64,000 bases of DNA. Source: Escherichia phage vB_EcoM-LTH01. The notes below the pieces were generated by a model. The model ran no database searches and was not told the origin of the DNA. It saw only the letters and a program-made list of their open reading frames with translations. Location of the stretch: the sequence record PP430345; one strand, given 5' to 3'. Below are positions 1 through 64,000 of this stretch, piece after piece. The number at the start of each line of letters is the position of its first letter. Positions within the stretch are counted from its first letter, which is position 1. The translations under genes and the position numbers were made by a program.

Positions 1-2
1 GA

Positions 3-164
3 TCAACGTCCTACATGAAGGCAGAGCACATTATTCGTATTCTTCCACTCGACCAGTTCGATGAAGAAGAAAAGAAAAAGGATAAACTTGTTTCCGATTA
101 TCGTGAAAAAGAACTTAAATTAAGACTTGACTTGTTGGAACAAGCTGGTGTAGACTATATCTAA
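3..164 (+). CDS. 3' end of a hypothetical protein (start lies upstream of the window)
   Basis: Frame is open from the window edge to TAA 162-164 (..LRLDLLEQAGVDYI*). Co-directional with the following gene train. Confidence 0.4.
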   Translation, partial: STSYMKAEHIIRILPLDQFDEEEKKKDKLVSDYREKELKLRLDLLEQAGVDYI

Positions 165-187
165 CTTGAAACGAAGAGGATAATATA

Positions 188-454
188 ATGTCAGAAAAAA
201 CTTTAGTTGGTATTGAAAAAGCTTTCATCGAATCTTTTGATGGGTGGGATGAAATTGATTGTGGGGTGATGTATTTTTACGACGTTGTGTTAAAAGAAGA
301 ATATAAGCATCTCGTACCAGAAGGAACTGCCTCTGTAGGTATGGCTGTTAGTTCGACTGAGAGCTATGTCCAATTTAATTTCTTCGACAAGGACGACAAA
401 GCTACAACAAAAGCTTTCGAGATTAATCTTACTTTAGGTAAAGAAAAGTTATAG
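188..454 (+). CDS. hypothetical protein (88 aa)
   Basis: ORF track. GAGGA SD upstream of the ATG. No recognisable motif. Confidence 0.6.
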   Translation: MSEKTLVGIEKAFIESFDGWDEIDCGVMYFYDVVLKEEYKHLVPEGTASVGMAVSSTESYVQFNFFDKDDKATTKAFEINLTLGKEKL

Positions 455-475
455 ACTACCGAGGGGAATAAATAA

Positions 476-733
476 ATGAAATTTTACTCAGCAAAACATA
501 AATTTAGCGGTGAATTTGTTTCATTTTGGCAGACTGCCGACGATGATGGTTTTGTACATACAAAATTAAGTCTTTCTAATAACGAAAGGGACACACCTTT
601 TGTGACCTCGTTAGAACAGGTAGCCAAACTGATCAAAGGTAATCTTAACAATGATTGGTCTATTATTGTATACGATGAGCTTAAGGAAGCTGTTGAAAAT
701 TCAATGCTTGAAATCGTAGTAATTGATATCTGA
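476..733 (+). CDS. hypothetical protein (85 aa)
   Basis: ORF track. GAGGGG SD upstream. Confidence 0.6.
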   Translation: MKFYSAKHKFSGEFVSFWQTADDDGFVHTKLSLSNNERDTPFVTSLEQVAKLIKGNLNNDWSIIVYDELKEAVENSMLEIVVIDI

Positions 734-915
734 TGAAAGTCAAAATCTTAGAATCAAAGACCAAACTGCTTGAGCAACTTAAGTATTACGGTGTCCAAAA
801 AGATTCAATTCTTTTCGTGACAAAAGAAAGCGCGTCTGGTACTATTATTGCGAATAAGGGCAAGGGCTATCAATTTATGCTCTTGAAAGATGAATACGAA
901 ATAGTTGAAGAATAG
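733..915 (+). CDS. hypothetical protein (60 aa)
   Basis: ATGA stop/start overlap with the upstream ORF suggests translational coupling. Confidence 0.55.
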   Translation: MKVKILESKTKLLEQLKYYGVQKDSILFVTKESASGTIIANKGKGYQFMLLKDEYEIVEE

Positions 916-923
916 GAGTCACC

Positions 924-1160
924 ATGTGGCCTTTTAAAAAGAAAGAAACTGAAGAAAACAAACCAAGTTGTAAACATGATTTTGTCATTACTCAATGTAA
1001 TCAAGTTACAAAGGTAATGTCTCGCTTCTACGATACAGAAGAGATCAAGACAACAGTTGTGTCACGTATTTGTCGGCAATGCCTTGTACAAGAGGCTCAC
1101 ACTGTTCCAGGTCACATTGATTATTCTAAAGCTTTAAATATTTTTGGAGGTACTCGATGA
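924..1160 (+). CDS. hypothetical Cys-containing protein (78 aa), possible zinc ribbon
   Basis: AGGAG SD. Cysteine pairs at CKH..C and CRQC. Confidence 0.55.
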   Translation: MWPFKKKETEENKPSCKHDFVITQCNQVTKVMSRFYDTEEIKTTVVSRICRQCLVQEAHTVPGHIDYSKALNIFGGTR

Positions 1161-1543
1161 GTTTATCAAAAAATAGAAAAGAGTTTAATGAATTTATTGA
1201 CAGCTTGGCAGGAAAGCCTTATATTAATGCCATCGTCTCTAAATATCCTTTGGCGCATCTGACCTTTGTTCCAGAAAAGCGATTGTACCAACTGGAAGAG
1301 GATGAAGTATTTTGCTGTACGTGCGGTTGTGGTGAGGTAAAACCTATTATGGTCCCTTACCCAACATTGAGTGTTGTATCACATACCGACGGACTGGAGG
1401 AGGCAGTAATCCACGGTTTTTGGGTATCACCTTGTAAACAAAAAAGTTCTTTTGATGATGAAGGTATTGTTGAATACTATGACATTGAAGTATTCAATGA
1501 TAAAACTGGTGAAATTGTTAAAGTGGAGATCAATTACGAATGA
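1157..1543 (+). CDS. hypothetical protein (128 aa)
   Basis: ATGA overlap with the upstream ORF. Contains a CCTCGCG cysteine cluster. Confidence 0.6.
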   Translation: MSLSKNRKEFNEFIDSLAGKPYINAIVSKYPLAHLTFVPEKRLYQLEEDEVFCCTCGCGEVKPIMVPYPTLSVVSHTDGLEEAVIHGFWVSPCKQKSSFDDEGIVEYYDIEVFNDKTGEIVKVEINYE

Positions 1544-1857
1544 AAATTGTATGGGGTTTTACTAAAATAATCTTTATGATCCTGTGCCTTGCTGTACTAA
1601 ACCCACATCGTTTACTGCTGGCCTTGATTCACCTTTTAGCTGCAATATTTAGTTTTATCGCTTGGCGACTAGAAGACCTCGCGGGCTTTATGGGGAAGTG
1701 CGTTAAGAAAGGCATGAAGAAATTCTGGCTTTTTGGTGAGAAGTTATTATCTGAGCCTTTACATAAGGAAATCGAAAAGCTGGATATTATTTTGAAGGCC
1801 GCAGAAAAGAAACTCAATCCGAATAATGTTGACAAGGAAAAGGATGATGGTGTATAA
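1540..1857 (+). CDS. small membrane protein (105 aa, 2 TM)
   Basis: ATGA overlap. Hydrophobic helices IIFMILCLAVL and LLALIHLLAAIFSFIAW are followed by a Lys/Glu-rich tail. Confidence 0.55.
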   Translation: MKIVWGFTKIIFMILCLAVLNPHRLLLALIHLLAAIFSFIAWRLEDLAGFMGKCVKKGMKKFWLFGEKLLSEPLHKEIEKLDIILKAAEKKLNPNNVDKEKDDGV

Positions 1858-2050
1858 AGTATTCTGCGAATGGGATATTGGTCAAGAAGGTATTGCATTT
1901 GTTTCAGAAAAGGCAGCACTCAATTGGATAGAGGGTCAAAAAGATATTCTTCTGTCTGACATTGATGAGACTATAAAAAGTCTTATGAAGCAACGTCTTT
2001 TAGTTATTGAGCCACTAATTGTTATTGATGAAAAAGGAGAAAGAGTATGA
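1844..2050 (+). CDS. hypothetical protein (68 aa)
   Basis: Track ORF is 1826..2050. ATG 1844 follows AAGGAAAAGG and is the better-placed start. Confidence 0.5.
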   Translation: MMVYKVFCEWDIGQEGIAFVSEKAALNWIEGQKDILLSDIDETIKSLMKQRLLVIEPLIVIDEKGERV

Positions 2051-2655
2051 TCAAGAAGTTTGTTGCTTGGGTAAAATCGCTGTTTATTCCTCTGGAAGTA
2101 GAAACTGCGGCGATCGACAAGTATATTGCAAAGCAGGCCGAACAGCGTAAGGAGACTGAAAGCGTTAAATTCGGCCCAGTTGAAACACGCGATCTGGAAG
2201 AACCATTAAAAGAAAATGAGGTATTGGTTGGGGTAAACATCAAAGATAAGACGATGAAGGTTGTTGATATCTCTGTTGAACGACCAAAATCACAGGCTAC
2301 GCCGCCGAAACCGTTGGATGAACAACTGAAGGGTGTTGAATTACCGTCCTATGCTCAAGGTAAGAAATTACCACCGAAGGCAAAGCGACAGTATATTGAT
2401 CAGGCCCGTCGGGCAGCACCACGTAAGATGAGCGACTCTCCAAATGGGTATGGAACTAGCCAGGTTGATCCTCAGGTGGCAGCTTTAGGTGGTGTGGCAA
2501 CGTATACTGCTGTAATGTCCTCCAGTGAAGATCGTACAAGTAGTTCAAGTTCTCACTGTTCTTCAAGTCGGTCAAGTTCGTATGATAGCTCATCATCGTA
2601 TGATAGTTATTCTTCTGATAGTAGCAGCAGTAGTTCTTCAAGCAGTTGTGATTGA
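2047..2655 (+). CDS. hypothetical protein with poly-Ser C-terminus (202 aa)
   Basis: ATGA overlap. The last ~45 residues are almost pure Ser (SSSSHCSSSRSSSYDSSSSYDSYSSDSSSSSSSSSCD). Confidence 0.6.
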   Translation: MIKKFVAWVKSLFIPLEVETAAIDKYIAKQAEQRKETESVKFGPVETRDLEEPLKENEVLVGVNIKDKTMKVVDISVERPKSQATPPKPLDEQLKGVELPSYAQGKKLPPKAKRQYIDQARRAAPRKMSDSPNGYGTSQVDPQVAALGGVATYTAVMSSSEDRTSSSSSHCSSSRSSSYDSSSSYDSYSSDSSSSSSSSSCD

Positions 2656-2664
2656 TATTTAAGA

Positions 2665-2684
2665 GAGGGGCCGAAAGGCTCCTC
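2665..2684 (+). terminator. stable hairpin with GAAA tetraloop after the Ser-rich gene
   Basis: GAGGGGCC-GAAA-GGCTCCTC forms 8 bp including one G.U. There is no immediate U-run, so it may be a stability or processing element rather than a terminator. Confidence 0.4.
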
Positions 2685-2722
2685 ACATCGGGAGTAAGAG
2701 TTTTAATTAGAGGAGTGATGAA

Positions 2723-3124
2723 ATGCGTAAAGTATACCCTAAGAAGCCAAATGCCACTAAAACCCCACGCTACGGTTCTGAAGAATGTCCGCGAATCACG
2801 GATGAAGAATCTCGTATCGTTAAGGAAAATTTTGCAGAAATATTTTTGTTTGGTCCCACTAATAATGATCCGTACACTCTGTTGGCTGAACGTTTAGGCT
2901 CAGATCGCAATCGAGCAAAAACTGTATACTATGCTTGGGTTTATCGACAGAAAGGTCATTATTTTCGTCATGTTACTCGGGAGCGTCAAGTTCGTTCACG
3001 TTTAGTCTGTCGTATCAAAAAGTACACAGAATTCTTAAACAATCCAGAAACTATCTATCAGATTATGTGTCGTGCAGAAGATGAGGTTGACGAACTGATT
3101 GCTAAGGGGACTATCAAACAATGA
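2723..3124 (+). CDS. hypothetical basic protein (133 aa)
   Basis: ORF track. AGAGGAG SD upstream. Confidence 0.6.
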   Translation: MRKVYPKKPNATKTPRYGSEECPRITDEESRIVKENFAEIFLFGPTNNDPYTLLAERLGSDRNRAKTVYYAWVYRQKGHYFRHVTRERQVRSRLVCRIKKYTEFLNNPETIYQIMCRAEDEVDELIAKGTIKQ

Positions 3125-3276
3125 TGATTTCTCCAGAGATTTTTGTAACGTTTTTCATTATGGTTTCTCTTGCAGGATCAAGGTTTTTACCTTTCAACGT
3201 ACTAAGTGCGACATGGTTCATACTTGGGACAATATTTGCAGTAGAGACTACAAAATATTTTGGAGGTAGCTATTGA
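3121..3276 (+). CDS. small hydrophobic protein (51 aa)
   Basis: Absent from the track because it is under 60 aa. ATG 3121 overlaps the upstream TGA. Product MMISPEIFVTFFIMVSLAGSRF..WFILGTIFAV.. looks like 2 TM helices. Confidence 0.35.
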   Translation: MMISPEIFVTFFIMVSLAGSRFLPFNVLSATWFILGTIFAVETTKYFGGSY

Positions 3277-3572
3277 AAAGGTTAATCATTTTATGTATAC
3301 TTCTTCTTGTTGGTTGCGGAGAGGGTGAAGATGAGCAGACAAAGCGATACAAAAATCTACCTTCTCTGATGCCAACAGAGGTTAAGGAGTTACACGAATT
3401 TTGCAAGAAGCAACACAATTATTACAACAGTTATGCGGTTGTTGTTGATGGTGAAGCAAAATCTGTAATTTGCAAGTTCAAAGATAGTGAACGTGAAAAA
3501 GGTATCTCCTCAGGTTATACGTGGGATGCTCAAAGTTTAAGAGATAAAATGAAGGGGGTTAAAAATGAGTAA
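3273..3572 (+). CDS. lipoprotein (99 aa)
   Basis: TTG start. Signal peptide with lipobox MKRLIILCILLLVG|C. Confidence 0.6.
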   Translation: MKRLIILCILLLVGCGEGEDEQTKRYKNLPSLMPTEVKELHEFCKKQHNYYNSYAVVVDGEAKSVICKFKDSEREKGISSGYTWDAQSLRDKMKGVKNE

Positions 3573-3753
3573 TGATCTTAGTTCACATGCGGTAATGGGA
3601 CCTGGTGGTGCACTGATCGGGATCGCAATCACAAAAGGTATTGCAAATGAAATTATCATGGAGTTTCAAAAGAAAGGTCGAACGGGTTACTATGCAACCC
3701 CTGTAGAAAGTTGGATGTTAGATTACTTTAAAGACGATACCGAGGAGGCTTAA
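3565..3753 (+). CDS. hypothetical protein (62 aa)
   Basis: ORF track. Overlaps the upstream stop. Confidence 0.5.
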   Translation: MSNDLSSHAVMGPGGALIGIAITKGIANEIIMEFQKKGRTGYYATPVESWMLDYFKDDTEEA

Positions 3754-4340
3754 TGGAATACATTAGTTGGTTGTTTATCTTATCTGCGTGGGTTATCTTT
3801 GCTATCTGGTTAGCCCCTGTGATCATCGCTTTCCGTCGTAATCACAAGAACAAGGTTGTAATTTTAGCTTTGTCATTCTTTACTTCAATGATCCCTTACC
3901 CGCTTGCATTGTTTGCTTGTTGGATAGTTCTGTTGGCTTGGTCATTGTATAAAGTTTCAGTGGTCAATGATGGCTCAAAGTCTGCATATTTAGATTCTAA
4001 GTATCTTGAGTATGCAAAAGGACCGCAAGGTTTACCTGGTCCAATGGGTCCCCGTGGAGAGTCTGCTTATGAAACATACCTGAGAATTCTTCGTAAAGAA
4101 GATCCTAGCGCTATCCCACTAAATGAGAAGGATTGGCTGGATAGTTTAAAAGGGTTGGATGGTGACAAAGGTGATCGAGGGCCATCTGCATACGATCTGT
4201 ATTGCTTATCTGTATGGTCCAAAGGTGATGGTAAAGTACCTCTGTCTTTAGATGAGTGGCTAGAATCTCTCCGTGGTAAAGATGCAGACGAATTACCTTT
4301 ATCTAAAAAAGGTGTCGTTAGTCCACCAAAACGTCCTTGA
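3753..4340 (+). CDS. membrane protein: superinfection-immunity-like TM domain fused to collagen/tail-fibre repeats (195 aa)
   Basis: N-terminus WLAPVIIAFRRNHKNKVVILALSFF..WIVLLAWSL resembles the Imm_superinfect TM motif. C-terminus has a GPQGLPGPMGPRGE G-X-Y run and two 'SAY....W(L)(D/E)SL(K/R)G' tail-fibre repeats. Confidence 0.6.
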   Translation: MEYISWLFILSAWVIFAIWLAPVIIAFRRNHKNKVVILALSFFTSMIPYPLALFACWIVLLAWSLYKVSVVNDGSKSAYLDSKYLEYAKGPQGLPGPMGPRGESAYETYLRILRKEDPSAIPLNEKDWLDSLKGLDGDKGDRGPSAYDLYCLSVWSKGDGKVPLSLDEWLESLRGKDADELPLSKKGVVSPPKRP

Positions 4341-4373
4341 CAGAAAGTTAAGTGTGGGGCATAATGGCCCCAC
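4337..4373 (+). promoter_or_regulatory. sigma70-type promoter with embedded GGGG/CCCC stem-loop (PeSL-like)
   Basis: TTGACA (4337-4342, overlapping the upstream TGA stop), 17-nt spacer, CATAAT (4360-4365). Hairpin GTGGGGC-ATAATG-GCCCCAC spans 4354-4373. Confidence 0.55.
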
Positions 4374-4394
4374 TTAAACAACAGAGGAAAGAAG

Positions 4395-4775
4395 ATGAGT
4401 ATTTTTGACGGTAAAGATTATTTGGTTGCTGATTGGATTCCTATCTCTGCGACACGTAACATTCACATTTACGATGGTGTTAAGAATTTGAATACGACGA
4501 TCATCTACACAAACAGTGAAGAAGACCGTGAAATGCAAATCATGAGTGTCTTCGGTATTGATGATGAGAATAAGATTGAAAAAGGTCGTGCTCGTATTGG
4601 TATCGACATTTTCGACCTGTCTGGTGACCAAAGTGCAGATCCCGTAAACATTGACCGTTCTCGTGTGTTTGCTCACAAAGAAGAACAATTTACGGAAGAA
4701 CTTATTAAAGACTTGCAGATGATCAACACTTTGTTTGATAATGTTCATGAAAAAGTTAAGCGAGTTTATCTCTAA
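4395..4775 (+). CDS. hypothetical protein (126 aa)
   Basis: ORF track. GAGGAAAGAAG SD upstream. Confidence 0.6.
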   Translation: MSIFDGKDYLVADWIPISATRNIHIYDGVKNLNTTIIYTNSEEDREMQIMSVFGIDDENKIEKGRARIGIDIFDLSGDQSADPVNIDRSRVFAHKEEQFTEELIKDLQMINTLFDNVHEKVKRVYL

Positions 4776-4782
4776 AAGTTGT

Positions 4783-4811
4783 TTGCAATTCAAATAAGTT
4801 AGTTGTAATAT
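4783..4811 (+). promoter_or_regulatory. sigma70-type promoter upstream of ssb
   Basis: TTGCAA (4783-4788), 17-nt spacer, TAATAT (4806-4811). A strong SD AAAGGAG lies before ATG 4859. Confidence 0.55.
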
Positions 4812-4858
4812 AGTTTCTCGGCCTTAAGTGGTGTGTTCAATAGTTAAAGGAGATTTAA

Positions 4859-6034
4859 ATGTCTGAAGTTAAAGTTATCAATGCTGTATACGATGCTGTT
4901 TCCGATACCACAGTAAACATTGCAGCAGGTACGATTGAACGTATCCTCATTAAACGTATTAATGAAGATGGTAGTCCACGCGTTACCACCTTTAAAGATA
5001 AGAATACAGGTCAGCAAAAAAGCATTAACAATACCCACCGCTATGCAGTTCTTCTGAAAGAAGGTGAAGACCAGGCTTGGATTTCTTTTGGTGAAGGTGA
5101 AGTTAAAAACCTGAAGTATGAGAATCAGTTCCAGATTAAAAATCCTGAAGGTGGTTACACTGATCTTAAAGAAGGTATGAAAATTCGCTTACCTGTTGTT
5201 ATCAAGACCTACACCAAACAAGATGGTAGTCAGGGTTCTTCTACGGAAGGTAAGAAAGCACGTATCAAGATTACTGACGCATCCGGTGCTCGTGAGCCTC
5301 GTCAGCAACAGCAGCAATCAAGTGGTTCCCAACAGCAGCAAAAGCCGTCTGGTGGTGCAGCTAAGAAGATTTATGGTGATATCACATCTATCGAAGGCAA
5401 TAAGGTAGTTGTTAAGCTGGAAGACGGCACAGAAGTTACTGTAAACCTCACTGATGAACAGACGGGTCAGATTACAGAAGGTGGTCGTATTGCAGGTGTT
5501 CGTTCAGATGATGGTACGGTTACAAGCTTTAAAGCTTACGGTCCAAAAGGTGCAAATACTGGAACAGGATCACGTTCAGGTAAAGGTAAAGACGATCTGC
5601 CTATTCGTTTAGGTAATGCACTGTCTATCACAGATGCGATGTTCCCGAATGAAACGATCGCAAATCAGGGTATTGTTGTAGAGCAAGTTCTTGCAGCGAT
5701 GGACTCCATTAAAGCAAAACTTCGCGAAGAGTTTAAATCTATGGATGATTATTCTTTTGGTGCTCGTTTAGGCCAGTGTGGTATTCTTTCTGCCCGTTGG
5801 GGAAGTAATAACATTGAAACGTTTATTGCTAAAACAGAAGAGAATTTCCGATTTATCTGTCAGTTGGAAGATAAGATCCGTAACGGGGCTTCAACCCCTA
5901 AGCAAGAAGAAAAGAAATCTGAGCCGGAACCGCAGTTAACTCCGTCAGCAGAAGATTCACCTACACCTGATATCGAAGGCCATGTGAATATGTCTGTAGA
6001 TGATATGGATTTTGACGACGATATTCCGTTTTGA
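4859..6034 (+). CDS. ssb: single-stranded DNA-binding protein (391 aa)
   Basis: C-terminus ..DDMDFDDDIPF is identical to the E. coli SSB acidic tip. Has a Gln/Gly/Ser-rich linker (QQQQQSSGSQQQQKPSGG), a strong SD and biased codons. Confidence 0.8.
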   Translation: MSEVKVINAVYDAVSDTTVNIAAGTIERILIKRINEDGSPRVTTFKDKNTGQQKSINNTHRYAVLLKEGEDQAWISFGEGEVKNLKYENQFQIKNPEGGYTDLKEGMKIRLPVVIKTYTKQDGSQGSSTEGKKARIKITDASGAREPRQQQQQSSGSQQQQKPSGGAAKKIYGDITSIEGNKVVVKLEDGTEVTVNLTDEQTGQITEGGRIAGVRSDDGTVTSFKAYGPKGANTGTGSRSGKGKDDLPIRLGNALSITDAMFPNETIANQGIVVEQVLAAMDSIKAKLREEFKSMDDYSFGARLGQCGILSARWGSNNIETFIAKTEENFRFICQLEDKIRNGASTPKQEEKKSEPEPQLTPSAEDSPTPDIEGHVNMSVDDMDFDDDIPF

Positions 6035-6054
6035 TCGTAAAATTTAGATAAAAA

Positions 6055-6082
6055 TAAAGGCGCTCATTTGAGCGCCTTTTCT
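6055..6082. terminator. bidirectional rho-independent terminator at the convergence point
   Basis: GGCGCTC-ATTT-GAGCGCC (7 bp) is flanked by an A-run upstream and a T-run downstream. Sits between ssb (+) and the 411-aa gene (-). Confidence 0.7.
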
Positions 6083-7318
6083 TTATGCTGGAATAACTAT
6101 ACCTTCCAAGTTAAACTTCTGAGCTATCGTATTAGAGGCCGTAAAGTCAGCAGGGTACATAGCCCCTGTGTAACCTCTCCCTGTCCAGTAAAGATTACCA
6201 TTGCCACTAACAATTACTTTAAAAGTGTCAGCCAATGAGCCAGTCATATGGAGAATGCCGCCATCATCTATAATATCTTGATGTATGCTTTCAAAAGATG
6301 TTGCGTTGGTGGTTATAGGAAGATCTCTAAATAAGGAGTATGTGTATCCACCTTGTCCACCTGTCGATTGATAAACTCCATTAACCCTGTCAGAGATGAA
6401 TACTTGCAGTGCTGCCCTAGTGCTCACACTTGCGTTTGTATAACTGATCTGGTTAGTTAGGTAAACTTCAACTCCAGCAGGAATGCTTGCCATAGGTGCT
6501 AAATTAGGACCGAGGACGTTGGTTGAGTTTATCCCTGCTCTTGCTGCCGATCCAACTGCATCCCATGACCCATCTTCCCTCTGTGCAACAATAAGTATAA
6601 TAGATTGAGCACCTGAACCGCCAGCCGTGTTAGCCACTTGACCACGAGCACATTTTGCCCTAATATATCTTACAGAAGGGTCCCCAATAGTTGTCCAAGT
6701 TGATAATATTGTTCCGGCAGAAGTACCTGCTACTTGATCTACACCATTGTCGCCTCGGTATTTTAAAGTCCCATCAACCTCGACACGAATAGCATTATAG
6801 TTTGCAAAATACAGATATTTTGTTTTTTCACCCCAAGCTATTTGGGGTCCGTCTGGAAGAAGTCTATAAACAGTGCCGTCAGGTTGGATCGCATATGATC
6901 TAGCTATTTGTATTGCGGAAGATAAGATATTTACGCCGTCAACAATGTATGCAGATTCAGGCAAGACGTTCCAACTGTTTTGGAGAGTTGTGTCAACAGC
7001 GGGGAAGATTACGGCAGAGATATATTCATAGTGGTTATTATTTTTCTTAACCCATACACCGCCGTACAGTGTACTGTCTGTGCCTGCCTCATAAACTTCT
7101 TCGACACCCGTGTTAGTGAGTGTCCATCCAGAAGTTGCATTATTTGTGGTCCCTGTTTTACCAAGCCCGTTTAAATAATTAGATCCGGTTACATACAGAT
7201 GCCCATTAGTAAGCAAAATAAAAATATTTCCTGTACTGGTGCTTACGGCATATTTGATTGTAACGCCTACAGGCAGCGGAACACCGCCGCCGAAGTTAAT
7301 AATTGGAAAAGGGATCAT
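6083..7318 (-). CDS. putative distal tail-fibre / receptor-binding protein (411 aa)
   Basis: Immediately downstream of the 1077-aa fibre gene, with an AGGAGG SD. Gly/Thr/Asn-rich with recurring 'LY.TG..Y..G.G' strands suggesting a beta-propeller-like fold (inference). Confidence 0.5.
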   Translation of the reverse strand: MIPFPIINFGGGVPLPVGVTIKYAVSTSTGNIFILLTNGHLYVTGSNYLNGLGKTGTTNNATSGWTLTNTGVEEVYEAGTDSTLYGGVWVKKNNNHYEYISAVIFPAVDTTLQNSWNVLPESAYIVDGVNILSSAIQIARSYAIQPDGTVYRLLPDGPQIAWGEKTKYLYFANYNAIRVEVDGTLKYRGDNGVDQVAGTSAGTILSTWTTIGDPSVRYIRAKCARGQVANTAGGSGAQSIILIVAQREDGSWDAVGSAARAGINSTNVLGPNLAPMASIPAGVEVYLTNQISYTNASVSTRAALQVFISDRVNGVYQSTGGQGGYTYSLFRDLPITTNATSFESIHQDIIDDGGILHMTGSLADTFKVIVSGNGNLYWTGRGYTGAMYPADFTASNTIAQKFNLEGIVIPA

Positions 7319-7330
7319 TTATCCTCCTAA

Positions 7331-7353
7331 AAAGAAAAGGCCCCGAAGGGCCT
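7331..7353 (-). terminator. rho-independent terminator (UUCG tetraloop)
   Basis: Minus strand reads AGGCCC-TTCG-GGGCCT followed by TTTTCTTTTT. Confidence 0.7.
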
Positions 7354-7356
7354 CTA

Positions 7357-10300
7357 TTAGCGACGAGTGATGAATACGTCAATCAATGGGCCTTTGCCAC
7401 GATAAACCATGTTAACTACCGATACAGTGTTTGCATCTGTGTTGATGGTTTCAGTACCGTGTACAACAAACTCCGATCCGAATGTTACCGCATGTCCACC
7501 TGTACCATCCTGTTCAAAGAAGAGGAACACTGACTCACCTTTTCCTGAACTCAACAGGCCAATCGGTGCTTTCACTTCAACATCATTTATAACGTTTACG
7601 TTATATATGCTCGTTGAGCCGTCTGGGATATAAGAAGAAGAGGTGGTGCTTACTTCTTTTGGTGTGGTGCTGAACTTGCTTGCGGAAATGGCGTTTTCAG
7701 AACTAAGGGATTGAACATTTAACGGTACAGTCGGGATATTAAACTGACCAGTTACAGTCAGGTCTGTTATGTTCGCCGTCGTTAACGTAGCTGTCGTGGT
7801 AGACAAAGATGCAGGCTCGATCGCCTTTCCAGACAAGTCGATATTGCCAGAGATGTTACCAACAACAGTCAGGTTTCCACCAACTCGAAGGTTCTTGTTG
7901 ATGTTTGCACCGGAAAGAGAAGTTATCCCGTATGTAGGTGCACCTTCATAATCTTCACCGAATGTACCAGATAATCCAGTTACCGATGTACGAGACTCAA
8001 TGGAAAGGGCACTTACTGTTCCCGTTGAGGTCATAGAAGCAACGTTAACGTCTTGAGAGCTAAGGTCAATGTTGCCAGTTACAGTTCCTGTTACGTTAAG
8101 GTCGCCCTGAATCTCACCTGGTCCACGAACTTCAAGAGCAGGATCACTAGACCCGACAGTACGAGTGATAACCGTGTTACCTGAAGTTACTTTACCAGCA
8201 CGGATATCATCGGTGATGACTTGATCAATGTTGCCTATCCCTGAAACCTCTAAGCTTCCTGCCATTACTTGTCCAGTTGAAATCAAAGAACCAACTTCAG
8301 CTTGACCTGTGGCAACAATTGCAGTAGTCTGAATCTCAACTTGAGCGGTTACGCTACGGGGAGAGATATCTTTACCGTTTATGCTTTCCGCTGTCCCTAA
8401 GGCGTTACCATTCGCGTCCAGAAGAGATCCAAATACCTGTACGTCATTGAAGCTTGCTTGACCTTGAACAGATGTGATATTACCAGCGGTGATAGTCAAA
8501 CCATCATTTAAGGTAACAGCACCTTCCAAGAGGCTAGTCTCTTCGACACGTAGCGTTTTAGTTCTCACAGACGTTGCAGACTGCACACTATTTGGAAGAA
8601 TGTCTTGACCAGTGACGTTTGCAAAGAATTGCTCACCATTGGCATTTGTCAGGTTTCCAGTTACCTGAAGATCTACCGTAGTAATCTTTTGATTGTTGGT
8701 TATGTTATTAGCAGTAACCTCGTCAAAAGTTGATCCACGAGTAACCGTCAGGGTATTAACCTGAATGTCCCGCCCAGTGAGGTCTACTTCAAAACCTGTT
8801 ACAGTTCCCGTGATTGTCAGGTTATTTACCTGAGTTTCTCCAGTGGCTGTCAGGTTTGCCGTTGTAACGCTCTCAGAAGCTTCTACAGACGTTGTTTCCA
8901 CAGAGGATGGGAGAATGTCTTGTCCGTCAACATTTCCCGTTACAGTGATTCCTGTGGTGGTTCCTGTGACTACAAGATTGTTAACCGTTGTGGTCGAAGT
9001 TGTTCCTGCGGTAATGTCGCCACTAACTGAGAGGCTCGCACCATCAATTGCAGCAGCCGTTATGTCCCCAGTATCTAAGCTTTGGATACTTAACTCACCG
9101 TCTAGAGTAATATCACCACGAACACGCATGTTGTTACCAACATCGATGTTTCCTGTGGTTGTCACCGAAGAAGGAGAGATTGCTTCACCATCAATAGAGA
9201 CTGTAACTCCCGTCAGGTTTCCAGTGATCTCAAGATCCTTGATCGTTGCCTTGTTAGTCACTGTCAGATCTTGGAATTCAACAGCAGAAGTTCCAAAGTC
9301 GATATCGGCCCTGAGTGTTCCATTAACCGTCAGGTTGTTTACCGTAACATCGCCGGAAGCAGTAGTAGGTCCAGTAATGTTTAAGCTCTCTGCCACAGTA
9401 ACAGATGTTGCACTCACATTACGAGGGGAAATGTCTTTCCCGTCAACACCGATTCCAGCACCCGTGAGAGTACCTTCGATTCTTACATTTTTCAATACTG
9501 TATTGCCAGCAACGGCAAGATCTGCACCGAGAGTTGTATTTCCCTTGACCTCCGCAGTTCTTTCAACCACAATGCTGTTAGGATTAATATCCAGACCTTC
9601 AACGTCAGCCTTCAATCCTTCAATGGTGTTCGTCACACGAAGAGTATTTATTTCCGCAATACCGTCAACGATCAGCTGTGGGCGGTCTTCTGCGTTATTG
9701 GCATTACCCTCTAAGTGAAGATAGTCACCTTGCATGAATCCATCAACATCAAGAGAATTCGTGGAAACAGAGGTATTTCCAACCTTGATCTCTCTCGCAG
9801 TTATATTATCGCTATCAACAACACCAGTGGTGACTTGGAAAGGCTTTATATTTGTTCTTTTGGTTAACCCTGCCTGGGGTGGAACGCCATTTTGTTCAAA
9901 TGCGATTTCTGCGTCTGTGCCTGTCATTCGTAATCTTTTTAAAGATAATTCGGCATCAAGAGCAGCGATCCTGTCGCCAGTGAAGATGGTTTCTCCACTT
10001 ACATAGAGATCTTTCAGACTCGCATCATCTGCAACGATAATGTTTTGGAATTCACCTTTGGACTCTTCAAGAACCTCACCACGTACTTTTTCTATTTCTC
10101 GGCTAACCCAAGCGGTGTTCGCGATAGTAAATGAGCTATCACCTTCAGCAGCAAGAGGTACAGTAGGGTTTCCACGGAAGACAGGGGAAAGGATAGGGGC
10201 GTAAGTTTCTTGAATGTTACCTTTATCGAAGAAAGGTCTGAACTTCCCGTCGTTGATCGGACTGTCTCGCATAACGACAGGGGTACTAGTAGTTGCACCT

Positions 10301-10590
10301 GGGGCATACCACCAAGTTACGTTGCCATTTACATCGGTAAAGGCATACAACTGATTGAATTCAATAACTGAACTTCCATTTCTCCACGGTAACGGTGGAG
10401 TTTTGAAATAAAAGTTATCAATTATTGCTTTACGTACACTCGGGATTAAGCTACCATCTTCTGTAACAGCTTGTTCAGTTGCTGTGCCGTTGACGATCAA
10501 ATGAAGTCTTCGAGAGTCTTCGATGATCTGATCAACAGCAAGGTCTGCTTCGGTGCTTACCAGTGCCAATATATCAGTATTAGACGACAC
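7357..10590 (-). CDS. long tail fibre / tail spike protein (1077 aa)
   Basis: GTG start. About 8 degenerate repeats of 'G(K/Q/E)(D/A)I.P.SV..T.....L.VTG' consistent with a beta-helical shaft. Located in the tail-fibre block. Confidence 0.75.
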   Translation of the reverse strand: MSSNTDILALVSTEADLAVDQIIEDSRRLHLIVNGTATEQAVTEDGSLIPSVRKAIIDNFYFKTPPLPWRNGSSVIEFNQLYAFTDVNGNVTWWYAPGATTSTPVVMRDSPINDGKFRPFFDKGNIQETYAPILSPVFRGNPTVPLAAEGDSSFTIANTAWVSREIEKVRGEVLEESKGEFQNIIVADDASLKDLYVSGETIFTGDRIAALDAELSLKRLRMTGTDAEIAFEQNGVPPQAGLTKRTNIKPFQVTTGVVDSDNITAREIKVGNTSVSTNSLDVDGFMQGDYLHLEGNANNAEDRPQLIVDGIAEINTLRVTNTIEGLKADVEGLDINPNSIVVERTAEVKGNTTLGADLAVAGNTVLKNVRIEGTLTGAGIGVDGKDISPRNVSATSVTVAESLNITGPTTASGDVTVNNLTVNGTLRADIDFGTSAVEFQDLTVTNKATIKDLEITGNLTGVTVSIDGEAISPSSVTTTGNIDVGNNMRVRGDITLDGELSIQSLDTGDITAAAIDGASLSVSGDITAGTTSTTTVNNLVVTGTTTGITVTGNVDGQDILPSSVETTSVEASESVTTANLTATGETQVNNLTITGTVTGFEVDLTGRDIQVNTLTVTRGSTFDEVTANNITNNQKITTVDLQVTGNLTNANGEQFFANVTGQDILPNSVQSATSVRTKTLRVEETSLLEGAVTLNDGLTITAGNITSVQGQASFNDVQVFGSLLDANGNALGTAESINGKDISPRSVTAQVEIQTTAIVATGQAEVGSLISTGQVMAGSLEVSGIGNIDQVITDDIRAGKVTSGNTVITRTVGSSDPALEVRGPGEIQGDLNVTGTVTGNIDLSSQDVNVASMTSTGTVSALSIESRTSVTGLSGTFGEDYEGAPTYGITSLSGANINKNLRVGGNLTVVGNISGNIDLSGKAIEPASLSTTTATLTTANITDLTVTGQFNIPTVPLNVQSLSSENAISASKFSTTPKEVSTTSSSYIPDGSTSIYNVNVINDVEVKAPIGLLSSGKGESVFLFFEQDGTGGHAVTFGSEFVVHGTETINTDANTVSVVNMVYRGKGPLIDVFITRR

Positions 10591-10602
10591 AGTTTTCTCC
10601 TC

Positions 10603-10863
10603 TTACTTGTTTTCGTCGGAAGGGTCTTTATCTTTTTTCAAAGATAATCCCCAACGGAGGTTGATGAGGTCACTCAACAGGTGTGGGGCCACTACCGTAG
10701 GGGCATAAAGCCATACGTACCATTCAGGCAATGTATTGTTGAATCCATACCAGAGAAAGACGGCAGTCATAGCAGCCATACCTACGTTAGACCAAAACTT
10801 CGTATGAGAAGCTTTATCTGGTTCCACCGCAGAGGTCACTAGGTCTTTGAGAAATTTTAACAT
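10603..10863 (-). CDS. small membrane protein, holin-like (86 aa)
   Basis: Two hydrophobic helices (NVGMAAMTAVFLWYGF, VWLYAPTVVAPHLL) and a charged C-tail KKDKDPSDENK. Confidence 0.45.
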   Translation of the reverse strand: MLKFLKDLVTSAVEPDKASHTKFWSNVGMAAMTAVFLWYGFNNTLPEWYVWLYAPTVVAPHLLSDLINLRWGLSLKKDKDPSDENK

Positions 10864-10885
10864 AGATCACCTTCATTATCAATGT

Positions 10886-11344
10886 TCATACCATGTGGGC
10901 AATGAGCACTAGAAATATCACTACTGCTGTTCTTATCCATTCCGGTACGGTATTATCCTTCCAAGAATAAACGAACACAAAGGTTTCTATGAAATATTTG
11001 TGAGCGTCTCTAAGAGCGAATTCGTAAACCCATAAGGGGAACAATTCTGGATATTGGATTGCAAACACTTGAATAAGCATGAACGGAATACTTAGGCATA
11101 CGATAAGTTTTTGTCGTAATCCTTTCACTGTACAACCCATAGTGAAAAGCAGTATCGAATCCAATGTCCAGACGACATTAAAATAAAGAGTGATATCGAA
11201 ATTGATTTGCGTAGAGAAGAACCAAAGGATCAGGTTCTCCAATACGAGATAGGCCAGGCAAAGCCCAGCCATTATCTTTGTTCCACTCTCTTTTCGAGTA
11301 GCAAGGATTACGAAACAAATGCCATATATTATGGCTGTAATCAT
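10886..11344 (-). CDS. polytopic membrane protein (152 aa, ~5 TM)
   Basis: Hydrophobic segments run throughout. Start overlaps the upstream gene. Confidence 0.5.
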   Translation of the reverse strand: MITAIIYGICFVILATRKESGTKIMAGLCLAYLVLENLILWFFSTQINFDITLYFNVVWTLDSILLFTMGCTVKGLRQKLIVCLSIPFMLIQVFAIQYPELFPLWVYEFALRDAHKYFIETFVFVYSWKDNTVPEWIRTAVVIFLVLIAHMV

Positions 11345-11673
11345 TTGCGGTTCTCAATAATTTTGTTTAGTAATTCTCGAATATCCTTCTGTAGAGCGTG
11401 GTTTTCTTCTTTTGCTTCCTTTCGCATATCTGTGATATCGGTCCTAATATCTTGGATCGTATCGGTGATATGTTTTATCTTACGGTCAAGAATGGCATCG
11501 ATACTATCCTTAGTAACCGCAGATTCCTTCAAGCGAAGAACATCTTTTTCAAGCTCACTTTGACGTGACTCTAATTTTTTAAAGTCGGTGTAAAAGATCT
11601 TTAATGCACCCAGCAAAATGAATGTTAAAAGACCCCAAAGTGCTTTCAGAACTGCCATTATATCAACAATCAT
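11341..11673 (-). CDS. membrane-anchored coiled-coil protein (110 aa)
   Basis: The track start at 11706 lies inside the upstream terminator hairpin. ATG 11673 follows a GGAG SD. N-terminal TM (ALWGLLTFILLGAL) with a heptad-rich C-terminus. Confidence 0.5.
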   Translation of the reverse strand: MIVDIMAVLKALWGLLTFILLGALKIFYTDFKKLESRQSELEKDVLRLKESAVTKDSIDAILDRKIKHITDTIQDIRTDITDMRKEAKEENHALQKDIRELLNKIIENRK

Positions 11674-11683
11674 AAGTCTCCAT

Positions 11684-11703
11684 AGTCGGGCCGAAGCCCG
11701 ACT
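11684..11703 (-). terminator. hairpin with UUCG tetraloop after the tail-fibre assembly gene
   Basis: Minus strand reads AGTCGGGC-TTCG-GCCCGACT (8 bp). No long U-run follows. Confidence 0.5.
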
Positions 11704-11712
11704 CATCTAAGG

Positions 11713-12225
11713 TTAAAAGGTGAACTCTGACCAGTCGATATCACCAGGGGAGGTGCTATCAGGGATACGCATGACTTTAACTCTCATCTTGCGAAGATCG
11801 TTATATCTCTCAAGCTCATCGTCTGTAGCATCTCCCAATTCAACAGCATCCTGAAGCGGAACGATAACAGAACCGATCACTTGCAGAATGCCAGCCTTTC
11901 TTGCAGCGGTGCTAAAAGCAGGGTCATAATCTGCCTTAACTACCTGTTTACCGTTGAATGACCAAACACCGCCTTGCAAAGAAAAATCTTTGGGAAGTGT
12001 ATTAAGATCCACAACAGACAAACCACCTGGGTGAAGACGAGTAACCTCTTCACTCTTTGCCCAGCCACGGACAATACTATGTTCATCAAAGAAAACAACA
12101 TATTTCTTTTTGAACAGTTCGCGAGAGTCGTAGAAATCACGACCTTTATCGTCCTGAAAATACTGAACACCTTCTCCAAAAGCTTTAACTTCCGGTGTAT
12201 AAAGCTTGAAGTTATTCATTCTCAT
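11713..12225 (-). CDS. tail fibre assembly chaperone (171 aa)
   Basis: C-terminus PLQDAVELGDATDDELERYNDLRKMRVKVMRIPDSTSPGDIDW matches the lambda Tfa / P2 gpG-type signature. ATG 12225 has a GGAGGG SD. The track start at 12333 would overlap the fibre gene. Confidence 0.75.
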   Translation of the reverse strand: MRMNNFKLYTPEVKAFGEGVQYFQDDKGRDFYDSRELFKKKYVVFFDEHSIVRGWAKSEEVTRLHPGGLSVVDLNTLPKDFSLQGGVWSFNGKQVVKADYDPAFSTAARKAGILQVIGSVIVPLQDAVELGDATDDELERYNDLRKMRVKVMRIPDSTSPGDIDWSEFTF

Positions 12226-12227
12226 AA

Positions 12228-13862
12228 TTAGCCCTCCACCGTTACCCATACGCCAGACATACGCTTCTGGATTGGTTTGTAATAACCTTGGTTTAATCCA
12301 AGTCCCGCTGAAACAACACCAGTGATTACGCAACCTGCCGGAGCACGTACAGGACTGGTATAGTTGTCCCCATTCATTGTCGTTTGTTGCTCAATACCTA
12401 AACGAACATCTTCGATAGTTTGAACAACTACGGCTGGAATAACTGTAACCTGCCTTGTTGCTTGGATTCCCGTAATAGATCCACGAACAGTAATAACAGC
12501 AGTACCTGGAGCAACACCCGATACATATCCACTTTGTGTAACGACAGCAACGTTAGCATTACTGGTGGAATACACTAGCGGCTCGTTGGAGTTGGCAGGT
12601 GTTCTGTTAACAGGGATCACTTCAGAATCGTTAACTTCCACACTAGGGATGCTGCCGATACTGATCGCTGTCAATGGTGTGTATGAAACTATTTTAACCT
12701 GTGCCGATATACCTGTGGAGATAGAGGCAATGATGTTAGTTTCACCTGGTCCAGTCAATCTTACATTACCAGCGCTATCCACGGTTGCAACATTACCATT
12801 CTGAGAGGTCCAAGTAACAGGATATTGGCTCGCCAAGTTTGCAGGGAGAACTTGAGCAGATATCCCTTGGGTAAAACCTACACGATTTGTAATGCTATCT
12901 GGTGTAGTAACAAGTGCAGTTGGTGACAGACTTCCAGTACCTTGTGCCTGATCAGTCTTGATAATGTACATCACTGCGACGTTCTTAGGTCTGTTTTCCG
13001 GTGCAGTCGGAACTACACGGCTTGCATCGAATCGAACATCACCTGCTGGGTTTTTACGATCGTGGTCAGGACCCGAGTTTGAGTTATATTGCGTATAAAG
13101 CGCACCTTGTTCACGATAACCGTGATCAGTACGGATACTTTCGTAACCCATTACACCCGTAATGTTTCGAATCGCATCACCTTGAATAGAACCTAAAGCA
13201 CGACCAGAGTCAGGGTCGTAAGCTCCAGATCCGTGCGCCCATCCACGAAGGAACAATCCACGATAATCAGGGACTACGTTTCGTCCTAAAACTTGGTACA
13301 GTCGTGGGTTCTGAGATGTACTGAATACTTGCCCGTTACACTCCAAGAATCCCGCCGGAGGAACTTGACCAGCCCAAGTAAGAATTGCACCAATCGGAAC
13401 CAGACGAGGCTCAAGCTCATCAATACGTGCGTTTAATCGGGAAACTGCATTATCTAAGTCTTGAGATAAACGAGTAACACGCTGATCAACCGCAGTGATC
13501 TCACGACGAAGATCTGCAACAGTCTGCTCTACATAAGTTCTTAAAGTTGCAACAGATTGTCTTACGTTCGCAACATCTTCACGAATAACTTCCAGTTGAT
13601 TGTTTACTCGTGTTTCGAGTTCCTGAATCAGTCGCTTGTATTCTTCTTCAACCTCTGGAAACTTCTCTTCTACGATCCAATTAAGCCAAGCACCAGACTG
13701 GTGAAGAATATAGTTGAATTCTTCTGCCGCTGGTTTTTGCCCTTTGTCATAGCCCTTTGCTAAAAGGTCATCAATCGGTTTTGATTTGTTAGGTCTTCCA
13801 GTACCAGGAAGGTTAACATCTTGTGCCGCAAAGACAACAATCGGTGTTGTTGGTCTAGCCAT
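12228..13862 (-). CDS. tail fibre protein with tail-collar and Big_2 domains (544 aa)
   Basis: N-terminal coiled coil. Collar motif PIGAILTWAG..PAGFLECNGQ..PDYRGLFLRGW. Two Ig-like (Big_2-type) repeats (..VTWTSQNGNVATVDSAGNVRLTGPGETNIIAS..). Confidence 0.75.
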   Translation of the reverse strand: MARPTTPIVVFAAQDVNLPGTGRPNKSKPIDDLLAKGYDKGQKPAAEEFNYILHQSGAWLNWIVEEKFPEVEEEYKRLIQELETRVNNQLEVIREDVANVRQSVATLRTYVEQTVADLRREITAVDQRVTRLSQDLDNAVSRLNARIDELEPRLVPIGAILTWAGQVPPAGFLECNGQVFSTSQNPRLYQVLGRNVVPDYRGLFLRGWAHGSGAYDPDSGRALGSIQGDAIRNITGVMGYESIRTDHGYREQGALYTQYNSNSGPDHDRKNPAGDVRFDASRVVPTAPENRPKNVAVMYIIKTDQAQGTGSLSPTALVTTPDSITNRVGFTQGISAQVLPANLASQYPVTWTSQNGNVATVDSAGNVRLTGPGETNIIASISTGISAQVKIVSYTPLTAISIGSIPSVEVNDSEVIPVNRTPANSNEPLVYSTSNANVAVVTQSGYVSGVAPGTAVITVRGSITGIQATRQVTVIPAVVVQTIEDVRLGIEQQTTMNGDNYTSPVRAPAGCVITGVVSAGLGLNQGYYKPIQKRMSGVWVTVEG

Positions 13863-13874
13863 TAAATTCTCCCA

Positions 13875-14516
13875 TTAAAAGCCCCAAGGGTCTTCGTCGT
13901 CAGATACATAAACTAAAGTTGCAAGTCCACCCGCGCCAGTACGATCAGTGTCGTAGACGGATGCCCACCCAAATGCTTGTTCGTCACCCTCAAATCCAAA
14001 CGGGTATCCCTGATTCTCCACAACTCGCAAGTGAGTCACCAGAGGGAGCATATCAAGTATTTGGTCAAGAATAAGCTCAACTTCCACACAGGTATTGAAG
14101 ATGTTAATATCCATACGGTAATTTCTACCCTTATAGGTAGTCACACCCTCCTCACCGAATAATTGCTTCAGTGTGGATATAATTTCAGATCTTGTTCCAC
14201 TTTTAGATCCAATAGCTGTAAGGATTATAATAACAGCCCTGTACTCAGGATCATTCAATCCGTTACGGAAGATACCGTTTTGTCTGCCTATTTCGTCGAG
14301 AGTGTCGCCCTCTGCATTGATGATTGTTCTCATCTCTGCCAGTTCAACAGCTTTCTGATCTATGAGTTCAAGACGTTTCAAGAAGATCTCAAGGACCTTT
14401 TGGATGTTATCTTTATTCTCAAAGATCTCAGGGGGTAAATAATCAATACCCCCTTTGACGAAATCAGGCAGAGGATGGATGTGGTTAACATCCTTCTTTT
14501 CTGTAACCTCTGCCAT
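13875..14516 (-). CDS. baseplate protein, P2 gpI / Mu gp48-like (213 aa)
   Basis: Positioned after the J-like gene. N-terminus ..YLPPEIFENKDNIQKVLEIF..INAEGDTLDEIGRQNG resembles the DUF2313 tail protein family. Confidence 0.55.
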   Translation of the reverse strand: MAEVTEKKDVNHIHPLPDFVKGGIDYLPPEIFENKDNIQKVLEIFLKRLELIDQKAVELAEMRTIINAEGDTLDEIGRQNGIFRNGLNDPEYRAVIIILTAIGSKSGTRSEIISTLKQLFGEEGVTTYKGRNYRMDINIFNTCVEVELILDQILDMLPLVTHLRVVENQGYPFGFEGDEQAFGWASVYDTDRTGAGGLATLVYVSDDEDPWGF

Positions 14517-14525
14517 TCTTTCTCC

Positions 14526-16010
14526 TTAAACTATCTGACGGAATTCAATATTCTCTGCGGACAGGGCGAATACTTCAGTAACATCGGCAGATACATCTGT
14601 TCCAACATAGGAAGACTCAGGTTCTTCTACGTTCTTAATCTCAACAAAAACTTGAGTGAAACGAGATGATGCCGTTGAACTGATAACTGTACCTACCAAC
14701 TGAACGTTGTACAGAGTTCCGGCTATAATAGTCCCATTTATCGCAGTAATCAAGCTATTTGAGATAGTTGTTTCTTCGACAACAGAAAGAGGTCTTCCAC
14801 GATAGCTGATTCTCATACTCAGGTTACGAGCTTGGGCCTTCGTGTGCCAGATTGTTTCTACTTGGTCATCTTCAGTGGTGATGTTGTAGAAAGTACTCCC
14901 TGACGTATTGTTGGAACCAGCGATAGTGTCGTAAAGTACCTGACTGATTTCAGCAGTGTTACCACCGTAAACAACAGGCATGAAGGAGTAAGGAGGCACA
15001 CCAACAGAGTTTGTCTTGTCGGTATTGTTTGCAAAGATCCTTACCTTCTCTATACCCTCAACTTTGTTCAGCAGTGCAGAAAGGATCGCTGCACGAGTGG
15101 CCTTTCCTGTGTTAACTGCATCAATTGCACGGAGACGGTATTCATTATCTGATTCTACGTCTGACCCTGGGGTGAATGCAATCAGGTTCGTCAAGTCAAG
15201 GAAACCCGCCGGAACCGGACTTATTCCACGAACACTGAAAGCATCACGAGATGTTAAACCAGGCTCCGTAGCTCTAACATCCATTGTGATAGTTCTAGTA
15301 CCTGCCAATGGTTGAGTACGGAAATCGATTCTGCTTGACAAGCCGATAAGGTTCTTGTTACTATCATACCCAATGTGGATAGAGTTGGCTACGGAATCAA
15401 TAATGATTTTATCACGGTTGGACAGGATAGTGTTCTCCACAATGAAATCTTTAATTGCAGAGAAGAATGCGATAACAGGCGCACCAGTGGTGGCTGTCAA
15501 TTGATATGTCATGGTCTTGATCGATTGATCATTGATGTTCTGGATCTGTAATCGGTAACTTCCGACAGAAAGATCCGAACCACGGATGACCTGAGCAAAA
15601 ATGTTTCCTGCAACCTGAACATCGTTAGATAGACGATAATCGTTGTCGATGGTGTATGCAGAGGCAGAGTAAATCATGTTGTAAGGGATAGTGGAATCAA
15701 TGGTCAACTGAACCTGACCTGTGCTTCGAGTCTTCCCGTTACGATAAATACCACGCTTAGATAAAAGGTCGTCAAGGTAAATACCTTCTGCACCTTGCAT
15801 TGTCTGTGCGTAATAAACAGAACCCATCAACAACCAGAGTTGATATTCACGTTCGTTAAAGATAGAAATGAGTTTGTCAGCAACTGAGTTACTTTCGGTA
15901 TTGAAATCTTCACCAAATTCATTCTTGAAAGTTTTCTTCGTTTCCTGAATCAAGTCTTCCATCGGCGGGAGGTTAAATCCACTACCCGTTAGACCGTAAT
16001 TGGACGCCAT
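14526..16010 (-). CDS. baseplate wedge protein, J-like (494 aa)
   Basis: Size and position (after the W-like gene, before the I-like gene) fit a Mu/P2-type baseplate order. Confidence 0.55.
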   Translation of the reverse strand: MASNYGLTGSGFNLPPMEDLIQETKKTFKNEFGEDFNTESNSVADKLISIFNEREYQLWLLMGSVYYAQTMQGAEGIYLDDLLSKRGIYRNGKTRSTGQVQLTIDSTIPYNMIYSASAYTIDNDYRLSNDVQVAGNIFAQVIRGSDLSVGSYRLQIQNINDQSIKTMTYQLTATTGAPVIAFFSAIKDFIVENTILSNRDKIIIDSVANSIHIGYDSNKNLIGLSSRIDFRTQPLAGTRTITMDVRATEPGLTSRDAFSVRGISPVPAGFLDLTNLIAFTPGSDVESDNEYRLRAIDAVNTGKATRAAILSALLNKVEGIEKVRIFANNTDKTNSVGVPPYSFMPVVYGGNTAEISQVLYDTIAGSNNTSGSTFYNITTEDDQVETIWHTKAQARNLSMRISYRGRPLSVVEETTISNSLITAINGTIIAGTLYNVQLVGTVISSTASSRFTQVFVEIKNVEEPESSYVGTDVSADVTEVFALSAENIEFRQIV

Positions 16011-16044
16011 TGTTCCTCCTGCTCCAAAATTAGACGATAAGCGT

Positions 16045-16053
16045 ATTTTATCA
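16045..16053 (-). promoter_or_regulatory. extended -10 element TGaTAAAAT (late cassette)
   Basis: Lies directly downstream of terminator 16070-16095 and 35 nt upstream of ATG 16010. Confidence 0.45.
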
Positions 16054-16069
16054 TAATATCCAGAGAATT

Positions 16070-16095
16070 AAAAGAAAAGGGAGCACGAGGCTCCC
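16070..16095 (-). terminator. rho-independent terminator
   Basis: Minus strand has stem GGGAGC / GCUCCC (6 bp, loop CUCGU) followed by TTTTCTTTT. Confidence 0.65.
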
Positions 16096-16101
16096 TTGAG
16101 G

Positions 16102-16626
16102 TTATTTCCAGGTATTGACCCAAGTAGAGTCACCATATTTCGGTAATCTGAAGTTAATCAGGTAGTAAAGCTTGTTCTTGAATTCAATTAAAGAACCTTC
16201 GTCACCACACAGTTCAACGTTACCTTCCGGCGGTGTTGGATACTCATAAGTATCATCACCTAAGAATGCGAAGTTAATCTCTTCACCCTCTGACGTTACA
16301 ACCGTAAAGAAGCATTTATAACTACGGCTGTAAATCTCTACAGAGGAATTGAAATCTTTTATCGCGATCACATCCGGCTCTTGACGAACCTCTTGCTTTA
16401 TCCTATTATCCAGTACAGTTTTTGATAGTTTCTTGGCAATAAACATTCCGTAAGGGAAGCCTATTGTTTCATCGAAATACCAAGTTCCCTGCCAGATCCC
16501 GAAGCGAAGATAAAGCCTTTGACGTAAACTCATCTGGTTAGAGGTAACAACCTGCAAAGTCCTTGTCGAGAAATCAAGATCCCCTGTTAAGGGATCTAAA
16601 AGGAAGTCTTTAAATACTGTAGCCAT
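16102..16626 (-). CDS. baseplate protein, gpW/gp25-position (174 aa)
   Basis: Position after the spike gene. Motif SLRQRLYLRFGIWQGTWYFDETIGFPY resembles XkdS/DUF2634-type baseplate proteins. Confidence 0.5.
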   Translation of the reverse strand: MATVFKDFLLDPLTGDLDFSTRTLQVVTSNQMSLRQRLYLRFGIWQGTWYFDETIGFPYGMFIAKKLSKTVLDNRIKQEVRQEPDVIAIKDFNSSVEIYSRSYKCFFTVVTSEGEEINFAFLGDDTYEYPTPPEGNVELCGDEGSLIEFKNKLYYLINFRLPKYGDSTWVNTWK

Positions 16627-17318
16627 TATACTTTAACCCCACTGGTATCACCACCTCTTTCAACGCCACTATGTCTATGGTTGAGGTAGTCGGCATAAAA
16701 ATCTTCCAGATCAACACCGGAAGCTGTGATCACGTTACCGGAGGTTGTTATGGTGCAACCATTCACCCTTACCATTCCAGACTCCATCACTTCTATGTTG
16801 GCAGGACCATTCGAAAACGTCATCTTACCACTTTGCTCAATCTTTAGATTGGCAGCAGGATTCTGAAACGTCATCGTCCCATCAGGCATCAGTGTCATAA
16901 CACCTTTATCGTTCTCAAGAACAACGTTGTCGGGATGAGCAGCCTTTCCATTACCTTCGGTAAATATCTGCGTCACAGCCCAACCAGGGAATAATTGATG
17001 GGTATTCACATCCTTAAAGTCACCTTCGTTCCTTTCAGAGAAAGCAACACCCACCAAATCTCCGACTTTTATAGGCATAGATAATCTTGCCTTTCCACCT
17101 GCGCCGGAAGGGAAGTTAATCGGAACATCGTAAATAACTGGATAAGCTTCTACTGTTCCGTTATCAAATTCCGTTTGTGCCATAGGTTTAACATCGACAG
17201 AGGGGATGGCGTAATTAACGCCAACCACTGTTCCTCGGATGTTAGTATGCACGTTGTTTCGCAGATATCTTCCGACAAAGACAGATAGTGCTGCATCATA
17301 ACGATCTACGTAAGCCAT
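16626..17318 (-). CDS. baseplate spike / assembly protein V-like (230 aa)
   Basis: N-terminus looks like an OB fold (GTVVGVNYAIPSVDVKP, KVGDLVGVAF). C-terminus is Gly/Asn-rich and beta-helix-like. Confidence 0.6.
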   Translation of the reverse strand: MAYVDRYDAALSVFVGRYLRNNVHTNIRGTVVGVNYAIPSVDVKPMAQTEFDNGTVEAYPVIYDVPINFPSGAGGKARLSMPIKVGDLVGVAFSERNEGDFKDVNTHQLFPGWAVTQIFTEGNGKAAHPDNVVLENDKGVMTLMPDGTMTFQNPAANLKIEQSGKMTFSNGPANIEVMESGMVRVNGCTITTSGNVITASGVDLEDFYADYLNHRHSGVERGGDTSGVKV

Positions 17319-17321
17319 AAG

Positions 17322-18278
17322 TTATCTTATCAACTCCCCTCGTGTTTCTGCAAGACCTAATTCGGTTACCCAGTCGCCTGTTTCGTAACCGCCCCTGTGT
17401 GTCAACTCAATGACTTTGTAAAAACCCTTAATGTATCGAGTGTTCAGGTATACTGTAGACTCAGGAAGGATCGCACCATTAAGGAGTGTAGTCACTGTCA
17501 AACCAACGTCCTCCTTTACATTCTTCTCCTTCTTCTTTGAAGTCTCTTTTGTATCTTTTTTCTTTTTCTTCTTCGAGATGTTTGGTTGCTTTAACGTTGG
17601 AGTGCCAACCATCCCGCCTTCCTCGGAGATCTCGAACATCACATTTGCAAACCTGGAGCCTTCTTTTGTCCAATAAACAGCACCATCCTGTATGGAAAAG
17701 GTAGATCCAGTATTTTTTGCAAGGTTTTCTAAGTTCTGTGCCGCATTACCAGTAAATGCCATAGAACTCTGCAATGTGTCAGCACTAAAAGGAACAACAC
17801 GCCCTTTGGGTAGCTTAAGATCAGAGATAAGGTCATTAAGAACCTGATTCACAGGCGTTCCCTTTCGGTAAGATCGGGAGGTTGTGGCGGTAGTCAAGTT
17901 TAGCGTTCCATCACCAAAAATAAACTTAGTCTCTCGTGTTTCCTCTGAGAAAGTATCCTCTACAAACTCGATTGTTCCAGAAAAGATAAGTTTTTCGTCA
18001 CCATTGTACCCCGCTTTTAAAAGGACAGCGAGGGATTCTCTTTGGTTTATACTGAGGTAGTTAACAACGTCATCGGAAAGGTTAAATACACTTACGTATC
18101 CCTTGTTAGGTTCCTTTGAGTTGTCTTTCTTTAACTGAAAGGTAATATGAAGATCCTTGATCTCATATGCTTCACCTTGGTTACTGTTACTGGCGTAGCG
18201 CTCAATGTTGACGGGCTTTTCACCAATATAAACAGGTCTTCCGATAACTAAAGTATATGTCCTTTCCAATGCCTTCAT
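17322..18278 (-). CDS. baseplate hub protein (gpD-like position, 318 aa)
   Basis: Call is by position. Contains an unusual Lys-rich insert NISKKKKKKDTKETSKKKEKNVKED. Confidence 0.45.
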   Translation of the reverse strand: MKALERTYTLVIGRPVYIGEKPVNIERYASNSNQGEAYEIKDLHITFQLKKDNSKEPNKGYVSVFNLSDDVVNYLSINQRESLAVLLKAGYNGDEKLIFSGTIEFVEDTFSEETRETKFIFGDGTLNLTTATTSRSYRKGTPVNQVLNDLISDLKLPKGRVVPFSADTLQSSMAFTGNAAQNLENLAKNTGSTFSIQDGAVYWTKEGSRFANVMFEISEEGGMVGTPTLKQPNISKKKKKKDTKETSKKKEKNVKEDVGLTVTTLLNGAILPESTVYLNTRYIKGFYKVIELTHRGGYETGDWVTELGLAETRGELIR

Positions 18279-18646
18279 TAATTAATCGCCTCCACATCTT
18301 CCTCTCTGGATGCATAAATCATCTGGACACCAGAAAGAGGTCCAACATTATAACGACCCACACGAGTAGCAATATCTCGCAATGGGAATAAATACAGGTT
18401 ACCATCGGGAACATTATCCAAATAACGATAAGGTCCGATAATATCACTATAGCAAGTCAATTTGGTAGTTATCGTAGGAGAAACACCGATATCACCTAAA
18501 GAGAATAACCAAGACTCATCCCTTTCATTCCATGTAAAACGAACCTCGTAAGTTACGGAGTCGAGGACCACACGGAATGTTTCGTCAGGGTATCCAGTCA
18601 ATTCAAAATCGAATGTTCTCACATATTTCTTGTTAAGATCAATCAT
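18278..18646 (-). CDS. tail/baseplate protein (122 aa)
   Basis: Sits in the baseplate operon with overlapping start/stop on both sides. Confidence 0.45.
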   Translation of the reverse strand: MIDLNKKYVRTFDFELTGYPDETFRVVLDSVTYEVRFTWNERDESWLFSLGDIGVSPTITTKLTCYSDIIGPYRYLDNVPDGNLYLFPLRDIATRVGRYNVGPLSGVQMIYASREEDVEAIN

Positions 18647-18648
18647 TA

Positions 18649-19524
18649 TTACCTCTTCAAAGATGCTGGATCAAATTCATATTTCTTACCTGCCTCTCCA
18701 GAGAAATCTGTCGTTCCTGTAAGTGCGTTTTCGATTCGCTCTTTTGCAGCAGCATTCTTTCCGAGATACGGTGTTTTACGCTTACCTTGAGCGTTGTCGC
18801 TAACAGAACCATTCTCTGCGGTCTGTTTAGTGCCAGAGTTTACATTCTTAGCTTTCTTAGGATCAGCAGTAGTTCTTGCTAAAACTGTTTTAGAAATATC
18901 ACGGAAACGGAACTCTTCTAGGGTCAAACTAACAGCAATGCTACCTCCCTGACCATTGTCACGAGTAACAGAGAAGTTTGTGATCACATAGTTCGTCAGG
19001 ATATCATCTTCTGTTACCAAGGTAACAAGTTGATGACCATCACCAATTTGCTTAAGGATCTCTACAGCTTTTGCTGGACGCTTGGATTGTAACGGGTTAT
19101 TTTTGTCTGTATCGAAATCAATATAGTTTCTCTCGTTTATAATTAAAGGAGAGTCAGTGATGACTGCCGAAAAACTAAATTTACCATCTTGAGTTACAAC
19201 ATGATCAGATGCTTTAGCTTTTGACTCTACAGCATAGCTGGTCTTGTTATAATCCTTTGTGTAGGTGTGGGTAGTAACAACGTCAAACAGGATAGCAATA
19301 TCGTCTGTTTGGTTCTTGTCGTAAAGAAGTGGTGCTCTACCTGTATTTATACCAGAAGCGAAGAGTGTGTATTGAACATCTTCACGCAACTTGGTATTCT
19401 GTGCCGTCTGTTTTTGACGGGCCTCTTCAGCTTGACCTTGCTGATACGCCTTGTCGATAGCAGCAATCTGCTCAGGTGAATACGTACCCATTTTGTAAGT
19501 GCTAGGTTTTAAATCAGTAGCCAT
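18649..19524 (-). CDS. tail/baseplate protein following the tape measure (291 aa)
   Basis: Occupies the position of the DNA-circulation / tail-tip protein in Mu-like modules. Confidence 0.4.
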   Translation of the reverse strand: MATDLKPSTYKMGTYSPEQIAAIDKAYQQGQAEEARQKQTAQNTKLREDVQYTLFASGINTGRAPLLYDKNQTDDIAILFDVVTTHTYTKDYNKTSYAVESKAKASDHVVTQDGKFSFSAVITDSPLIINERNYIDFDTDKNNPLQSKRPAKAVEILKQIGDGHQLVTLVTEDDILTNYVITNFSVTRDNGQGGSIAVSLTLEEFRFRDISKTVLARTTADPKKAKNVNSGTKQTAENGSVSDNAQGKRKTPYLGKNAAAKERIENALTGTTDFSGEAGKKYEFDPASLKR

Positions 19525-19542
19525 AAGTTTCCTCCTTTCAGT

Positions 19543-19551
19543 ATTTTAACA
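19543..19551 (-). promoter_or_regulatory. extended -10 element TGtTAAAAT (late cassette)
   Basis: Directly downstream of terminator 19565-19587 and upstream of SD AAAGGAGG / ATG 19524. Confidence 0.4.
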
Positions 19552-19564
19552 CGAATAAGTACAA

Positions 19565-19587
19565 TAAAAAAGGGGGCCGAAGCCCCC
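19565..19587 (-). terminator. rho-independent terminator (UUCG tetraloop)
   Basis: Minus strand reads GGGGGC-TTCG-GCCCCC followed by TTTTTTATT. Confidence 0.7.
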
Positions 19588-19592
19588 TGTAA

Positions 19593-22016
19593 TTATTGGT
19601 TACCACCCTGAGTGAGCAGGTTGATATTGAATCCGTTCTCTTCATCCACAATTGCACGGATATATTGACGAATCTCTCCACTCTTGATCTCAACGGTGAT
19701 CTTACCTTCAGGTGGTGCTGCTGGAGTTTCCAGAGGAAATCCGCTAGGGCGAATACCAGATGGAGTCGAGATAGTGTTAGGATCTACAGTTATGTCACGA
19801 GAGCCACCAAACAACTCTCTGAACACATCAGTTAACCCGACAGGTTGTGGAGTTACACCATATTGCTGCTGGAAAGCTGTTGCGTCAAGCCCTGCTCCAG
19901 CCAATCGGCTCTCTCCACTTTGGATAAAGCGGTCATTGATTTCTGACCCTGCTGAATAAAGCGTACCAAGGCCAAAAAGATTACCAAGCTTACCAAGTTG
20001 ACTGAATCTTCCAGCTACACTTGTCTTACCTGGGGTAGTTGCGCCACCAGAGGCTGTGGTGTTTGCACCAGTTGTGGTTTTTCCACCCGTAGCTAAATCT
20101 CCACCAAGGGTTCCACGAATCTCCTTAAGTGCACCTTTTAATCCTGCAATCTTAGCTAGGATATTAAACACTTTAGTTAGACCGCCGAGGAACAATCCGA
20201 TACCAAGGAGATAAGAACCCCAATCAAACACTTGACGAAGAGTATCACCTTCAACACCTATTTTCTTGAAGTAATAAGACACCACACGATCCAAAAGGAC
20301 AAGGTTATCATGTATTTCAAGAACCATGTCTGTAAATCCTTCAATTACGTTACCGAAGAATCTACCGATGGTGCTTGCAACGTTACCATTACTTGATAGG
20401 ATTGTAGCTAAGTTATTGAAAACTCTTGTCAGTTGTTCACCAAAGCCACCTTGGAATATTCTGTTTTGAAACTCTGCAAAAGTCTGAGTTAAACGCTGGT
20501 AAGCAACACGGTTACTTTCCAAAGCTTTATCCAGTGCACCACCTTTGTTAGCAGCCTCTGCATAGTATTTACCAACCAAAGGTATGATCTTGGAGGCTTT
20601 CAATTCACCATCTTCCATCAACTTCAACAATTTTGCAATGTCGATAGAGGTGTCGCCGAATGCTTCTTGAGTTGCTTTCAAGAATACCTGTAAAGAACCA
20701 GGAATTGCTTCAGCCAACTGACCCTTTAGTTCTTCAGCCATTACTTGACCTTTACCAAGGATCTGTTGAATTGCTGTAATGCCACGCTGATATCTTACAG
20801 GATCGACCTGAAGTGCGGTGGAATATTCAGAAAATGCACTAAATAATTCGTCTGTTTGAGATTTACTAATAACACCATCAGCAGAGATCGCTAACTGGGT
20901 AAATCCCTGCGATGCAGTTTTCAGATCCAAACCTAAACGGTATGCTTCGTCACGAACAAACTTAACACGCTGACCAGCTTCTTCTGCCGAATCAGAGATC
21001 AACAGAGATGTTGCATTGATTCCTTCGAAGAATTGACCTTGACGAGTTATTGATGCACCTGCTGAGAAAACTCCATATGCGGCAGTAGCACTTACCAAGC
21101 TGGAACGAACATCTTTAAGTGTGGAAGAGAAAGATCCAGCACTTGACTGTGCAGCACGGAATTGTCTTTCTAGCGCCTGTATGCTTTGACGATACTGCCC
21201 AGATGATAACGTACCAGCACGAAATTGTCTATTAAGATCTTCAATCCCACGACCTTCCGAGTCACGACCCAAAGCACCTGCATAACCACGACCATATCGA
21301 GAGGATAGACGAATACGTTGTTGTGCTGTAACATCATCAATACGGGCAGCAGCACGAGCAGCGCGGACACGTTCACGTTCCTGTTCTTGAGTTTGTTGCT
21401 TCTGCATTCTCTCTTTGATACGAGAACTACGTTGCATCGCTCTGTTTTGTGCAGCAATTAAATCAGGGTTGAATCGGCTATTAGGATCTCCAACAATACC
21501 TGACCCTGGCTCTCTGTTACCGCGAGATAATAATTGATTTGCAGCTTCCACACGTTGGATGTTGAAAGGCGGTAAAGGTGTCGCTGTACGGTTTGCAGAT
21601 CTTGCAGCAGCACGGGCAGCTTTCTCCTGTTCCTGATAGAACTTTCTCATCTCAGCAGAACCAGGGGATGCAGCCGTCAGGCTTTTAACCTGTTGTCGTA
21701 TTCTTGCAGCAGAAACCTTCTGAATTGCCTCTTTTGCCTTGGCTTCTTTCTTTGCCAGAGCAATACGATAATCAGTGGCCTTCTTCTCCTCACGCTTCCG
21801 AGTTTCTTCCAGACGTTTACTGACTAGTCTCATTTCACGAGCGGATTGTTTATAAGCCTCAGCAGGAGAATTCTTTCCGGCAGCGGTAGCCTCTGTTGAA
21901 GCCTTTTTCCATTCGTTGGAGAGTTTTCGGATCTCCTCACGAGCTTTTCGATAGGAACCTTTGTCAGTTTCAAATATGACTCGGTTCTTTGTTGTTGCAA
22001 TTACTTCAACAGCCAT
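19593..22016 (-). CDS. tail tape measure protein (807 aa)
   Basis: Large Ala/Gln/Arg-rich helical protein lying between the chaperone pair and the baseplate genes. Hydrophobic segment LLGIGLFLGGL. Confidence 0.8.
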   Translation of the reverse strand: MAVEVIATTKNRVIFETDKGSYRKAREEIRKLSNEWKKASTEATAAGKNSPAEAYKQSAREMRLVSKRLEETRKREEKKATDYRIALAKKEAKAKEAIQKVSAARIRQQVKSLTAASPGSAEMRKFYQEQEKAARAAARSANRTATPLPPFNIQRVEAANQLLSRGNREPGSGIVGDPNSRFNPDLIAAQNRAMQRSSRIKERMQKQQTQEQERERVRAARAAARIDDVTAQQRIRLSSRYGRGYAGALGRDSEGRGIEDLNRQFRAGTLSSGQYRQSIQALERQFRAAQSSAGSFSSTLKDVRSSLVSATAAYGVFSAGASITRQGQFFEGINATSLLISDSAEEAGQRVKFVRDEAYRLGLDLKTASQGFTQLAISADGVISKSQTDELFSAFSEYSTALQVDPVRYQRGITAIQQILGKGQVMAEELKGQLAEAIPGSLQVFLKATQEAFGDTSIDIAKLLKLMEDGELKASKIIPLVGKYYAEAANKGGALDKALESNRVAYQRLTQTFAEFQNRIFQGGFGEQLTRVFNNLATILSSNGNVASTIGRFFGNVIEGFTDMVLEIHDNLVLLDRVVSYYFKKIGVEGDTLRQVFDWGSYLLGIGLFLGGLTKVFNILAKIAGLKGALKEIRGTLGGDLATGGKTTTGANTTASGGATTPGKTSVAGRFSQLGKLGNLFGLGTLYSAGSEINDRFIQSGESRLAGAGLDATAFQQQYGVTPQPVGLTDVFRELFGGSRDITVDPNTISTPSGIRPSGFPLETPAAPPEGKITVEIKSGEIRQYIRAIVDEENGFNINLLTQGGNQ

Positions 22017-22029
22017 TTCGACTCCTCAT

Positions 22030-22065
22030 AATAAAAATAAAGGCCAGAGTCTTTCGACTCCAGCC
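22030..22065 (-). terminator. hairpin plus U-run between chaperone and tape measure genes
   Basis: Minus strand reads GGCTGGAGTC-GAAA-GACTCTGGCC (two internal mismatches) followed by TTTATTTTTATT. Confidence 0.5.
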
Positions 22066-22073
22066 CTATTTAT

Positions 22074-22810
22074 TTACTTTCTCCGTTTTAACTGGGCCTC
22101 TTGTTGTTCCATTCGCTGGCGTTCGTATTCCTTCTCTTTCTCTTGAACACCTTCCAAATATTCTTGAATATCTATATATTCATTTTTCTTAAGAAGGTCT
22201 TCCATGTCCCCACTTTCAATAGAAAGTTCATTAACTCCCTTGAATTTCTCCATGACACGGAAATAAAGATAGTCATACCATTTCAGACTGGAGTTTTTCC
22301 TACAATACTCCAAGGCCCTTTCCACCGTACTCAGCGGCCTCAGGCTTCCGTCTGATCCAGTTGGTCCACCTTGCGAACCAGACCGAACTTCTGAAGGAGA
22401 TTTTCGATTGTCCCGAAACCGCTCTTGCCGAAAAAACAGCCGTAGTTCACCTGTATGATTTCAGCAAGTAACTTGAACAAATCTTCTACGTGACCATCAA
22501 ACACTTCATCGATATCAATCGGGCCGCCCATGTTGTCTACTTCAACGCCTTCCAGTAAAAGGTTGATAATTTCCAGACCACCTTCATCGATACGATCCAG
22601 AATATAAAGAATTGCGGTTGGGACAGCATCTTGAAAATCTTGTCCACCGGAAATAGCAGAGCCTGCCATTGTACCCAAAGGAACAGCTACCAGCTTGCCA
22701 ATTTTAGGCATATTACGGATAACTTGAGTAGGCGACCAATGATAAATCGTGAATCGCTTACCGCCGCAGAGAGTGATCTCTGTAGTCTTTTTAAATTTAA
22801 AACCTTGCAC
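22074..22810 (-). CDS. tail assembly chaperone, -1 frameshift fusion product (gpGT-like)
   Basis: The -1 frame is open without stops from the slippery heptamer (22436-22430) through track ORF 22074..22325. The coordinate phases (1 vs 2 mod 3) fit a -1 shift. Confidence 0.6.
22340..22810 (-). CDS. tail assembly chaperone, short product (156 aa)
   Basis: GTG start. Located between the tube and tape measure genes. Carries the slippery site near its 3' end. Confidence 0.7.
   Translation of the reverse strand: MQGFKFKKTTEITLCGGKRFTIYHWSPTQVIRNMPKIGKLVAVPLGTMAGSAISGGQDFQDAVPTAILYILDRIDEGGLEIINLLLEGVEVDNMGGPIDIDEVFDGHVEDLFKLLAEIIQVNYGCFFGKSGFGTIENLLQKFGLVRKVDQLDQTEA
22430..22436 (-). promoter_or_regulatory. 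programmed -1 ribosomal frameshift slippery heptamer T_TTT_TTC
   Basis: Minus strand tgT TTT TTC ggc is in the zero frame of ORF 22340..22810 (..GCFFGK..). This is a classical X_XXY_YYZ site. Confidence 0.6.
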
Positions 22811-22889
22811 GTTTACACTCCTGTGTCCACTTTGTTAATATAAATATGTCCATAGCGTGAGAAGGGCCTCATCCTTGAGGCTCACGTAA

Positions 22890-23372
22890 TTATTGATCCA
22901 GTCCGAGTATTCCACCGATACCAGCAGCAACGCCTTGAATCTGATCAGCGCTCAACTGTGCATCGACTACGCCAATTTCCCAGTCCATCTGACCTACTTC
23001 AGAACCGTAGGTCAGGTCTGGTTGACGTTGAATCCATCCGAAGGTGTTCAGAGATAGACCCTGAGAACCTTCAATCTGAATCGGGAAGTAAACAAGTCCG
23101 GTAAGACGGGCTTGCAACTGCCATTGAGAGAGATAACCGTTCCATACAGAGGTATTCTGCAAAGAGATGGTCACTACGCCGGAGTTATCACGGACGATAG
23201 CAGAACTCACTTCACCATCTACACCCGACAGCGGAGTAATGTTATCATTGTTACGAGAAACAACGACTTTCGTATCAGCGGCGAATCCAGAAACACGTTG
23301 ACCACCGATAAAGATCAGGACTTTGGCTGGGTCATACGCCTGGAGACTAATTAACTTAGGATTCAGTGCCAT
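22890..23372 (-). CDS. tail tube protein (160 aa)
   Basis: Lies 3 nt downstream of the sheath gene. Size and beta-rich sequence are typical of myovirus tube proteins. Confidence 0.8.
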   Translation of the reverse strand: MALNPKLISLQAYDPAKVLIFIGGQRVSGFAADTKVVVSRNNDNITPLSGVDGEVSSAIVRDNSGVVTISLQNTSVWNGYLSQWQLQARLTGLVYFPIQIEGSQGLSLNTFGWIQRQPDLTYGSEVGQMDWEIGVVDAQLSADQIQGVAAGIGGILGLDQ

Positions 23373-23375
23373 CTA

Positions 23376-24791
23376 TTACACCCCTACAGAAGAAGTAGTG
23401 AAAGAAGTCTGAGTGCTTTGGGTCGTAGTTTGAGGACGATCCAGAACAACAGCAGCGCGAATTTTAACGTAGTGCAGGGAGTTGTTGTAAACTACTTCAA
23501 CTTTAACATCACGCAGGATACGGTTAGCCAAGTCGTTGCTTGGAATTTCAGCACGACGAGGAATAGTAATGATTGGATCGTAGCTCACACGGTTCACTGT
23601 ATCATAACCAGTCAGAATACCACCGTTACGAATACCGATGTTGATTGGATTATTGAACAGGATAGAACGCAGAACCGGAAGATCTTCATCACTCATCTTC
23701 ATGGACTGGCCTTGATCAGAACGACGCTTCATGTATCCGAATACAGATTCTTCCATGCGGAATTTCAGCCAATGGGAGAAACGAATAACGTCAACATACT
23801 GACCGCTGGAGGTACGACCTTCGATGTAGCTGTTAGTGCCGTACATTGCACGATAGATGTTTGCGTTACGTCCCCAAGCGTTGCTACGCTGAGTTTCGGA
23901 GATGGTAGAAGGCTTCATGCCAGGCATTGTCTTCAGGTGAATAGAGTCACCGTAAGAAGGATCGTTGGCAGCCATTGCACCGATAACAGAACCTTCGGTG
24001 AATTCTACATCCGCTTCTTTGTCGTAAGTACCCAGAGAGTTGTAACCCAGAGCTTTCAGTGTATCAAACACGGAAGCGCTTTGGTTAGCTGCTGCCAGAG
24101 CATCGCTGTCACTGGAATTATATACGTGCAGTTTATAATTGGCTTGTGCAAATTCAGCCGCTGCAACGATATCTGCATCAGAACGTTGTTCGTGAGACAG
24201 GAAGTACCAGTTGTGGTTTTCAGCAAGTACCTGCGGAAGAACAGTTGCAACAGTTTCAACAGAGGTGTTTACAATCTTGTAATTACCTTCGCCTTTTCCT
24301 ACGCTGATAATTTCTGCGGATTGTACAACAACGACGACACCACCTTCAACAGTTGCAGTAACGCGACCAGCCAAATCCGCATCGTTGTTAATGCCTTCTG
24401 CCAGAGCGGTTGCGATCTGACCAGGGGTGTTTCCAACGTTAACCAAAATGGTGATTGCTTTAACAACCTTATTGATGGTAATATTTACAACAACACGTTC
24501 GGTATTGGTAGTGCCAGTAAAGTCGATTCGAGAACCCGACATAGACATACGACCAATAGCCACCAGTTGCGGAGCAAAAGAACCGCCAAATGCATTGGAT
24601 GCAAACTGATGCGCTGCGGAACCAACTGCAAATCCATCACCAACCAGACTTTCCAAAGACCCGTACAGACGGAGACGTTCAGGGAAGTTGTTGTGTACTG
24701 CTAAGAACATTGGGGTTTCAAACCCTACGGTATCAATAGGTTGAGTGCCAAGAGTTACCTCGACGTCAACTACCTTATCTTCATAAGCCAT
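23376..24791 (-). CDS. contractile tail sheath protein (471 aa)
   Basis: Size and position before the tube gene. Strong codon bias, with no TTA/CTA/TCA codons across the ~430 codons covered by the 428-codon aligned antisense ORF. Confidence 0.85.
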   Translation of the reverse strand: MAYEDKVVDVEVTLGTQPIDTVGFETPMFLAVHNNFPERLRLYGSLESLVGDGFAVGSAAHQFASNAFGGSFAPQLVAIGRMSMSGSRIDFTGTTNTERVVVNITINKVVKAITILVNVGNTPGQIATALAEGINNDADLAGRVTATVEGGVVVVVQSAEIISVGKGEGNYKIVNTSVETVATVLPQVLAENHNWYFLSHEQRSDADIVAAAEFAQANYKLHVYNSSDSDALAAANQSASVFDTLKALGYNSLGTYDKEADVEFTEGSVIGAMAANDPSYGDSIHLKTMPGMKPSTISETQRSNAWGRNANIYRAMYGTNSYIEGRTSSGQYVDVIRFSHWLKFRMEESVFGYMKRRSDQGQSMKMSDEDLPVLRSILFNNPINIGIRNGGILTGYDTVNRVSYDPIITIPRRAEIPSNDLANRILRDVKVEVVYNNSLHYVKIRAAVVLDRPQTTTQSTQTSFTTSSVGV

Positions 24792-24846
24792 GTTTATCCT
24801 CTGCTTCTAGACGATTATTGACTAGCACCGGAAGTGCCAATTGATT

Positions 24847-24862
24847 AGGGGCCGAAGCCCCT
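24847..24862 (-). terminator. hairpin with UUCG tetraloop upstream of the sheath gene
   Basis: Minus strand reads AGGGGC-TTCG-GCCCCT. Confidence 0.45.
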
Positions 24863-24902
24863 CATTTGTCACTGATAAGCGTGGGCCTATCAATAACCGG
24901 AT

Positions 24903-25562
24903 TTACTTCTCGTTTACAGTAACGATAGTATCGATGTAAGTGAAAGGAATATCCGGTTCTGGCGGGATACTAGGACCATCACCACCTGGTTTGACGTTGA
25001 TATCGATAAGGGCTTCATTTTCGATCTTGTTTCCAGAGGGATCTGAAACACTAGTGTCGATAATGATGCTTTCGATATTTTCAAACTGACCGAAGTCACT
25101 TTCAACGAATGTAACGTTAAAGGTAATCAGTACCCTTGCCCTGTTTTCGTAATATTGCTCATTAAGGGGAATTCTTAATCTTGCAATAGAAGAAGTGGAC
25201 GAGTAAGCATAAGGTGATCCGACAGGGAAGTATTTATCTCTTATCCATGCAAGGCTCAATGCCTGATGAAAACGAGTCAATGCCCAGTGAGGTTTTCCAC
25301 GATATGCGGTGAGTGTGTATGTTGCAGTGTAGTTGTGAACAGTGTGGGTGATACCATTCTCAACAATCTGATTTGTTTCCCAATCGAGAGGGCTTAAATC
25401 TGATAGGTCTACGAGGATGAATGGTCCCTCAACTTTAGGGATTGTTTCACCAGCTTCAACCACCTTGTAAGTGGTTACGTCTTTCAAGAGACGACCGATA
25501 ACCTTTGTGAGATTGCCCATAATCTCGTCGGAGTTTGTAAACTCATTAGGCAATTGATCCAT
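24903..25562 (-). CDS. neck / tail-completion protein (219 aa)
   Basis: Last gene of the head-tail joining cluster, before the sheath. Call is by position only. Confidence 0.4.
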   Translation of the reverse strand: MDQLPNEFTNSDEIMGNLTKVIGRLLKDVTTYKVVEAGETIPKVEGPFILVDLSDLSPLDWETNQIVENGITHTVHNYTATYTLTAYRGKPHWALTRFHQALSLAWIRDKYFPVGSPYAYSSTSSIARLRIPLNEQYYENRARVLITFNVTFVESDFGQFENIESIIIDTSVSDPSGNKIENEALIDINVKPGGDGPSIPPEPDIPFTYIDTIVTVNEK

Positions 25563-26002
25563 TATAATCCACCCTCTGTTCCAACAGGTACAGCGATCAG
25601 ATAGTAACGATATCTCATGTTGCCTGCACTTGGATAACGGTCAGCTTTCATTACTGTAAACCAACTGTTCTCACCAACAGAATTGGGAAGCCACAATTGA
25701 TCAGAAAGTTTATCCGTTCCTTCTTGTGCACGATACAATACAGTTTCTGAATACACAGTATAGGAGTCGTAATCTTCCTCACCTGCTGTAGTCAGTTGGT
25801 TGTTTTGATCACGAAGCGCTTTGCCTCGGATTGGTTGAATGACACACTCAACAGCCGTGAATGGTGTGTATTCAATTTCCAGACCACCGTTGTCGAATGG
25901 GTCATCCAAATCAACCTTTTTATAAGAACGTCTGCGACCTTCAACCTCGATACGAGGGATAAGCTGGTTGCGACGACTTAACAATAAATAGCCACGAGAC
26001 AT
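25562..26002 (-). CDS. head-tail connector protein (146 aa)
   Basis: Call is by position. Start and stop overlap the neighbouring genes. Confidence 0.4.
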   Translation of the reverse strand: MSRGYLLLSRRNQLIPRIEVEGRRRSYKKVDLDDPFDNGGLEIEYTPFTAVECVIQPIRGKALRDQNNQLTTAGEEDYDSYTVYSETVLYRAQEGTDKLSDQLWLPNSVGENSWFTVMKADRYPSAGNMRYRYYLIAVPVGTEGGL

Positions 26003-26011
26003 TATGCCTCC

Positions 26012-26473
26012 TTAGTCTTTCGTAAGAGGAACAATCTTAAACTTCGCTGCATCTGAAAGATCGCCGTAATGGATCATTGCATCACTGAATCCTTTATAGC
26101 TCGCCCATGCAGTGGATACTCGGTTATTGGAGAACGTACCTTGATCAATTGTAAAACGAATGCTGTCAGCGTAGTCCTTACCGATTTTCTTGAGTGCAGG
26201 GCTATATGACTTACCTTTCAGCAAATCATCATTAAGCCTTTTGAGGTTCTTGATGAGTCCACCGCGATAATGAATCGAAGTAGAAAGCATGAAGTTACGT
26301 TCAGGAAGATTGTTCCATCCTAATTCGTGAATTGCTGCAAGAGTCGCCATATTTAGACCAGAATAGTGAGCCTCATCAAAGAAGCCCACCTCAATCTCTT
26401 TTGTTTCCAATTCAGAGAGTTGGTCGAAATAGTGATCCATGACAGAAAAATCAACTGTTGATGTTTTCTTCAC
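26012..26473 (-). CDS. head-tail connector protein (153 aa)
   Basis: GTG start with GGAG SD. Call is by position. Confidence 0.4.
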   Translation of the reverse strand: MKKTSTVDFSVMDHYFDQLSELETKEIEVGFFDEAHYSGLNMATLAAIHELGWNNLPERNFMLSTSIHYRGGLIKNLKRLNDDLLKGKSYSPALKKIGKDYADSIRFTIDQGTFSNNRVSTAWASYKGFSDAMIHYGDLSDAAKFKIVPLTKD

Positions 26474-26494
26474 GGTTATTTCTCCATGAAAGTT

Positions 26495-26503
26495 ATTTTA
26501 CCA
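26495..26503 (-). promoter_or_regulatory. extended -10 element TGgTAAAAT (late cassette), with a possible -35 TTGCTT 17 nt upstream
   Basis: Lies in the 63-nt gap upstream of GTG 26473. Confidence 0.45.
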
Positions 26504-26536
26504 CAATAGATGAGCAAAAGCAACAAAGTCAAAGCT

Positions 26537-27061
26537 TTAGTTGACCATCCAAGGATTACGCTTTCTTACACCAGTTCTTGTACCCACAGCAGGGAAAATA
26601 CCTGGTTCCATGAATCCATTGAAGGAATCCCGATTTCTTTTAACTCTCGCAAATTCACCATTCCTTGTTCCACCGATAATGATCAAACCGAGGCCAGAAC
26701 CTACGGCGTTGTCTTTAAGGCACGGGTCAATATACTCAGGATGCTCAGTCAACCAGTCGAGAAAGTCTTGCCAGTTTCCAGAGTTAGACCCGTATTTCAC
26801 AGATATGGTTTCATCGCCAACTTTTTCGAATCGTTCACGAATTGAAGAAGCACCACTTGAAACTTCCTGAACAATAAGCCAACGTACACAATCAAGAACG
26901 GTATTGTAAAGAATGATGGAGAACTGATCCGGCCTGTTTTCTAGGTCGTAACAAATCTTCCATTTATTATAGAAAAACAGAATCATGCTGTCAGGCATTT
27001 CATCTTCAGTAAGTCCACCTAAAAAGTTACGGACAAGTTGTACTACTTCTTCATCAGTCAT
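26537..27061 (-). CDS. head-tail adaptor candidate (174 aa)
   Basis: The track start at GTG 27094 would cover the promoter. ATG 27061 follows GGAGGATAAC. Functional call is by position. Confidence 0.45.
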   Translation of the reverse strand: MTDEEVVQLVRNFLGGLTEDEMPDSMILFFYNKWKICYDLENRPDQFSIILYNTVLDCVRWLIVQEVSSGASSIRERFEKVGDETISVKYGSNSGNWQDFLDWLTEHPEYIDPCLKDNAVGSGLGLIIIGGTRNGEFARVKRNRDSFNGFMEPGIFPAVGTRTGVRKRNPWMVN

Positions 27062-27084
27062 GTTATCCTCCAGTGTATTAAAAC

Positions 27085-27093
27085 ATATTATCA
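27085..27093 (-). promoter_or_regulatory. extended -10 element TGaTAATAT (late cassette)
   Basis: Downstream of terminator 27121-27144 and 24 nt upstream of ATG 27061. Confidence 0.45.
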
Positions 27094-27120
27094 CAAAATA
27101 AAGAGAAAGTCATTTGTATA

Positions 27121-27144
27121 AAAATAAAGCCACCCGAAGGTGGC
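27121..27144 (-). terminator. rho-independent terminator (UUCG tetraloop)
   Basis: Minus strand reads GCCACC-TTCG-GGTGGC followed by TTTATTTT. Confidence 0.6.
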
Positions 27145-27153
27145 CTTATACAT

Positions 27154-28851
27154 TTAATAGACATTACCGGTTTGAATAGTTTGTGTAGCTCCGTCAAAAA
27201 TACAAATAGAATATATTGACAATCTCCCACCTGTGTCACTTGAAGAAGATTTATTCATCGTTGCTGTTATCCAAACCCTCCAACAACTTCCGTCGTTATT
27301 GTCTGTAACAACAAGGTGCATTGTATCTGGATACCCTACAGTCGCCGACGCATTTTCAACATAAGCAACAGTATTGCTCAATGTTGCATTACTTACCCTC
27401 CCTGTTTTTATTCTATTAATATCCGTGTAGTTAGCCGTCAAGTACCATCCAAAATTTATTTGTCTGGAAGAAGACGATGTTCCTGCGGAGAAACCTACCT
27501 TAACTTGACTAGCCAAACCTGCGGCGTCAATAATAAGCCTTACATTACCATTATTAGTACCGGGTAAAGGTAACCACATTTTTTTAGTCCCAGTAGGTGT
27601 ATTATAAACCCCAGCTAAGGTAGGAGTAGCAGCTGGACCTACATCTCCTTTATCCCCTTTGTCCCCTTTCTCGCCCTTAGGACCTTGAGGGCCTATCATA
27701 CCTGCCGGACCTTGTGGTCCAATAGCACCTGTCTCCCCCTGAGGGCCAGTCGGACCCCTGATACCCTGAGGGCCAGCTATGCCTTGAGTGCCTTGAGGGC
27801 CTGCTGGGCCGATATCTCCTTTATCTCCCTTAGGACCTTGCGGACCCTCTGGGCCAGTTGGTCCTGCATCACCCTTCACTCCCTGGGGACCTTGTGGACC
27901 TTGAGGACCAGTCGGACCTATATTACCTTGAGGGCCAGTTGGACCCGTTGCACCAATTGGACCTTGAGGACCTTCAGGGCCTGCTGGACCTTCAGCGCCT
28001 ATATCCCCTTTAGGTCCTTGTGGTCCCATAGGACCCTGAGGTCCTTCAGCACCTTGATCACCTTTGGGACCAACAGCGCCTGCAATCCCCTGAATACCCT
28101 GGGGACCCTGAGGGCCTGTTGGCCCTTGTTCCCCCCTTGCACCTTGATCACCTTTTGGACCCTGCGGTCCTTGTGGACCTGTTGGCCCTTGAGATCCTTC
28201 TAAGGCTAAGATAACCCAATCTTCATTTGTACCAGGTTCTGAGCCAATACTGGCAGAACTGGCAAAATACGTTGAACCATTGTAAGAAACCGAATCATTT
28301 TCAGAATAAGATTCCTCAGCGTCCCAAGTACCTTTGAAAGTCAAACCAGCAGGGCCAACCTCACCTTTTTCCCCTTTAGGGCCTGTAAGTCCGATCGGTC
28401 CTTGCGGACCTTCTGCTCCAGTCTCACCCTTAGGACCTTCAGGGCCAACAAGTCCCTGAGGACCTTGCTCACCTTTTTGTCCTTGTGGCCCTTGCGGACC
28501 CATAGGTCCTTGAGGGCCAACAATACCAGCTGCCCCCGCTATACCTGCGGGACCTTGTTCTCCTTTATCACCCTTAGGACCTGTAAGGCCACGGACACCT
28601 TCATCTCCTTTGGGACCAATAGGACCTTGCGGTCCAATATCCCCTTTTGGACCCTGAGGGCCAGCAGGTCCAACTGGACCTTGTTCTCCCTGAGGTCCGC
28701 GAGGACCAGTGTTACCAACATCACCTTGTTCTCCGACACGGGAAAACAAATCTTTAAACAAATACCTCTTTCTTGCATTAAGATCGTAAACGGCAGTCCC
28801 GAAATAAACCCCGCTGTGATCTCCCGTAATACCTTTAGCTGTAGAAGGCAT
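27154..28851 (-). CDS. collagen-like fibre protein (565 aa)
   Basis: Two long G-X-Y tracts ([23 protein letters not shown]..) are split by a CBM5/12-like motif ([37 protein letters not shown]). The non-collagen C-terminal globular domain is ~170 aa. Confidence 0.8.
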
Positions 28852-28863
28852 AGATTACTCCTA

Positions 28864-29502
28864 TTAAACAGTGCGGAAAGATTCAGGTACGGAAGGAAGT
28901 TCTTCAATATTTTTTGCAATATTCACTTCTTTAATAAAAGTCCCCATATTATTGTAACTTTCTACATAAACGGAGATTATTTCTTTGATAAGTTCGATTA
29001 CATCTAGACGAAGATGCTCGATCACTTTATTATCATAAGTTAACAGACTAAATAATTGATCGTCTTCAGCCAGTTCTGCAACAGAAAGAATGGAGTGATA
29101 AAGAGACAGTGAATTTGAATCTACAGAATAGAAACTACCATCAACCTCTACGCCGCCCATGTTTTCATTTTCGAAATTAGATTTGGCAGAGTAGATTAAT
29201 TGTTCTTTTTCACGAGTCAAGTTATCAGCTAACTCTTCCTCGGTAAAATCCCTAACGTTCCAAGTTCTGTACCAGAAACCGTCTTCTCGCAATTCTGGAA
29301 GTCCTTCCGTCACAACATCCCCTTGCGGCATCGGTACATCATAAACCGCATGATATCCAACTTCAGCCATACCGACAGCGTAAACAAAGCTACCAATAGA
29401 TACGTTAGGATATTCAGCACGGTAGTCGGCCAGGTATACCGGATAACGCATGTCAGACATGCGGATCATGGGGGTCCAGCCATAAATCTTATCGATCACC
29501 AT
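28864..29502 (-). CDS. hypothetical protein between the two collagen genes (212 aa)
   Basis: ORF track. A possible fibre chaperone by position only. Confidence 0.5.
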   Translation of the reverse strand: MVIDKIYGWTPMIRMSDMRYPVYLADYRAEYPNVSIGSFVYAVGMAEVGYHAVYDVPMPQGDVVTEGLPELREDGFWYRTWNVRDFTEEELADNLTREKEQLIYSAKSNFENENMGGVEVDGSFYSVDSNSLSLYHSILSVAELAEDDQLFSLLTYDNKVIEHLRLDVIELIKEIISVYVESYNNMGTFIKEVNIAKNIEELPSVPESFRTV

Positions 29503-29522
29503 ATTAATTCCTTTCTGAAAGA

Positions 29523-29538
29523 GGGGGCCTAAGCCCCC
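29523..29538 (-). terminator. hairpin GGGGGC-UUAG-GCCCCC after the giant collagen gene
   Basis: 6-bp GC stem with no long U-run. Confidence 0.4.
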
Positions 29539-29547
29539 ATTTAAAAA

Positions 29548-32500
29548 TTAACCTATAGTCATTGCTTGAGTACCCGTCAGGAACTCACCATCCCAGAACA
29601 AGGTCAGGATAGTGCGAGTAGCCCCGAGAGTAGGTGCTGTTCCGTTAGACCAAGCGATCTGGCTATCCCAGTTAATCTGACCACCGTTACCAGTGAATCG
29701 TAAGACTATGGTTTTAGCCCTTCCTGCTGGCAATCCGGTGATGACTAAGGATTTGTTGGTAGTCCCATCTAAAGTCCAAGCGTTACCTGTGCTTGCATCA
29801 ATTGCCCCTGTAGAAGCAACAACACGCAAATCGTACTGGTCCAGCTTAACCCATGCGCCGTTTTCACGAACATAGAACCCACCTTCCAGCGGTGCTTCCA
29901 GAACTGGAACCGTCAATGTAGACCAAGCACCATCTTTACGGACGTACTGGTTACCATCACGAGGTGCTTCCAGAACTTCTGCGGTAGGCAGTTCAGTCCA
30001 ATCACCGTCGGTACGGACATACAGCTTTCCGTCCCCTGGTGCGTCATACACGTTACCACCACCTAAGAATCCGAGCAGTGCCCAGTTCGTTGCGGAAGTT
30101 TTACGGTAATATTCCAGAGTGGAAGAGTTCAGGTACAAATCGTTAAGACGACCATCGCTAACCATCGGTGCACGAGGGAAAACAACCCACAATGTACCTT
30201 GATCACCTTTAGCACCTGTCGGACCAGAAGGGCCTTGCGGACCTTGGTTACCCGTTGGACCAACTGGTCCTACTGGACCTTGGATACGTCCTAAGTTTTC
30301 GTATGCTGCACCAGTCCAACCCCAGAAGTCACCTTGGATAAGATAACCTTGACCCAAAGTACCAGTTGAAGGTAATTCATCAGAGGTATCAAATCGACCA
30401 ATGATCTCTACACCAGGACCAATATCTCCCTGAGGACCTTGCTCACCCTGTGGGCCTTGGTCGCCTTGTGGTCCTACTTCACCACGTTCACCCTGAGGAC
30501 CTTGCTCCCCTTGTGGCCCTGTGGCTCCAGTATCACCTTTGTCACCTTTAGCGCCAGTCAATCCCTGAGGGCCCTGAGTACCCTGAGGACCTTGCTCCCC
30601 TTGTGGGCCACGGGCAACCCCAGCCTCTACAAAAGCAGTTCCGTCGAAAGCGTAACCGATCCCAGTGTCGTCTGTGACATAGAAATCACCTACAGCACCA
30701 GTTTGAGGAAGGTCTGCTTGAGATGGTACAGTTCCTTTAGGGATCAGGCCAGAGCCAACATCCCCCTTGTCGCCTTTGTCTCCTTTTGCACCAGTTTCAC
30801 CAGCAGGTCCTTGTGGTCCTTGGTCACCCGTAGAACCTTTCTCACCTTGTGGACCTTGAGGACCAACTTCTCCTTGAGGGCCGACCTCACCCTGCGGTCC
30901 GCGAACGGTTCCGGCAGAAACGAATTCCACGCCATCCCAAGCGTAACCGATCCCAGTGTCTTCAGCTACGTAGAAGTCACCTAATTCAGCAGTAGAAGGA
31001 AGTTCAGCGGAGGTTGCAACCAAACCTTTCAGCTTCAGTGCATCACCTGCGTCGCCTTTGTCTCCTTTGTCTCCTTTCTCACCAGTGTCGCCTTTGTCGC
31101 CCTTCAGACCCTGAGGTCCACGAGTAAGACCAGTCAGTACCCATGCAGTGCCATCCCAAGCATAACCATTACCTTCAGACTCTACAACGTAGAAGTCACC
31201 AGTGGTGGCATCGGCAGGAAGTGCTTCTTGAGTTGCAACAATACCACGAGCAACGATACCAATTCCAGTATCACCCTTATCACCCTTATCGCCCTTGTCA
31301 CCTTTTTCGCCAGTCTCACCCTGTGGACCAATACCACCTTGTGGACCAGTCTCACCTTGGGGGCCAGCAGGACCTTGTGCCCCTGTTGCACCCTGCGGTC
31401 CTTGTGCACCAGTCAGACCAATAGGACCTTGTGGACCTTGTGGTCCTACATCCCCTTGGGGACCTTTGATGTTACCAACGTTAGTCCACTGACCGCCAGT
31501 AAAGATATAAAGATCAGCTTCAATCAGATAAGCATCACCTTCACTAATACCAGTCTGAGGCAATTGGTCTTCGGAAGCTACTGAGCCAAGGATATTCAGA
31601 CCCGCACCAACAGGACCTTGTTCACCTTGTGGACCAGTTAATCCACGAGGGCCAGTTGCACCCACGTCACCTTTTTCACCCTTCAAGGTTGCAAGGTATT
31701 CATTAACTGAACCTTCGAAACCGTTAGCAACCGCGATAGTGTAGTTGTCGTCTCCTTTATCGCCTTTATCGCCTTTGTCCCCTTTATCGCCTTTATCACC
31801 CTTAGCACCAACTGGGCCTTGTGGGCCTTGGAAAGATCCCAAATCTTCCCAGTTACCAGTACCATCAGAAACGAAGACATTAGTTCCGATCAGGTAAGCA
31901 TCACCCGCATCAGCACCTGCTGGCAAACTTGCTTCATCGGCAACAGAACCTAAGATATTAATAGCGTTAGCATTCTTACCGTCAACACCAGGTTCACCCT
32001 GCGGTCCTTGTTCACCAACATCCCCTTTCTCACCCTTCAGCGATTCAAGAAATTCACGTTGAGAACCAACGTTACCGTTAGCCAGCCAGACCTGATAAGC
32101 AGAACGACCTTCAGGGCCAATCTGGCCTACTGGTTGCCATTTATCGGTATCTCCCGTCCAAACATACATCTTTTCTTGAATGATGTAGGCATCACCAGGT
32201 TTGTTCTCTTCTTGAGGAAGATCTTCGATACGCTGGAAAGAACCAAGGAGTTGCAGACCTATACCGTCAGCACCACGAAGGGTAGCCAACCAGTCATCGA
32301 CTGTTCCAACAAAGCCTGCGGTTTCAGCAACTTCAAATGCAGAAAGACCTTCAGGTCCAGCGAAGTTACCTACGTTTCTCCATTGTTTGATACCACCTTC
32401 AGTGATAACGGTAAAGAAACTCTGTCCGATTACGTATGTATCACCATTCGCAAGATCAACAACAGAAGGCAATTGATCTTCAGATGCCAAGGTGTCGAGG

Positions 32501-33348
32501 ATGTTGATACCAATACCAGCAGGGCCACGAGGACCTTCTACACCACGAGGGCCAGTTGCTCCAGTCAGACCGATAGGTCCAGTTGCGCCAGCAGGACCGA
32601 CTTCTCCAGTATCCCCTTTATCCCCTTTTTCACCCTGCGGGCCAACAGGTCCAGTTTCTCCGGCTGGGCCTTGTGGACCTGCTGGTCCTTGTTCACCCTG
32701 ATCGCCTTTGTCACCTTTGATGGTTTCTACAAACAGACCATCTGAACGTTGTTCCAGTTTGTTACCTGCATCTTGAGAAATGTCAGCACCAACTGGAGCC
32801 ACATACAGTGCACCTTCACGAACTTGCAAGCTGTTGTCGATAGCGGGGGAAACTTTAACTGCCAAACCATCAGGGTCTACAGACAAAGCGTTAGTTGAAG
32901 AGGTGGAAACTTTCAGGGATATACGGGAGTTTTTAGCAACCAGAGGATCTGCGGTAATTTCCAGTGCGTCACCAACAGCGGTAGTGGTAGCATGAACTGG
33001 CTCAACCAGAACACCTTCCAAACTGGCATCACCTTGAGCAGCAGCTTCTTCCGCAGTGACGTATTTTGCAACGTTCGCCTGAGAGGTAGATACTTTAGCA
33101 TCTCCAGCGGAAGCAAACAAGCCTTCCTCGTTATCAGTCTGAACCAGAGTCAGGGCGTTACCTGCACGGCGAGATAGCTTAACTTGAGCTTGCAGAGGGG
33201 AAGAGGTAGTACCATTACCAACTAACAGGGTAGATACAGTATCTTCCGTTTCAATACCGTTAAAAATAACTCCACCACCAGTGGTAGTTACGACAGGATC
33301 AGGAGCAGTAACGAATGCTTCCACGACCTTATCATTATATTCAGCCAT
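29548..33348 (-). CDS. giant collagen-like 'beads-on-a-string' fibre protein (1266 aa)
   Basis: About 10 G-X-Y tracts alternate with 8 copies of a ~48-aa globular module (..I.G.V.S...LP.....GD.Y.......Y.W.G..W...G...GPQG) and with tail-fibre repeats (SAY....G..G....(F/W)L.(S/T)LKG). C-terminus has 3 copies of 'AP.DG..YVR..G.W..L'. Confidence 0.85.
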
Positions 33349-33373
33349 TTATAAAATTCTCCTAGGGATTTAA

Positions 33374-33389
33374 GCCCCTGAACAGGGGC
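33374..33389 (-). terminator. hairpin GCCCCU-GUUC-AGGGGC upstream of the giant collagen gene
   Basis: 6-bp stem directly after the stop of 33401..33994. Confidence 0.4.
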
Positions 33390-33400
33390 ATGAGGTGAGA

Positions 33401-33994
33401 TTAAAGTGCAGCAGCTAAATCTTCAAGCATCCCATCAAAGGTTTTACCTTTGCTCAGTGAAATGCCGTATTCCACAGCGAAAGCTTCCAATGCCGCCTTA
33501 GATGCAGACTTTTTGCTGTCGTCACGCAGTTCTTCAGCCTTGGCTAAGATCTGAGATTTTTCTTCTTCAGTACGAGCAGTTAATTCTTCCTTTACTTCAA
33601 CTTCTTTAACTTCTTCAACTTTAGTGTTGACAAGTACAGACTCTTCCATTACCTTAGTTGGAGTATCAGTAACAATGGCTTCTTTGACAGCCTCAATTTT
33701 CTTAACATCCAAACGGAATTTTAAAGGATCTTTAGGCTTCTCTTTAAAGAATACTAGGAAACTTGTACCTTTTTGCACAGAAGCAAGGGTGTCGATACCG
33801 AGAGCGGTCATCTTTTCCATTTGAGTTAGAAAATCATAAAGGCCACGGGCAAGGACTAGTTTTCCGTCGTAGCTGTAAAGGAATGCACCTAAACGTGCAG
33901 AGGTGTTTACATCAAGCTTTTCTAGATATTCACCGAAGAACTTGAGCATGTGATATTCACTTTTAAAAATTTCCAAGTGAGTTTGCTTAGACAT
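33401..33994 (-). CDS. hypothetical protein (197 aa)
   Basis: ORF track. First gene after the capsid gene terminator. Glu/Lys-rich helical C-terminus. Confidence 0.55.
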   Translation of the reverse strand: MSKQTHLEIFKSEYHMLKFFGEYLEKLDVNTSARLGAFLYSYDGKLVLARGLYDFLTQMEKMTALGIDTLASVQKGTSFLVFFKEKPKDPLKFRLDVKKIEAVKEAIVTDTPTKVMEESVLVNTKVEEVKEVEVKEELTARTEEEKSQILAKAEELRDDSKKSASKAALEAFAVEYGISLSKGKTFDGMLEDLAAAL

Positions 33995-34074
33995 TAAATT
34001 ACTCCTTCGTCATTGATTAGATTAATAGCCTATCTTATAATGGTACACTATTTTGCCTAAATTGTACAGGCATA

Positions 34075-34100
34075 ATAAAAAAGGCCACCCGAAGGTGACC
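34075..34100 (-). terminator. rho-independent terminator after the major capsid gene (UUCG tetraloop)
   Basis: Minus strand reads GGTCACC-TTCG-GGTGGCC followed by TTTTTTATT. Confidence 0.7.
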
Positions 34101-34118
34101 TTTAATCAGTTATTAAGA

Positions 34119-35114
34119 TTATTCAAACTTACCAACAGACTTAACTACCAGTTCAGGACGGTTGTTAACAGTCAGGAAGGAAGTTTCAGATTCGATCTTC
34201 GCTTCACGCAGGTACTGAGATTCTTTGAAGAATACATACAGTTCCTGAGCTACTTGGTTAGCACCTTCCAGAGTGTCGCTCGGCGCGTAATAGATTTCGA
34301 ACATACGATCGATACCACGAGGGAAGATGTATGCTTCACCAGCAGGGATGTTACCGGAAATGTCTTCGATGAACAGGATGTTCTTGTGTTCGAAGATACG
34401 GTTGTTGGCATTACCGCCCAGACGACGACGCAGGACTTCCTGAGTAGAAGGGTACTGAGAATATGCACCAGTTACCTGCGGGTGAGCGATCAGAGCAGAG
34501 AACCACTGACGGGATGCCATAACGACGATCTCGTAGTTGTCACCTTGGTCACCAGCGTAATCGATGATGTGTGCACGAGCTTCAGCTTCCAGCACTTCAA
34601 TCGGGTCAATAGCCAGAGCGGTGAAGTCAACGTCAGCAGTCTGCTGGGTTACACCCCAAACATCGTAGTAGTCGTAATCACAAACCGGATCGTTAGGGGA
34701 CCAGGAAGTACCTTTCAGAGCAGCGTACATTGCCTTGGATTTCAGAACCGCATGACTACGACGGATACGGGCCAAGTGACGAGCCACTTCAGCTTCAACA
34801 GTTGCCGGAGCGTTGTCAGTACCGAATTCACGGAAGTTCTGAATGTCTGCACGGTCGATAGAACGGTCAAGAGGGAAGAACGGGATGTTCAGGTTTACGA
34901 TCTTTTTACGATCATTACCCAGGTGCTGACGAACGCTACCACGCTGTACAGCATTGATCTGACCAGCACCGTCATCACGACGTTCGATTTTAGCGATAGT
35001 AGTACGACCAAAGTTCTCAGTGAACAGGTTCATGCTTTGAAGCAGGGTATCAACACGCGGCAGAGTAGAGATCAGGCCAGTGTAATCCAGGATTTGAAAA
35101 TCACCATTTTGCAT
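34119..35114 (-). CDS. major capsid protein, lambda gpE-like (331 aa)
   Basis: Size and position after the decoration/scaffold genes. Sequence resembles the Phage_cap_E family. Extreme codon bias (no TTA/CTA/TCA codons). Confidence 0.8.
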   Translation of the reverse strand: MQNGDFQILDYTGLISTLPRVDTLLQSMNLFTENFGRTTIAKIERRDDGAGQINAVQRGSVRQHLGNDRKKIVNLNIPFFPLDRSIDRADIQNFREFGTDNAPATVEAEVARHLARIRRSHAVLKSKAMYAALKGTSWSPNDPVCDYDYYDVWGVTQQTADVDFTALAIDPIEVLEAEARAHIIDYAGDQGDNYEIVVMASRQWFSALIAHPQVTGAYSQYPSTQEVLRRRLGGNANNRIFEHKNILFIEDISGNIPAGEAYIFPRGIDRMFEIYYAPSDTLEGANQVAQELYVFFKESQYLREAKIESETSFLTVNNRPELVVKSVGKFE

Positions 35115-35137
35115 TTAAATATTCTCCTTCGAAAAAG

Positions 35138-35569
35138 TTACAGGACAGCGCCGAGGAATTCGGTAGCTACTACACGATCAGTTACTTGGTTACCAGCTTT
35201 AGACAGTGCCAGCTTACCAGCATCGTCAATTGCAGTACCGTCAGCGTAGACCAGTTTGGTTGCGTTCAGGGTCAGACCACGAACAGCGATAGTCATAGGA
35301 AGCTTCTCACCAGCCATCGGGGTAGCGCCGTCATGCTTGGTAACACCAGGCAGAACTTTACGGTCAACCAGAACACCGTAAACGTCAGCAGCGTCTGCAA
35401 CAGCAGCCGGAGTACCATCAGCTTTAACCAGCAGACCTGCGACCAGATCAGCAGTATAATCCATTTCTACTTCTTCAAAGTTCCAACCAGTGTCACCAAA
35501 TGCAACAACACGGCCCAGTACGATATCAGAGTAGTTACCTTCGAGAGTTACAACATGTGCTTTAGCCAT
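35138..35569 (-). CDS. head decoration protein candidate (143 aa)
   Basis: Small Ala/Gly/Val-rich protein immediately upstream of the capsid gene, as with lambda gpD / gpE. Confidence 0.5.
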   Translation of the reverse strand: MAKAHVVTLEGNYSDIVLGRVVAFGDTGWNFEEVEMDYTADLVAGLLVKADGTPAAVADAADVYGVLVDRKVLPGVTKHDGATPMAGEKLPMTIAVRGLTLNATKLVYADGTAIDDAGKLALSKAGNQVTDRVVATEFLGAVL

Positions 35570-35589
35570 TCTATTCGTTTCCTCAATAA

Positions 35590-36684
35590 TTAGGCGTTAA
35601 TAAATTCAGCATTGCCGTTAGCAGCCTTAGCGATCTCTGCTGCACGTTCTGCGATTACTCGGTTCAAACGAGCCTGAGCGTCTTCAGAGCCTTTAGCAAC
35701 TTCAGTCAGTTGACCATCAGCACCTACTTCTTTGCCGTCAGCGAAGGATTTTTTGATCTCTTCGATTTCTGCATCTTTAGCGACGAGAGCTTCGTCTTTC
35801 TCTTTAAGAGCAGCAGCAGCTTTTTCCAGCACAGCAACAACAGATGCTTTAGCTGGGTCTTCGATCAGGTCAGCAACAGCTTCACGTTGGTCATCAGCAA
35901 CAAAACCAAAACTTGCAGCTTTGTTCAAGGCAACTTCACGTTTTGCAACAGCCTGAGCTTTAACGATTTCTTGAGCAGCGGTGAAGGTTTCTTTCATACC
36001 TTCAACCTGAGCCATCAACGCTTCATTAGCTTTCATCAGATCAATGAATTGTTGGGACTTGGTTACATCTACTTCTTTTTCCACAGGAGTCTCCTTGATG
36101 GTTGTGGTCGCTCCAGCGGAGCTTACAGGTTCAGGCTTAGTAGCTGATTTAACTACTTCACCAGTTTCTGGTTTGCGTAATTCTGAATTGTCACCAAAGT
36201 CAAGGCCCAATTCTTTACATCCGTCTTCAAACTGCTTGCGAGTCTTAATTAACTCGAAGCGTTCAACGAGAGAAAGGTCAGCACCTTCTTTTGCTTTCTT
36301 GATGATAGTGATTGTTTCAAGCTTCTCATCGAGATATTCTTGATGACGACGGATGTAATCAGCCGTATAAGAATCCAAGTCTTCAGGATCTTTATCAGCA
36401 TATTCGTCTTCGAAGGTAGTTGTGAAGCCCAGCAGCTTAGTAAGTAACTCAGCATCATCATAATACATGTGGAAGAAGCGACGTAAAAACTCTTCCATAC
36501 TGATAGTTACTTGAACTTGCTCAAGGGCTTTGATAACATCAACCGTCAGTTTGCTGGGGTCAATGTCAGATTTAGTGAGAAGGCTTACGTGGCGATTGTT
36601 CGCACTGTAACCTTGATCTCGGTGAGTTAGAGCAATTCCGCGAGATTTAATCTGGCGACCTTTCTCTATAAGGGTCTTAATCAT
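35590..36684 (-). CDS. scaffolding protein (364 aa)
   Basis: Acidic, Ala/Glu/Lys-rich helical protein lying between the protease and capsid genes. Confidence 0.6.
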   Translation of the reverse strand: MIKTLIEKGRQIKSRGIALTHRDQGYSANNRHVSLLTKSDIDPSKLTVDVIKALEQVQVTISMEEFLRRFFHMYYDDAELLTKLLGFTTTFEDEYADKDPEDLDSYTADYIRRHQEYLDEKLETITIIKKAKEGADLSLVERFELIKTRKQFEDGCKELGLDFGDNSELRKPETGEVVKSATKPEPVSSAGATTTIKETPVEKEVDVTKSQQFIDLMKANEALMAQVEGMKETFTAAQEIVKAQAVAKREVALNKAASFGFVADDQREAVADLIEDPAKASVVAVLEKAAAALKEKDEALVAKDAEIEEIKKSFADGKEVGADGQLTEVAKGSEDAQARLNRVIAERAAEIAKAANGNAEFINA

Positions 36685-37256
36685 TATTCTTCCTCTTCCA
36701 ATTCGATACTGAAATCAAGATCGGATAGCTCATTTGTTTCCTCATTCAACATACCACCGCACTGAAGAGATAATCCACCGACGATGCCAGCTTTCTTTAA
36801 CTCCCATGCTTCAGGTGAATATTGAACCTTTGCTACCCATGATCCTGCTTTTATGATTTCTCCTGTTTGTGTGACAGTTACATCAATTTCTGGCTGAATC
36901 CAATGATCTACGATCTTGAATGCTTCGGTATCAACCAAGTGGTACAAGTTCTCAGTTACCGCACCGATTTCTTGAGCTTTCTTGAAATCTTGTTGTGCTT
37001 TAACTAGTGTCTCTTTGCTCATCCATTGTCCATGAGCATCCGGCGTATCAGGTTCGTAAATGATCTCGTAAGAAATCATCTCTTCTTTCTGTGCAGCTTT
37101 TTGGACAAGAACGGAGCCAATGGCTCCAGAAATAGAAGCCTCTTTATTGAAGCCCTGTTTAAGTAGCTCATTGGCCTTTTTCACAGCCCGTCCCTTTTGG
37201 ATTCGGGACAGATAGGTTTGTGAAGGAAGGTCGGAGATAGTAATGTTTTCCATCAT
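36684..37256 (-). CDS. prohead protease candidate, XkdF-like (190 aa)
   Basis: Positioned after the portal gene. Motif ..YEPDTPDAHGQWMSKETLVKAQQDF..NLYHLVDT.. resembles XkdF-family proteases. ATG 37256 has a GGGAG SD (the track uses TTG 37301). Confidence 0.5.
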   Translation of the reverse strand: MMENITISDLPSQTYLSRIQKGRAVKKANELLKQGFNKEASISGAIGSVLVQKAAQKEEMISYEIIYEPDTPDAHGQWMSKETLVKAQQDFKKAQEIGAVTENLYHLVDTEAFKIVDHWIQPEIDVTVTQTGEIIKAGSWVAKVQYSPEAWELKKAGIVGGLSLQCGGMLNEETNELSDLDFSIELEEEE

Positions 37257-37322
37257 TGCTCCCGTGATATTTATTTTAACACTGAACGATTCGTTTTGCA
37301 AGAGTCTGATTTAAATCAAAGA

Positions 37323-38855
37323 TCAATTTTCTAAATTAGAAACTGAATTATCTCTTGTTCCGCTAATCTTTGCAGTCCCGTTTCCAGAAGTCCCCTGTGC
37401 AAAGCCATCGCCAGAACGACTGGTATTATCTCCAAGGAGAAGCATAAGTTCTTCTTGCGAAATATCTTCACCAACTTGATAATCGATTCCAAGAACATCA
37501 AGAATGCGATTAATAACTTCCGGTGTCTTAGGCAAGTAGCCGACAGCACCCATACGCTGAACCGCTTTAGAGAAACCTTCCATGTCTGTATCAACGATCT
37601 GACCAAATTTAACGAATGGCATTTCTTTTTCTGCCAGACGAATACCGTTCAGAGCCAGAAGCTGAGGGAGCAGGTTTTCATTCAGTGCTTCAGCGATAAT
37701 TTCATTAACACGTTGTACAAATTGAGTATGGATAGTTTGTTTTGATTCCGACAGGTTGTATGAACCAGAAGCATCATTACCTACGTTCAGGAATCCCGCG
37801 CCCAGACGATCAAGGATTGATTTTTTACGATCACTGATCAGGTCACGAGTACTGTACTGTTTACCCATACCGTCAATGCCCTTCAGAGACATTGAGTACA
37901 GGGGTGAGTTATCTTTAACGTCAGACGGTAACATAAAGAAAGATTGCTCGCCTGAGTGGGCGTTTGCGGCATCCATCATTAGACCTTGAACCATCTCAGC
38001 TTCGTAGCTGGAAGGGTCGATAGCTGCTTTGTTAAGAATAGCAGAAGGAATCTTCAGTTCGATAACACCACCCATGTCTTTCGTAGCACCAACAACTTCA
38101 AGGTTCTCGATAAGAACTTTTTCACGCCAAGGTCGGTAACAAGCAACCAGCGGAGAAACGCCGAGCGCTTGAGAAGAAGAACCGCCAGTCGTCATGATCA
38201 TCAGCTTGTTTGCTGGAATAACAACATCATTCCCTCTACGAGAACCAGTCAGGCCACTCATAGAAGCACCAAGTGGACTATCTGTGTAGTTCTTGAAAGA
38301 ATCAAGTGACTGTTTAACACCAATAACACGAGAACCATCATCGCTGTACACGAGAGGGTTTTTACGACTCAGAGAAGCCTGTGGACGGAATGCAAGGTTT
38401 TTAATCTTAAATCGTCCTGCATATTCACCAGTCTGGATCTGAGTATATACCTTCTCAACTACAGAGATGCCGTATTCGTTAAATGTGGCAGCGTCACGGG
38501 CAAATTGACGCAGGGTTTGACCTTCCATGTTACGAAGGCAGAAGGTAATGAACTCGGCTGCGTCTTGAGACTCTTTAGATTTGCCAGGGATTACTTTGAA
38601 GTCCTTGAATGCTTTCTCTACGAAAGTGTAAAGCATATCAAGACCAGTCGCTACCGTAGCATCTTGTTTCATAGCTTCAACTGTACCGATCAATTGAGGC
38701 CATTTAATTTCTTCAGCTTTCATGCGTTCAGTTTCTACCTGAACCTTAGCTAAAGCAAAAGTACCTTGCTCACTCATTCGTAAACGAGCAACGTTTAATT
38801 CTTCGCTCGTCGCTTTACGAACCTGTGTGTTGCGACCTTTATTCTTCTTCTTCAA
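37323..38855 (-). CDS. portal protein (510 aa)
   Basis: Size and position immediately after the large terminase. TTG start with GAGGGG SD. Confidence 0.8.
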   Translation of the reverse strand: MKKKNKGRNTQVRKATSEELNVARLRMSEQGTFALAKVQVETERMKAEEIKWPQLIGTVEAMKQDATVATGLDMLYTFVEKAFKDFKVIPGKSKESQDAAEFITFCLRNMEGQTLRQFARDAATFNEYGISVVEKVYTQIQTGEYAGRFKIKNLAFRPQASLSRKNPLVYSDDGSRVIGVKQSLDSFKNYTDSPLGASMSGLTGSRRGNDVVIPANKLMIMTTGGSSSQALGVSPLVACYRPWREKVLIENLEVVGATKDMGGVIELKIPSAILNKAAIDPSSYEAEMVQGLMMDAANAHSGEQSFFMLPSDVKDNSPLYSMSLKGIDGMGKQYSTRDLISDRKKSILDRLGAGFLNVGNDASGSYNLSESKQTIHTQFVQRVNEIIAEALNENLLPQLLALNGIRLAEKEMPFVKFGQIVDTDMEGFSKAVQRMGAVGYLPKTPEVINRILDVLGIDYQVGEDISQEELMLLLGDNTSRSGDGFAQGTSGNGTAKISGTRDNSVSNLEN

Positions 38856-38870
38856 AATAATTCCCCTCAG

Positions 38871-40358
38871 TTATCGTCTATACCTGGAATACATCGTAGG
38901 GGCGTGAGGTCGTGGTATTGGAACAGCACGGACAATTTCTGTTTTCTCCAGATAGTTAATACCCGAAGAGATGGCATCCACCCAGTCGTCCTTACGTGAT
39001 CCAGTTGACCTCTCGCCGTCGAAAGATTCAAGTTCCTTCAATAAAGCTTCTAATGTGTCCACAGGGAAAGATTTCTCAACAATCCGTACAAATCCGTTCT
39101 GTGCTAAGTTAGCGAACGGAGAGAAGCGTACAAGCTTCTTTTTGTTACCTGGTGTTGGGTCTTTCTCAACCATGAACCCTTGATTCAATAACTCACGAGA
39201 AGATGTAGTAAATTCGGATAGACCTGCTTGACCAGGGTCAACAGGGAAGATGATCCTAACGTCATCTCCGTCATGTATTGCCTGTTTAAGAATAATCTTG
39301 TCACGCTCACCTGCTTTTTTGCAGAAGCGTCCGGCTTGTCCAGTGGACCAATCGCCAGTATCAACGAATTCATCACAATAATCACCGAACAGGTAGTAGA
39401 ACCCATCCTGATCTCGCGCTACACCTATACCTGCCGTGAAGTCAGGTGTTTTGTTACCTGTGGAACGCTCTGTACCTGCTTTATCGTAAGATCTAACCTT
39501 GTCGCAATTAAGCGGGAGATGATCTACATTTTTGAGGAAAGAACGTTTAAAATAGTTTGCACCCTGCGGACGAGCATCCCAGTTACCATGAAGAAGTCGT
39601 GCACGGTCAACCTCGTTAAGACCTTCCAACTGAGCAAGGTATTCGGGGTTGTTGATAAGCATTGGCGGGTTGTCATAAATAGTGGAAGATATGAATGTGA
39701 ACGATACGGGCTTACATTTCTTACCATAACGTTTCTTCAACTCCTCTACTGAGTCTCCCCACATGTATTGGTCATCCACACGGACGAAATAACGAATAAC
39801 TCCGTCTTTTTCAGGATTAGGATAGCCATCCTTATCGAGATACCAGTCAACCATCTTACGAAGGTAATGATCAGGATCAGGGTTGCAACTTATTACCATA
39901 CGGGAAGGGTATTTTGAGTTTGAACGCAAACGGGACATCATATATTCCAACTGTTCCCATTCGAACTGTGTTCCTTCGTCAACTCCGATAAAGGTAAACT
40001 CCAATCCCTGAATATCGAATTTATCGCTTACGTGTTGCATAGACTGCCATTTAACGGTAGCCCCGTTAGGAAATGTTGCAGTCATTTCATTTTCTTTAAA
40101 CTTAGGCTTAACTACCGGAGGTAGTTGGTTGTAAATATCCTTAGCTTTGTCGAACAAACCACCTTGTCCACGAATCTGAGGGACGGTACGACGGAACATG
40201 ATACATGCTGTTCTGGGGTCGTTTACAATCAACAAAGGCATCAACTGGAGCAGGTAGGACTTACCTGATCCTGCTGCACCACCTATAACCATTATTTGTG
40301 CGTCAGATTCGAGAACCATTTGTTGCTTTCGACTCGCTGGTGCGAATGTAGCAGACAT
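38871..40358 (-). CDS. terL: terminase large subunit (495 aa)
   Basis: Walker A motif VIGGAAGSGKSYLL. Walker B / coupling region FIGVDEGTQF. C-terminal nuclease-type acidic motifs. Confidence 0.9.
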   Translation of the reverse strand: MSATFAPASRKQQMVLESDAQIMVIGGAAGSGKSYLLQLMPLLIVNDPRTACIMFRRTVPQIRGQGGLFDKAKDIYNQLPPVVKPKFKENEMTATFPNGATVKWQSMQHVSDKFDIQGLEFTFIGVDEGTQFEWEQLEYMMSRLRSNSKYPSRMVISCNPDPDHYLRKMVDWYLDKDGYPNPEKDGVIRYFVRVDDQYMWGDSVEELKKRYGKKCKPVSFTFISSTIYDNPPMLINNPEYLAQLEGLNEVDRARLLHGNWDARPQGANYFKRSFLKNVDHLPLNCDKVRSYDKAGTERSTGNKTPDFTAGIGVARDQDGFYYLFGDYCDEFVDTGDWSTGQAGRFCKKAGERDKIILKQAIHDGDDVRIIFPVDPGQAGLSEFTTSSRELLNQGFMVEKDPTPGNKKKLVRFSPFANLAQNGFVRIVEKSFPVDTLEALLKELESFDGERSTGSRKDDWVDAISSGINYLEKTEIVRAVPIPRPHAPTMYSRYRR

Positions 40359-40396
40359 AATTCTCCTTTAGTTCTTGACTTGAACTGATAAAAGGT

Positions 40397-40405
40397 ATAT
40401 TACCA
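40397..40405 (-). promoter_or_regulatory. extended -10 element TGgTAATAT (late cassette) upstream of terL
   Basis: Downstream of terminator 40412-40451 and 39 nt upstream of ATG 40358. Confidence 0.45.
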
Positions 40406-40411
40406 TAAAAA

Positions 40412-40451
40412 GGATAAAAAATAAAGGCCAATGCATAAAAGCACTGACCTT
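40412..40451 (-). terminator. rho-independent terminator after the spanin genes
   Basis: Minus strand reads AAGGUCAGUGC-UUUUAU-GCAUUGGCCUU (11 bp including 2 G.U) followed by TATTTTTTAT. Confidence 0.6.
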
Positions 40452-40458
40452 GTCAACA

Positions 40459-40758
40459 TTATTTGCAGAACTCTGGTGGATTTTCTTTAAAAATATTACA
40501 AACGTAGGTCTGTAATCCTTCAGCACGTCTTTCTATTCTTGCAGCACGAAGATTGTTATGACTAAGAACGTCAGCAACAGTTGTCTTTGCAGAGCGTTTT
40601 TCCATAACCAGCTTAGGACCTTCTTTCTTCATAAGTTCAAGATCCGGCTTTTCGATCAGCTTTTCTATCTTAACTTCTTCAGTAGGACCACAAATTTCTT
40701 TACTCTGACAACCAACAAGACCAAAACAAAGGATAATTCCGGCGATAATCTTCTTCAT
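40459..40758 (-). CDS. outer-membrane spanin lipoprotein (o-spanin, 99 aa)
   Basis: Signal peptide with lipobox MKKIIAGIILCFGLVG|C. Directly follows the i-spanin gene with a 1-nt overlap. Confidence 0.65.
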   Translation of the reverse strand: MKKIIAGIILCFGLVGCQSKEICGPTEEVKIEKLIEKPDLELMKKEGPKLVMEKRSAKTTVADVLSHNNLRAARIERRAEGLQTYVCNIFKENPPEFCK

Positions 40759-41117
40759 TATTCCCCCAGTGATTTGTTATAGATATCAACTATCTCATCA
40801 TCCATAAATATTTCTTGTCCCTTTTTAGATTTTGCATAGTCGATTCTCATTGCCTCTACTTCATCACGTAATTTTTCCTCAGCGATGATCCGTTTTGCAT
40901 TTGCATAAGAAAGTTCTTCATTCAATCTCTTATTCTCTTCCAATGTAGAGTCAAGCTTTCCTTTGTACTCAGTAGCTTTCTTTATCCAAGCCGTGTTTGC
41001 AGCATCGTAGCCTTTGTCATATCCCACAGACTCAACGTGTCCGAGATACAGTTTTCCAGAAGTAAATAACGCAACGCCGATCATTGCGTAAATGAAATAT
41101 TTTTTAGCGGGTAACAT
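40758..41117 (-). CDS. inner-membrane spanin (i-spanin, 119 aa)
   Basis: ATG 41117 has an AAAGGAGGA SD. N-terminal TM (YFIYAMIGVALFTSG) followed by a coiled coil (LEENKRLNEELSYANAKRIIAEEKLRDEVEAM). Confidence 0.6.
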   Translation of the reverse strand: MLPAKKYFIYAMIGVALFTSGKLYLGHVESVGYDKGYDAANTAWIKKATEYKGKLDSTLEENKRLNEELSYANAKRIIAEEKLRDEVEAMRIDYAKSKKGQEIFMDDEIVDIYNKSLGE

Positions 41118-41136
41118 ATAAATCCTCCTTTTGGAT

Positions 41137-41145
41137 ATTTTATCA
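41137..41145 (-). promoter_or_regulatory. extended -10 element TGaTAAAAT (late cassette) upstream of the spanins
   Basis: Downstream of the tRNA-operon terminator and 20 nt upstream of ATG 41117. Confidence 0.45.
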
Positions 41146-41155
41146 CCGAAATCAC

Positions 41156-41185
41156 AAATAAAAAAGCCTCCCAAATGAGGGAGGC
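41156..41185 (-). terminator. rho-independent terminator closing the tRNA operon
   Basis: Minus strand reads GCCTCCC-TCATTT-GGGAGGC followed by TTTTTATTT. Confidence 0.7.
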
Positions 41186-41234
41186 TGAGGCGAAGGAGAG
41201 GAGATTATATTATTGTTATTATATGAGGGTAAAT

Positions 41235-41309
41235 TGGCTGGGGATACTGGACTCGAACCAGTGAATGTTGGAATCAAAATCCAATGCCTTACCGCTTGGC
41301 TAATCCCCA
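41235..41309 (-). tRNA. tRNA-Gln (anticodon UUG), CCA encoded
   Basis: Hand-folded canonical cloverleaf. Acceptor TGGGGAT/ATCCCCA, anticodon arm TTGGA-TTTTGAT-TCCAA, T arm ACTGG-TTCGAGT-CCAGT. Confidence 0.9.
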
Positions 41310-41317
41310 TTTTTGTT

Positions 41318-41393
41318 TGGAGCGGATAACGAGACTCGAACTCGTGACATTCTGATTGGAAATCAGAAGCTCTACCAACTGAGCTATACCCGC
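41318..41393 (-). tRNA. tRNA-Gly (anticodon UCC), CCA encoded
   Basis: Acceptor GCGGGTA/TATCCGC, D arm AGCTCAGTTGGTAGAGC, anticodon arm TCTGA-TTTCCAA-TCAGA, T arm ACGAG-TTCGAGT-CTCGT. Confidence 0.9.
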
Positions 41394-41398
41394 ATATT

Positions 41399-41475
41399 TG
41401 GTCGGTGTACGAGGATTTGAACCTCGAACCTAATGCTCCCAAAGCATTCGCGCTACCAAGTTGCGCTATACACCG
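41399..41475 (-). tRNA. tRNA-Pro (anticodon UGG), CCA encoded
   Basis: Acceptor CGGTGTA/TACACCG, anticodon arm AATGC-TTTGGGA-GCATT, T arm CGAGG-TTCAAAT-CCTCG. Confidence 0.9.
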
Positions 41476-41479
41476 TATT

Positions 41480-41560
41480 TGGCGTGAAGGTGAAGAGTCG
41501 AACTCCTTACGACTGGTTTTGGAGGCCAGCTTGCCACCGTGACAATTATGTTACCCGCAC
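41480..41560 (-). tRNA. tRNA-Trp-like (anticodon CCA), atypical 81-nt form
   Basis: Canonical loop CTCCAAA, T loop TTCGACT and CCA. However, the acceptor GTGCGGG/CCTTCAC has a C.U mismatch, and 8 nt rather than 2 precede a TTGTCA-CGG-TGGCAA D hairpin. Confidence 0.55.
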
Positions 41561-41567
41561 ATTAATT

Positions 41568-41642
41568 TGGTTTCCGTACTGGATTCGAACCAGTATCACA
41601 ACGAGACGTTGCGGGAATCTTATCCTATAAGCCTAACGGAAA
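41568..41642 (-). tRNA. tRNA-Arg(UCU)-like with a closed anticodon loop
   Basis: Perfect acceptor TTTCCGT/ACGGAAA, T arm ACTGG-TTCGAAT-CCAGT and CCA. The anticodon arm is CGCAACG-TCT-CGTTGTG (opened, the loop is CGUCUCG with no U33). D arm is CTTAT-AGG-ATAAG. Confidence 0.5.
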
Positions 41643-41645
41643 ATT

Positions 41646-41732
41646 TGGTGCATTGTGATGGAGTCGAACCACCCGAGTTCTATGAACAGCAGATTTACAG
41701 TCTGCCCCGCTACCCCTACGGTCTAACAATGC
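41646..41732 (-). tRNA. tRNA-Tyr (anticodon GUA), type II, CCA encoded
   Basis: Acceptor GCATTGT/ACAATGC, anticodon arm GCAGA-CTGTAAA-TCTGC, variable arm GTTC-ATA-GAAC, T arm GGTGG-TTCGACT-CCATC. The D region is irregular, with 4 nt before the CCG/CGG stem. Confidence 0.7.
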
Positions 41733-42040
41733 CTTATCCTACGGTCACACAAGTCTGACCATCTATCTCTGAGCAAGGGATTTCAAAATGTCTCCCGTCC
41801 CCAAATACATCTCGCCACATAGTCTATTCGGAAGCGGGAGTCTATGCACACCCCTTGCGGTAAGTGACCTCACTTTGAGATCAGCATCTTCCTTATTCGA
41901 CGAGTTAAATTCTCTTTAAGGTAGCCAGTGTTCGCAGCACTAACTATGAGGTATCCGTAAGATGATTTCAGTCATCTACCGAAAAATTACACCAAGCAAC
42001 TACCTTAAAGAGAACTTCTTAGTAAAGGCCCTTGCGAGCC
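41733..42040 (-). ncRNA. candidate structured stable RNA(s) inside the tRNA operon (~300 nt, ORF-free)
   Basis: No ORF. A 15-bp perfect long-range helix (41910-41924 / 42000-42014) encloses two hairpins. Further hairpins lie at about 41742-41759, 41856-41873 and 42025-42042. Confidence 0.35.
41910..42014 (-). repeat. 15-bp perfect inverted repeat (TTCTCTTTAAGGTAG / CTACCTTAAAGAGAA) separated by 75 nt
   Basis: Read directly from the sequence. The loop contains AGATGA-CTGAAA-TCATCT and AGTG-CTGCGAA-CACT hairpins (minus-strand sense). Confidence 0.8.
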
Positions 42041-42042
42041 TT
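42025..42042 (-). terminator. strand-specific hairpin with GCAA tetraloop at the ORF stop
   Basis: Minus strand reads AAGGCUC-GCAA-GGGCCUU (7 bp, one G.U). The same position is a C.A mismatch on the plus strand. No U-run, so it is likely a processing or stability element. Confidence 0.45.
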
Positions 42043-42415
42043 AATCTTCACCTTCTGCCATTTTATACTCACGAATCTGAGTAGTTAATGGAATAGCATC
42101 TTTAAATGCATCAGAAGGGCCTTGATGAGTTTCTGAATTTGCAGAAGTAGTTCCTCCTGCCAGATCCTCTTCATTATCTTCCATTGTGTACAGATTGTTT
42201 GCCTTTTCAGCTTGCTCAAGAATATACTTCGCAGTAGTTTCTTTAACTTTCTCTGTACCGGAAGTCAGTAGACCTTCCAGAGTTTTAATTGCTTGAGGAG
42301 TAAGTCTTGCAAACTCGGAACGAGCATGAAGAATTGCTCTCTCAGTATTGATTGCAATGCTTTCCTCTGTAGTAGGCCGACCGCGTTTTCGAGTAACGAT
42401 TTCAGCTTTAGCCAT
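42041..42415 (-). CDS. putative DNA-binding protein embedded in the tRNA operon (124 aa)
   Basis: ATG 42415 lies 6 nt after GAGG. N-terminus MAKAEIVTRKRGRPTTEE carries an AT-hook-like GRP followed by helical HTH-like segments. It resembles small-terminase N-termini, but this is unproven. Confidence 0.5.
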   Translation of the reverse strand: MAKAEIVTRKRGRPTTEESIAINTERAILHARSEFARLTPQAIKTLEGLLTSGTEKVKETTAKYILEQAEKANNLYTMEDNEEDLAGGTTSANSETHQGPSDAFKDAIPLTTQIREYKMAEGED

Positions 42416-42442
42416 AAACACCTCAATTCAGTCGATATAACT

Positions 42443-42471
42443 ATATTAGCAGTATAATAGGATTATGTCAA
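42443..42471 (-). promoter_or_regulatory. sigma70-type promoter internal to the tRNA operon
   Basis: Minus strand reads TTGACA (42471-42466), 17-nt spacer, TAATAT (42448-42443). Confidence 0.6.
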
Positions 42472-42607
42472 GAACTTATTGAAATGTATTAAGAAATGAA
42501 ATGGGGGTGCGCCGTTTCTGCTGTAATCTACGTCGTTATCGTTGAGGGAACTCGTAGTCAGGGAACATCAGTCCGACGACTTATCGGGAGCGACCCGACT
42601 TCTTATG
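42472..42607 (-). ncRNA. ORF-free spacer RNA downstream of tRNA-Met
   Basis: Contains hairpin CGGG-TCGCT-CCCG and direct repeats AAGTCG x2 and GTTCCCT x2 (minus sense). No T-loop motif. Confidence 0.2.
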
Positions 42608-42682
42608 TGGTGGCCCTGGGTGGAATCGAACCACCGTCTGGCGATTATGAGTCGCTTGCTTGAACCGTCCAGCTACAGGGCC
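42608..42682 (-). tRNA. tRNA-Met (anticodon CAU; could instead be an Ile2-type), CCA encoded
   Basis: Acceptor GGCCCTG/CAGGGCC, anticodon arm AGCGA-CTCATAA-TCGCC (A.C at positions 27-43), T arm GGTGG-TTCGATT-CCACC. Confidence 0.85.
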
Positions 42683-42698
42683 TGTATTTAAAAGAACT

Positions 42699-42784
42699 TA
42701 GCGCGGGAGGAAGGACTCGAACCTTCATACTCCAATTACTCGATTAACGACGGTTTAGAAGACCGTTGAGATACACCCGCGCTA
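42699..42784 (-). tRNA. tRNA-like element: UCU anticodon loop, long variable arm, no D arm, no encoded CCA
   Basis: 9-bp terminal stem TAGCGCGGG/CCCGCGCTA. T arm GAAGG-TTCGAGT-CCTTC. Anticodon arm ACGGT-CTTCTAA-ACCGT begins only 9 nt after the acceptor. A 23-nt variable region carries the hairpin TTAAT-CGAGTA-ATTGG. Confidence 0.45.
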
Positions 42785-42786
42785 AA

Positions 42787-43093
42787 TTCTCTTGTGGGTG
42801 GTGACAGGTTTTGGATATTTAACGACAGGATAACCTTAAACCTCGTCATCATGACAAGGGGTACACCGTAAAAGATTGTCGTGGTATTAAAACTATAATG
42901 ATCCGTGGATCACTAATCAGACGATCTTCGACGGCTCCCCGATATACACAGGGATGGACTGGGCATCCCATTTAGTCGCAGTCAACCAAAAGCGTAAATC
43001 GCGGCGGTGGTATATTGGTTCCAACATATATTTATCCACCCAGCCTTCAAGATGACTAATCTCTCAGGCAACAAAATAATCTTACATATTTAA
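42787..43093 (-). ncRNA. candidate structured RNA / long leader upstream of the tRNA-like element (~300 nt, ORF-free)
   Basis: Hairpins at 42841-42859 (7 bp), 42899-42912, 42951-42969 (GGGATG/CATCCC) and 43006-43040 (GGTGG..CCACC composite). Confidence 0.3.
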
Positions 43094-43267
43094 TCAGCTA
43101 TTGTCAACAGGTTTTTTACCATTAATGCAGAGATTACACATCACTGATCTCTTTGGTCCTAAAAACCTGTAACCGCAAACAAAACACTGACAAGTGTAGC
43201 CTTTTTGTTTTTCATGGTTGCGAGGATCATCGAAACTTAGAGATTCAAAGGTCTGGTCTTTCATCAT
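43094..43267 (-). CDS. small zinc-ribbon protein (57 aa)
   Basis: CQCFVCG..CNLC forms two CxxC pairs. ATG 43267 overlaps the stop of a 23-codon upstream mini-ORF (ATGA). Confidence 0.5.
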   Translation of the reverse strand: MMKDQTFESLSFDDPRNHEKQKGYTCQCFVCGYRFLGPKRSVMCNLCINGKKPVDNS

Positions 43268-43335
43268 ACATCCCAATTCTCCTCGTTAATAATTCCTTCT
43301 CCGAATCCTACGAAACCATCAAATTCGTCTTTCAT
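43264..43335 (-). CDS. possible 23-aa mini-ORF (MKDEFDGFVGFGEGIINEENWDV)
   Basis: ATG 43335. Its TGA overlaps the next ATG. Too short to support strongly. Confidence 0.2.
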   Translation of the reverse strand: MKDEFDGFVGFGEGIINEENWDV

Positions 43336-43371
43336 TAACCTTCTCCGTATCCAATCATGTATCTTCTCCTA

Positions 43372-43590
43372 TTACAGTTTAACAACACTAACGCTAAAGC
43401 CAGGTATGGTTTTACACTCAGCTTCCATAGATTCAAGAGTCCCTTCAACAAGTTCTTTTTCTACAGCTTCGAAAATCTCTTCGATGCTCAAGCCGGACTT
43501 TTCCATCTTAGCTTTTAACATCTCTTCCATATCTTCGTTAGTGTAGTCAATTTCATAAGTAACCTTGAGTTCTACAACCTGTTTAGTCAT
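43372..43590 (-). CDS. hypothetical acidic protein (72 aa), paralogue of 43583..43807
   Basis: ORF track. Shares the pattern ..(V/F)T(Y/V)(E/D)..TNE....EM...(K/S)(E/M)..G(L/I)(S/T)(I/V)EE(I/L)(F/Y).. with its neighbour. Confidence 0.6.
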   Translation of the reverse strand: MTKQVVELKVTYEIDYTNEDMEEMLKAKMEKSGLSIEEIFEAVEKELVEGTLESMEAECKTIPGFSVSVVKL

Positions 43591-43807
43591 TGGCGATCTC
43601 CGAAACGGTAACTTCAGTAGTTAACCCAGGGAATTCTGAATCATCATTAGGGAACTGTTCTACAAACCCCTCAAGAAATTGCTGCGGGAATGTCTTGTAG
43701 AGTTCTTCAACTGTAATACCTTGACGCTCAGAAGCTTCTTTCATTTCTTTGCTAAGAGCTTCATTAGTCTTATCTACGGTAAAGTTCAATGTAATGCTAA
43801 ATTTCAT
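43583..43807 (-). CDS. hypothetical acidic protein (74 aa), paralogue of 43372..43590
   Basis: ORF track. The tandem duplicate overlaps its neighbour by 8 nt. Confidence 0.6.
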   Translation of the reverse strand: MKFSITLNFTVDKTNEALSKEMKEASERQGITVEELYKTFPQQFLEGFVEQFPNDDSEFPGLTTEVTVSEIAND

Positions 43808-44052
43808 TTTGCCTCCATAAAAGTCATCTTGTAACGAGAAGTTAAGTCACCCTCGTTGGGGTAGAAGAAGTATATTCGATTTCCTTTCCCAAAGTCAATC
43901 TTTTTCCAACACTCCAGAGAAAACCCTGTAGTCTCAAAAGCAATGTCGTTACCCTCATCGAAAGCTTCATCATAGCTGTTAAAGGTATCGATATACTCTT
44001 CCGTTACGTATCCAGCAGCACCGTATTCCAGTGCAAGTTTAAAGTTTTTCAT
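43804..44052 (-). CDS. hypothetical protein (82 aa)
   Basis: ORF track. ATGA overlap with the next gene. Confidence 0.55.
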   Translation of the reverse strand: MKNFKLALEYGAAGYVTEEYIDTFNSYDEAFDEGNDIAFETTGFSLECWKKIDFGKGNRIYFFYPNEGDLTSRYKMTFMEAK

Positions 44053-44110
44053 ATTAGTTAACCAGTCAAATAAAAGTATACCTCCATTTTACTGGCATAA
44101 CCAATGATAG

Positions 44111-44356
44111 TCAATGTAACTCAAGCGATTGAAGAAGTCCAGAAATTTCTTCTTCAAGTTTAGACTCTATTTGAATCTCCTTACATGGAATCATAAACTC
44201 TGGAACCATATCGGCATAAACTCTCTCAGAAACGATTTGAGCGTTCATTGCACTCCAGTCAAGAAAAGACATGACTTCATCTGTTTCTTTCATGAGAGAG
44301 CTTCCTATTGCGTTTAAACGGCATTCTGAAACCTGATTCACGATTACCTCCATCAA
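44111..44356 (-). CDS. hypothetical protein (81 aa)
   Basis: ORF track. Overlaps the upstream stop. Confidence 0.55.
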   Translation of the reverse strand: MMEVIVNQVSECRLNAIGSSLMKETDEVMSFLDWSAMNAQIVSERVYADMVPEFMIPCKEIQIESKLEEEISGLLQSLELH

Positions 44357-44739
44357 TATCCGTACTTCTCTTTAAGTATTGGGTCGTTAACCACAATGTA
44401 ATGACGTGGTTTCGACTTCCCGTTGATTATCACCTTATCTCTGTAAATCCTGATGTAACCGCCAGTCTCCATCTTCTTAAGGAATGCACTTACCTTGGCT
44501 TGACTGGTCGGTGACATTTGAAACAACTCACACAATGCCACCTGTGATTCATAGAAACACGTTTCCACTGATTCGCCCTGTCGAGAAGCAAACTCCGCAA
44601 AGAATGAAAATCTCCACCTCAAAAGTATCATCCTCTTTAAATCCTCGCCGGACATTTCAGTAACCCAACGAAGAGGAAGCATGGCGAACGCATCGTCTTC
44701 AAAAGTCTTCTTCCCAACAGAGGTGTTTATCTCAAACAT
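44353..44739 (-). CDS. winged-helix DNA-binding protein, candidate regulator / origin-binding protein (128 aa)
   Basis: First gene of the leftward operon, with a GAGGAGGG SD. The wHTH-like segment is QVALCELFQMSPTSQAKVSAFLKKMETGGYIRIYRDKV. Confidence 0.5.
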   Translation of the reverse strand: MFEINTSVGKKTFEDDAFAMLPLRWVTEMSGEDLKRMILLRWRFSFFAEFASRQGESVETCFYESQVALCELFQMSPTSQAKVSAFLKKMETGGYIRIYRDKVIINGKSKPRHYIVVNDPILKEKYGY

Positions 44740-44767
44740 AGACCCTCCTCTTAATCTTACCTTCGCT

Positions 44768-44795
44768 ATCTTACATGACTATCCCAACATGTCAA
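44768..44795 (-). promoter_or_regulatory. leftward sigma70-type promoter
   Basis: Minus strand reads TTGACA (44795-44790), 16-nt spacer, TAAGAT (44773-44768). Confidence 0.45.
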
Positions 44796-44879
44796 ACCCT
44801 TTATGCCCGTTTAGGCATACAATACTATATTAGATTTCCCTGGCTCGAAGCCTCTCGCCAAACCCTTTATCATTATAAT

Positions 44880-44929
44880 TTATTCATTTCATTCATAAAT
44901 TATATAATAATTATTCATTTCATTCATAA
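44880..44929. repeat. two 19-nt direct repeats TTATTCATTTCATTCATAA (44880-44898 and 44911-44929), period 31 bp
   Basis: Read directly. Each copy contains an internal TCATT triple. Iteron-like. Confidence 0.8.
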
Positions 44930-44952
44930 TTATTATTAAAAACAATAAAAAC

Positions 44953-45020
44953 AAGATCTTTTATAAGATCTTTTTATATATATGATCTATAGATCTACAG
45001 ATCTTAAAGGATCTTTTATA
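44953..45020. repeat. GATC / AGATCT box cluster with GATCTTTT(T)ATA repeats
   Basis: GATC at 44955, 44967, 44984, 44992, 45000 and 45010. Four are full AGATCT palindromes. Three copies of GATCTTTT(T)ATA. Confidence 0.8.
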
Positions 45021-45052
45021 GATTTTATACTAAATTTTTTAAATTTAAAGTC

Positions 45053-45081
45053 TTGACATGGAGTTTTTACATAGGTATAGT
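45053..45081 (+). promoter_or_regulatory. rightward sigma70-type promoter
   Basis: TTGACA (45053-45058), 17-nt spacer, TATAGT (45076-45081). Confidence 0.65.
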
Positions 45082-45116
45082 GACTCTACTTTAACAAACA
45101 ACAGGTTATCTTTATA

Positions 45117-45398
45117 ATGATTTTGAATAATAAATGTAAAAAGTTATCAGAGAATGAATTAAGTCATCTTCAAGCTATGAGAGAAGCTTGGCATTCAGCA
45201 AAAGCTGGACTGAAAGTATGTGTTGTGACTGTTTACGAATGTGACTGGTACACCATTTTGGGGAACTATTACGGAGTAATGAATCAGTATGTGGAAAAAG
45301 GCTTGATTTATCATCGTGTGGAAGATAGTATGAATCCTGACTTACAGCTTGTGGCTGAAGATTTGGATAATGTACTAATAACTTTGGAGATGATCTAA
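45117..45398 (+). CDS. hypothetical protein (93 aa)
   Basis: First gene of the rightward block, 36 nt downstream of the promoter -10. Confidence 0.6.
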   Translation: MILNNKCKKLSENELSHLQAMREAWHSAKAGLKVCVVTVYECDWYTILGNYYGVMNQYVEKGLIYHRVEDSMNPDLQLVAEDLDNVLITLEMI

Positions 45399-45541
45399 TG
45401 AAAGAGTGTAACGATATTGTTGCGTTTGGATTGAACATCGTGGAGTTTGGAACAGTGTGGTTTCTGATGCTAATAGCATTTGGTGTCAGTTTGGTTAAGT
45501 ATCTTAACAAAGGTATTGGAGAGAGGAAAAGTAAATCATGA
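45398..45541 (+). CDS. small membrane protein (47 aa)
   Basis: Absent from the track. ATG 45398 abuts the upstream TAA (TAATG) and its TGA overlaps the next ATG. TM segment VEFGTVWFLMLIAFGVSLV. Confidence 0.4.
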   Translation: MKECNDIVAFGLNIVEFGTVWFLMLIAFGVSLVKYLNKGIGERKSKS

Positions 45542-45837
45542 AATTGATCTTTAGTGATGAATTAAGCGAGCAGTTGGAAAACATCTTTCGTGCACAGGAA
45601 AAGCCTCGGTTCTACTTGTGGTGTACAGAACTGAATGACCAGTTTAAATACCTCGAAGAAATCCTCGAAGGGAGGGGTGTAGAACTCACTGTGGCGAAAG
45701 TAAGACAGAACTGTGACAACTTATGCCTCTCTGTGATTGGTGACGCTGACGAGGTTGCTTGGATGGATATGGCCCTATTGGTCTATTCACATAATCATCG
45801 TTATAAGCACCTTCTTGTTTTGGAGCATATGGAATGA
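45538..45837 (+). CDS. hypothetical protein (99 aa)
   Basis: ORF track. ATGA coupling on both sides. Confidence 0.6.
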   Translation: MKLIFSDELSEQLENIFRAQEKPRFYLWCTELNDQFKYLEEILEGRGVELTVAKVRQNCDNLCLSVIGDADEVAWMDMALLVYSHNHRYKHLLVLEHME

Positions 45838-46172
45838 AAAAGTCTATTGTGGCGTACAAGTTGTTTAGAGTCAGGAAAGACGGTACAATAGGCCCCCTAT
45901 TTATCAATAGATCTTTAGTCGTAGAAAAGAATAAGTGGATGGAAGCTGAAAATCATCCTACTCGGGGATTTTCTGTACGACCAGGTTGGCATTGTACACT
46001 TAAACCTGAAGCTCCTCATCTGAAGATAAACCTTAAATCGGGAGAGATCCGTAAATGGTTCAAGGTTGAAGTTCAAGGCACTGTTAATTTTCAAAGACCT
46101 GAATCTCAAGGCGGCACTTGGATATTGGCAGAAAGATTACGCGTTCTGGAGGAGGTATCTGGCAGTGTGTGA
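45834..46172 (+). CDS. hypothetical protein (112 aa)
   Basis: ORF track. Carries a conserved-looking motif AYKLFRVRKDGTIGPLFIN..RPGWH..APHL. Confidence 0.6.
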   Translation: MKKSIVAYKLFRVRKDGTIGPLFINRSLVVEKNKWMEAENHPTRGFSVRPGWHCTLKPEAPHLKINLKSGEIRKWFKVEVQGTVNFQRPESQGGTWILAERLRVLEEVSGSV

Positions 46173-46404
46173 ATGTGATAATTGTAAGCTTGGGAAAAGG
46201 ATCGGGGATGTTCGAGAATACCTGAAAGATCGCCCTGATCTTGTTGACACTCTTGATGAACTGTATAGTGAATACATTCATGTAAGTACGGATCTTGAGT
46301 GGCTTGAGAACGTTGTAAATAAAAGGTGGCCTAATTACCAGGGGTGTATGAAGGCTTATGGTTGGGTAGAGGACAAAAAGGAGACTAATGATGAAAGTTG
46401 TTGA
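46165..46404 (+). CDS. hypothetical protein (79 aa; start uncertain)
   Basis: Track ORF 46066..46404 overlaps the previous gene by 107 nt. GTG 46165 after GGAGGAGG is the more economical start. Confidence 0.4.
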   Translation: MCECDNCKLGKRIGDVREYLKDRPDLVDTLDELYSEYIHVSTDLEWLENVVNKRWPNYQGCMKAYGWVEDKKETNDESC

Positions 46405-46582
46405 TATAGAGATCAGTGAGAACATTGCTGGTGGGTATTCTCTTCTGGTATGTAATCGTGAAGGTGGTGAGATTGTTCACGGCTATAAGGTTGGTGGGAT
46501 GGACACTGTAGAGTCATTCACTGTTCCTTTGGACGTATTACTGGAAGCAATCAAGAATAACACCTACGATACTGAAGAGTGA
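46388..46582 (+). CDS. hypothetical protein (64 aa)
   Basis: ORF track. AAGGAG SD upstream. Confidence 0.55.
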   Translation: MMKVVDIEISENIAGGYSLLVCNREGGEIVHGYKVGGMDTVESFTVPLDVLLEAIKNNTYDTEE

Positions 46583-46586
46583 TGCT

Positions 46587-46958
46587 ATGACGACAGAGAA
46601 GAAGCCTTTTGACAAGACGGCCTTTGTTTTTAATACGCCAGTTGAAAAACTTGAAGAATGTTTGTTGACATGCAATGAAGAGTTGAGTAGACTGCTCACT
46701 ATTCCGAAACCGGACCCTTGGGTACAGGATCGTATCGACGATCTGTCTTATTGGTTGGGTATTTGGGAGCTACAGCTTCCTGACGCTAAGAGACGGAAGA
46801 TGACAACCGTTCCTATGAGTGCGATAGAAAGAGTCGTGCTTGGGCTGTATGAGAAGCCAGAGGAGCCTAAAAAGGCTTGGACCAAACCGAAAAAGAAAGC
46901 ACCACCAAAGGTGGAAAAGGAGAAGAAACGTGTCACAAAAAAGAAAAAGTCTGTCTGA
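46587..46958 (+). CDS. hypothetical protein with Lys-rich tail (123 aa)
   Basis: C-terminus KPKKKAPPKVEKEKKRVTKKKKSV may bind nucleic acid. Confidence 0.6.
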   Translation: MTTEKKPFDKTAFVFNTPVEKLEECLLTCNEELSRLLTIPKPDPWVQDRIDDLSYWLGIWELQLPDAKRRKMTTVPMSAIERVVLGLYEKPEEPKKAWTKPKKKAPPKVEKEKKRVTKKKKSV

Positions 46959-46977
46959 GAAATGGCTTAGTAACGGA

Positions 46978-47331
46978 ATGTCAAACCAGTGGATTGATTC
47001 TGGATTGGCAACCTGCTTGAAAAAGCCAAACAAGACGCTCATCGAAGAAGAACCAAAAGATGAAGTTTTCGAATCTCCGAATGGAAGTGTTTGGATTGTG
47101 GCTGTCGATTACAGTGGACGGGTAACCGTCCTTAAAGCACCAAATATTCATCCTGCATTGCTTGACGAGGGTCCTGAAGCGGAGTATATTGGTCTTCCAC
47201 CTGATTCAGATTCTGGCCCTGGTGTTTACCGTTGGACGTGTAGTTATCATGAAAGTAAGGATCGAGAATCTAATCTTGTGGACGGTTTTGAGTTTCATGT
47301 GGAGAAAGAAGAGGTTCTTTTCTCTGTTTAG
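46978..47331 (+). CDS. hypothetical protein (117 aa; start uncertain)
   Basis: The track start at 46840 overlaps the previous gene by 119 nt. ATG 46978 is the first start after that gene's stop. Confidence 0.45.
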   Translation: MSNQWIDSGLATCLKKPNKTLIEEEPKDEVFESPNGSVWIVAVDYSGRVTVLKAPNIHPALLDEGPEAEYIGLPPDSDSGPGVYRWTCSYHESKDRESNLVDGFEFHVEKEEVLFSV

Positions 47332-47340
47332 GAGGAAACA

Positions 47341-47562
47341 ATGAGGATAAGTAAGAAGACTCATCCGTTTTATTTCACCAATGTCTATATGGGTGGGGAA
47401 CTGAAGAAATCCAGCTTTGATGCTTGGTATCGAGGGATCAAAGCATTCGCATTTCTCCGTCGGAACATTGGTGGCATCATTAAAAAGAATGATCAGTTCT
47501 TTAAAGAGAATCCTGATTATGTTGAAGGTGCTCTTTGTGGAAAACTAAAGGAGACTAAATGA
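47341..47562 (+). CDS. hypothetical protein (73 aa)
   Basis: ORF track. AGGAGGAAACA SD upstream. Confidence 0.6.
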   Translation: MRISKKTHPFYFTNVYMGGELKKSSFDAWYRGIKAFAFLRRNIGGIIKKNDQFFKENPDYVEGALCGKLKETK

Positions 47563-47894
47563 AATATCGGTTCAATGGCTACAAAACTAAATTTACCTCT
47601 CTTAAGTTTGTTGTTGGTAAGGTATATGATTTCAAAGATCGAGTTTTTGAAGTTGCTAATGAAGATGGGATCATGCTATCGGGTAGCGACGAGAATGGTA
47701 CAACCGGAGTGATCGTATTTTTTAAGGACTATGATTTCGAAGTTGTTGGGGAGGGAAGTCCTGAGATACGGTATATTGTTAGTGGCAAGAATGTAACTAA
47801 AGAGGTCTTTGAAGAGGTTAAAAAATCCCTAGAAGATCTTGACAAGATTGGGTTTGGTCTGGCAAAATACACATTAGAAATCAAAGCAAACTAA
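47559..47894 (+). CDS. hypothetical protein (111 aa)
   Basis: ORF track. ATGA overlap. Confidence 0.6.
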   Translation: MKYRFNGYKTKFTSLKFVVGKVYDFKDRVFEVANEDGIMLSGSDENGTTGVIVFFKDYDFEVVGEGSPEIRYIVSGKNVTKEVFEEVKKSLEDLDKIGFGLAKYTLEIKAN

Positions 47895-47903
47895 GGAGAA
47901 GTG

Positions 47904-49271
47904 ATGAGCGTAACTAAGATTATCGAACAACTGGCAGCAACCGGATCAACAAAAGAAAAAGAAGCGATCTTACGTAGTCATGCGGATAACGATGGCCTGC
48001 GTGAAGTATTTCGGGTAGCATATAGCAAAGAGTTAAACTTCTTTGTTCGCAGTTTTAAGGTTGATCCTGCAACTTTCCACCAAGGAAGCCGTAATCTGCA
48101 AGAGAGTATTGATCTTATCGTCAACGATGTTGCAAGCCGTATGTACACTGGGCATGAAGCTCGTGATGTTCTCACGAATGCCGTTCAACTGTGTGAAGAA
48201 CCCGAAACCCTGATAAAGATCATCAACCGCGATCTTGAGTGTGGTATCCAGACAACTCTGACCAACAAGGTTTGGAAGGACCTGATTACAGAGCCTCCTT
48301 ACCAGAGCTATACTCTTTTCAAAGAGGATCTCCTTCGTAATTTCAACTATGAGGGTGCTTTCTCCGACGAGAAGATGGACGGACTTTATGCAGACATTAT
48401 GGTTTGGCCTGAGCAGGTCATTTATCGTTCACGATCAGGGAAAGAGCTTAATTTCCGGTGTATTACTTCACTTGAGCAAAACCTGAAAGAAAAAGCCAAT
48501 TCTGATGGTCCTTTTGTTATGCACGGGGAAGGTTTAGTTATTGACCTGTCATACCCGCACGGGGTTCAACCACGAGAGATCGGTAACGGATATCTTAACC
48601 AAGATCCTGAAAACATTGATCCTAATCTGGTACGTTTGGTTGTTTGGGATGTTGTTTCTATGGACGAGTATATCGCACGTAAATCCAAGAAAAAATATAA
48701 AGACCGTCGTAAGCAGGTTGAAAATATTGTCAACTATGTTGATGAGTCTTCTCATTTCCAGATGATCCGTGGTCGTCAGATAGGCAGTCTTAAAGAGGCT
48801 ATTGACCACTTTATCGAAATGCGTTTGCAGAAGAAAGAGGGTACGGTTCTTAAAGAAGCGAATATGCCTTGGGGAGATAACAAGACTAAGAAAGGGATCA
48901 AACTTAAAAATGAGTTCGATGTTGATCTTGAGGTTGTGGCGACAACGCCTCACAAGAAGAAGCCTGGGCTTATTGGATCTCTGGTCTGCCGGACTCGTGA
49001 TGGACTTCTTGAAGTTGGTGCTGGGTCTGGACTTACTGATGCGCTTCGTAAAAAGCCGAGTGAGTATTTCATTGGGCAGATTATTACGATCAAGGCTAAT
49101 GACATTACTGATGCGGAGAATAAAGATCTGAAATCGCTGTTTTTGCCACGTTTAAATTATAAGTTTGTTGAACTTCGCTTTGATAAGAGCGTAGCCAACA
49201 GCCTGGAAGAAGTGATCGAAGCATCGAACTCTCTTCTGGATCTTCTTCGTAAAATTGCAGAGGAGGTTTAA
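47904..49271 (+). CDS. ATP-dependent DNA ligase, T4 gp30-like (455 aa)
   Basis: Adenylation motif EKMDGLY (KxDG). N-terminus IIEQLAATGSTKEKEAILRSHADNDGLREVFRVAYSKELNFFV parallels the T4 ligase N-terminus. AAGGAG SD upstream. Confidence 0.85.
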   Translation: MSVTKIIEQLAATGSTKEKEAILRSHADNDGLREVFRVAYSKELNFFVRSFKVDPATFHQGSRNLQESIDLIVNDVASRMYTGHEARDVLTNAVQLCEEPETLIKIINRDLECGIQTTLTNKVWKDLITEPPYQSYTLFKEDLLRNFNYEGAFSDEKMDGLYADIMVWPEQVIYRSRSGKELNFRCITSLEQNLKEKANSDGPFVMHGEGLVIDLSYPHGVQPREIGNGYLNQDPENIDPNLVRLVVWDVVSMDEYIARKSKKKYKDRRKQVENIVNYVDESSHFQMIRGRQIGSLKEAIDHFIEMRLQKKEGTVLKEANMPWGDNKTKKGIKLKNEFDVDLEVVATTPHKKKPGLIGSLVCRTRDGLLEVGAGSGLTDALRKKPSEYFIGQIITIKANDITDAENKDLKSLFLPRLNYKFVELRFDKSVANSLEEVIEASNSLLDLLRKIAEEV

Positions 49272-49273
49272 TA

Positions 49274-49735
49274 GTGGAAGCTTTAATTATCGCTGTTGTG
49301 GGGATTACACTTTACCTTTCCGTAATTTTGGGCGTTCCCGTGTTGCTTACTCGTAAGCCAGCAGGTAAGATCTTGAAGTTGATTCGTGAAGGATCTTCTC
49401 GGTTTGAGGTACATTCTGGAGTTTTTGTTCCTGAGGGCCATGAAGATCCTTGTGAGGATAATGATGATCTTTGGTATGTTGATTATACAATTGTTGATAC
49501 GGTCACAGGTAAGGTTACTTACATTGAAAAGGTTTGTGGTATTATCTCCGATAGCCTTTTCGTAAATGGCGATCTGTTCTGGATGAATGATTATGAAGGT
49601 ACACGACTTTACCACACCTGTCGTCGAATCGTTAAGCGACGTAATAAGGCTTCAAAAAAGGACAAACGATCTAAGTTCGAGATCGAAAAGGATGAAGCAC
49701 GTAAAGTTGCACTAGAAACTTATAAAGACTGTTGA
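49274..49735 (+). CDS. membrane-anchored hypothetical protein (153 aa)
   Basis: GTG start. N-terminal TM ALIIAVVGITLYLSVILGVPVLL. Confidence 0.55.
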   Translation: MEALIIAVVGITLYLSVILGVPVLLTRKPAGKILKLIREGSSRFEVHSGVFVPEGHEDPCEDNDDLWYVDYTIVDTVTGKVTYIEKVCGIISDSLFVNGDLFWMNDYEGTRLYHTCRRIVKRRNKASKKDKRSKFEIEKDEARKVALETYKDC

Positions 49736-49761
49736 CAATGATAAGGGGCCATTATACATGA
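49732..49761 (+). promoter_or_regulatory. PeSL-like promoter / stem-loop
   Basis: TTGACA (49732-49737) overlaps the upstream TGA stop. Hairpin GGGGCCAT-TATAC-ATGACCCC (49745-49765, one mismatch) carries the A/T-rich -10-like loop. The spacer is shorter than ideal at 15-16 nt. Confidence 0.4.
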
Positions 49762-49788
49762 CCCCAAGTTAAACGAAAGGAGATTAAA

Positions 49789-50526
49789 TTGAAATACAAT
49801 GAATTGAGTACTGATCAAAAAACCTTTATTTCCGAGATGATTGATGTTAAGGGCAATAGCTTCTTTCGGGAAGCAGCAGAGCGAGTAAAAAATTGGAATT
49901 TTGTTGCTCGTGGTTTTCATGACTTCTCTGAAGATGTTTCAAAATTCCAAAAAACTCTTGTTATGGAAGAGTACAATGAACTTTATGATCTTGGTTTAAC
50001 TAAAAAGAATCGTAAGGAAATCATAGATGCACTTTGCGACTTGTTTGTAGTTGGATCATATTACAACTTCTTGAAAGGTGGTTCTGAAAACATCTGTCCT
50101 GCTGACAATGTTGGTACGTATAATCTGACTTCGCTTTATCGAACTCTTGATCAATTTATCGAGAGTGACAATACAAACGGGATCGTTATGGCGGTTGTTG
50201 CAATCATGCAGAACTCCAACTTTAATGCTCATCGTGCTTTAAATGAGGTTTTGGATTCAAATGATTCCAAGATCCCAACCGTGAAAGAATTTACAGAAGG
50301 TTTCTACAAGACGTATTACTTTTTTGCAGAAGCTGATTTTGATCTTGATGCCATGATGCGTTTGGAAGCAGAACAGATTGAACTGCGTAACCGTAACCGT
50401 TATCATGGTGTGAAGGGAAGTATCGTAAAAGGTGGTGATGGTATGGATCGAGTAGTATTTAAAGATAAGAACGGCAAGATCATGAAGCCGATCACTTATT
50501 TTGAAGCAAACCTAGAGGGAATGTAA
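49789..50526 (+). CDS. all-alpha NTP pyrophosphohydrolase (MazG/dimeric dUTPase-like) candidate (245 aa)
   Basis: TTG start after AAGGAG. Motif LVMEEYNELYD..EIIDALCDLFVV is typical of the MazG-type metal-binding EExxE/D helices. Confidence 0.4.
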   Translation: MKYNELSTDQKTFISEMIDVKGNSFFREAAERVKNWNFVARGFHDFSEDVSKFQKTLVMEEYNELYDLGLTKKNRKEIIDALCDLFVVGSYYNFLKGGSENICPADNVGTYNLTSLYRTLDQFIESDNTNGIVMAVVAIMQNSNFNAHRALNEVLDSNDSKIPTVKEFTEGFYKTYYFFAEADFDLDAMMRLEAEQIELRNRNRYHGVKGSIVKGGDGMDRVVFKDKNGKIMKPITYFEANLEGM

Positions 50527-50529
50527 TTA

Positions 50530-50706
50530 ATGCCGTTGTATTCTTACAAATGTGAAAAATGTGGTGAAGTTTTCGATCAAAATAGAAAGATCGCAGAACG
50601 TGAAAATGCTCCTTGCAAGTGTGGAGAGATTGCAGTAAAATGTTTGTCTGCTCCACGAGGAATTAAAAACGGTTATTGTGACCAGGGTAAAATGTTTGTA
50701 CGATAG
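50530..50706 (+). CDS. FmdB-type zinc-ribbon protein (58 aa)
   Basis: Absent from the track. MPLYSYKCEKCGEVFDQ..APCKCGE. The 'Y.Y.C..CG..F' opening is the FmdB/CxxC_CxxC_SSSS signature. Confidence 0.55.
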   Translation: MPLYSYKCEKCGEVFDQNRKIAERENAPCKCGEIAVKCLSAPRGIKNGYCDQGKMFVR

Positions 50707-50714
50707 GGGGAATT

Positions 50715-51059
50715 ATGAATCAAGAAAAAGATGTTGAAAAACCTGGCTTACCTGTGTATGATGGTTCTCAGACTAAAATTTCTTTTGATGGTTTAGTTAT
50801 TACGGGTCTTGCAAGTGGTAAAAAATATGCTCGTCGTCCAAACGGTTATCATGAGATCTATGTCAGTGCATTAAGTCCTTTTGTCCGTCAGTTCCAAATT
50901 GGACTAAAAGGTAATTTAACCTTGAAGATCCATACGGGTTATGAAACATTTGCAACGTGTACTTTACCTTGTGAAACTGTAGCTCTGCTTGTGTCAGAGA
51001 TCAGTGATGAAATCCCAGTCTTTCAGGTTGTTTTTAAAGAACTTAAAAATCCTGCTTGA
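50715..51059 (+). CDS. hypothetical protein (114 aa)
   Basis: ORF track. GGGGGAATT SD upstream. Confidence 0.6.
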   Translation: MNQEKDVEKPGLPVYDGSQTKISFDGLVITGLASGKKYARRPNGYHEIYVSALSPFVRQFQIGLKGNLTLKIHTGYETFATCTLPCETVALLVSEISDEIPVFQVVFKELKNPA

Positions 51060-51092
51060 CATAAGATATTGAATGGGGTATTCTTACCCCAT
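51056..51092 (+). promoter_or_regulatory. PeSL-like promoter / stem-loop
   Basis: TTGACA (51056-51061, overlapping a TGA stop), 17-nt spacer, TATTCT (51079-51084). A perfect 8-bp hairpin ATGGGGTA-TTCT-TACCCCAT spans 51073-51092. Confidence 0.55.
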
Positions 51093-51144
51093 CGAAGCAA
51101 AGAAGTTAACTTACTATTTAAACATTAAAGAGGAGAAATACAAA

Positions 51145-51456
51145 ATGGCTAAATCTAAAACTGACCTGATCACTACCCTGCCTTCTGACCTGGAAGTTCG
51201 TAAGCGTCTGGCTAACATTGTTCAGGAAGGTGTTGAAGCTGTTCGTCGTCAGAAAGATGCTGCTGAAGATCTGAAAAGCATCCTGGCGATCACTAAAGAA
51301 GACCTGAACATCGACCCTAAATTCCTACGTACCCTGATCAACGGTGAATATGATAAGCAAGATGCAGCAGAGAAGAAACGTGCAGCGCTTGAAAGCCAGA
51401 TTGAACAACTGAACGAACTTGATATCTTGATGGGCCGTGAAGTTGGTGAAGAATAA
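51145..51456 (+). CDS. abundant small helical protein, GapR/DUF2312-like candidate (103 aa)
   Basis: ATG 51145 after AGAGGAGAAATACAAA (the track start at 51073 lies inside the promoter hairpin). 9 of 13 Leu codons are CTG and 7 of 7 Arg codons are CGT. The segment ..AEDLKSILAITKEDLNIDPKFLRTLI..ALESQIEQL..LMG resembles GapR. Confidence 0.6.
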   Translation: MAKSKTDLITTLPSDLEVRKRLANIVQEGVEAVRRQKDAAEDLKSILAITKEDLNIDPKFLRTLINGEYDKQDAAEKKRAALESQIEQLNELDILMGREVGEE

Positions 51457-51496
51457 TATAAAGTTAATATCTTAAACTTCTATAAGGAGAAATTCT

Positions 51497-51718
51497 GTGA
51501 ATATCAAAGAAGTTAATCCAGGGCAGACAGTTAAGTTCAACCCACTGGGTAATTATGAGGATCGCTATAATTTGTACGGTGTTCAAGTTGGTGATACAGG
51601 TGTTGTTGAATTCGTTGATGAAGAATGTGAATATGTCACTGTTGCATTCACACGTCAGGACGGTGTTATCGTTGATGGTTTCTACGCAGAAGCTGAAGAT
51701 TTAGAACTCGTAGCTTAA
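51497..51718 (+). CDS. hypothetical protein (73 aa)
   Basis: GTG start 7 nt after AAGGAG. Confidence 0.55.
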   Translation: MNIKEVNPGQTVKFNPLGNYEDRYNLYGVQVGDTGVVEFVDEECEYVTVAFTRQDGVIVDGFYAEAEDLELVA

Positions 51719-51727
51719 GTAACGATC

Positions 51728-51747
51728 GGGCCACATTAGTGTGGCCC
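51728..51747 (+). terminator. hairpin GGGCCACA-TTAG-TGTGGCCC
   Basis: 8-bp stem 10 nt after the stop. Followed by TTATAAT rather than a U-run. Confidence 0.4.
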
Positions 51748-51781
51748 TTATAATGAAAAATACAAAAAAGGAGATACAAAT

Positions 51782-52024
51782 ATGAATATTAATTTTAACG
51801 ACGCAACTTACGAAAAACTGAAATACCTGGCTACTCTGGAAGGTCGATCAGTTGCAGCGTATATCTCCCAAAAGATGGATGAGCTTACAGGTCAACTGGT
51901 AAATGTTGAATATTCACTGAATGATATTCCAGAAGGTACGCCTCTTGCTCATATGGATCTAACTCCAAAGCCACGAATCGTAGATCGTGACACTGATGAA
52001 CAAGATGGTTACGCAAATTGGTAA
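51782..52024 (+). CDS. ribbon-helix-helix (CopG/Arc-like) DNA-binding protein (80 aa)
   Basis: MNINFNDATYEKLKYLATLEGRSVAAYISQKMDEL shows the beta-strand plus two-helix RHH pattern, with an acidic tail. Confidence 0.55.
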   Translation: MNINFNDATYEKLKYLATLEGRSVAAYISQKMDELTGQLVNVEYSLNDIPEGTPLAHMDLTPKPRIVDRDTDEQDGYANW

Positions 52025-52034
52025 AAATTTTTAA

Positions 52035-52058
52035 GCCGCCCTTCGGGGCGGTTTTTCT
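52035..52058 (+). terminator. rho-independent terminator (UUCG tetraloop)
   Basis: CCGCCC-TTCG-GGGCGG followed by TTTTTCTTT. The same 16-mer recurs at 59497. Confidence 0.75.
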
Positions 52059-52069
52059 TTATCTATCTC

Positions 52070-52097
52070 TTGACACCTGCCTCCAGTTCTGTATAAT
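52070..52097 (+). promoter_or_regulatory. sigma70-type promoter
   Basis: TTGACA (52070-52075), 16-nt spacer, TATAAT (52092-52097). Confidence 0.65.
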
Positions 52098-52126
52098 ACC
52101 TATATCAACCAACAACAGGAGATAAA

Positions 52127-52315
52127 ATGAATATTAAACTTACAAAAGAAATGATTGCCGTGTTTATGCAAATTTCGTCAGTTCGTGATGGGATGAGTAA
52201 AGAATCTAAGAGTATTAAGTTACCTGAAGTTGACTCTCTCGTAACACTTCTTGAAAATGTTGGAGCACTTATTCTTCGTGAAATGACCAAGCAAGATTCT
52301 ACTACAGAGGGGTGA
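52127..52315 (+). CDS. hypothetical protein (62 aa)
   Basis: ORF track. CAGGAG SD upstream. Confidence 0.55.
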
Positions 52316-52319
52316 TCAA

Positions 52320-52784
52320 TTGAAAACTTTTAAAGAACGTATGGAATTGTTAGATAAAGCTTTGTCTCGTGAAACTCCAGAGAGTTTGTTTGAAAAACTA
52401 CAGTCATACGGAAATGCTGATTACTCTTTCGAAGATATGATGGATGAGATTCCTGAGATCTGTTGGCAAACATGTTATTGGAATAACGATCAAAAAGTTC
52501 AACGTACTATTGTATGTGCAGCTAATCGGTTTAAATTGAAAGATGGTGGAACTCTGATTATCCCTGGATCTCGTCATTACTCTAAGGATATGGCAGAAGT
52601 GCTTGATGTGGTGGGGCCACAATTAGTATCTCAGCAAGTTTGTGGAGACGATCAAGGCTTTATCGACCAATACGGTAATTATTGGAATCGTGAAGAAGCA
52701 ATGATTATTGCAACTTATGCCGGACAGGTACGTATCGAACGTGGTGGAAGTGAGAAAGAACTTTACTCGGAGGACCTTTACTGA
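52320..52784 (+). CDS. hypothetical protein (154 aa)
   Basis: TTG start 9 nt after GAGGGG. The C-terminal half has a conserved-looking motif [36 protein letters not shown]. Confidence 0.55.
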
Positions 52785-53056
52785 TGAACACTAAACAGCT
52801 TACTATTGAAGCTTTGCAGCTTAAGATAAAACAAATCGAGTATCTTAACCAGATGATGAAAGAGGGTTGGGGTACGTATACTAATCAGCCTGCCTGGGAG
52901 GCTTTAGGTCATCCATACCTGAACGATGCTTGTAATGGTAATATTCCTCGTGATGGGTTGAAACCTTTCTTACGGGATATGTACATTAAGGTTAACGAAG
53001 AGATCATTGATTCCCTTTACTATCAGATCAGGAAACTCGAAAATGAGAGTAATTGA
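52784..53056 (+). CDS. hypothetical protein (90 aa)
   Basis: ATGA overlap. Confidence 0.55.
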   Translation: MNTKQLTIEALQLKIKQIEYLNQMMKEGWGTYTNQPAWEALGHPYLNDACNGNIPRDGLKPFLRDMYIKVNEEIIDSLYYQIRKLENESN

Positions 53057-53243
53057 TTCTAAAAGTGATTATTTCAATTCTTTAAATGATAAGGACAAGA
53101 CTAAGATTCGTCACTTCATCGTAGAGATGGGATACACCAACTCTGAAGATTTGAAAGAGCATATTCTCGAATGTTACGTAGCTAAGAAATTTTCTTTGAC
53201 AAGTAAGTGTTTAAATGAGATTATACAGCACTACACGGCTTAA
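53043..53243 (+). CDS. hypothetical protein (66 aa)
   Basis: The track start at 53007 overlaps the upstream gene by 50 nt. ATG 53043 is closer to the upstream stop. Confidence 0.45.
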   Translation: MRVIDSKSDYFNSLNDKDKTKIRHFIVEMGYTNSEDLKEHILECYVAKKFSLTSKCLNEIIQHYTA

Positions 53244-53256
53244 GGGGGATAGTTGA

Positions 53257-53589
53257 ATGGGTAAATTAGTTGTTTTGGAAGTTCGGGCAGCAGACTTAGC
53301 AAAGGCAGTTGGTTTCTTTAAATTTGAAGATTCTGAATTTCGTGAGCGATGGGGACTTAACTTACCATCCAAAATCTGTGGTCTTTTTAAGGCAAGTCAG
53401 ATCGAAGACCTGATTATTAAAAAGATTGTTAATCTTGATGGTGTGGAATTTAATAATATTGTCGTTTTCGACGAAGACTTTGATTGGTCTGCCTATTGCA
53501 GCCTTTCAGATTGGATTGCTAAATTCCCGATGGCAGAAAACTGTTCTGTTTCAATTCCTGGATCTTTACTGGAGATTGTGAATGTATAA
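53257..53589 (+). CDS. hypothetical protein (110 aa)
   Basis: ORF track. GGGGGATAG SD upstream. Confidence 0.55.
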   Translation: MGKLVVLEVRAADLAKAVGFFKFEDSEFRERWGLNLPSKICGLFKASQIEDLIIKKIVNLDGVEFNNIVVFDEDFDWSAYCSLSDWIAKFPMAENCSVSIPGSLLEIVNV

Positions 53590-53818
53590 TCAAGATATCG
53601 AAACGATTAAAGAAAGGCTTAAGTTGATGACAGCTTCGCCCAATGTAACGACTAAGGATGTTGATCTTATTCGTCAAACACTTCATGTAATAAATTCATT
53701 AGAAGAGGAGATCAAGTCTCTCAATGTTGATGTAGGTTGTTACAAACATGCTTATGTTGCGTTTGCTGACATTACGAAGATTATGGCTCGGGAGTTAGAA
53801 AAATCGAAACATTCTTAG
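53582..53818 (+). CDS. hypothetical protein (78 aa)
   Basis: ORF track. 8-nt overlap with the upstream gene. Confidence 0.55.
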   Translation: MYNQDIETIKERLKLMTASPNVTTKDVDLIRQTLHVINSLEEEIKSLNVDVGCYKHAYVAFADITKIMARELEKSKHS

Positions 53819-53954
53819 GGGTTATCGTTTTAATACTGGCATTCTACCTCTTCACAAGAGCGTGCTGGATTGGATTTTTCAGTACGCCTGACGGATTACT
53901 TTCGGTAGTGCTATTCTTGATTTCAATATCTGCATTGGATCTATAGGAGTTTTT

Positions 53955-54506
53955 ATGCGAGTCACTGATAAACATGTGTTCTTTTATTCTTATCGCGATG
54001 TTTTTAGTAATCATTACCAGGAGATCTCTCCATTCTCAAACTTCGACCAGAAGATGAAGGGGGTTTATTTCCACACTGGTGAGCATTACATGATGTATGA
54101 AAAGGCTATGCTTTTCGGTGACAAAGCTTCAGCGGAAAGGATCATTAAGGCCGTAACGCCGCAAGGTGCTAAAACGCTCGGTCGTAAGGTAAAGAATTTT
54201 GATCAGGCAGTTTGGGATGAAAATAAATTTAACATTGTGACCCGTTTAGTGTATAGTCGTATGTGTGATAATGGTAATCTCCGTGAACTTGCGGTAGGTT
54301 ACCGTAAAAAGGGTTTGAAGTTTGTAGAAGCCTCGCCGAGAGATCGTATATGGGGGATCGGTATGGACGAGAATCATCCTATGGTAGATGATGAAAGTTT
54401 CTGGTATGGAGAGAATCTTTTGGGGAAAGCCTGGGACGAAGCAACGGATATGATTATCGATGTTTCGGAAGCTATGAATATGATTGGTAAATGTGAGGCA
54501 TACTAA
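53955..54506 (+). CDS. NADAR (YbiA/DUF1768) family protein (183 aa)
   Basis: Family motifs FFYSYRDVFSNHY, YFHTGEHYMMYEKAMLFGD, WDENKFNIV and SPRDRIWGIGMDENHP..W.GENLLGKAW. Confidence 0.75.
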   Translation: MRVTDKHVFFYSYRDVFSNHYQEISPFSNFDQKMKGVYFHTGEHYMMYEKAMLFGDKASAERIIKAVTPQGAKTLGRKVKNFDQAVWDENKFNIVTRLVYSRMCDNGNLRELAVGYRKKGLKFVEASPRDRIWGIGMDENHPMVDDESFWYGENLLGKAWDEATDMIIDVSEAMNMIGKCEAY

Positions 54507-55010
54507 ATGAAATTAACTATCGAATTAATCCCAAGCACAGCTTGGGACAACAACCTTCGGTCTTACCTTACCCAATCTGGTTGGGACAAAGTTCGTCGAA
54601 AGTGCTATCAAGAAGCAAACTACCACTGTGAGGTTTGTGGAGGTCAAGGTGGAAATGGACGTAAGCATCCATGTGAAGCTCACGAGGTATGGGACTTTGT
54701 TGATGGGGAAGTTGTGTTAAGGGGTGTGATCGCTTTATGTCCTCCTTGCCACGAAGTAAAACATATCGGTCGTGCTCAAGCGACTGGTAACATGACTCGT
54801 GCAATACGACACTTTATGAAAGTTAACGGTGTTGACAAGAAGGCTGCTGAAGAATACATTAGGCAAGCTGCGGCATTGTGGCGAGAAAGAAGTAAGCAAG
54901 AGTGGTCTTTGAATATCGATTATCTGTATGAATACATGGGTAAAGATTTCAAATTCAAGCGACCAGTAAAAGAAGTTAAAGAAGACGAAGATTACGGCGA
55001 AGCATTTTAA
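54507..55010 (+). CDS. HNH / zinc-finger nuclease-like protein (167 aa)
   Basis: Starts 1 nt after the NADAR stop. Motif CEVCGG..H.CEAHEVW..ALCPPCHEVKHIG carries Cys4/His ligands. Confidence 0.5.
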   Translation: MKLTIELIPSTAWDNNLRSYLTQSGWDKVRRKCYQEANYHCEVCGGQGGNGRKHPCEAHEVWDFVDGEVVLRGVIALCPPCHEVKHIGRAQATGNMTRAIRHFMKVNGVDKKAAEEYIRQAAALWRERSKQEWSLNIDYLYEYMGKDFKFKRPVKEVKEDEDYGEAF

Positions 55011-55023
55011 TAAGGAGAGGTCT

Positions 55024-56133
55024 ATGGGTTATCCGGTAATTGAAGATTGGTCAGGTATTATCGAAGACAACGTGGTTGTTGCACTTGATCTCGATCAAAC
55101 TTGCTATGTTGCTGCGGCTGGTGCAGAAAAAAGAACGATCATCGCTCGACACAAGGAGACTGGAAGGGAAAAAGAATTTCGCAACAAAACAGAGTTTTGG
55201 GGTCGCCAAAAGAATGTTGTTGGTGGATGGTTAAAAGACCAAAACATTAATATGGAAGCAAAAGCGGTTGCTCGCGGAAAAGAATTTACTCCGTGGACCC
55301 GTGATGATTTCGAGATCATTGAAAAGCAAACTCCAGAACCAGTGGAGAACTGTCTTCACTTATTGAAGATTAAGATCAATGCTATTCTTGAACACGTAGG
55401 ATCAGCAAACGGGCTTGGTGTTTTAGGTGGGAGTGGTAACTTCCGTCTTGCACTCCCGACCCCTGAGATCTATAAGGGTAACCGTGAAGATACTTTACGT
55501 CCTCTGTTGCTTGGGGAGACTCGTCGATATGTTCAGCAGAAGTATGGTGCGATCATTGTGGATGGTATTGAGGCAGATGATTATTTATCGATCCTTGGTT
55601 ACAAAGGTTATTTAAATTATCGAAAGACTGGAAAGTTCAGTCATATTGTGGCATCCTTTGATAAGGATCAGGTTCAGGTTCCTTCTCTGTTGTTTAACAC
55701 GATGCGTGATTCAACAGAGCGTACTTGGAAACATCCTGAACTCTGGTTGATTGATGATTCTATGGGTGAGATCTGGATGGAGTCTGGAAAGGTAAAAGGC
55801 TGGGGTAAGAAATTCTTCGGTTACCAAATGCTATTTGGTGATGCAGCGGATAACGTTAAACCATATCAAACCTTCGAGGGTCTTCGCTTTGGTGAAACAT
55901 CGGCTTTCCAGGTCATCTCCCCTTGTGCAGACGAGAAGAGTATGTGGTTAGCTATTATTGATCAGTATAAGAAGTGGTTTCCTGAGGGTGTTGAATATAC
56001 AGACCACTTAGGGAATCATCGTAAGTTTTCAGCGGGTCAGTGGGCTTCTGTCATTTTCCAGTGTGTTTATATGAAGCGCACAGAAAATGATAAGACAACA
56101 TTATCCTCAACTTTAAAACGGGTAGGTATTTAA
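55024..56133 (+). CDS. 5'-3' exonuclease / flap endonuclease (T7 gp6 / FEN family, 369 aa)
   Basis: Ordered FEN motifs: LDLD, YKGNRED, GIEADDYL, ASFDKDQ and FGDAADNVKP. Confidence 0.7.
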   Translation: MGYPVIEDWSGIIEDNVVVALDLDQTCYVAAAGAEKRTIIARHKETGREKEFRNKTEFWGRQKNVVGGWLKDQNINMEAKAVARGKEFTPWTRDDFEIIEKQTPEPVENCLHLLKIKINAILEHVGSANGLGVLGGSGNFRLALPTPEIYKGNREDTLRPLLLGETRRYVQQKYGAIIVDGIEADDYLSILGYKGYLNYRKTGKFSHIVASFDKDQVQVPSLLFNTMRDSTERTWKHPELWLIDDSMGEIWMESGKVKGWGKKFFGYQMLFGDAADNVKPYQTFEGLRFGETSAFQVISPCADEKSMWLAIIDQYKKWFPEGVEYTDHLGNHRKFSAGQWASVIFQCVYMKRTENDKTTLSSTLKRVGI

Positions 56134-56444
56134 TGTCAGGCTTTTCTGAGAGTTTTGATGATGTTATGATCGCTGACGAAATTCGTGCAGCACTCGTTCC
56201 TGGCGCAAAGCGCCAGGTCTACAAGATTGAAGAACCTTGGACTATGCTGGAGGAGCCTTGGAGAATTCAATGGTTTGACAAGCGTGTTGATTCTATCTGT
56301 CAGGTCTATGTTGTTGGTGATCCGTTCTACGATGAGAAATATGTAACTTTTATGGTTTACATGGACGGAGAAGTAAAGAACTATGTGTTCTTAATCGACC
56401 AATATCATTATCTTGATAATACCGAAGAAGGGGAATCAGCGTGA
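56133..56444 (+). CDS. hypothetical protein (103 aa)
   Basis: TAATG junction: ATG 56133 overlaps the upstream TAA stop by 1 nt. Confidence 0.55.
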   Translation: MSGFSESFDDVMIADEIRAALVPGAKRQVYKIEEPWTMLEEPWRIQWFDKRVDSICQVYVVGDPFYDEKYVTFMVYMDGEVKNYVFLIDQYHYLDNTEEGESA

Positions 56445-57019
56445 AAATTTTATCCATCGATCAGAGTATGGCTTCTTGTGCATGTGTAGTTTTTGACGGT
56501 AATGAACCGATCTTTAAAGAAGTATTGAAAACAACAGGATCTGCAAATGCCAAAGACTGGCAGATTCGTTTTGATAATCCTGTTGAGCAGATGGCATACA
56601 TTTCTCGACACATTGCGGATATTTGTGAGTCTTTCCAGGTCGAGAAGATCGTGCTGGAGTCTTTGAGCTTTGGATCTGCTGGTAATGCCACAAGGGATCT
56701 TGCAGGATTATTTTTCTGTATTCAGTTGACACTACTTCGAGATGGATATAGTATGGACAACATACACACCATTGCACCAACATCTGTTAAATCTTGGGCG
56801 CGAGGTAAATTACCTGGTGAGGAACAAGAGGTGATGAATGCAAAAGGTACGAAGATGGAAAAAATTAAAATGGATAAAGATCAAATGATGAAGGTTTGCG
56901 AGTTGATGGAACCTGGGTTTTTAGCTGGATATTCAAAGACAGGTAAGAACGGCGGGGCTACAGATCTTGCAGATGCCTACTTAATTGGGAGATGCTACCT
57001 TGAACGAAACGGTTATTGA
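56441..57019 (+). CDS. RuvC-like Holliday junction resolvase (192 aa)
   Basis: GTG start overlapping the upstream TGA. Catalytic acidic positions at MKILSIDQS, KIVLESLSFG and TDLADAYLIG. Confidence 0.65.
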   Translation: MKILSIDQSMASCACVVFDGNEPIFKEVLKTTGSANAKDWQIRFDNPVEQMAYISRHIADICESFQVEKIVLESLSFGSAGNATRDLAGLFFCIQLTLLRDGYSMDNIHTIAPTSVKSWARGKLPGEEQEVMNAKGTKMEKIKMDKDQMMKVCELMEPGFLAGYSKTGKNGGATDLADAYLIGRCYLERNGY

Positions 57020-57653
57020 ACGCTACGAATCTGAAGAGTTTTACCAGAGTAAGAAATTAGTGATCTGTTGGAATACCCTCGAAAGGGGGGATTTCATTGC
57101 TAAACTAAAGCACACTGCAAATAAGTTGGGGTTTGGTTCTTATCAGAAGGATCGTAGTGGTTACGATATAAACCTGTTTAATGAGCGATCTAAGCTGAAC
57201 ATGCACATTCAGACGATCAGTTCTGCACAGTGGTCTTTTTGGCAAAAAGTCAGAGGTATGTGTTTTGACGAAATCATCATCAGTGGGTATTCTTTTAAGT
57301 CTGTTTCTGATAAAGCTTCACTGAAAGAATTACTTTATTTGACGAAGCAAAAAGGTAATCCGATTTTTGATAATGCTTTAAGGGTTTTTATAAACTCAAG
57401 TCGATCTGAATTCTTTAAGGATTTTGATTCGAACGTTCCATCAGAGTTTAAAAATAATGTTGACAACAGTCTGTTTAGTAATATAAACTTTCCAATGTCA
57501 CTTTATCGCTTCGGAATGGAAGAGTATTTTGAAAACCCTGTTGCACCTACACACGGTGAGTTCTTAATGGCTTTGGCCTTGGAGGGAGTACATGCGAGTA
57601 CCGAGAGTGAGGAAGCGGCGGTCAAAGAGGCCACTATTCACAGCGAAGGATAA
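56985..57653 (+). CDS. hypothetical protein (222 aa; start uncertain)
   Basis: Only TTG starts (56985 or 57000) are available. Its 3' end overlaps the next gene by 62 nt. Confidence 0.45.
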   Translation: MGDATLNETVIERYESEEFYQSKKLVICWNTLERGDFIAKLKHTANKLGFGSYQKDRSGYDINLFNERSKLNMHIQTISSAQWSFWQKVRGMCFDEIIISGYSFKSVSDKASLKELLYLTKQKGNPIFDNALRVFINSSRSEFFKDFDSNVPSEFKNNVDNSLFSNINFPMSLYRFGMEEYFENPVAPTHGEFLMALALEGVHASTESEEAAVKEATIHSEG

Positions 57654-58170
57654 GGCAACTACACCTATCCGTGTTAAATTGAATAAGGATCTTTGGGTGA
57701 GTGGGTCGAAGGAAATAGCAAAATATCGTGATGAAATATTGCTTGACCAACAGGGAGTTTGTGCTATACTAGGTGAAGTTATGGAGAAGCCTTGTTTAGA
57801 CCATGATCACTTTGATGGAAAGGTTAGGGGTGTTATTGGAAGCACCCTGAACCTTTTCGAAGGTGGTGTACAAAAACTTTGGTCTAAACACATGGAAGAT
57901 AAAACAGACTTGACAATGAGTGAAGTTCTACGTAGAATGGCTGACTATCTCGAAAGGGATTACTCTTCAAGAAAGTTTCATGGTGAGATTGTTGCTGACC
58001 TGAAAAAATATTTGAAGAGATTAAAGAAAGAAACAATTGCAATGAACGCTTTATTGAGGTACAATGTAGTTATCGATGATAGTTTGGATAAAGGTGAAAT
58101 GATAACTCTTTATGTGAAAGCGTTTATCGATAAACTTGAGGAGGGTTATCTGTATGAGTCAAGAAGTTGA
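57592..58170 (+). CDS. endonuclease VII (T4 gp49-like) homologue lacking the zinc cysteines (192 aa)
   Basis: GGAGGGAG SD 4 nt upstream. Motif QQGVCAILGE..CLDHDHFDGKVRGVIGSTLNLFEG aligns with T4 gp49 GKCLICQ..HLDHDH..GKVRGLLCNLCNAAEG. Confidence 0.65.
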   Translation: MRVPRVRKRRSKRPLFTAKDKATTPIRVKLNKDLWVSGSKEIAKYRDEILLDQQGVCAILGEVMEKPCLDHDHFDGKVRGVIGSTLNLFEGGVQKLWSKHMEDKTDLTMSEVLRRMADYLERDYSSRKFHGEIVADLKKYLKRLKKETIAMNALLRYNVVIDDSLDKGEMITLYVKAFIDKLEEGYLYESRS

Positions 58171-58381
58171 CAATAACACCTACGGTTTACCAACCCTGCG
58201 GTTTTATTATCGCAATTGGAAAGGTGATTGTGGTTATCGTACTGTAACTGGTACGCCAGTGATGTGGTATGGTGAATCGCCGTATCATCGTGGCGAACAG
58301 TGGTTTATGAAAGCGTATGATGTAGATAAACAAGATATCCGTGACTTTGCTGTTGCCGATGTAATCGAATTTTTTAAATAA
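58154..58381 (+). CDS. hypothetical protein (75 aa)
   Basis: ATG 58154 follows GAGGAGGG (the track start is 58136). Confidence 0.5.
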   Translation: MSQEVDNNTYGLPTLRFYYRNWKGDCGYRTVTGTPVMWYGESPYHRGEQWFMKAYDVDKQDIRDFAVADVIEFFK

Positions 58382-58391
58382 GGAGTTTTTA

Positions 58392-59486
58392 GTGACTAAT
58401 AAAGTAACTTTTACTGTTGAACAAGTTCTGCAACTGATGAAACACGGTTTGTCTCAGCGCGAAGTAGCTCGCCAATTGGGTAAAGAGTCTCAGGAATCTA
58501 CGGTTCGTAATATGATCCGTCGTGAAATTCAAAAGAATGATGTTTCAAGTGTTAAGGAACTCCTTGAAATCACCCCAGCTTATGAAGATTACGAAAACTA
58601 TGCAGAATATATGCAGCAGAAAGAGTCAGGTGGGGAGTCTGTCGCTAAGATTGAAAAAGATTTCATTGAAAAGATCAAAGAGCAGAACCCAGGTGCTAAA
58701 GTTTTCCTTGGTGACATTGAAACATCTCCTTCTATAGCATATTCGTTTGGACGATTTAAACAGTTCATTGCACCGAAGCAGGTAATTATGGAACCGTACA
58801 TGCTGACATTCGCTGGTAAGTGGCTGCACAACCCATCGATCTTCAGCCGGAAGCTGACTGACTATCCAGAAGAGTTTGCACGAGATCACCAGTCAGATCG
58901 CAAGTTGATCGAAGACCTGTGGAAAGTTCTGGACGAATGTGATATCTTTATCGCACATAATGCTCGCTTTGACCGTGGTTGGGCAAATCAGCGTTTCGCA
59001 TATTACGGTATGCAACCGCCAAGCCCCTACATCACGATCGATACATTGGCTGCACTGAAAGAAGCTTTCTCTCTTCCTTCAAATGCACTTGAAGCAGCAT
59101 GTAACTATTTTGAACTTGATAGTCGTAAGCTGTCGCATGAAGGTTTCAGTCTGTGGCGACGTTGTGTTGAAGGTGACCCAACCGCATTTGAAGAGATGGA
59201 AGAATATAACATTGGTGATATTCCAACGCTGGAAGAACTGTATCTGACTGTACGACCTTTCATGCGGAAACATCCGAACATTGCATTGTTCCACAAAGAT
59301 CAATCAACTATGCGTTGTGTTCGTTGTGGTAGTGACGACTTAGTTATTGAGGAAGGTAAGTCAGCAGTAACGTTCTTGTCTAAGTTCAAGGTGTATCGTT
59401 GCCAGGAATGTGGTTCTTGTGCACGAGATCGTCAGAATGTTCGCGAGAAGGCAGCGATGAAGAAAACGCTGGCAAACATTCTGTAA
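58392..59486 (+). CDS. DnaQ/RNase-H-fold 3'-5' exonuclease with N-terminal HTH and C-terminal zinc ribbon (364 aa)
   Basis: GTG start after AAGGAG. HTH segment LSQREVARQLGKESQESTVRNMIRR. Exo motifs GDIETSP and IAHNARFDRGW. Zinc ribbon CVRCGS..CQECGSC. Confidence 0.6.
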   Translation: MTNKVTFTVEQVLQLMKHGLSQREVARQLGKESQESTVRNMIRREIQKNDVSSVKELLEITPAYEDYENYAEYMQQKESGGESVAKIEKDFIEKIKEQNPGAKVFLGDIETSPSIAYSFGRFKQFIAPKQVIMEPYMLTFAGKWLHNPSIFSRKLTDYPEEFARDHQSDRKLIEDLWKVLDECDIFIAHNARFDRGWANQRFAYYGMQPPSPYITIDTLAALKEAFSLPSNALEAACNYFELDSRKLSHEGFSLWRRCVEGDPTAFEEMEEYNIGDIPTLEELYLTVRPFMRKHPNIALFHKDQSTMRCVRCGSDDLVIEEGKSAVTFLSKFKVYRCQECGSCARDRQNVREKAAMKKTLANIL

Positions 59487-59496
59487 TTTTATTTAA

Positions 59497-59521
59497 CCGC
59501 CCTTCGGGGCGGTTTTTTTTA
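59497..59521 (+). terminator. rho-independent terminator (UUCG tetraloop)
   Basis: CCGCCC-TTCG-GGGCGG followed by TTTTTTTTATT. Confidence 0.8.
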
Positions 59522-59545
59522 TTGTGAAAATGAGAGGAGATTAGT

Positions 59546-60184
59546 ATGAAATTCATTAATTTAAATGGTCCTGCTTTTTCTGGTAAAGATGCTCTTGCTA
59601 AAGAGATTGCAGAGTTAGTTACGGTAGATAATAACGTAGGTATTCATGTTGAGTTTAAAGGTTCCCTTATCGATCTAGCTATTCGTATTGCAGGTATTAA
59701 TCGTGAACTGTGGGATGCACTTTACCACCGCGATTATAAAGAAGTACCTCAACCATATTTTAATGTTGCAGGTAAACAAGTGTCCCCACGTAACTGGCTG
59801 ATCCATATCTCTGAGAATGTTGCGAAGCCTCTCTTCGGAGAAGAATACTTTGGTGTTGCTCTTGCCAAGCGTGTTAAAGATATTGCGAAAGGTATGGAAA
59901 TGAATGGTTATACCTGTACGTTTATTAGCTCTGATGGTGGATTTGTTCATGAAAGTGTTCCGGTAGTGAAGGCGGTAAATGGCGATTACACATTGATCCG
60001 TCTGCACCGTACTGATCCACGAACTGGTAATAAATTAACTTTTGAAGGCGATTCTCGTAATTATATTTACTCTGAGAATTTTCCTGAAAGTGCACGACCT
60101 AGAGATTTCGACGTTGAAAACGTTAATGGTAAGCTAACTGAAACTGCAAAATTAATTATCAAACTCTCAGAGGGGAAAGAGTAA
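59546..60184 (+). CDS. deoxynucleoside monophosphate kinase candidate (212 aa)
   Basis: P-loop NLNGPAFSGKD at the N-terminus. Size and neighbourhood match phage dNMP kinases. Confidence 0.55.
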   Translation: MKFINLNGPAFSGKDALAKEIAELVTVDNNVGIHVEFKGSLIDLAIRIAGINRELWDALYHRDYKEVPQPYFNVAGKQVSPRNWLIHISENVAKPLFGEEYFGVALAKRVKDIAKGMEMNGYTCTFISSDGGFVHESVPVVKAVNGDYTLIRLHRTDPRTGNKLTFEGDSRNYIYSENFPESARPRDFDVENVNGKLTETAKLIIKLSEGKE

Positions 60185-60790
60185 ATGAAAAAAGCGATCA
60201 TTGTGGATGTTGACTTAACTATCGTTGATTCTGGATGGCCTTGGTTGCACTGGATGGAAAGCATCTATAATATGGAGGCTGATTCTGACCTTATGGAAAA
60301 GGACATTAGCGAGAATGGGTATTTTGATTACAATCTTTCTCGGTACTTTCCTGATCGCTGTAAGAAGGCTATCCCTCCATATGATTATTGGGAAGACCCT
60401 TTCTTGTATGATAAGATGTTCCCTATTGCGGGAGCAGTAGAGGCAATCAATAAGTTACATGCCGCAGGATTCCCTATTCGGTTTGTGTCTTATTGCAAGA
60501 AAGGTCATTTTAGTAGTAAAGTTCGTTTCTTGAAGCGACACTTCCCTAACCTGGATCTTGAAAATGGAACAGACGGGTGTGGTTTTTATGCTACAAAGTA
60601 CAAGGCTGGAGTTTCGGGTGATTACATCATTGATGATCGTAATAAATTTTTGAATCAATTTAGTGACAAGGTAGTAAAAATCAAGTATGATACACCCTTC
60701 AGTCAAGACGAAGAAGAGATCGGGTGTTACGACTTGGTAACTAGCGATTGGGCATCAATTGCTGAATTTATTTTGGAGAGAGAATCTTGA
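60185..60790 (+). CDS. HAD-superfamily (deoxy)nucleotidase candidate (201 aa)
   Basis: Starts immediately after the kinase gene's TAA stop (adjacent, no overlap). Motif I is AIIVDVDLTIVDS (DxDxT). A distal IIDDR acidic motif is present. Confidence 0.5.
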   Translation: MKKAIIVDVDLTIVDSGWPWLHWMESIYNMEADSDLMEKDISENGYFDYNLSRYFPDRCKKAIPPYDYWEDPFLYDKMFPIAGAVEAINKLHAAGFPIRFVSYCKKGHFSSKVRFLKRHFPNLDLENGTDGCGFYATKYKAGVSGDYIIDDRNKFLNQFSDKVVKIKYDTPFSQDEEEIGCYDLVTSDWASIAEFILERES

Positions 60791-60972
60791 GATGTGGTAA
60801 AGGAAGATGGGTAGTTAGGGAAGGTGATTATGTAGAGATCCTTTCTAAAGAAAAGGGAAGCCTTTTGGCTTCCTTCAAAGTAAAAAGCGACATGTGCAAA
60901 GAAATGTTTGACATGTATCTTCACATTATGTACGATATTAGCGTTGATTACAAAATCAGGAAAATAAAATGA
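60787..60972 (+). CDS. hypothetical protein (61 aa)
   Basis: TTG start overlapping the upstream TGA. GGAGAGAG SD upstream. Confidence 0.4.
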   Translation: MRCGKGRWVVREGDYVEILSKEKGSLLASFKVKSDMCKEMFDMYLHIMYDISVDYKIRKIK

Positions 60973-61175
60973 ATATAGTATTTTTCGAAGGTGAAGATTG
61001 GGAAGGTATTTATGTTGACGGTAAGTTAGTGTTAGAAGGCCACAGGGTAGACATTAAGGAATTTATTTCTTACTTGGCAAAGAAAAGACTTGCTAACTTA
61101 GAGATTGTAAGGGAAAATGATTTGAGTAGTCCAATTGAAGATTACTTGCCACAATTTGTTGAAGATTTAAATTAA
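60969..61175 (+). CDS. hypothetical protein (68 aa)
   Basis: ATGA overlap. Confidence 0.55.
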   Translation: MNIVFFEGEDWEGIYVDGKLVLEGHRVDIKEFISYLAKKRLANLEIVRENDLSSPIEDYLPQFVEDLN

Positions 61176-61191
61176 TAGAGAGGAGATTTGA

Positions 61192-62220
61192 ATGTCCATG
61201 ATTGAAGCCCGTATTATTGCAGATTCTGTTGGCTATCGTAGTAAAGCTCGTATCACCACGTTTGAATTGACCTATCCTCGATTCATTCACTCAGAACTTA
61301 TGACACACCGACTGTTTAGTAGAAATGCAATGTCTTCTCGTGCAGTGCCGATCAAGACAATGGTTAAACTGATCCGTGAAAATATGGCAATGCCTGTTCG
61401 ATTTGGTGCTAACCAACCTGGTATGCAGGATAAAGGAACAGAACATGATGGTAAAGTATGGTATGATTGGGTGGAAGATACAAGTGGCGTGTGTCATGAA
61501 CTGTACTGTACCGGACGAGAAGCTTGGGCGAAGGCTGCGGAAAATGCCTGTGAATGGGCAGAACGTTTCGAGGCAGCGGGGTTCCATAAGCAGATTGCTA
61601 ACCGATTGATCGAGCCGTTCCAGATGATGAAGACTATCGTTACAGCAACAGAATTTGAAAACTTCTTCTGGTTACGTGTTGATGCAGACGCAGACCCAAC
61701 GATCGAAGTATTGGCTAAGAAAATGCACGAAGCTTATAAAGCTTCTACTCCAGAATGGTTACAACCTGGTGTGTGGCATACGCCTTACGTAGACCATTGT
61801 TTCGACTCTGGACCTTTGGGTGATGGGCATATTTTTGCAGGGTATTGTGTACAGGATGAAGATGGAAATCACATTATGCTGTCCGAAGAAGAGGCTTTGT
61901 CTATCTCTTCCTCTTGTTGTGGACAGGTAAGTTATCGTCGTCTTAACAATACGAAAGATAAGGCTTTGGATATTTATGCCAAGCTCGTATCCGGTAAAAA
62001 GGTCCACGCTTCTCCGTTCGAGCATCAGGCGAAGGAGATAGAAGAGACATTTGAACCCGATGAAGTACAAGACGGTTACAATATGGTAAATGTCCCTTGG
62101 TGTTCAGCATCTTGGGAAGAGGGTATTACTCACGTAGATCGTGACGGTAACTTCTGGAGTGGAAACCTGAAAGGGTTTGTTCAACATCGTCAGTTAATTC
62201 CTGGTCATGTTGCAAAATAA
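61192..62220 (+). CDS. thyX: flavin-dependent thymidylate synthase ThyX (342 aa)
   Basis: ThyX signature THRLFSRNAMSSRA ((R)HRxxSxxxxSxR). GAGAGGAG SD upstream. Confidence 0.8.
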   Translation: MSMIEARIIADSVGYRSKARITTFELTYPRFIHSELMTHRLFSRNAMSSRAVPIKTMVKLIRENMAMPVRFGANQPGMQDKGTEHDGKVWYDWVEDTSGVCHELYCTGREAWAKAAENACEWAERFEAAGFHKQIANRLIEPFQMMKTIVTATEFENFFWLRVDADADPTIEVLAKKMHEAYKASTPEWLQPGVWHTPYVDHCFDSGPLGDGHIFAGYCVQDEDGNHIMLSEEEALSISSSCCGQVSYRRLNNTKDKALDIYAKLVSGKKVHASPFEHQAKEIEETFEPDEVQDGYNMVNVPWCSASWEEGITHVDRDGNFWSGNLKGFVQHRQLIPGHVAK

Positions 62221-62223
62221 GTG

Positions 62224-62277
62224 TTGACATTGGTTAGTTAATTTTATATTATTATCGGCGCTGGGGCATATTGCCCC
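62224..62277 (+). promoter_or_regulatory. PeSL-like promoter followed by a GGGG/CCCC stem-loop
   Basis: TTGACA (62224-62229), 17-nt spacer, TATTAT (62247-62252). Hairpin GGGGCA-TAT-TGCCCC (62263-62277) is then followed by TCTTTTT. Confidence 0.55.
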
Positions 62278-62308
62278 TCTTTTTAAAATGTTGTACGAGG
62301 AGATTAAA

Positions 62309-62782
62309 ATGGGTTTTAAGAAAGAAGTTAAATACGGTGCAGTAACTCTGGATTTCATTTTGGAATGTGCAAAAATCATGAACTTCGACCCGAAGGATGA
62401 CAAAACTCTTCGTAAAGTCCTTCACCTGATCGGTTTCCAAGTTTCAATTCTGAATGAAGAGACTGGTGAGTATAAACCTTGCCAGATTGACCGAATTAAC
62501 CGAGTGAATGTGCGTTGTATTGATAAACCGTACCTTTGCCGTGAAACAACAGTGTTTTCTGGACGTTTACGTGACAAATCAGAATTCCCACTGGTAGATA
62601 TCTACGAAAAGATGGATATCTTAGATGTTAGCAGTTCTAAAGCAACAGCTTTTGTTAATTCTTTGGATTTTGATATTCCGGTTGTTGAAAAAGTGAATAC
62701 CCGTAAATACACACGAAAAGAAGATCGTTCTGAAACAATCGTTATGGATCTTCCTGAGTTTTCTGAGACACTGATTAAATAA
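62309..62782 (+). CDS. hypothetical protein (157 aa)
   Basis: ATG 62309 follows GAGGAG (the track start at 62288 lies just 3' of the stem-loop, in its U-run). Confidence 0.55.
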   Translation: MGFKKEVKYGAVTLDFILECAKIMNFDPKDDKTLRKVLHLIGFQVSILNEETGEYKPCQIDRINRVNVRCIDKPYLCRETTVFSGRLRDKSEFPLVDIYEKMDILDVSSSKATAFVNSLDFDIPVVEKVNTRKYTRKEDRSETIVMDLPEFSETLIK

Positions 62783-62796
62783 TAAGGAGAAATTTT

Positions 62797-63045
62797 ATGG
62801 GTAAAGCTAAATTAACAGTTCCGGTTGAGCAGACTAAGTGGTTCCAACGTGGTTTTGCAAGCAAGCATGAATACTTGGGTTGGTTGCAGTTTAATGATCT
62901 GGTTGATGATTCGTTTGGTTATGACGACACTTACCACGATCAGTACTCTGGATTAACTGTTCGATTAGGTGAACCGACATTTGAAAATGTCGATAAATAT
63001 GATACACTGATCAACAAGTCTGCAACTAAAACTGAAACTAAATAA
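62797..63045 (+). CDS. hypothetical protein (82 aa)
   Basis: ORF track. AAGGAG SD upstream. Confidence 0.55.
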   Translation: MGKAKLTVPVEQTKWFQRGFASKHEYLGWLQFNDLVDDSFGYDDTYHDQYSGLTVRLGEPTFENVDKYDTLINKSATKTETK

Positions 63046-63056
63046 GGAGAAATAAA

Positions 63057-64000
63057 TTGGGTATTACTGTTCGTAAGCGTAATGGTTCTGTAGAGAAATT
63101 CGAAGCTGAGAAGATCAACCGTGTTGTAGTTTGGTCTTGTGAAGGGGTTAATGATGTAAGTCCTTCTGATATCCTGATGAAATCTCAGATTCAGATGTAT
63201 GATGGTGTAGAAACCGACGCGATTCACGATACCCTGATCAAGTCCGCAGCGGACCTAATTAGTGTAGAAAGTCCAAACTATCAGTATCCAGCAGCACGTC
63301 TGCTTCTGTTTAAACTGCGTAAGCAGGCTTATGGTGGTTTTGAACCTCGTCCACTGTACGCTCACATTCTTATGACTGTAGCTCGCGGTAAATACGATGA
63401 ACATCTGATTTCAGATTACACGAAAGAAGAGATTGAATTTTTAGATACAGTTATCGATCATGACCGTGATTTTGATTACACTTACGCAGCTATGCGTCAG
63501 TACGAAGATAAATATCTGGTCAAGGATCGTGTAACAGGTGAAATCTTTGAATCTCCTCAGACAGCACTGATGCTGATCGCAATGTGCTTGATGAGTAAAG
63601 AAGATCCTAAGAAGCGTCTACAAAAAGTGATTGATCTGTACAACATGGTTTCTACCATGAAGGTTTCTCTGCCTACTCCGATTATGGGTGGTGTACGAAC
63701 TCCGACTCGCCAATTCAGTTCTTGTGTTCTGATTGAATCAGGTGATGATATTAACCAGATCTTTGCAGCAGTTGAAGCACAAGGTAAGTATGCAGCACAG
63801 CGAGCAGGCATTGGTTTGAACTTTGGCGCTATTCGTGGACAGGACGCTCCTATTCGCGGTGGGGAAGTTAAACATGCAGGTACGGTCGGCATTGTTCGAA
63901 TGTATCAAGAATCTTTAGGTTGGGCATCTCAAGGTGGTCTGCGTAAAGCTTCAGCTAACTACTTTTATCCGATTTGGCACTGGGACTTTGAAAACCTGAT
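63057..64000 (+). CDS. nrdA: ribonucleotide reductase class Ia alpha subunit, N-terminal part (runs off the window)
   Basis: TTG start after AAGGAG. ATP-cone ITVRKRNGSVEKFEAEKINRV. The segment SLPTPIMGGVRTPTRQFSSCVLIE is nearly identical to E. coli NrdA. Frame is open to the window end. Confidence 0.95.
   Translation, partial: MGITVRKRNGSVEKFEAEKINRVVVWSCEGVNDVSPSDILMKSQIQMYDGVETDAIHDTLIKSAADLISVESPNYQYPAARLLLFKLRKQAYGGFEPRPLYAHILMTVARGKYDEHLISDYTKEEIEFLDTVIDHDRDFDYTYAAMRQYEDKYLVKDRVTGEIFESPQTALMLIAMCLMSKEDPKKRLQKVIDLYNMVSTMKVSLPTPIMGGVRTPTRQFSSCVLIESGDDINQIFAAVEAQGKYAAQRAGIGLNFGAIRGQDAPIRGGEVKHAGTVGIVRMYQESLGWASQGGLRKASANYFYPIWHWDFENL

Follow-up and report, generated by a model that had tools for sequence, protein, structure and literature searches.

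The question raised by this locus is what a small phage protein might do when a membrane domain of the superinfection-immunity type is joined, within a single reading frame, to collagen-like and tail-fibre-like sequence. The locus lies in a window of 64,000 nucleotides from Escherichia phage vB_EcoM-LTH01 (record PP430345), and a first-pass annotation of this DNA had read the product as a chimeric early protein, anchored in the envelope, which imitates the phage's own fibre and could exclude later phages by masking or occupying the receptor or by trapping incoming fibres.

The gene, its family and its surroundings

The ATG-start ORF occupies 3753..4340 on the + strand, stop codon included, and encodes 195 aa, exactly as had been described. 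It is the ortholog of W70_103, A54_252 and UPEC06 QUL77301, and the annotation in every record is "hypothetical protein"; literature searches found no functional study of the gene, searches of NCBIfam and PADLOC gave no significant match for its product, and a word-indexed search with the single protein retrieved only proteins that were more than 90% identical to it. The ORF is genuine, and the selection acting on it is purifying. Across five Septuagintavirus alleles, dN/dS was 0.175 (~0.18) for the whole gene, 0.09 for the membrane domain, 0.17 for the first fibre-type repeat unit (aa 104-134) and 0.027 (~0.03) for the second (aa 145-175), with the weakest constraint in the gene, 0.31, found in the second collagen-like run and with no nonsynonymous changes at all in the C-terminal peptide. 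The frame is unbroken in all five sequenced relatives. Synonymous divergence among the same five alleles was 0.3-0.46 in the middle of the gene as opposed to 0.05-0.07 at its ends, a pattern which suggests mosaicism.

Profile comparison (phrog_15593, E=2e-18 over aa 6-102) assigns the protein to an uncharacterised, syntenic family of the Vequintavirinae, the members of which share one order of parts: an Imm-like TM domain, a G-X-Y run, none, one or two SAY units, and a C-terminal peptide. The gene holds the same genomic position in Septuagintavirus, Certrevirus, phage SSBI34 and a metagenomic contig (L013), and at all of the loci examined it is found upstream of a DUF7325 gene and a gene of ~400 aa, convergent with the fibre module. 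SAY units recur in a number of independent and divergent members, where their place is always after the G-X-Y run and before the tail, and the length of the stalk so formed ranges from ~20 to ~105 residues across the family. The Certrevirus proteins CR3_038, KaOmega gp38, PBES 02 ADU18_0146 and CR8 gp039 (103-127 aa, uncharacterised) are true orthologs in the same syntenic position; their TM domains are 37-48% identical to that of the ORF protein, their G-X-Y run is in the same place and they carry the same C-terminal peptide, but they are without the SAY...WL.SLKG units, of which the ORF protein has two, and the latter, longer by 70-90 residues, also has an additional segment next to the membrane. 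The description of the protein as chimeric, if meant as a unique fusion, is thus not borne out, since the architecture is common to the syntenic family.

The family is defined by the C-terminal peptide GKDADELPLSKKGVVSPPKRP (aa 175-195, 4275..4337, + strand), which had gone unnoticed in the first-pass annotation, and it is here and in the TM domain that the strongest constraint is found. Its near-invariant consensus is G(K/R)DADE(I/L)PLS..GV: G175, D177, A178, D179, E180, P182, L183, S184, G187 and V188 do not vary in the main (Septuagintavirus/Certrevirus-type) members and are followed by a basic end, and in the divergent members a core of (I/V/L)P(L/I)S..G and then basic residues is all that is kept. 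The motif occurred in none of ~140 fibre-like matches and nowhere else in the 64-kb window, and among the sequences searched it is exclusive to the TM-anchored family.

Upstream, at 3273..3572 (+), comparison of sequences and loci places a gene for a lipoprotein of 99 aa (phrog_15849) with the lipobox LLVGC and two further invariant Cys. It adjoins the Imm-like gene in 10 of 12 phage loci, being absent in A7_1 and L013, and in Certrevirus the two genes overlap by ATGA; this arrangement hints at a functional link between their products. No named family was significantly matched by the lipoprotein. A faint match to EexN (E=0.01; 15.7 bits, where the cut-off is 33) fell mainly on the signal and lipobox region and was set aside. 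The translationally coupled ORF of 62 aa directly upstream (3565-3753) was also considered as a conserved partner and rejected, since the upstream gene of Certrevirus aligns instead with the lipoprotein gene.

As regards expression, the gene sits in a + strand cluster of short non-structural ORFs, on the opposite strand to the structural module. The short-ORF region of Certrevirus contains sigma-70-like putative early promoters and has been termed "likely early" (PMC7344957). No early promoter of the CB7 type was found directly upstream of, or near, the gene analysed here, and early expression is plausible on grounds of position only. A G+C-rich hairpin, GTGGGGC..GCCCCAC, which has no T-run on the + strand, lies just 3' of the stop codon (4354..4373). 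It is overlapped by a sigma-70-like site at 4337-4365 (11/12), the -10 hexamer of which coincides with the hairpin loop; such sites are no commoner in positions 1-7000 than in shuffles, and the site was set aside.

The membrane domain and its relation to T4 Imm

The first hydrophobic segment (aa ~4-27, 3762..3833, + strand), a predicted TM helix which ends in P22-x-I-I-A26, attains Kyte-Doolittle means of up to 2.6 over a 19-residue window and is covered by an AF2 helix at residues 2-28 (pLDDT 78-88); P22 is invariant in the family alignment and A26 nearly so. It is followed by a basic loop, RRNHKNK (aa 28-34, 3834..3854, +; net charge +4), which the positive-inside rule predicts to be cytoplasmic and in which R29, H31 and N33 are conserved. 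The second segment (aa 35-66, 3855..3950, +), a stretch of 32 aa predicted from hydropathy as TM helix 2, has a kink at the conserved Pro48; AF2 models helices here at 34-46 and 48-72. The AF2 monomer is confident for the membrane helices only (pLDDT 78-89, as opposed to 40-59 in the C-terminal part), and a Foldseek search of BFVD with this model returned the UPEC06 ortholog and noise only. The view that the N-terminal ~70 aa form two TM helices therefore holds as far as the two hydrophobic stretches and the modelled helices are concerned, whilst the number of helices should be taken with some caution; two is the likeliest reading of the hydropathy and the model, but the length of the second segment and its kink at Pro48 fall short of proving it.

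The distribution of charge (-1 at the N-terminus, +4 in the loop and +1 after TM2), the pattern of which recurs in the relatives, predicts an orientation with the N-terminus out, the loop in and the C-terminus out, that is, anchorage in the inner membrane with the C-terminus in the periplasm. The N-terminus itself (MEYISWLF...) shows no basic n-region, cleavage site or lipobox.

A resemblance to Imm_superinfect had been suspected from a short motif, and a Pfam or profile search proposed; such searches do find the relation, below the gathering score. PF14373 is the top Pfam match of the ORF protein (E=6.5e-4, 20.0 bits against a gathering score of 27.9 bits), aa 18-43 (3804..3881, +) aligning with positions 1-26 of the 42 in the profile, and phrog_1039, "immunity to superinfection", is matched at E=2.7e-6. 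The same profile was matched by 8 of 10 relatives and then by 7 of 8 further members, and it is the top or near-top Pfam match in nearly all of the family (E 4e-6 to 0.035), with no member reaching the gathering score of 27.9; the best, P0024, attained 27.1 bits as compared with 58.2 for T4 Imm. Alignment by hhalign of a family TM profile built from 26 sequences gave 86.5% with T4 Imm (E=4.6e-6, 69 columns) and 95.8% with P0027, a bacterial PF14373 protein (E=7.9e-9). Precomputed PF14373 calls are present on several relatives, and the UniRef name of the PBES 02 and CR8 homologs is "Superinfection immunity protein". Most members match the first 26 of the 42 positions only; other sequence stands in place of the second, GW-rich half of the Imm domain. 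By these profile comparisons, the membrane domain is related to Imm_superinfect, divergently and below the threshold, with the two membrane segments, the short basic loop and the P-x-I-I-A-x-x-R(-x-H) motif that are features of that family.

T4 Imm itself (gene imm, 83 aa) is the founding member of PF14373, and as in the ORF protein its two long hydrophobic segments flank a short basic loop, the first segment being closed in both proteins by the motif P-x-(I/F)-I-A-x-x-R; it too comes from a virulent E. coli myovirus, where its gene lies amid non-structural ones. The ORF protein differs in its score on PF14373 (20 bits against 58.2), in the 6-residue insertion which hhalign places in its second segment relative to both T4 Imm and the bacterial PF14373 proteins, in the lack of GW motifs there, and in what follows, the hydrophilic tail of T4 Imm being ~18 aa long whereas the extension of the ORF protein runs to ~125 aa and comprises G-X-Y runs, two fibre-type units and the end peptide. 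To our knowledge, PF14373 is a widespread small membrane domain the function of which has been demonstrated only for T4 Imm, and homology to it therefore does not prove exclusion.

The stalk and the tail fibres

The C-terminal part contains, as had been described, collagen-like sequence and two fibre-type repeats. The first collagen-like run, GPQGLPGPMGPRGE (aa 90-103, 4020..4061, +), has four G-X-Y triplets; every family member has a G-X-Y run here, in which G90, P91, G93 and G96 do not vary. The second run, GLDGDKGDRGP (aa 134-144, 4152..4184, +), has three triplets and joins the two units. The Pfam Collagen profile (PF01391) gave 14.6 bits (E=0.028) with the ORF protein, below its threshold of 27.2, which is passed by some relatives (32.7 bits for P0131); several carry a precomputed PF01391 call. 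The run varies from 3 to 10 triplets across the family, and since these are very short, a stable triple helix in the stalk appears doubtful.

Repeat unit 1, SAYETYLRILRKEDPSAIPLNEKDWLDSLKG (aa 104-134, 4062..4154, +), is by alignment a long, 31-aa variant of the SAY...WL.SLKG unit of fibre shafts, modelled by AF2 as a helix-loop-helix with low pLDDT, and repeat unit 2 is SAYDLYCLSVWSKGDGKVPLSLDEWLESLRG (aa 145-175, 4185..4277, +). Both are of 31 aa and in register, with 11/31 residues identical and a BLOSUM62 score of 60, as compared with -31 ± 12.6 for shuffles, none of 20,000 of which scored as high. A recent tandem duplication of the two was rejected on account of their low mutual identity, each being closer to units of unrelated fibres (17-18/31 identical) than to the other or to the phage's own fibre. 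The juxtamembrane stretch SAYLDSKYLEYAKG (aa 77-90, 3981..4022, +), overlooked in the first-pass annotation, is possibly a collapsed third unit of the form SAY...(W/Y)L..(L/A)KG, as judged from the sequence and the allele alignment; a 5-aa indel polymorphism is found here among Septuagintaviruses, W70 and A5-4 being without the 5 aa. Sequence searches against solved structures, made with the C-terminal part and with a fibre segment containing canonical units, returned nothing or collagen peptides only, and the SAY unit thus appears to have no structural template.

Repeats of this type were said to be shared with the phage's own collagen-rich fibre of 1266 aa (29548..33348, - strand). Resemblance at the level of motif and family is real, judging from the alignments, and goes no further: identity is 34-37% over 49-59 aa, collagen residues included, and the units of the fibre are 24 aa long as opposed to 31 aa in the ORF. 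This identity of ~35%, set against the 17-18/31 shared with unrelated proteins, led us to reject a recent copy of the own fibre. No segment of the ORF matches the C-terminal domain of that fibre, and there is no likeness to a fibre tip. More generally, 295 representative proteins match aa ~88-180 of the ORF at E<=1e-3, and tail families of PHROG match aa 70-156 (phrog_19976, "tail assembly protein", E=3e-8, and also phrog_4440). Collagen-containing fibres (phrog_3904, phrog_4440, phrog_15437) have the same alternation of G-X-Y runs with helix-loop-helix units; however, they are virion proteins of 400-2800 aa, with many units (modal length 24 aa) and with receptor-binding or collar domains at the end, and they have neither a membrane domain nor a DADE(I/L)PLS tail, whereas the ORF protein ends in a 20-aa peptide. 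By these comparisons the SAY units are generic fibre-shaft modules, dispensable in relatives and without a receptor-binding tip. As for the virion, W70_103 is not among the 28 proteins of the W70 particle, whilst its neighbours W70_106 and W70_107 are (PMC11370258, Table 2), and on this ground the W70 ortholog is non-structural; the W70 counterpart of the 1266-aa protein is an abundant virion component (PMC11370258).

Possible roles in the infected cell

The reading that we prefer, to which a probability of about 0.5 may be given, is that of a non-structural Imm-like envelope protein which confers superinfection immunity at the inner membrane and in which a variable stalk presents a conserved peptide. 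The Imm_superinfect-like two-segment domain would anchor the protein in the inner membrane with its basic loop in the cytoplasm, and the C-terminal ~125 residues would project into the periplasm as a stalk, possibly trimeric, built of short G-X-Y runs into which, in this genus, two helix-loop-helix fibre-shaft units appear to have been inserted, and tipped with the near-invariant GKDADE(I/L)PLS..GV and its basic residues. The membrane domain may, as in T4 Imm, block the entry of genomes from later-arriving phages at the inner membrane; superinfecting DNA stays in the periplasm when T4 Imm is present (T4 record annotation; PMC7677548). The stalk would then serve as a spacer of variable length, lengthened or stiffened by the fibre-type units rather than made by them into a mimic of a receptor-binding fibre, and the end peptide may be a second functional element, which either interacts with a partner in the periplasm (candidates being a component of the host envelope, the lipoprotein encoded alongside, and the incoming phage's tail tip or tape measure) or nucleates and registers assembly of the stalk. 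All other features persist in relatives that have no repeat, so the repeats cannot be the core functional element. The variation of the stalk between ~20 and ~105 residues speaks against a target lying at one set distance from the membrane, a point which weighs against this reading. A more elaborate version, a "stalked Imm" that would make the family a new class of immunity device, in which the membrane domain trimerises, the collagen-like stalk is of evolvable length and has here been extended by captured shaft modules of fibres, and the peptide docks on the tail tip or tape measure of incoming Vequintavirinae or on a host periplasmic factor that these phages need, perhaps with the lipoprotein in a two-component, envelope-spanning exclusion system, is speculative and on balance improbable.

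The receptor masking or fibre trapping originally proposed does not sit well with these results. Two fibre-type units and G-X-Y runs are indeed present, as in the 1266-aa virion protein, and surface-acting exclusion proteins such as Llp of T5 exist (PMC9586334). Yet there is neither signal peptide nor lipobox, and the charge pattern predicts an inner-membrane anchor with a periplasmic part, of ~125 aa, too short to extend to the cell surface; the fibre is matched only in shaft units and collagen, with another unit length and no more closely than unrelated fibres are; and the Certrevirus orthologs keep the TM domain, G-X-Y run and tail without any units. With an inner-membrane anchor predicted, the repeats dispensable and constraint greatest in the TM domain and the C-terminal peptide, a surface-acting mimic of the own fibre is very unlikely. 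Little more can be said for a component of the virion or of its assembly, such as a fibre-like protein of small size or a factor for tail-fibre assembly that has a hydrophobic N-terminus. The PHROG tail families and the position of the gene less than 2 kb from the fibre module would fit this, but those matches are limited to the repeat and collagen part, the gene lies among short non-structural ORFs on the other strand, the W70 ortholog is missing from the particle, and the membrane domain, together with the periplasmic orientation predicted, would keep the protein apart from virion assembly in the cytoplasm; such a role is most improbable.

It is equally hard to credit an evolutionary accident, that is, a recombination scar in which fibre DNA has entered a small membrane-protein gene and the inserted part or the whole ORF is functionless. 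Illegitimate recombination is favoured by repeats that code for G-X-Y, relatives differ in their number of units (0, 1 or 2) and the elevated synonymous divergence in mid-gene suggests mosaicism; against this stand the intact frame in all five sequenced relatives, purifying selection on both units (dN/dS 0.17 and 0.03) and their recurrence, always in the same place, in several independent divergent members. A different envelope role without exclusion deserves fuller consideration, and we regard it as possible, though unlikely. The protein might set the timing of lysis in the manner of a holin or antiholin, protect against lysis from without, or remodel or tether the envelope, for example at the peptidoglycan or at the basal region of the flagellum, which related phages use. 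A likeness to holins has been claimed for T4 Imm, which also influences lysis inhibition (PMC6832632), no holin is annotated in Septuagintavirus and the word does not appear in the Septuagintavirus paper, one relative has a faint match to Phage_holin_10 (E=0.037), the use of flagella is reported for Certrevirus phages (PMC11370258), and PF14373 proteins are common in bacteria, where they are without known function. However, the features of a class II holin are lacking, the protein being 195 aa long, predicted N-out and C-out, which is the opposite of that class, and encoded away from lysis genes, whether peptidoglycan hydrolases or spanins; in Certrevirus, a separate class II holin candidate of 65 aa is encoded next to the SleB-like gene, and the spanins next to the gene for the terminase (PMC7344957). 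In addition, only one member of the Imm family has a function established by experiment, and that function is in exclusion.

If the preferred reading, immunity at the inner membrane, is followed, the proposed site and mode of action would be analogous to those of HK97 gp15 and P22 SieA, inner-membrane superinfection-exclusion proteins which stop the translocation of the genome without affecting adsorption. These come from temperate phages and are without collagen-like or fibre-type modules. The comparison with T5 Llp, a lipoprotein which blocks the FhuA receptor, extends to its being a phage envelope protein made after infection, and here a lipoprotein gene adjoins the Imm-like gene; Llp, however, acts on an outer-membrane receptor, whereas the ORF protein is not a lipoprotein and has a predicted inner-membrane anchor. 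The mechanism of T4 Imm is still poorly understood, and we know of no Imm-like protein with an extramembrane module that has been studied so far.

The locus shows collagen and SAY shaft modules moving between virion fibres and non-structural envelope proteins, and should the protein prove to have no exclusion activity, the finding would be one of ordinary phage domain shuffling. Vequintavirinae are used in phage cocktails, and knowledge of their exclusion genes therefore bears on cocktail design. The family also offers experimental handles in its stalk of variable length, its invariant 10-residue peptide and its frequently linked lipoprotein, which together could open the mechanism of inner-membrane superinfection immunity to experimental test.

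The gene and its membrane domain

The source of the window is an E. coli myovirus of ~140 kb in the genus Septuagintavirus (Vequintavirinae), and the window shares 93-96% DNA identity with phages UPEC06, A73, W70, A5-4 and A7_1. The Imm-like ORF, annotated as 'hypothetical protein' in all public records, has exactly the coordinates and length given in the first-pass annotation (3753..4340, + strand, 195 aa). Comparison of five alleles revealed clear purifying selection (dN/dS 0.175 overall), which marks the ORF as a genuine, functional gene rather than a scar. In these alleles the last 20 residues contain no nonsynonymous changes, and dN/dS was 0.09 in the membrane domain, 0.17 and 0.03 in the first and second SAY repeats, respectively, and 0.28-0.31 in the G-X-Y linkers, the least constrained part. 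Synonymous divergence among alleles L001, L010, L011 and L012 is uneven along the gene, at 0.05-0.07 in the membrane domain and tail and 0.3-0.46 in the middle (aa 70-175), a pattern suggestive of exchange of the stalk region among lineages. A 5-aa indel also occurs among alleles in the juxtamembrane SAYLDSKYLEYAKG segment.

The two hydrophobic segments and two fibre-type repeats noticed on first reading are both present, as judged by hydropathy, AF2 and repeat alignment. The hydrophobic stretches (aa ~4-27 and ~35-66) flank the loop RRNHKNK, and AF2 places helices at residues 2-28, 34-46 and 48-72 (pLDDT 78-89). Net charge is -1 at the N-terminus, +4 in the loop and +1 over the 25 residues after the second segment, a pattern seen also in relatives; on the positive-inside rule, the loop is predicted to be cytoplasmic and both ends periplasmic.

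The suggested relation to the Imm family holds at the level of profile homology, but not of formal Pfam membership. The best Pfam match of the ORF, PF14373 (Imm_superinfect; E=6.5e-4), scores 20 bits and falls below the gathering score of 27.9 bits, which none of the family members reaches (the best, P0024, scores 27.1 bits); T4 Imm scores 58.2 bits. PF14373 is the top or near-top Pfam match of almost every member, precomputed PF14373 calls are present on several database relatives, and the PBES 02 and CR8 homologs are named 'Superinfection immunity protein' in UniRef. Within PHROGs, the ORF is matched by phrog_15593 (E=2e-18), with the status 'unknown function', and by phrog_1039 ('immunity to superinfection', E=2.7e-6). 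A membrane-domain profile built from 26 sequences aligned in hhalign with T4 Imm (probability 86.5%, E=4.6e-6, 69 columns) and with the bacterial PF14373 protein P0027 (95.8%, E=7.9e-9); relative to both, the family carries the same 6-residue insertion around the conserved Pro48. Both alignments, together with the Pfam and UniRef evidence, support a divergent Imm_superinfect-like domain. To our knowledge, a function for PF14373 has been demonstrated in T4 only.

Repeat units, collagen runs and the resident fibre

The C-terminal half comprises G-X-Y runs (Pfam Collagen, E=0.028), so short that a triple helix is not assured, and two SAY...WL.SL(K/R)G units at aa 104-134 and 145-175, each of 31 aa and in register. 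The units are identical at 11/31 residues, and their BLOSUM62 score of 60 was reached by 0/20,000 shuffles (-31 +/- 12.6). Several PHROGs tail-fibre families match aa 70-156, and the C-terminal half matches 295 representative proteins (E<=1e-3), nearly all of them long (400-2800 aa) and multi-unit with collagen runs. Among 698 units taken from 142 matches the modal length was 24 aa, the 31-aa units being rare long variants. For unit 1 the nearest matches, at 17/31 each, are a unit in P0133 and the only unit of the family member P0032; for unit 2 the nearest is in P0033 (18/31). With closer relatives in other proteins and so low a mutual identity, both a recent tandem duplication and recent copying from the resident fibre were rejected as origins. 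The likeness to the phage's own 1266-aa fibre (29548..33348, - strand) stands as a shared family-level motif, but not as a copy, the fibre units being of 24 aa and only ~35% identical, counting flanking collagen residues.

AF2 folds each unit as a helix-loop-helix with low confidence, and a sequence search of solved structures found no match to the units. In fibres they occupy the shaft, between collagen segments, and not the receptor-binding tips; since they are optional in the Imm-like family, they are read here as putative stalk modules. Membrane-anchored or secreted carriers exist outside the family, as three unrelated proteins (P0058, P0148, P0111) have SAY...WL.SLKG units together with one hydrophobic anchor at the N-terminus, P0111 having an additional long C-terminal region.

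The 1266-aa collagen-rich protein also has a Fibritin_C match (E=5.5e-10), and its W70 ortholog, W70_131, is annotated simply as 'virion structural protein'. A second collagen protein (565 aa, 27154-28851, - strand; phrog_5073) belongs to the W70_129 family, reported not to be common to all Septuagintaviruses; both proteins may be tail fibres, whiskers or head fibres. The collagen-rich W70_131 (129 kDa) is the top W70 virion protein by spectrum count (2032), whilst W70_103, the ortholog of the Imm-like protein, is missing from the virion proteome, whose 28 proteins do include its neighbours W70_106 and W70_107 (PMC11370258, Table 2).

A conserved family and its gene neighbourhood

The idea of a unique chimera was not borne out. 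Searches by tblastn and profile recovered orthologs throughout Certrevirus (CR3_038, KaOmega gp38, CR8, CR9, PBES 02, Pectobacterium and Enterobacter phages), in Salmonella phage SSBI34 and in many metagenomic contigs. Main members have four elements in common: a membrane domain in which P22 and N33 are invariant and A26, R29, H31, I37, P48 and L61 nearly so, a G-X-Y run of 3-10 triplets with the same start position, a variable middle, and a near-invariant C-terminal peptide, G(K/R)DA(D/E)E(I/L)PLS..GV, followed by basic residues. In more divergent members (P0131, P0173, P0178, P0182-P0185) the peptide is reduced to the core (I/V/L)P(L/I)S..G with basic residues after it. Exhaustive HMMER and follow-up searches showed that in P0032, P0037, P0045 and P0177 just one SAY unit separates the G-X-Y run from the tail, that P0173 and P0178 have degenerate forms, and that P0182-P0185 have other inserts; P0037 is encoded at the corresponding syntenic position of a Vequintavirinae-like contig. 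The C-terminal peptide, not noted on first reading, is along with the membrane domain what the protein conserves most strongly; it is confined to this family and absent from all ~140 fibre-like matches and the rest of the window.

The gene belongs to a run of short ORFs on the + strand and is oriented convergently to the fibre module. A lipoprotein gene (3273..3572, + strand, 99 aa; phrog_15849), with the signal MKRLIILCILLLVGC, lipobox LLVGC and two further invariant Cys, adjoins the Imm-like gene in 10/12 loci, being missing in A7_1 and L013, and has an ATGA overlap with it in Certrevirus. The lipoprotein, 38-44% identical across Vequintavirinae and with a faint match to EexN (entry-exclusion lipoprotein, E=0.01), may act together with the Imm-like protein. 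Its UPEC06 annotation uses a shorter start, by which the lipobox is lost. The lipoprotein gene, a 51-aa ORF (3121-3276, + strand) containing two hydrophobic segments, and a 62-aa ORF (3565-3753, + strand) whose stop overlaps the Imm-like start (TAATG) make up a small cluster; envelope proteins are the predicted products of at least three genes in it. The 62-aa ORF has no Certrevirus counterpart directly upstream of the Imm-like gene, where the lipoprotein gene is found instead. Further upstream, a 202-aa protein (2047-2655, + strand; phrog_13005, unknown function) has an extremely Ser-rich C-terminus (...SSSSSHCSSSRSSSYDSSSSYDSYSSDSSSSSSSSSCD).

Downstream are a DUF7325 gene and a 391-aa gene (4859-6034, + strand; phrog_4477, unknown function), 'hypothetical' in all annotations. 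The product of the latter ends, after a Gln/Ser/Gly-rich linker, in ...MDFDDDIPF, the canonical bacterial SSB C-terminal tail, and is probably the single-stranded DNA-binding protein of this phage. A near-consensus sigma-70-like site (TTGACA-17-CATAAT, within 4337-4373) overlaps the Imm-like stop codon, its -10 hexamer forming the loop of a G+C-rich hairpin (4354-4373) with no T-run on the + strand; the element may serve the DUF7325 gene as a promoter, stabilise RNA or act as an opposite-strand terminator. The equivalent Certrevirus region has sigma-70-like putative early promoters, and a separate class II holin candidate and spanins are located elsewhere (PMC7344957).

Possible role in infection

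A literature search found no functional description of the gene or family. Its architecture, conservation, selection, synteny and absence from virions are established here, and immunity to superinfection at the genome-entry step would be the most likely role, because of the analogy with T4 Imm, in the presence of which superinfecting DNA stays in the periplasm (T4 record annotation; PMC7677548). The protein would be an inner-membrane, probably oligomeric, Imm-like protein, with a periplasmic stalk of G-X-Y runs and 0-2 helix-loop-helix units, varying ~five-fold in length within the family, that would present the conserved peptide; this tail may bind a partner, or nucleate and register stalk assembly. 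The mechanism proposed at first, in which an envelope-anchored fibre mimic masks the receptor or traps incoming fibres at the surface, is unlikely, as the protein has no outer-membrane export signal, its fibre-like part consists of shaft modules only, and orthologs without these modules keep everything else.

Shuffling of fibre-module domains is common in phages, and this, with an immunity role argued from analogy, tempers the significance of the finding. The product is best called an Imm-like protein with a putative modular periplasmic stalk, an architecture which is unusual for an Imm-like protein and which offers clear experimental handles.

Follow-up and report, generated by a model that had tools for sequence, protein, structure and literature searches.

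A 64,000-nt stretch of Escherichia phage vB_EcoM-LTH01 (PP430345; hereafter the window), a Septuagintavirus-like E. coli myophage whose DNA here is about 92% identical to phages W70, A5-4 and UPEC06, carries, flanked by the genes for the major capsid protein and the portal adaptor, a single minus-strand unit of four open reading frames, which encodes two collagen-like proteins (1266 and 565 aa) together with proteins of 197 and 212 aa. The locus, which published relatives also carry, is a late operon conserved in the Certrevirus/Septuagintavirus/Seunavirus lineage, and homologues of its 1266-, 212- and 565-aa products are virion proteins in W70 and CB7. We tentatively favour, with somewhat less than even confidence, a reading in which the operon builds two accessory collagen-like virion fibres along with their helper proteins, the giant 1266-aa fibre being borne by the baseplate and the 565-aa protein being anchored on the capsid. 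The operon is made up as follows:

34080..34103, minus strand: intrinsic terminator 3' of the major capsid gene, upstream boundary of the operon (10-bp stem with 5 GC pairs, loop TTCG, T-run)
33401..33994, minus strand: 197-aa protein, probable non-virion assembly factor, Vequintavirinae-specific (phrog_3259, 9e-49; 53% identity to phiTE gp214)
29548..33348, minus strand: 1266-aa collagen-like beads-on-a-string fibre, orthologue of phiTE gp215 and W70_131 (Pfam Collagen, 1.3e-44; phrog_3904)
28864..29502, minus strand: 212-aa virion-associated protein, candidate DUF4376-like fibre assembly chaperone (confident structure model)
27154..28851, minus strand: 565-aa collagen-like protein, variable fourth slot (Pfam Collagen, 4e-50; phrog_5073)
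27124..27149, minus strand: intrinsic terminator 3' of the 565-aa gene, downstream boundary of the operon (11-bp stem, loop TTCG, T-run)

The coordinates and sizes of the four reading frames agree exactly with the original prediction, which had also placed a terminator after the capsid gene, found here on the minus strand at 34103-34080 and matched in position by an annotated terminator of phiTE. The two operon terminators are near-identical, with a core common to both. Upstream lies the major capsid protein gene (Pfam Phage_cap_E, 7.7e-38), downstream the homologue of the phiTE portal adaptor (PDB 9cc7_D, 2.4e-63), and the baseplate fibres are encoded outside the operon, with the LTF homologue at 7357-10590 and the STF homologue at 12228-13862 of the window (PDB 9cuy_g and 9cuy_c).

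Orthologues of the first three genes are phiTE gp214-216 and PVP-SE1 gp069-067. The identity of the 197-, 1266- and 212-aa proteins to their phiTE counterparts is 53, 55 (over 954 aa of gp215) and 40% (BLASTP 2e-71, 0.0 and 1e-48), and to those of W70 93, 93 and 66%, respectively. Synteny from the capsid to the adaptor gene is kept in six genomes, phiTE, KaOmega, CR3, SSBI34 and PVP-SE1 having the same gene order, and phiTE gp214-gp217 and W70_132-W70_129 share with the window the succession of capsid gene, terminator, protein of about 200 aa, collagen/module fibre of about 1100-1266 aa, protein of about 215 aa, variable gene, terminator and adaptor. Since three Vequintavirinae genera share this arrangement, the module cannot be described as inserted, as had been supposed. 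The pair formed by the giant fibre and the 212-aa protein is also found in jumbo phages.

The collagen character of both large proteins, already proposed, lies far above chance (PF01391, 150.2 bits for the 1266-aa and 167.9 bits for the 565-aa protein, against a cut-off of 27.2), and in the tracts of both proline dominates at X and glutamine, lysine and threonine at Y. The giant fibre contains 129 G-X-Y triplets in nine tracts of at least four triplets, and, taking 0.286 nm for each residue, its collagen alone would come to about 111 nm. Its parts are:

32716..33348, minus strand: N-terminal non-collagen domain, residues 1-211, presumed virion-attachment end (start 'MA(E/D)Y.DKVV' kept only within Vequintavirinae)
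30190..32715, minus strand: shaft, residues 212-1053, with nine G-X-Y tracts, eight modules of about 46 aa and three short 'SAY..A.NGF.GS..E.L..LKG' motifs
29833..30060, minus strand: three tandem foldon-like motifs, residues 1097-1172 (Pfam Fibritin_C, 1.9e-12)
29551..29832, minus strand: C-terminal domain of about 94 aa, presumed distal or receptor-binding end (conserved DRYDL...WSNG...LTG motif)

The original prediction had the number of modules exactly right, but made them slightly longer (about 48 aa) and counted about 10 tracts. The eight modules have diverged, and the three copies at 30601-31257 which it held to be near-identical share only 48-61% of their protein sequence, the best DNA pair reaching 70% over 161 nt and the longest exact direct repeat 27 nt. 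The suggestion that these repeats are prone to recombination is weakly supported by the one-module difference between genera (phiTE has seven modules, eight tracts and about two foldons), but not within the genus, where the architecture is constant save for one triplet in A5-4. The module profile matches 5,252 representative proteins, and a PDB search with the module found no relative. The three AP.DG..YVR..G.W..L repeats, previously taken for knobs, are indeed present at residues 1097-1172, but they are foldon trimerisation motifs: Fibritin_C is matched in three stretches at 47.6 bits (cut-off 21), over positions 53-92 of the model only, with one stretch of 16 residues close to the T4 foldon (EAPRDGQAYVRKDGEW). 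The C-terminal domain is kept in phiTE, PVP-SE1, Erwinia jumbo phage SpecialG (gp306) and Pseudomonas phage EL (ORF156), phrog_19200 matches residues 973-1264, and the last 210 aa are conserved into jumbo phages, whereas the N-terminus is Vequintavirinae-specific. The latter showed no significant similarity to the N-termini of the LTF, the STF and the 411-aa protein of the window (a homologue of phiTE gp242), and gave weak, sub-threshold matches to Av_adeno_fibre (E 0.012) and to the baseplate tail fibre of phage 7-7-1 (9rkv_M, E 0.0035). The giant protein would trimerise through its three foldons and collagen tracts into a slender fibre with joints, at least some 150 nm long, with small globular modules between rigid triple-helix rods, fastened to the particle by its lineage-specific N-terminal domain and presenting the conserved C-terminal domain as the distal, host-binding end.

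The 565-aa protein occupies the variable slot, filled in phiTE by the 164-aa gp217. Its 107 triplets form tracts of 44 and 63 that flank an insert of about 47 aa, and the second tract is followed by a C-terminal domain of about 158 aa, in keeping with the globular domain of about 170 aa originally proposed:

28735..28851, minus strand: N-terminal anchor, residues 1-39 (hhalign to gp217-type N-termini)
28198..28338, minus strand: CBM5/12-like insert, residues 172-218 (Pfam CBM_5_12, E 3.7e-4)
27157..27630, minus strand: C-terminal domain of about 158 aa, predicted all-beta, of the CR3 gp011 / IME08 gp169 type (40-44% identity to CR3, PBES02, POP15 and IME08 homologues)

At the level of sequence, the first 35 or so residues are homologous to phiTE gp217: aligned with the N-termini of gp217, CR3 gp010, KaOmega gp10 and PVP-SE1 gp066, the anchor gave an hhalign probability of 94.5% and a score of 34.1, against 8.0 +/- 2.1 (maximum 19.8) in 200 column shuffles, and at least one protein of every Vequintavirinae genome examined carries it. 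The sugar-binding motif previously noted scores below threshold (PF02839, 20.9 vs. 26.2 bits, covering only positions 1-22 of the 44 in the model); it is matched in three of five family members (E <= 0.01), and its aromatic signature residues are invariant in all five. An AF2 model of residues 405-565, built on an alignment of only seven sequences, is all-beta with eight strands at a pLDDT of 54.7, and Foldseek comparison of this low-confidence model with the PDB returned nothing below E = 1. The protein is about 50% identical to W70_129, whose C-terminal domain is different; that of the window is of the CR3 gp011 type and not of the W70, A5-4 or UPEC06 types, the domain being swapped between close relatives. 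The 565-aa protein would constitute a second fibre, in which the collagen would span about 92 nm, interrupted by the CBM5/12-like insert, and the C-terminal domain would be exchangeable. As it shares its anchor with gp217, it probably sits at the capsid hexamer centres.

The two small proteins appear to assist assembly. Structural modelling indicates that the 212-aa protein resembles DUF4376 tail-fibre assembly chaperones (Foldseek E 1e-5 to 1e-3 to DUF4376 and 'tail assembly chaperone' models; TM-score 0.90 to a Noxifer DUF4376 protein), among which the fibre chaperone of cyanophage Pam3 (PDB 7ypx) has a similar fold. As with such chaperones, its gene lies directly downstream of a fibre gene and the protein is kept in the virion; unlike them, it gave no match in a Pfam sequence search, and its chaperone activity is putative. 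It would act as a DUF4376-type fibre chaperone that remains with the fibre in the particle. The 197-aa protein, matched by PVP-SE1 gp069 at 1.7e-17, had no counterpart in the jumbo-phage fibre cassettes, and its homologues W70_132 and CB7_9 are missing from the virion mass spectrometry tables (PMC11370258, PMC7344957). It is probably a non-virion assembly factor, which would be left out of the particle.

That the operon is a fibre module, as originally proposed, is supported by the abundance of homologues of three of its four proteins in the virions of W70 and CB7. W70_131, W70_130 and W70_129 yielded 2032, 114 and 728 spectra, the first being the highest count of the virion (PMC11370258), and CB7_10, 11 and 12 were detected in CB7, which provides the virion data for the Certrevirus lineage (PMC7344957). 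The W70 counts do not follow copy number, the sheath giving 311 and the portal 467 spectra, and they therefore do not settle stoichiometry. In the cryo-EM structure of phiTE, the capsid consists of the major capsid protein, a trimeric DEC and a Pagoda protein at hexamer centres, for which gp217 is the putative candidate, an assignment by the authors that rests only on mass spectrometry abundance; the connector consists of portal, adaptor, head-completion and terminator proteins and is described without collar or whiskers; and a third, annotated but unmodelled fibre is placed in the baseplate fibre network (PMC11972413). RefSeq names exactly three phiTE tail fibres, 215, 236 (STF) and 241 (LTF), and two of them have been modelled, from which we infer that the third is gp215, although the 411-aa protein, the homologue of gp242, is an unmodelled virion protein as well. 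The giant fibre would most probably occupy the same place, at the baseplate periphery.

The position of the genes just after the capsid gene favours, against our preferred reading, a head association of the whole operon. Head fibres or neck whiskers had in fact been proposed for it, and an arrangement in which both collagen proteins project from the head or neck, the giant fibre from vertices or neck and the 565-aa protein from hexamers, as long filaments that capture flagella or the cell surface in the way of the 7-7-1 capsid fibres or the phiCbK head filament, would suit a unit with its own terminators between capsid and adaptor genes, the lack in the giant fibre of an N-terminal anchor common to the baseplate LTF or STF, and the top spectrum count of its W70 homologue. 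Certreviruses are moreover flagellotropic (PMC7344957, PMC11972413), and flagellotropic phage 7-7-1 uses capsid fibres. For the 565-aa protein a capsid site has circumstantial support in sequence and gene context, namely the anchor shared with gp217, the 'head fiber protein' PHROGs that link PVP-SE1 gp066 to the capsid, and the adjacency of family members to hoc-like genes in VR7, IME08 and Kosakonia phage 305, representing three T4-like genera. However, T4-like phages with the same anchor have another capsid protein and Hoc at hexamer centres, and the anchor may thus act as a cap for trimerisation instead of binding the capsid. For the giant fibre positive evidence of a head site is lacking: neither the icosahedral capsid map of phiTE (3.6 A) nor the connector maps were described with vertex or neck fibres, which leaves neck whiskers unsupported, and the phiTE authors assign the third fibre to the baseplate (PMC11972413). 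The sole PDB relative of its N-terminal domain, weak as the match is, is a baseplate tail fibre, and the homologue in phage EL has an N-terminal segment in common with the adjacent ORF157. Sharing of an N-terminal segment by neighbouring proteins is a pattern seen where tail fibres and spikes attach through a common adaptor. A head or neck location of both proteins appears unlikely.

The opposite possibility, that both are ordinary baseplate side tail fibres, as annotated ('tail fiber protein', 'side tail fiber protein Stf'), and that their place among head genes is a historical accident, we consider rather doubtful. The best PHROG matches are tail-fibre families (phrog_3904, 'tail fiber protein', reaches 1068 bits with the 1266-aa protein), but the matches are dominated by collagen repeats; homologues are annotated as tail fibres in GenBank and RefSeq, but automatically. 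Electron micrographs of W70 and CB7 show a bundle of thin, flexible tail fibres, and a chaperone-like gene follows the fibre gene as at tail-fibre loci. Against this stand the homology of the 565-family N-terminus to the putative capsid protein gp217, the location of the family in the hoc region of the T4-like phages rather than in a tail-fibre cluster, and the phiTE baseplate maps, in which only LTF, STF and one further fibre were resolved. Quite improbable, finally, is a function mainly other than adsorption, such as particle dispersal, attachment to mucus or biofilm matrix, or capsid stabilisation, in the manner of Hoc or SPP1 gp12. The predicted glycan binding of the CBM5/12-like insert would fit it, as would the precedents of SPP1 gp12, a collagen-like trimer reversibly bound at hexamer centres, and of the dispensable adhesins Hoc and the phi29 head fibre (PMC7602432). 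Nonetheless, no known stabilising decoration protein comes near the length of these fibres, and close relatives of the 565-aa protein differ by exchange of the C-terminal domain. Exchange of this kind typifies receptor-binding tips that are selected for host range.

The operon and its fibres find partial parallels in known systems. SPP1 gp12 is likewise a collagen-like protein encoded beside a capsid gene, for which a trimeric spike at quasi-six-fold positions has been proposed (PMC7602432). The anchor of the 565-aa protein recurs, together with 8-10 triplets, in KaOmega gp10 and CR3 gp010, which are similar to SPP1 gp12 in size. The 565-aa protein differs in its 107 collagen triplets, its insert and its distal domain; its capsid binding is putative, and the likeness is one of architecture and gene position. 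T4 fibritin (wac) shares the foldon and the form of a long trimeric fibre, but the shaft of the giant fibre is made of collagen and beta-rich modules instead of a segmented coiled coil, its three tandem foldons precede a further domain instead of forming a single terminal one, the fibritin N-terminal domain and any sequence similarity beyond the foldon are missing, and no neck density was reported in phiTE. A proline-rich, bacterial-type G-X-Y stalk bearing a globular C-terminal domain also recalls BclA/C1q, streptococcal Scl and Legionella Lcl; the PDB and NCBIfam matches to these collagens run through the collagen part, with all NCBIfam scores far below cut-offs, and the operon fibres, unlike them, are virion proteins devoid of signal peptide or LPXTG context. 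In phage 7-7-1 (capsid fibres) and phiCbK (head filament), long and flexible appendages made of protein establish the first contact with flagella, and phiTE and CR3, relatives of the phage studied here, are flagellotropic as is 7-7-1, to which the only sequence link is the weak N-terminal match to its baseplate fibre.

Both fibres would enlarge the radius within which the particle can make a first, reversible contact with flagellum or cell surface. More speculatively, and with rather low confidence, the anchor of about 35 aa may be the hallmark of a modular family of collagen fibres mounted on the capsid in Vequintavirinae and several T4-like genera, ranging from stubs of about 100 aa (CR3 gp010, KaOmega gp10) to fibres of about 100 nm with swappable tips, such as the 565-aa protein, the giant fibre perhaps being head-borne too. 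If this were true, these phages would capture flagella or surface glycans head-first and at long range, by means of structures overlooked by standard cryo-EM averaging.

The observations of the original prediction were largely right. The four open reading frames (197, 1266, 212 and 565 aa, minus strand, 27154-33994) were found as it had described them, and its placement of the operon between capsid and neck genes is correct, since the upstream neighbour is the major capsid protein (MCP) gene (Pfam Phage_cap_E, 7.7e-38) and the downstream neighbour the portal adaptor gene, after which come genes of Neck1 type, for head completion and for the tail terminator. The immediate borders are the following:

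34103-34080, minus strand: intrinsic terminator bracketing the operon upstream
27149-27124, minus strand: intrinsic terminator bracketing the operon downstream
26537-27094: portal adaptor gene by homology to phiTE (PDB 9cc7_D, 2.4e-63), directly downstream of the operon

Both terminators have a near-common stem-loop, GG(T/C)CACCTTCGGGTGGCC with a TTCG loop, followed by a T-run. The adaptor frame as listed encodes 185 aa from a GTG start; its alignment to the phiTE adaptor begins only at residue 12, hence the ATG at codon 12 (MTDEEVV...) is probably the true start. The plus strand at 27300-33200 carries many long antisense ORFs over the collagen genes (e.g., 28402-29007 and 32008-32745), taken to be candidate mechanical by-products of G-X-Y codon periodicity, and the GC content reaches 0.52 at 30001-32000 vs. 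about 0.42 elsewhere.

The idea that the operon is an inserted module proved wrong. The region shares ~92% DNA identity with Escherichia phages A5-4, A73, W70, A7_1 and UPEC06, Vequintavirinae described as genus Septuagintavirus (PMC11370258), and one gene order is kept in A5-4, UPEC06, W70, phiTE, KaOmega, CR3, SSBI34 and PVP-SE1: MCP, terminator, a ~200-aa gene, a fibre gene of ~900-1270 aa, a ~215-aa gene, one or more variable genes, terminator and adaptor. The first three products are 53, 55 (across 954 aa) and 40% identical to phiTE gp214, gp215 and gp216, respectively, and the pairing of the fibre gene with a 212-aa-type gene extends to jumbo phages (Erwinia Agricanvirus SpecialG gp306/gp305, Pseudomonas EL ORF156/ORF154). 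The feature is a further member of a published operon and not a new kind of system. Searched by sequence against the PDB, the four proteins gave collagen matches only, or none, and NCBIfam returned only sub-threshold collagen adhesin models.

The 1266-aa protein, or giant fibre, is laid out as follows:

Residues 1-211: non-collagen N-terminal domain
Residues 212-1053: shaft, with nine G-X-Y tracts alternating with eight modules of ~46 aa and three short motifs
Residues 1097-1172: foldons, three in tandem (Pfam Fibritin_C, 47.6 bits vs. a cut-off of 21)
After the foldons: C-terminal domain of ~94 aa

The tracts contain 23, 7, 9, 9, 23, 9, 17, 22 and 10 triplets, the short motifs read SAY..A.NGF.GS..E.L..LKG, and the collagen portion alone would measure ~111 nm, computed at 0.286 nm per residue. 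The terminal repeats previously read as "knobs" are present, their nature being that of foldons, with a stretch of 16 residues almost equal to the T4 foldon sequence. Pairwise identity among the eight modules (M1-M8, 30271-32508; consensus L.ILG.VA....LP.T...GD.YVI........WDG..W...G) is 22-61%, and the three copies held to be "near-identical" are only 48-61% identical as protein and ~70% as DNA across 161 nt. At an E of 1e-3 or below, a profile of the module found 5,252 representative proteins (cluster representatives), in which it is repeated as many as 15 times; there was no match in Pfam at E ≤ 0.01 and no relative in the PDB by sequence. The module, which has neither a curated family nor a solved structure, is present in thousands of uncharacterised proteins.

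The expectation that the repetitive DNA would be prone to recombination holds only mildly, exact direct repeats in the operon reaching 27 nt at most, as compared to 12-16 nt in control regions. The two copies of the 27-nt repeat (30490-30516 and 30580-30606) lie 90 nt apart, in frame, inside collagen tract 8, and are a plausible site for the loss or gain of 30 residues. Within the genus the architecture of the giant fibre is constant, A5-4 having one triplet fewer; modules and tracts number 7 and 8 in Certreviruses, 6 and 7 in PVP-SE1, and 9 and 9 in SpecialG. Conservation of the final ~210 aa extends as far as the jumbo phages, and the N-terminus MA(E/D)Y.DKVV, like the 197-aa gene, occurs in Vequintavirinae only, a distribution that would fit a distal end common to all and an attachment end particular to the lineage.

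The structural model of the 212-aa protein is confident (AF2, pLDDT 92) and in a viral structure library it matches DUF4376 and "phage tail assembly chaperone" proteins (E 1e-5 to 1e-3). As Pfam gave no DUF4376 match by sequence, even at a lenient threshold, we call the modelled protein chaperone-like rather than a family member. Identity to the homologues in W70, A5-4 and UPEC06 is 97-100% up to residue ~95 and only 25-50% over residues ~96-212, with the reverse mosaic in the metagenomic relative P0002; this sharp two-part pattern places a recombination breakpoint inside the long helix of the protein (gene 28864-29502, junction near 29215). The 197-aa protein contains no Pfam domain at a lenient threshold. 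The helix in its C-terminal 45 aa (33401-33535) has a match with an E of 1.7e-5 to the T4 Inh-like family phrog_1051 ("minor head protein inhibitor of protease"), which may stem from the charge of the helix alone.

The 565-aa protein, product of the variable fourth gene, is built, from N- to C-terminus, of a segment of 39 aa, 44 triplets, an insert of ~47 aa, 63 triplets and an all-beta domain of ~158 aa. The insert scores 20.9 bits against CBM_5_12, below the cut-off of 26.2, and its aromatic signature is invariant in five family members. The C-terminal domain differs between close relatives, W70, A5-4 and UPEC06 having other types, and the type found here recurs in CR3 gp011, PBES02, POP15 and the T4-like phage IME08. 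Its model is poor (pLDDT 55) since word-indexed homologue searches gave only 1 and 6 fragments, and the fold search, which bears on the proposed BclA/C1q-like character of the domain, was uninformative, with no match in the PDB.

At the opposite end, the 565-aa protein and phiTE gp217 showed no similarity when compared directly by BLASTP, nor did a PHROG scan of its 44-aa N-terminus alone return any match. Profile-profile comparison, and not BLASTP, detected homology of the N-terminal ~34 residues of the family, which we term the anchor, to the N-termini of gp217, CR3 gp010, KaOmega gp10, SSBI34_518 and PVP-SE1 gp066 (hhalign probability 94.5%, score 34.1; 200 column shuffles 8.0 ± 2.1, maximum 19.8; reversed control 10.2). 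This profile-level link is newly found in the present analysis, and at least one anchor-bearing protein is present in every Vequintavirinae genome examined. KaOmega gp10 and CR3 gp010 are an anchor plus a short collagen tract, recalling the architecture of SPP1 gp12, which is a collagen-like protein sitting as a trimer at hexamer centres, and PVP-SE1 gp066 has matches to PHROGs annotated "head fiber protein." In three T4-like genera the 565-family gene adjoins hoc-like genes, after duplicated gp24 vertex genes:

4989-6272: 565-family collagen gene of VR7
4986-6395: 565-family collagen gene of Kosakonia phage 305
6054-7462: 565-family collagen gene of IME08

In IME08 a small ORF of its own, upstream of the collagen gene, encodes the anchor, as a frameshift or faulty annotation would produce. 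Literature searches on the virion proteomes of VR7 and JS98 yielded nothing on the collagen gene.

Mass spectrometry of W70 and CB7 virions identifies the fibres and the 212-aa-type product as virion proteins. W70 homologues of the giant fibre, 212-aa and 565-aa proteins gave 2032 (W70_131, top of all proteins), 114 (W70_130) and 728 (W70_129) spectra, and W70_132, homologue of the 197-aa protein, was not detected (PMC11370258); we rejected these counts as a copy-number estimate, those for sheath, tube and portal being off the known stoichiometry. CB7_10, 11 and 12 are present in CB7 virions (PMC7344957), and 197-aa homologues are missing from both virion tables.

As to where on the particle they sit, the proposed neck whiskers find no support, the phiTE connector being described without collar or whiskers (PMC11972413); the main text of the phi92 structure paper mentions no collars, whiskers or head fibres. 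We tentatively favour a division in which the giant fibre, served by a DUF4376-like chaperone, belongs to the tail as its accessory third fibre, and the 565-aa protein is a collagen fibre anchored on the capsid, with a tip that can be exchanged. In phiTE the baseplate long and short tail fibres (LTF and STF; homologues here at 7357-10590 and 12228-13862) were modelled and a third, unmodelled fibre candidate in the baseplate network was noted as "previously annotated in the genome" (PMC11972413). Since RefSeq lists exactly three phiTE tail fibres (215, 236 and 241), we infer that the candidate is gp215. A 411-aa protein encoded beside the LTF gene (6083-7318; homologue of W70_106 and phiTE gp242, virion-associated in W70, with no PDB relative either) is a second candidate for density left unassigned in phiTE.

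The giant-fibre N-terminal domain alone has one weak PDB match, to a phage 7-7-1 baseplate tail fibre (9rkv_M, E 0.0035), and a weak match, likewise sub-threshold, to an adenovirus-fibre-like shaft (Av_adeno_fibre, E 0.012); a comparison with the 411-aa protein, LTF and STF found no N-terminal anchor in common. The phiTE capsid comprises MCP, trimeric DEC and a hexamer-centre density, "Pagoda," putatively assigned to gp217, the phiTE product in the variable slot, on abundance alone (PMC11972413). Two other placements are less probable than the division favoured here: that both fibres belong to the tail we consider unlikely, and both fibres on the head somewhat less probable again.

By mass spectrometry the two collagen proteins rank with the most abundant constituents of Septuagintavirus and Certrevirus virions, and yet they are unplaced by cryo-EM. 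A capsid location of one or both would mean that phages of this group, which includes therapy and plant-biocontrol candidates, start to recognise the host at the head and not at the tail, and the swappable tip of a capsid-borne 565-aa protein would be a host-range determinant missed by tail-fibre engineering.

Follow-up and report, generated by a model that had tools for sequence, protein, structure and literature searches.

Extended -10 promoters that drive middle or late genes while a phage protein blocks -35 recognition are known from Thermus phage P23-45, where the protein is gp39, and from phage T5, where it is gpT5.026; in T4, AsiA binds region 4 of sigma. The late promoters of T4 lack a TG, a purine at -16 (R-16) and a TTK at 17 bp, and are read by gp55 together with gp33 and gp45. 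For rV5, the type phage of the subfamily Vequintavirinae, a MEME search upstream of late genes 27-66 yielded a putative late promoter, TggTAaAAtA, with eight copies (Table S4C of that study), which was likened to the T4 late box (Kropinski et al. 2013, Virol J 10:76; PMC3606486). The same study found gp33, gp45 and gp55 to be absent from rV5 and proposed rV5 gp11 as an Srd-like switch; a conserved -35, a 17-bp spacing and conservation across genera were not reported there (PMC3606486). For Certrevirus, only an early promoter class, with a UP-like AAAA, has been described, and no phage RNA polymerase gene was present (PMC7344957). Our search of the published literature found no start-site, transcriptome, timing or in vitro data for any member of the Vequintavirinae, and a full-text search for the nonamer TGnTAAAAT returned nothing relevant.

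We analysed a stretch of 64,000 nt from Escherichia phage vB_EcoM-LTH01 (PP430345), hereafter the window, in which eight promoter-like sites of the form TG[AGT]TAA[AT]AT were found in the block of late structural genes. Judged from sequence, these elements are a further member of the promoter class already predicted for rV5. The class is not new, because TggTAaAAtA was reported upstream of rV5 late genes in 2013, and the sites described here reveal no new kind of element. What is new is the conserved minimal -35, the exact 17-bp spacing, the register between terminator T-tracts and the -35, and the conservation of position across genera. The window shares with rV5 its subfamily and the motif itself, three of its sites correspond to predicted rV5 promoters (Table 1), and several rV5 sites likewise lie directly behind terminators (t041/P040, t049/P048, t052/P051). 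It differs from rV5 in belonging to a UPEC06-like lineage whose nearest genus is Certrevirus, with a TerL ~59-64% identical to that of rV5-group phages, and in its -35 region: the rV5 sites mostly have TTGnnn, whereas three sites here use the T-tract of a terminator.

The late gene block and the distribution of the motif

The nearest match to the window was Escherichia phage UPEC06 (MW250786.1; Vequintavirinae, rV5-like), with 98.4% identity across all of window 38871-41500, and more distant relatives were Salmonella phage SSBI34, Serratia phage Kashira, the Certrevirus group, Seunavirus 4MG and the rV5 group. On the minus strand, from ~41.1 to 6.1 kb, the late block opens with two spanin genes, which are followed by terL and by the genes for portal, protease, scaffold, decoration protein and major capsid protein; a collagen-like protein comes next, and then neck, sheath, tube, tape measure, baseplate and fibres. 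This gene order was identical in every relative compared. Located 5' of the block on the same strand are tRNA genes, together with small genes that have TTGACA promoters. An Rfam scan of the window detected tRNAs only; a tRNA at 42702-42780 (minus) was called by Rfam (35.8 bits) and is missing from the ARAGORN list, and a tRNA-Tyr at 41646-41732 (minus) was called by ARAGORN and is missing from the Rfam gathering list. Within the block, the 212-aa, 565-aa and 174-aa genes (window ~29500-26540) showed only 38-83% identity to UPEC06, compared with at least 94%, mostly above 97%, for the remainder, and this region looks like an exchanged module. In line with such an exchange, the promoter-like site at 27093 differs from its UPEC06 counterpart, which consists of overlapping TGGTAAGAT and TGATACAAT.

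The first-pass annotation of this DNA listed six minus-strand nonamers, described as extended -10 elements ahead of gene starts, and the coordinates and sequences of all six proved correct. To these we added a seventh intergenic copy at 37281-37273, 19 nt ahead of the ATG of the protease gene, and a candidate internal site at 10862-10854. The next base is A in six of the eight sites, with G at 27093 and T at 10862. Every intergenic copy is oriented in the same direction as the late genes; the gap from motif to start codon is 18-38 nt, and Shine-Dalgarno sequences precede the starts (Table 1).

Table 1. Candidate promoters and hairpins of the late block, in the order of transcription, with the state of each promoter-like site in relatives
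Feature	Position in window	Strand	Sequence or structure	Relatives
Hairpin after tRNA-Gln	41186-41165	-	T-tract; 8 bp; ΔG -16.7 kcal/mol	
Candidate promoter of the two spanin genes	41137-41165	-	-35 TTTTTT (41165-41160), equal to the terminator T-tract, C at -36; extended -10 TGATAAAATA (41145-41137); ATG 41117	
Hairpin after second spanin gene	40451-40424	-	T-tract; 11 bp including G-U pairs; ΔG -16.7 kcal/mol	
Candidate terL promoter	40397-40425	-	-35 TTTATT (40425-40420), equal to the T-tract, C at -36; extended -10 TGGTAATATA (40405-40397); ATG 40358	Present in window, SSBI34 and Kashira; 4MG copy is TGGTAAACT
Candidate prohead protease promoter	37273-37301	-	TTGCAA-17-TAAAAT with TG; nonamer TGTTAAAATA (37281-37273); ATG 37253	TGTTAAAATAA in window, 4MG, Kashira and SSBI34; TGCTAAAAT in Pantoea F5M2A; TGATAAAAT in rV5
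UUCG hairpin after major capsid gene	34103-34080	-	Terminator-like; no TGnTAAAAT behind	
UUCG hairpin after 565-aa gene	27149-27124	-	T-tract; ΔG -16.6 kcal/mol	
Candidate promoter of 174-aa gene	27085-27113	-	ATGACT-17-TAATAT with TG (27093-27085); ATG 27061	In all compared but rV5
Candidate tail-completion/Neck1 promoter	26495-26523	-	TTGCTT-17-TAAAAT with TG (26503-26495); GTG 26473; hairpin-free	TGGTAAAATA in 6/6 (window, UPEC06, 4MG, rV5, Kashira, Pantoea); rV5 P056
UUCG hairpin	24862-24847	-	T-tract absent	
Hairpin directly before tape-measure gene (ATG 22016)	22067-22040	-	Terminator-like; ΔG -19.1 kcal/mol; no promoter behind	
UUCG hairpin after tape-measure gene	19588-19571	-	T-tract; ΔG -15.1 kcal/mol	
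Candidate promoter of 291-aa baseplate-region gene (gene after tape measure)	19543-19571	-	-35 TTTTTT (19571-19566), equal to the T-tract, C at -36; extended -10 TGTTAAAATA (19551-19543); ATG 19524	In all compared; rV5 copy (P048) weaker
Hairpin after tail lysozyme gene	16097-16077	-	T-tract; ΔG -12.7 kcal/mol	
Candidate baseplate wedge promoter	16045-16073	-	TTTTAA-17-TAAAAT with TG (16053-16045); ATG 16010	TG(A/G)TAAAATA in 6/6 sequences; rV5 P036
UUCG hairpin	11703-11684	-	8-bp stem; T-tract absent	
Candidate internal promoter	10854-10882	-	TTGATA-17-TAAAAT with TG; nonamer TGTTAAAAT (10862-10854); overlaps ATG of 86-aa ORF; 263 nt ahead of 1077-aa fibre gene	Kept in 4MG, Kashira and Pantoea F5M2A
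UUCG hairpin directly before last gene (ATG 7318)	7355-7336	-	Terminator-like; no promoter behind	
Terminator-like hairpin	6079	-	No TGnTAAAAT behind	

A motif search with enrichment statistics, which had been proposed as a check on the first-pass annotation, revealed a strong excess in same-strand intergenic DNA. When the whole window was counted on both strands, TGNTAWAAT was not enriched, with 9 copies found and 7.1 expected. In the same-strand intergenic DNA of the late block (1,346 nt), by contrast, TGNTAAWAT occurs 7 times where 0.13 copies would be expected; the highest intergenic count in 20,000 shuffles was 3, so that 7 was never reached. The coding sequence of the block (33.8 kb) contains 3 copies. 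Genome-wide, intergenic TGNTAAWAT sites that are not of the TTGACA type and have both a ribosome-binding site and a start codon no more than 60 nt away were nearly restricted to the late block. Chance matches of an A+T-rich nonamer within A+T-rich intergenic DNA would agree with a window-wide count that stands at expectation, but not with the same-strand intergenic excess, nor with sites that are held in position across genera while their flanks carry no information. This explanation is already refuted by the intergenic enrichment together with the positional conservation of 28 sites, and we assign it a negligible probability. On these counts and distances, the claim that the elements are promoter-like, strongly non-random, and placed just upstream of morphogenesis genes in the same orientation was borne out.

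Architecture of the candidate promoters and its conservation across genera

We compared the late blocks of 4MG, rV5, Kashira, Pantoea phage F5M2A and part of SSBI34, with orthologues identified via tblastn; of the stretches SSBI34 5000-49500 and Kashira 47000-92000, only the terL-proximal parts were used. Although the orthologous proteins share only 30-85% identity and the sequence surrounding the motif has diverged to ~zero information, the motif itself has kept its orthologous positions in another four or five genera (Table 1). At the orthologous sites of the 174-aa gene, ATGACA, ATGACT or TTTACG is combined with TGATAAAAT or TGATAAGAT.

Twenty-eight non-redundant orthologous sites, aligned on the -10 hexamer, gave the consensus c(-36), TTK (-35 to -33), a 17-bp spacer, and R(-16) T G n T A A A A T A(-6). 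T-34, T-15, G-14, T-12, A-11 and T-7 were each present in 28/28 sites, and all 28 have 17 bp between the hexamer that starts with TTK and the -10 hexamer. T-35 was found in 25 sites, R-16, A-10 and A-8 in 27 each, A-9 in 24 and A-6 in 23, and position -33 was G in 15 and T in 13. Positions -29, -28 and -19 were A or T only, and the information content was ~zero at -42 to -37 and at -27 to -20. The TG one base 5' of the hexamer is thus shared by all 28 orthologous sites, and it is present in 8/8 window sites. The window sites have TAAAAT or TAATAT as their -10, and TATAAT occurs in 0/28 conserved sites. As read from the alignment, the sites are laid out like a putative sigma-70 promoter that combines an extended -10 with a minimal -35. 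The first-pass annotation had described the elements as having no recognisable -35, which is incorrect in detail, because T-34 and a G or T at -33, preceded by T-35 in 25/28, stand at constant 17-bp spacing in the 28 orthologous sites.

The three window sites without a hairpin carry TTGCAA (37301), TTGCTT (26523) and TTGATA (10882) as their -35, and the rV5 counterparts carry TTGACA, TTGACT, TTGCAA, TTGCGT or TTGCAT. When all TGNTAAWAT matches in the six late blocks were considered, TT at -35/-34 was present in 28/32 matches in a promoter-like context versus 7/15 elsewhere; five of these seven are themselves conserved sites (the Neck1 site of 4MG and four copies of the site where the 86-aa ORF begins) that fell outside the promoter-like class because the Shine-Dalgarno filter missed them. 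At the terminator-coupled sites the -35 is a mere run of T, which could be conserved as a feature of the terminator rather than as a promoter element. T4 middle promoters have a MotA box, TGCTTtA near -30, in place of the -35. No such box was found in the window sites: TTGCTT occurs only at the Neck1 site, at -35 to -30, and the others have T-runs, TTGCAA, TTGATA or ATGACT.

Two further sequences were noted in the block. A perfect TTGACA at window 40456-40451 (minus) lies just past the spanin stop codon and abuts the hairpin upstream of terL. It is kept in 4MG and SSBI34 and reads TTGTCA in Kashira; at 46-51 nt from the -10 hexamer, it is too distant to be its -35. On the opposite strand, an antisense promoter-like site occupies window 22812-22841 (plus) in the gap between the tube and chaperone genes, with TTTACA, an 18-bp spacer and TAATAT with TG, and has no counterpart in Pantoea F5M2A.

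Terminator-like hairpins and the T-tract register

Five of the six sites listed at first follow a G+C-rich hairpin with a T-tract, and the site at 26503 stands without one, both as originally described. On the minus strand of the late block, we found nine sites that combine a hairpin with a T-tract, with ΔG from -12.7 to -19.1 kcal/mol. The six hairpins with UUCG loops reported by the first-pass annotation all exist, but the positions cited were their low ends, off by up to ~6 nt, and two of them (24862 and 11703) are not terminator-like because the T-tract is missing. The proposed division of the block into hairpin-plus-promoter cassettes fits most sites; however, four of the nine hairpins (34103, 22067, 7355 and 6079) have no TGnTAAAAT promoter behind them, and three of the eight candidate promoters are hairpin-free. 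The corresponding list of units (terL-to-capsid, neck, baseplate and spanins) also omits the candidate internal promoters at 37281 and 10862.

In the cassettes at 41145, 40405 and 19551 and in their orthologues, the last C of the hairpin lies at -36 and the T-tract begins at exactly -35, so the terminator tail would supply the -35 of these three sites. This register was read off the alignment; the hairpin-promoter distance obtained via RNAfold is unreliable, as A-U pairing with the T-tract lengthens the stems. A polymerase released at such a terminator would already sit on the -35 region of the next promoter. The cassettes might then act as functional couples in which the released polymerase re-initiates without leaving the DNA, or a phage factor might read TAAAATA; we consider this proposal quite improbable. 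If true, either coupling or reading by a phage factor would amount to a distinct late-expression device of the Vequintavirinae.

Both the tape-measure gene and the block's last gene have only a ribosome-binding site between hairpin and start codon (22073-22017 and 7356-7319, minus), and this arrangement is kept in relatives. Because both genes follow hairpins without a promoter, we infer that the terminators must leak. Transcripts that cross these two hairpins would also be compatible with a role of the motif at the RNA level, namely as an AU-rich processing site (e.g. for RNase E) in single-stranded RNA at which a long late transcript is cut, between a protective 3' hairpin and a ribosome-binding site, to give stable segments, and in 5/8 cases the motif does lie between a stable hairpin and a Shine-Dalgarno sequence. 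An RNA site, however, needs neither a TT(G/T) exactly 23 nt 5' of the hexamer nor a TG one base before it. The sites at 37281, 26503 and 10862 have no hairpin and yet keep their TTG-type -35 at 17 bp, and rV5 counterparts carry a full TTGACA or TTGACT. Since these spacing constraints act at the level of DNA, we regard a processing role as very unlikely.

Behind the terminator of the capsid gene, a conserved block at 34068-34029 (minus), common to Pantoea F5M2A and Kashira, takes the place of TGnTAAAAT. It contains a repeated TGTAC (TGTACAAT at 34068-34061 and GTGTACC at 34048-34042), followed by TAAGATAGG at 34037-34029. This block may be a different promoter or an operator, because it fits TTAGGC-17-TAAGAT without a TG. 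The leader of the tail sheath gene (window 24902-24792, minus) contains three hairpins that are conserved in Pantoea F5M2A and 4MG; the first has a 13-bp stem, in which compensatory changes affect three pairs across three sequences. No promoter motif, T-tract or Rfam match was detected in this leader. The UUCG hairpin at 11703-11684 is located immediately 5' of an ATG at 11683, and for this reason the 121-aa ORF may start at 11683 rather than at 11706.

Probable recognition of the elements and their predicted timing

The UPEC06 genome contains 37 sites with a perfect TTGACA, a spacer of 16-18 bp and TAnnnT, located in the regions of small early genes and of replication genes. Their -10 is variable, with TG in 7/37 and no base preference after the hexamer, and TAAAAT occurs in 0/37, which confirms that the late elements are distinct from the early promoter class. 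The late elements resemble E. coli sigma-70 extended -10 promoters in their TG at -15/-14, R-16, T-12, A-11 and T-7 and in a weak or partial -35. Unlike those promoters, they have a fixed TAAAAT followed by A instead of TATAAT, and they are clustered in one temporal and functional block of phage genes. The presence of two promoter classes in one genome, an early class with a strong -35 and a later class with an obligatory TG and a poor -35, is shared with the P23-45, T5 and T4 systems. The window differs from these systems in that the minimal -35 is conserved and that a -35-blocking factor was not identified here, and a similar switch would be suggested by analogy.

Given this architecture, the elements are probably sigma-70-type extended -10 promoters that are read by the host RNA polymerase holoenzyme and drive the morphogenesis genes of this Vequintavirinae phage. 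From the layout of the sites and the contrast with the early class, we infer both sigma-70 recognition and late timing. Region 2 of sigma would read TAAAAT and region 3.0 the invariant TG in its TRTG context, with region 4.2 making a weak contact with TTG or TTT. Transcription is predicted to start ~7 nt past the hexamer, which would give leaders of ~11-31 nt with a ribosome-binding site only. The first hairpin (41186-41165) would separate the late block from early and tRNA transcription on the same strand, later hairpins would attenuate transcription between modules, and the promoters would restart it, thereby setting the dosage of four modules (spanin, head, neck/tail, baseplate/fibre) relative to one another. 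Late timing would follow from reliance on the extended -10, as opposed to the reliance of early promoters on a perfect TTGACA. Any late factor or condition that weakens -35 recognition would thus shift polymerase to the extended -10 class, and this class, whose information sits in the -10 region, would therefore stay active if the TTGACA class were silenced through a loss of -35 recognition.

One point against a plain sigma-70 reading is that A-10 and A-6 are nearly invariant, which is more specific than sigma-70 requires. Because the fixed TAAAATA exceeds the needs of sigma-70, we keep a phage contribution as a minority reading, in which a specificity factor on the host polymerase, either a divergent gp55-like sigma or an appropriator, requires TAAAATA and forms a distinct late system. 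We consider this reading possible but doubtful. It would account for the near invariance of A-9 and A-8 as well, for the lack of TATAAT among the conserved sites and of TAAAAT among the early promoters, and for the confinement of the motif mostly to the late block. In addition, the AAATA that spans -10 to -6 is the same as the 3' half of the T4 late box, and this likeness was already noted for rV5 (PMC3606486); as in T4, an A+T-rich element of the -10 region stands ahead of morphogenesis genes. On the other hand, sigma-70 regions 3.0 and 4.2 have as their signature the invariant TG, R-16 and TTK at exactly 17 bp, the very features that T4 late promoters lack. The T4 late motif TATAAATA has one minus-strand copy, inside a gene (19351), and one copy on the plus strand; it is not used here, and the first-pass annotation had described it as not used consistently.

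Searches for such a factor also argue against this reading, within the scope of a sequence-level search that a very divergent factor would escape. When 229 non-structural UPEC06 ORFs were searched against Pfam and NCBIfam, no sigma-70-family protein was found among the matches listed. A match to TIGR02937 (sigma70-ECF; E=0.0018) was rejected, with 17.9 bits against a cut-off of 42.9 and spanning only residues 111-148, the C-terminal helix-turn-helix of a 165-aa HNH_3 endonuclease. In phmmer searches against all UPEC06 six-frame ORFs, no homologue of T4 gp55, gp33 or DsbA was detected, the best E-values being 0.38 for gp55 and 0.45 for gp33. In favour of a phage factor, one weak match to PF16805, the family of gp33-type late-transcription coactivators, was obtained for an ORF within the early region at UPEC06 112.9-143 kb (E=0.0074). 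At this E-value ~1.7 false matches are expected over 229 proteins, and the sub-threshold match was not recovered in reruns with concatenated or single proteins; it is probably noise. An Srd-like switch was rejected as a general explanation: rV5 gp11 today carries the annotation of an HNH endonuclease, and neither UPEC06 nor the window has a homologue of it, despite the conservation of the motif.

With host sigma-70 as the probable reader, the analysis provides a map of late transcription for an rV5-like phage. The map shows eight candidate promoters along with nine terminator-like hairpins, and it sets apart two promoter classes by the place in which their information is stored. It would be useful for annotating and engineering rV5-like phages, a group with several candidates for therapy or biocontrol, and it narrows the question of how late genes are timed in phages that have no polymerase or sigma factor of their own. 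Next to the site at 26503, the 153-aa gene at window 26473-26012 (minus) is labelled 'putative RNA polymerase' in the UPEC06 record. This label is probably a misannotation, because the RefSeq orthologues in 4MG and rV5 are annotated as tail completion/Neck1.
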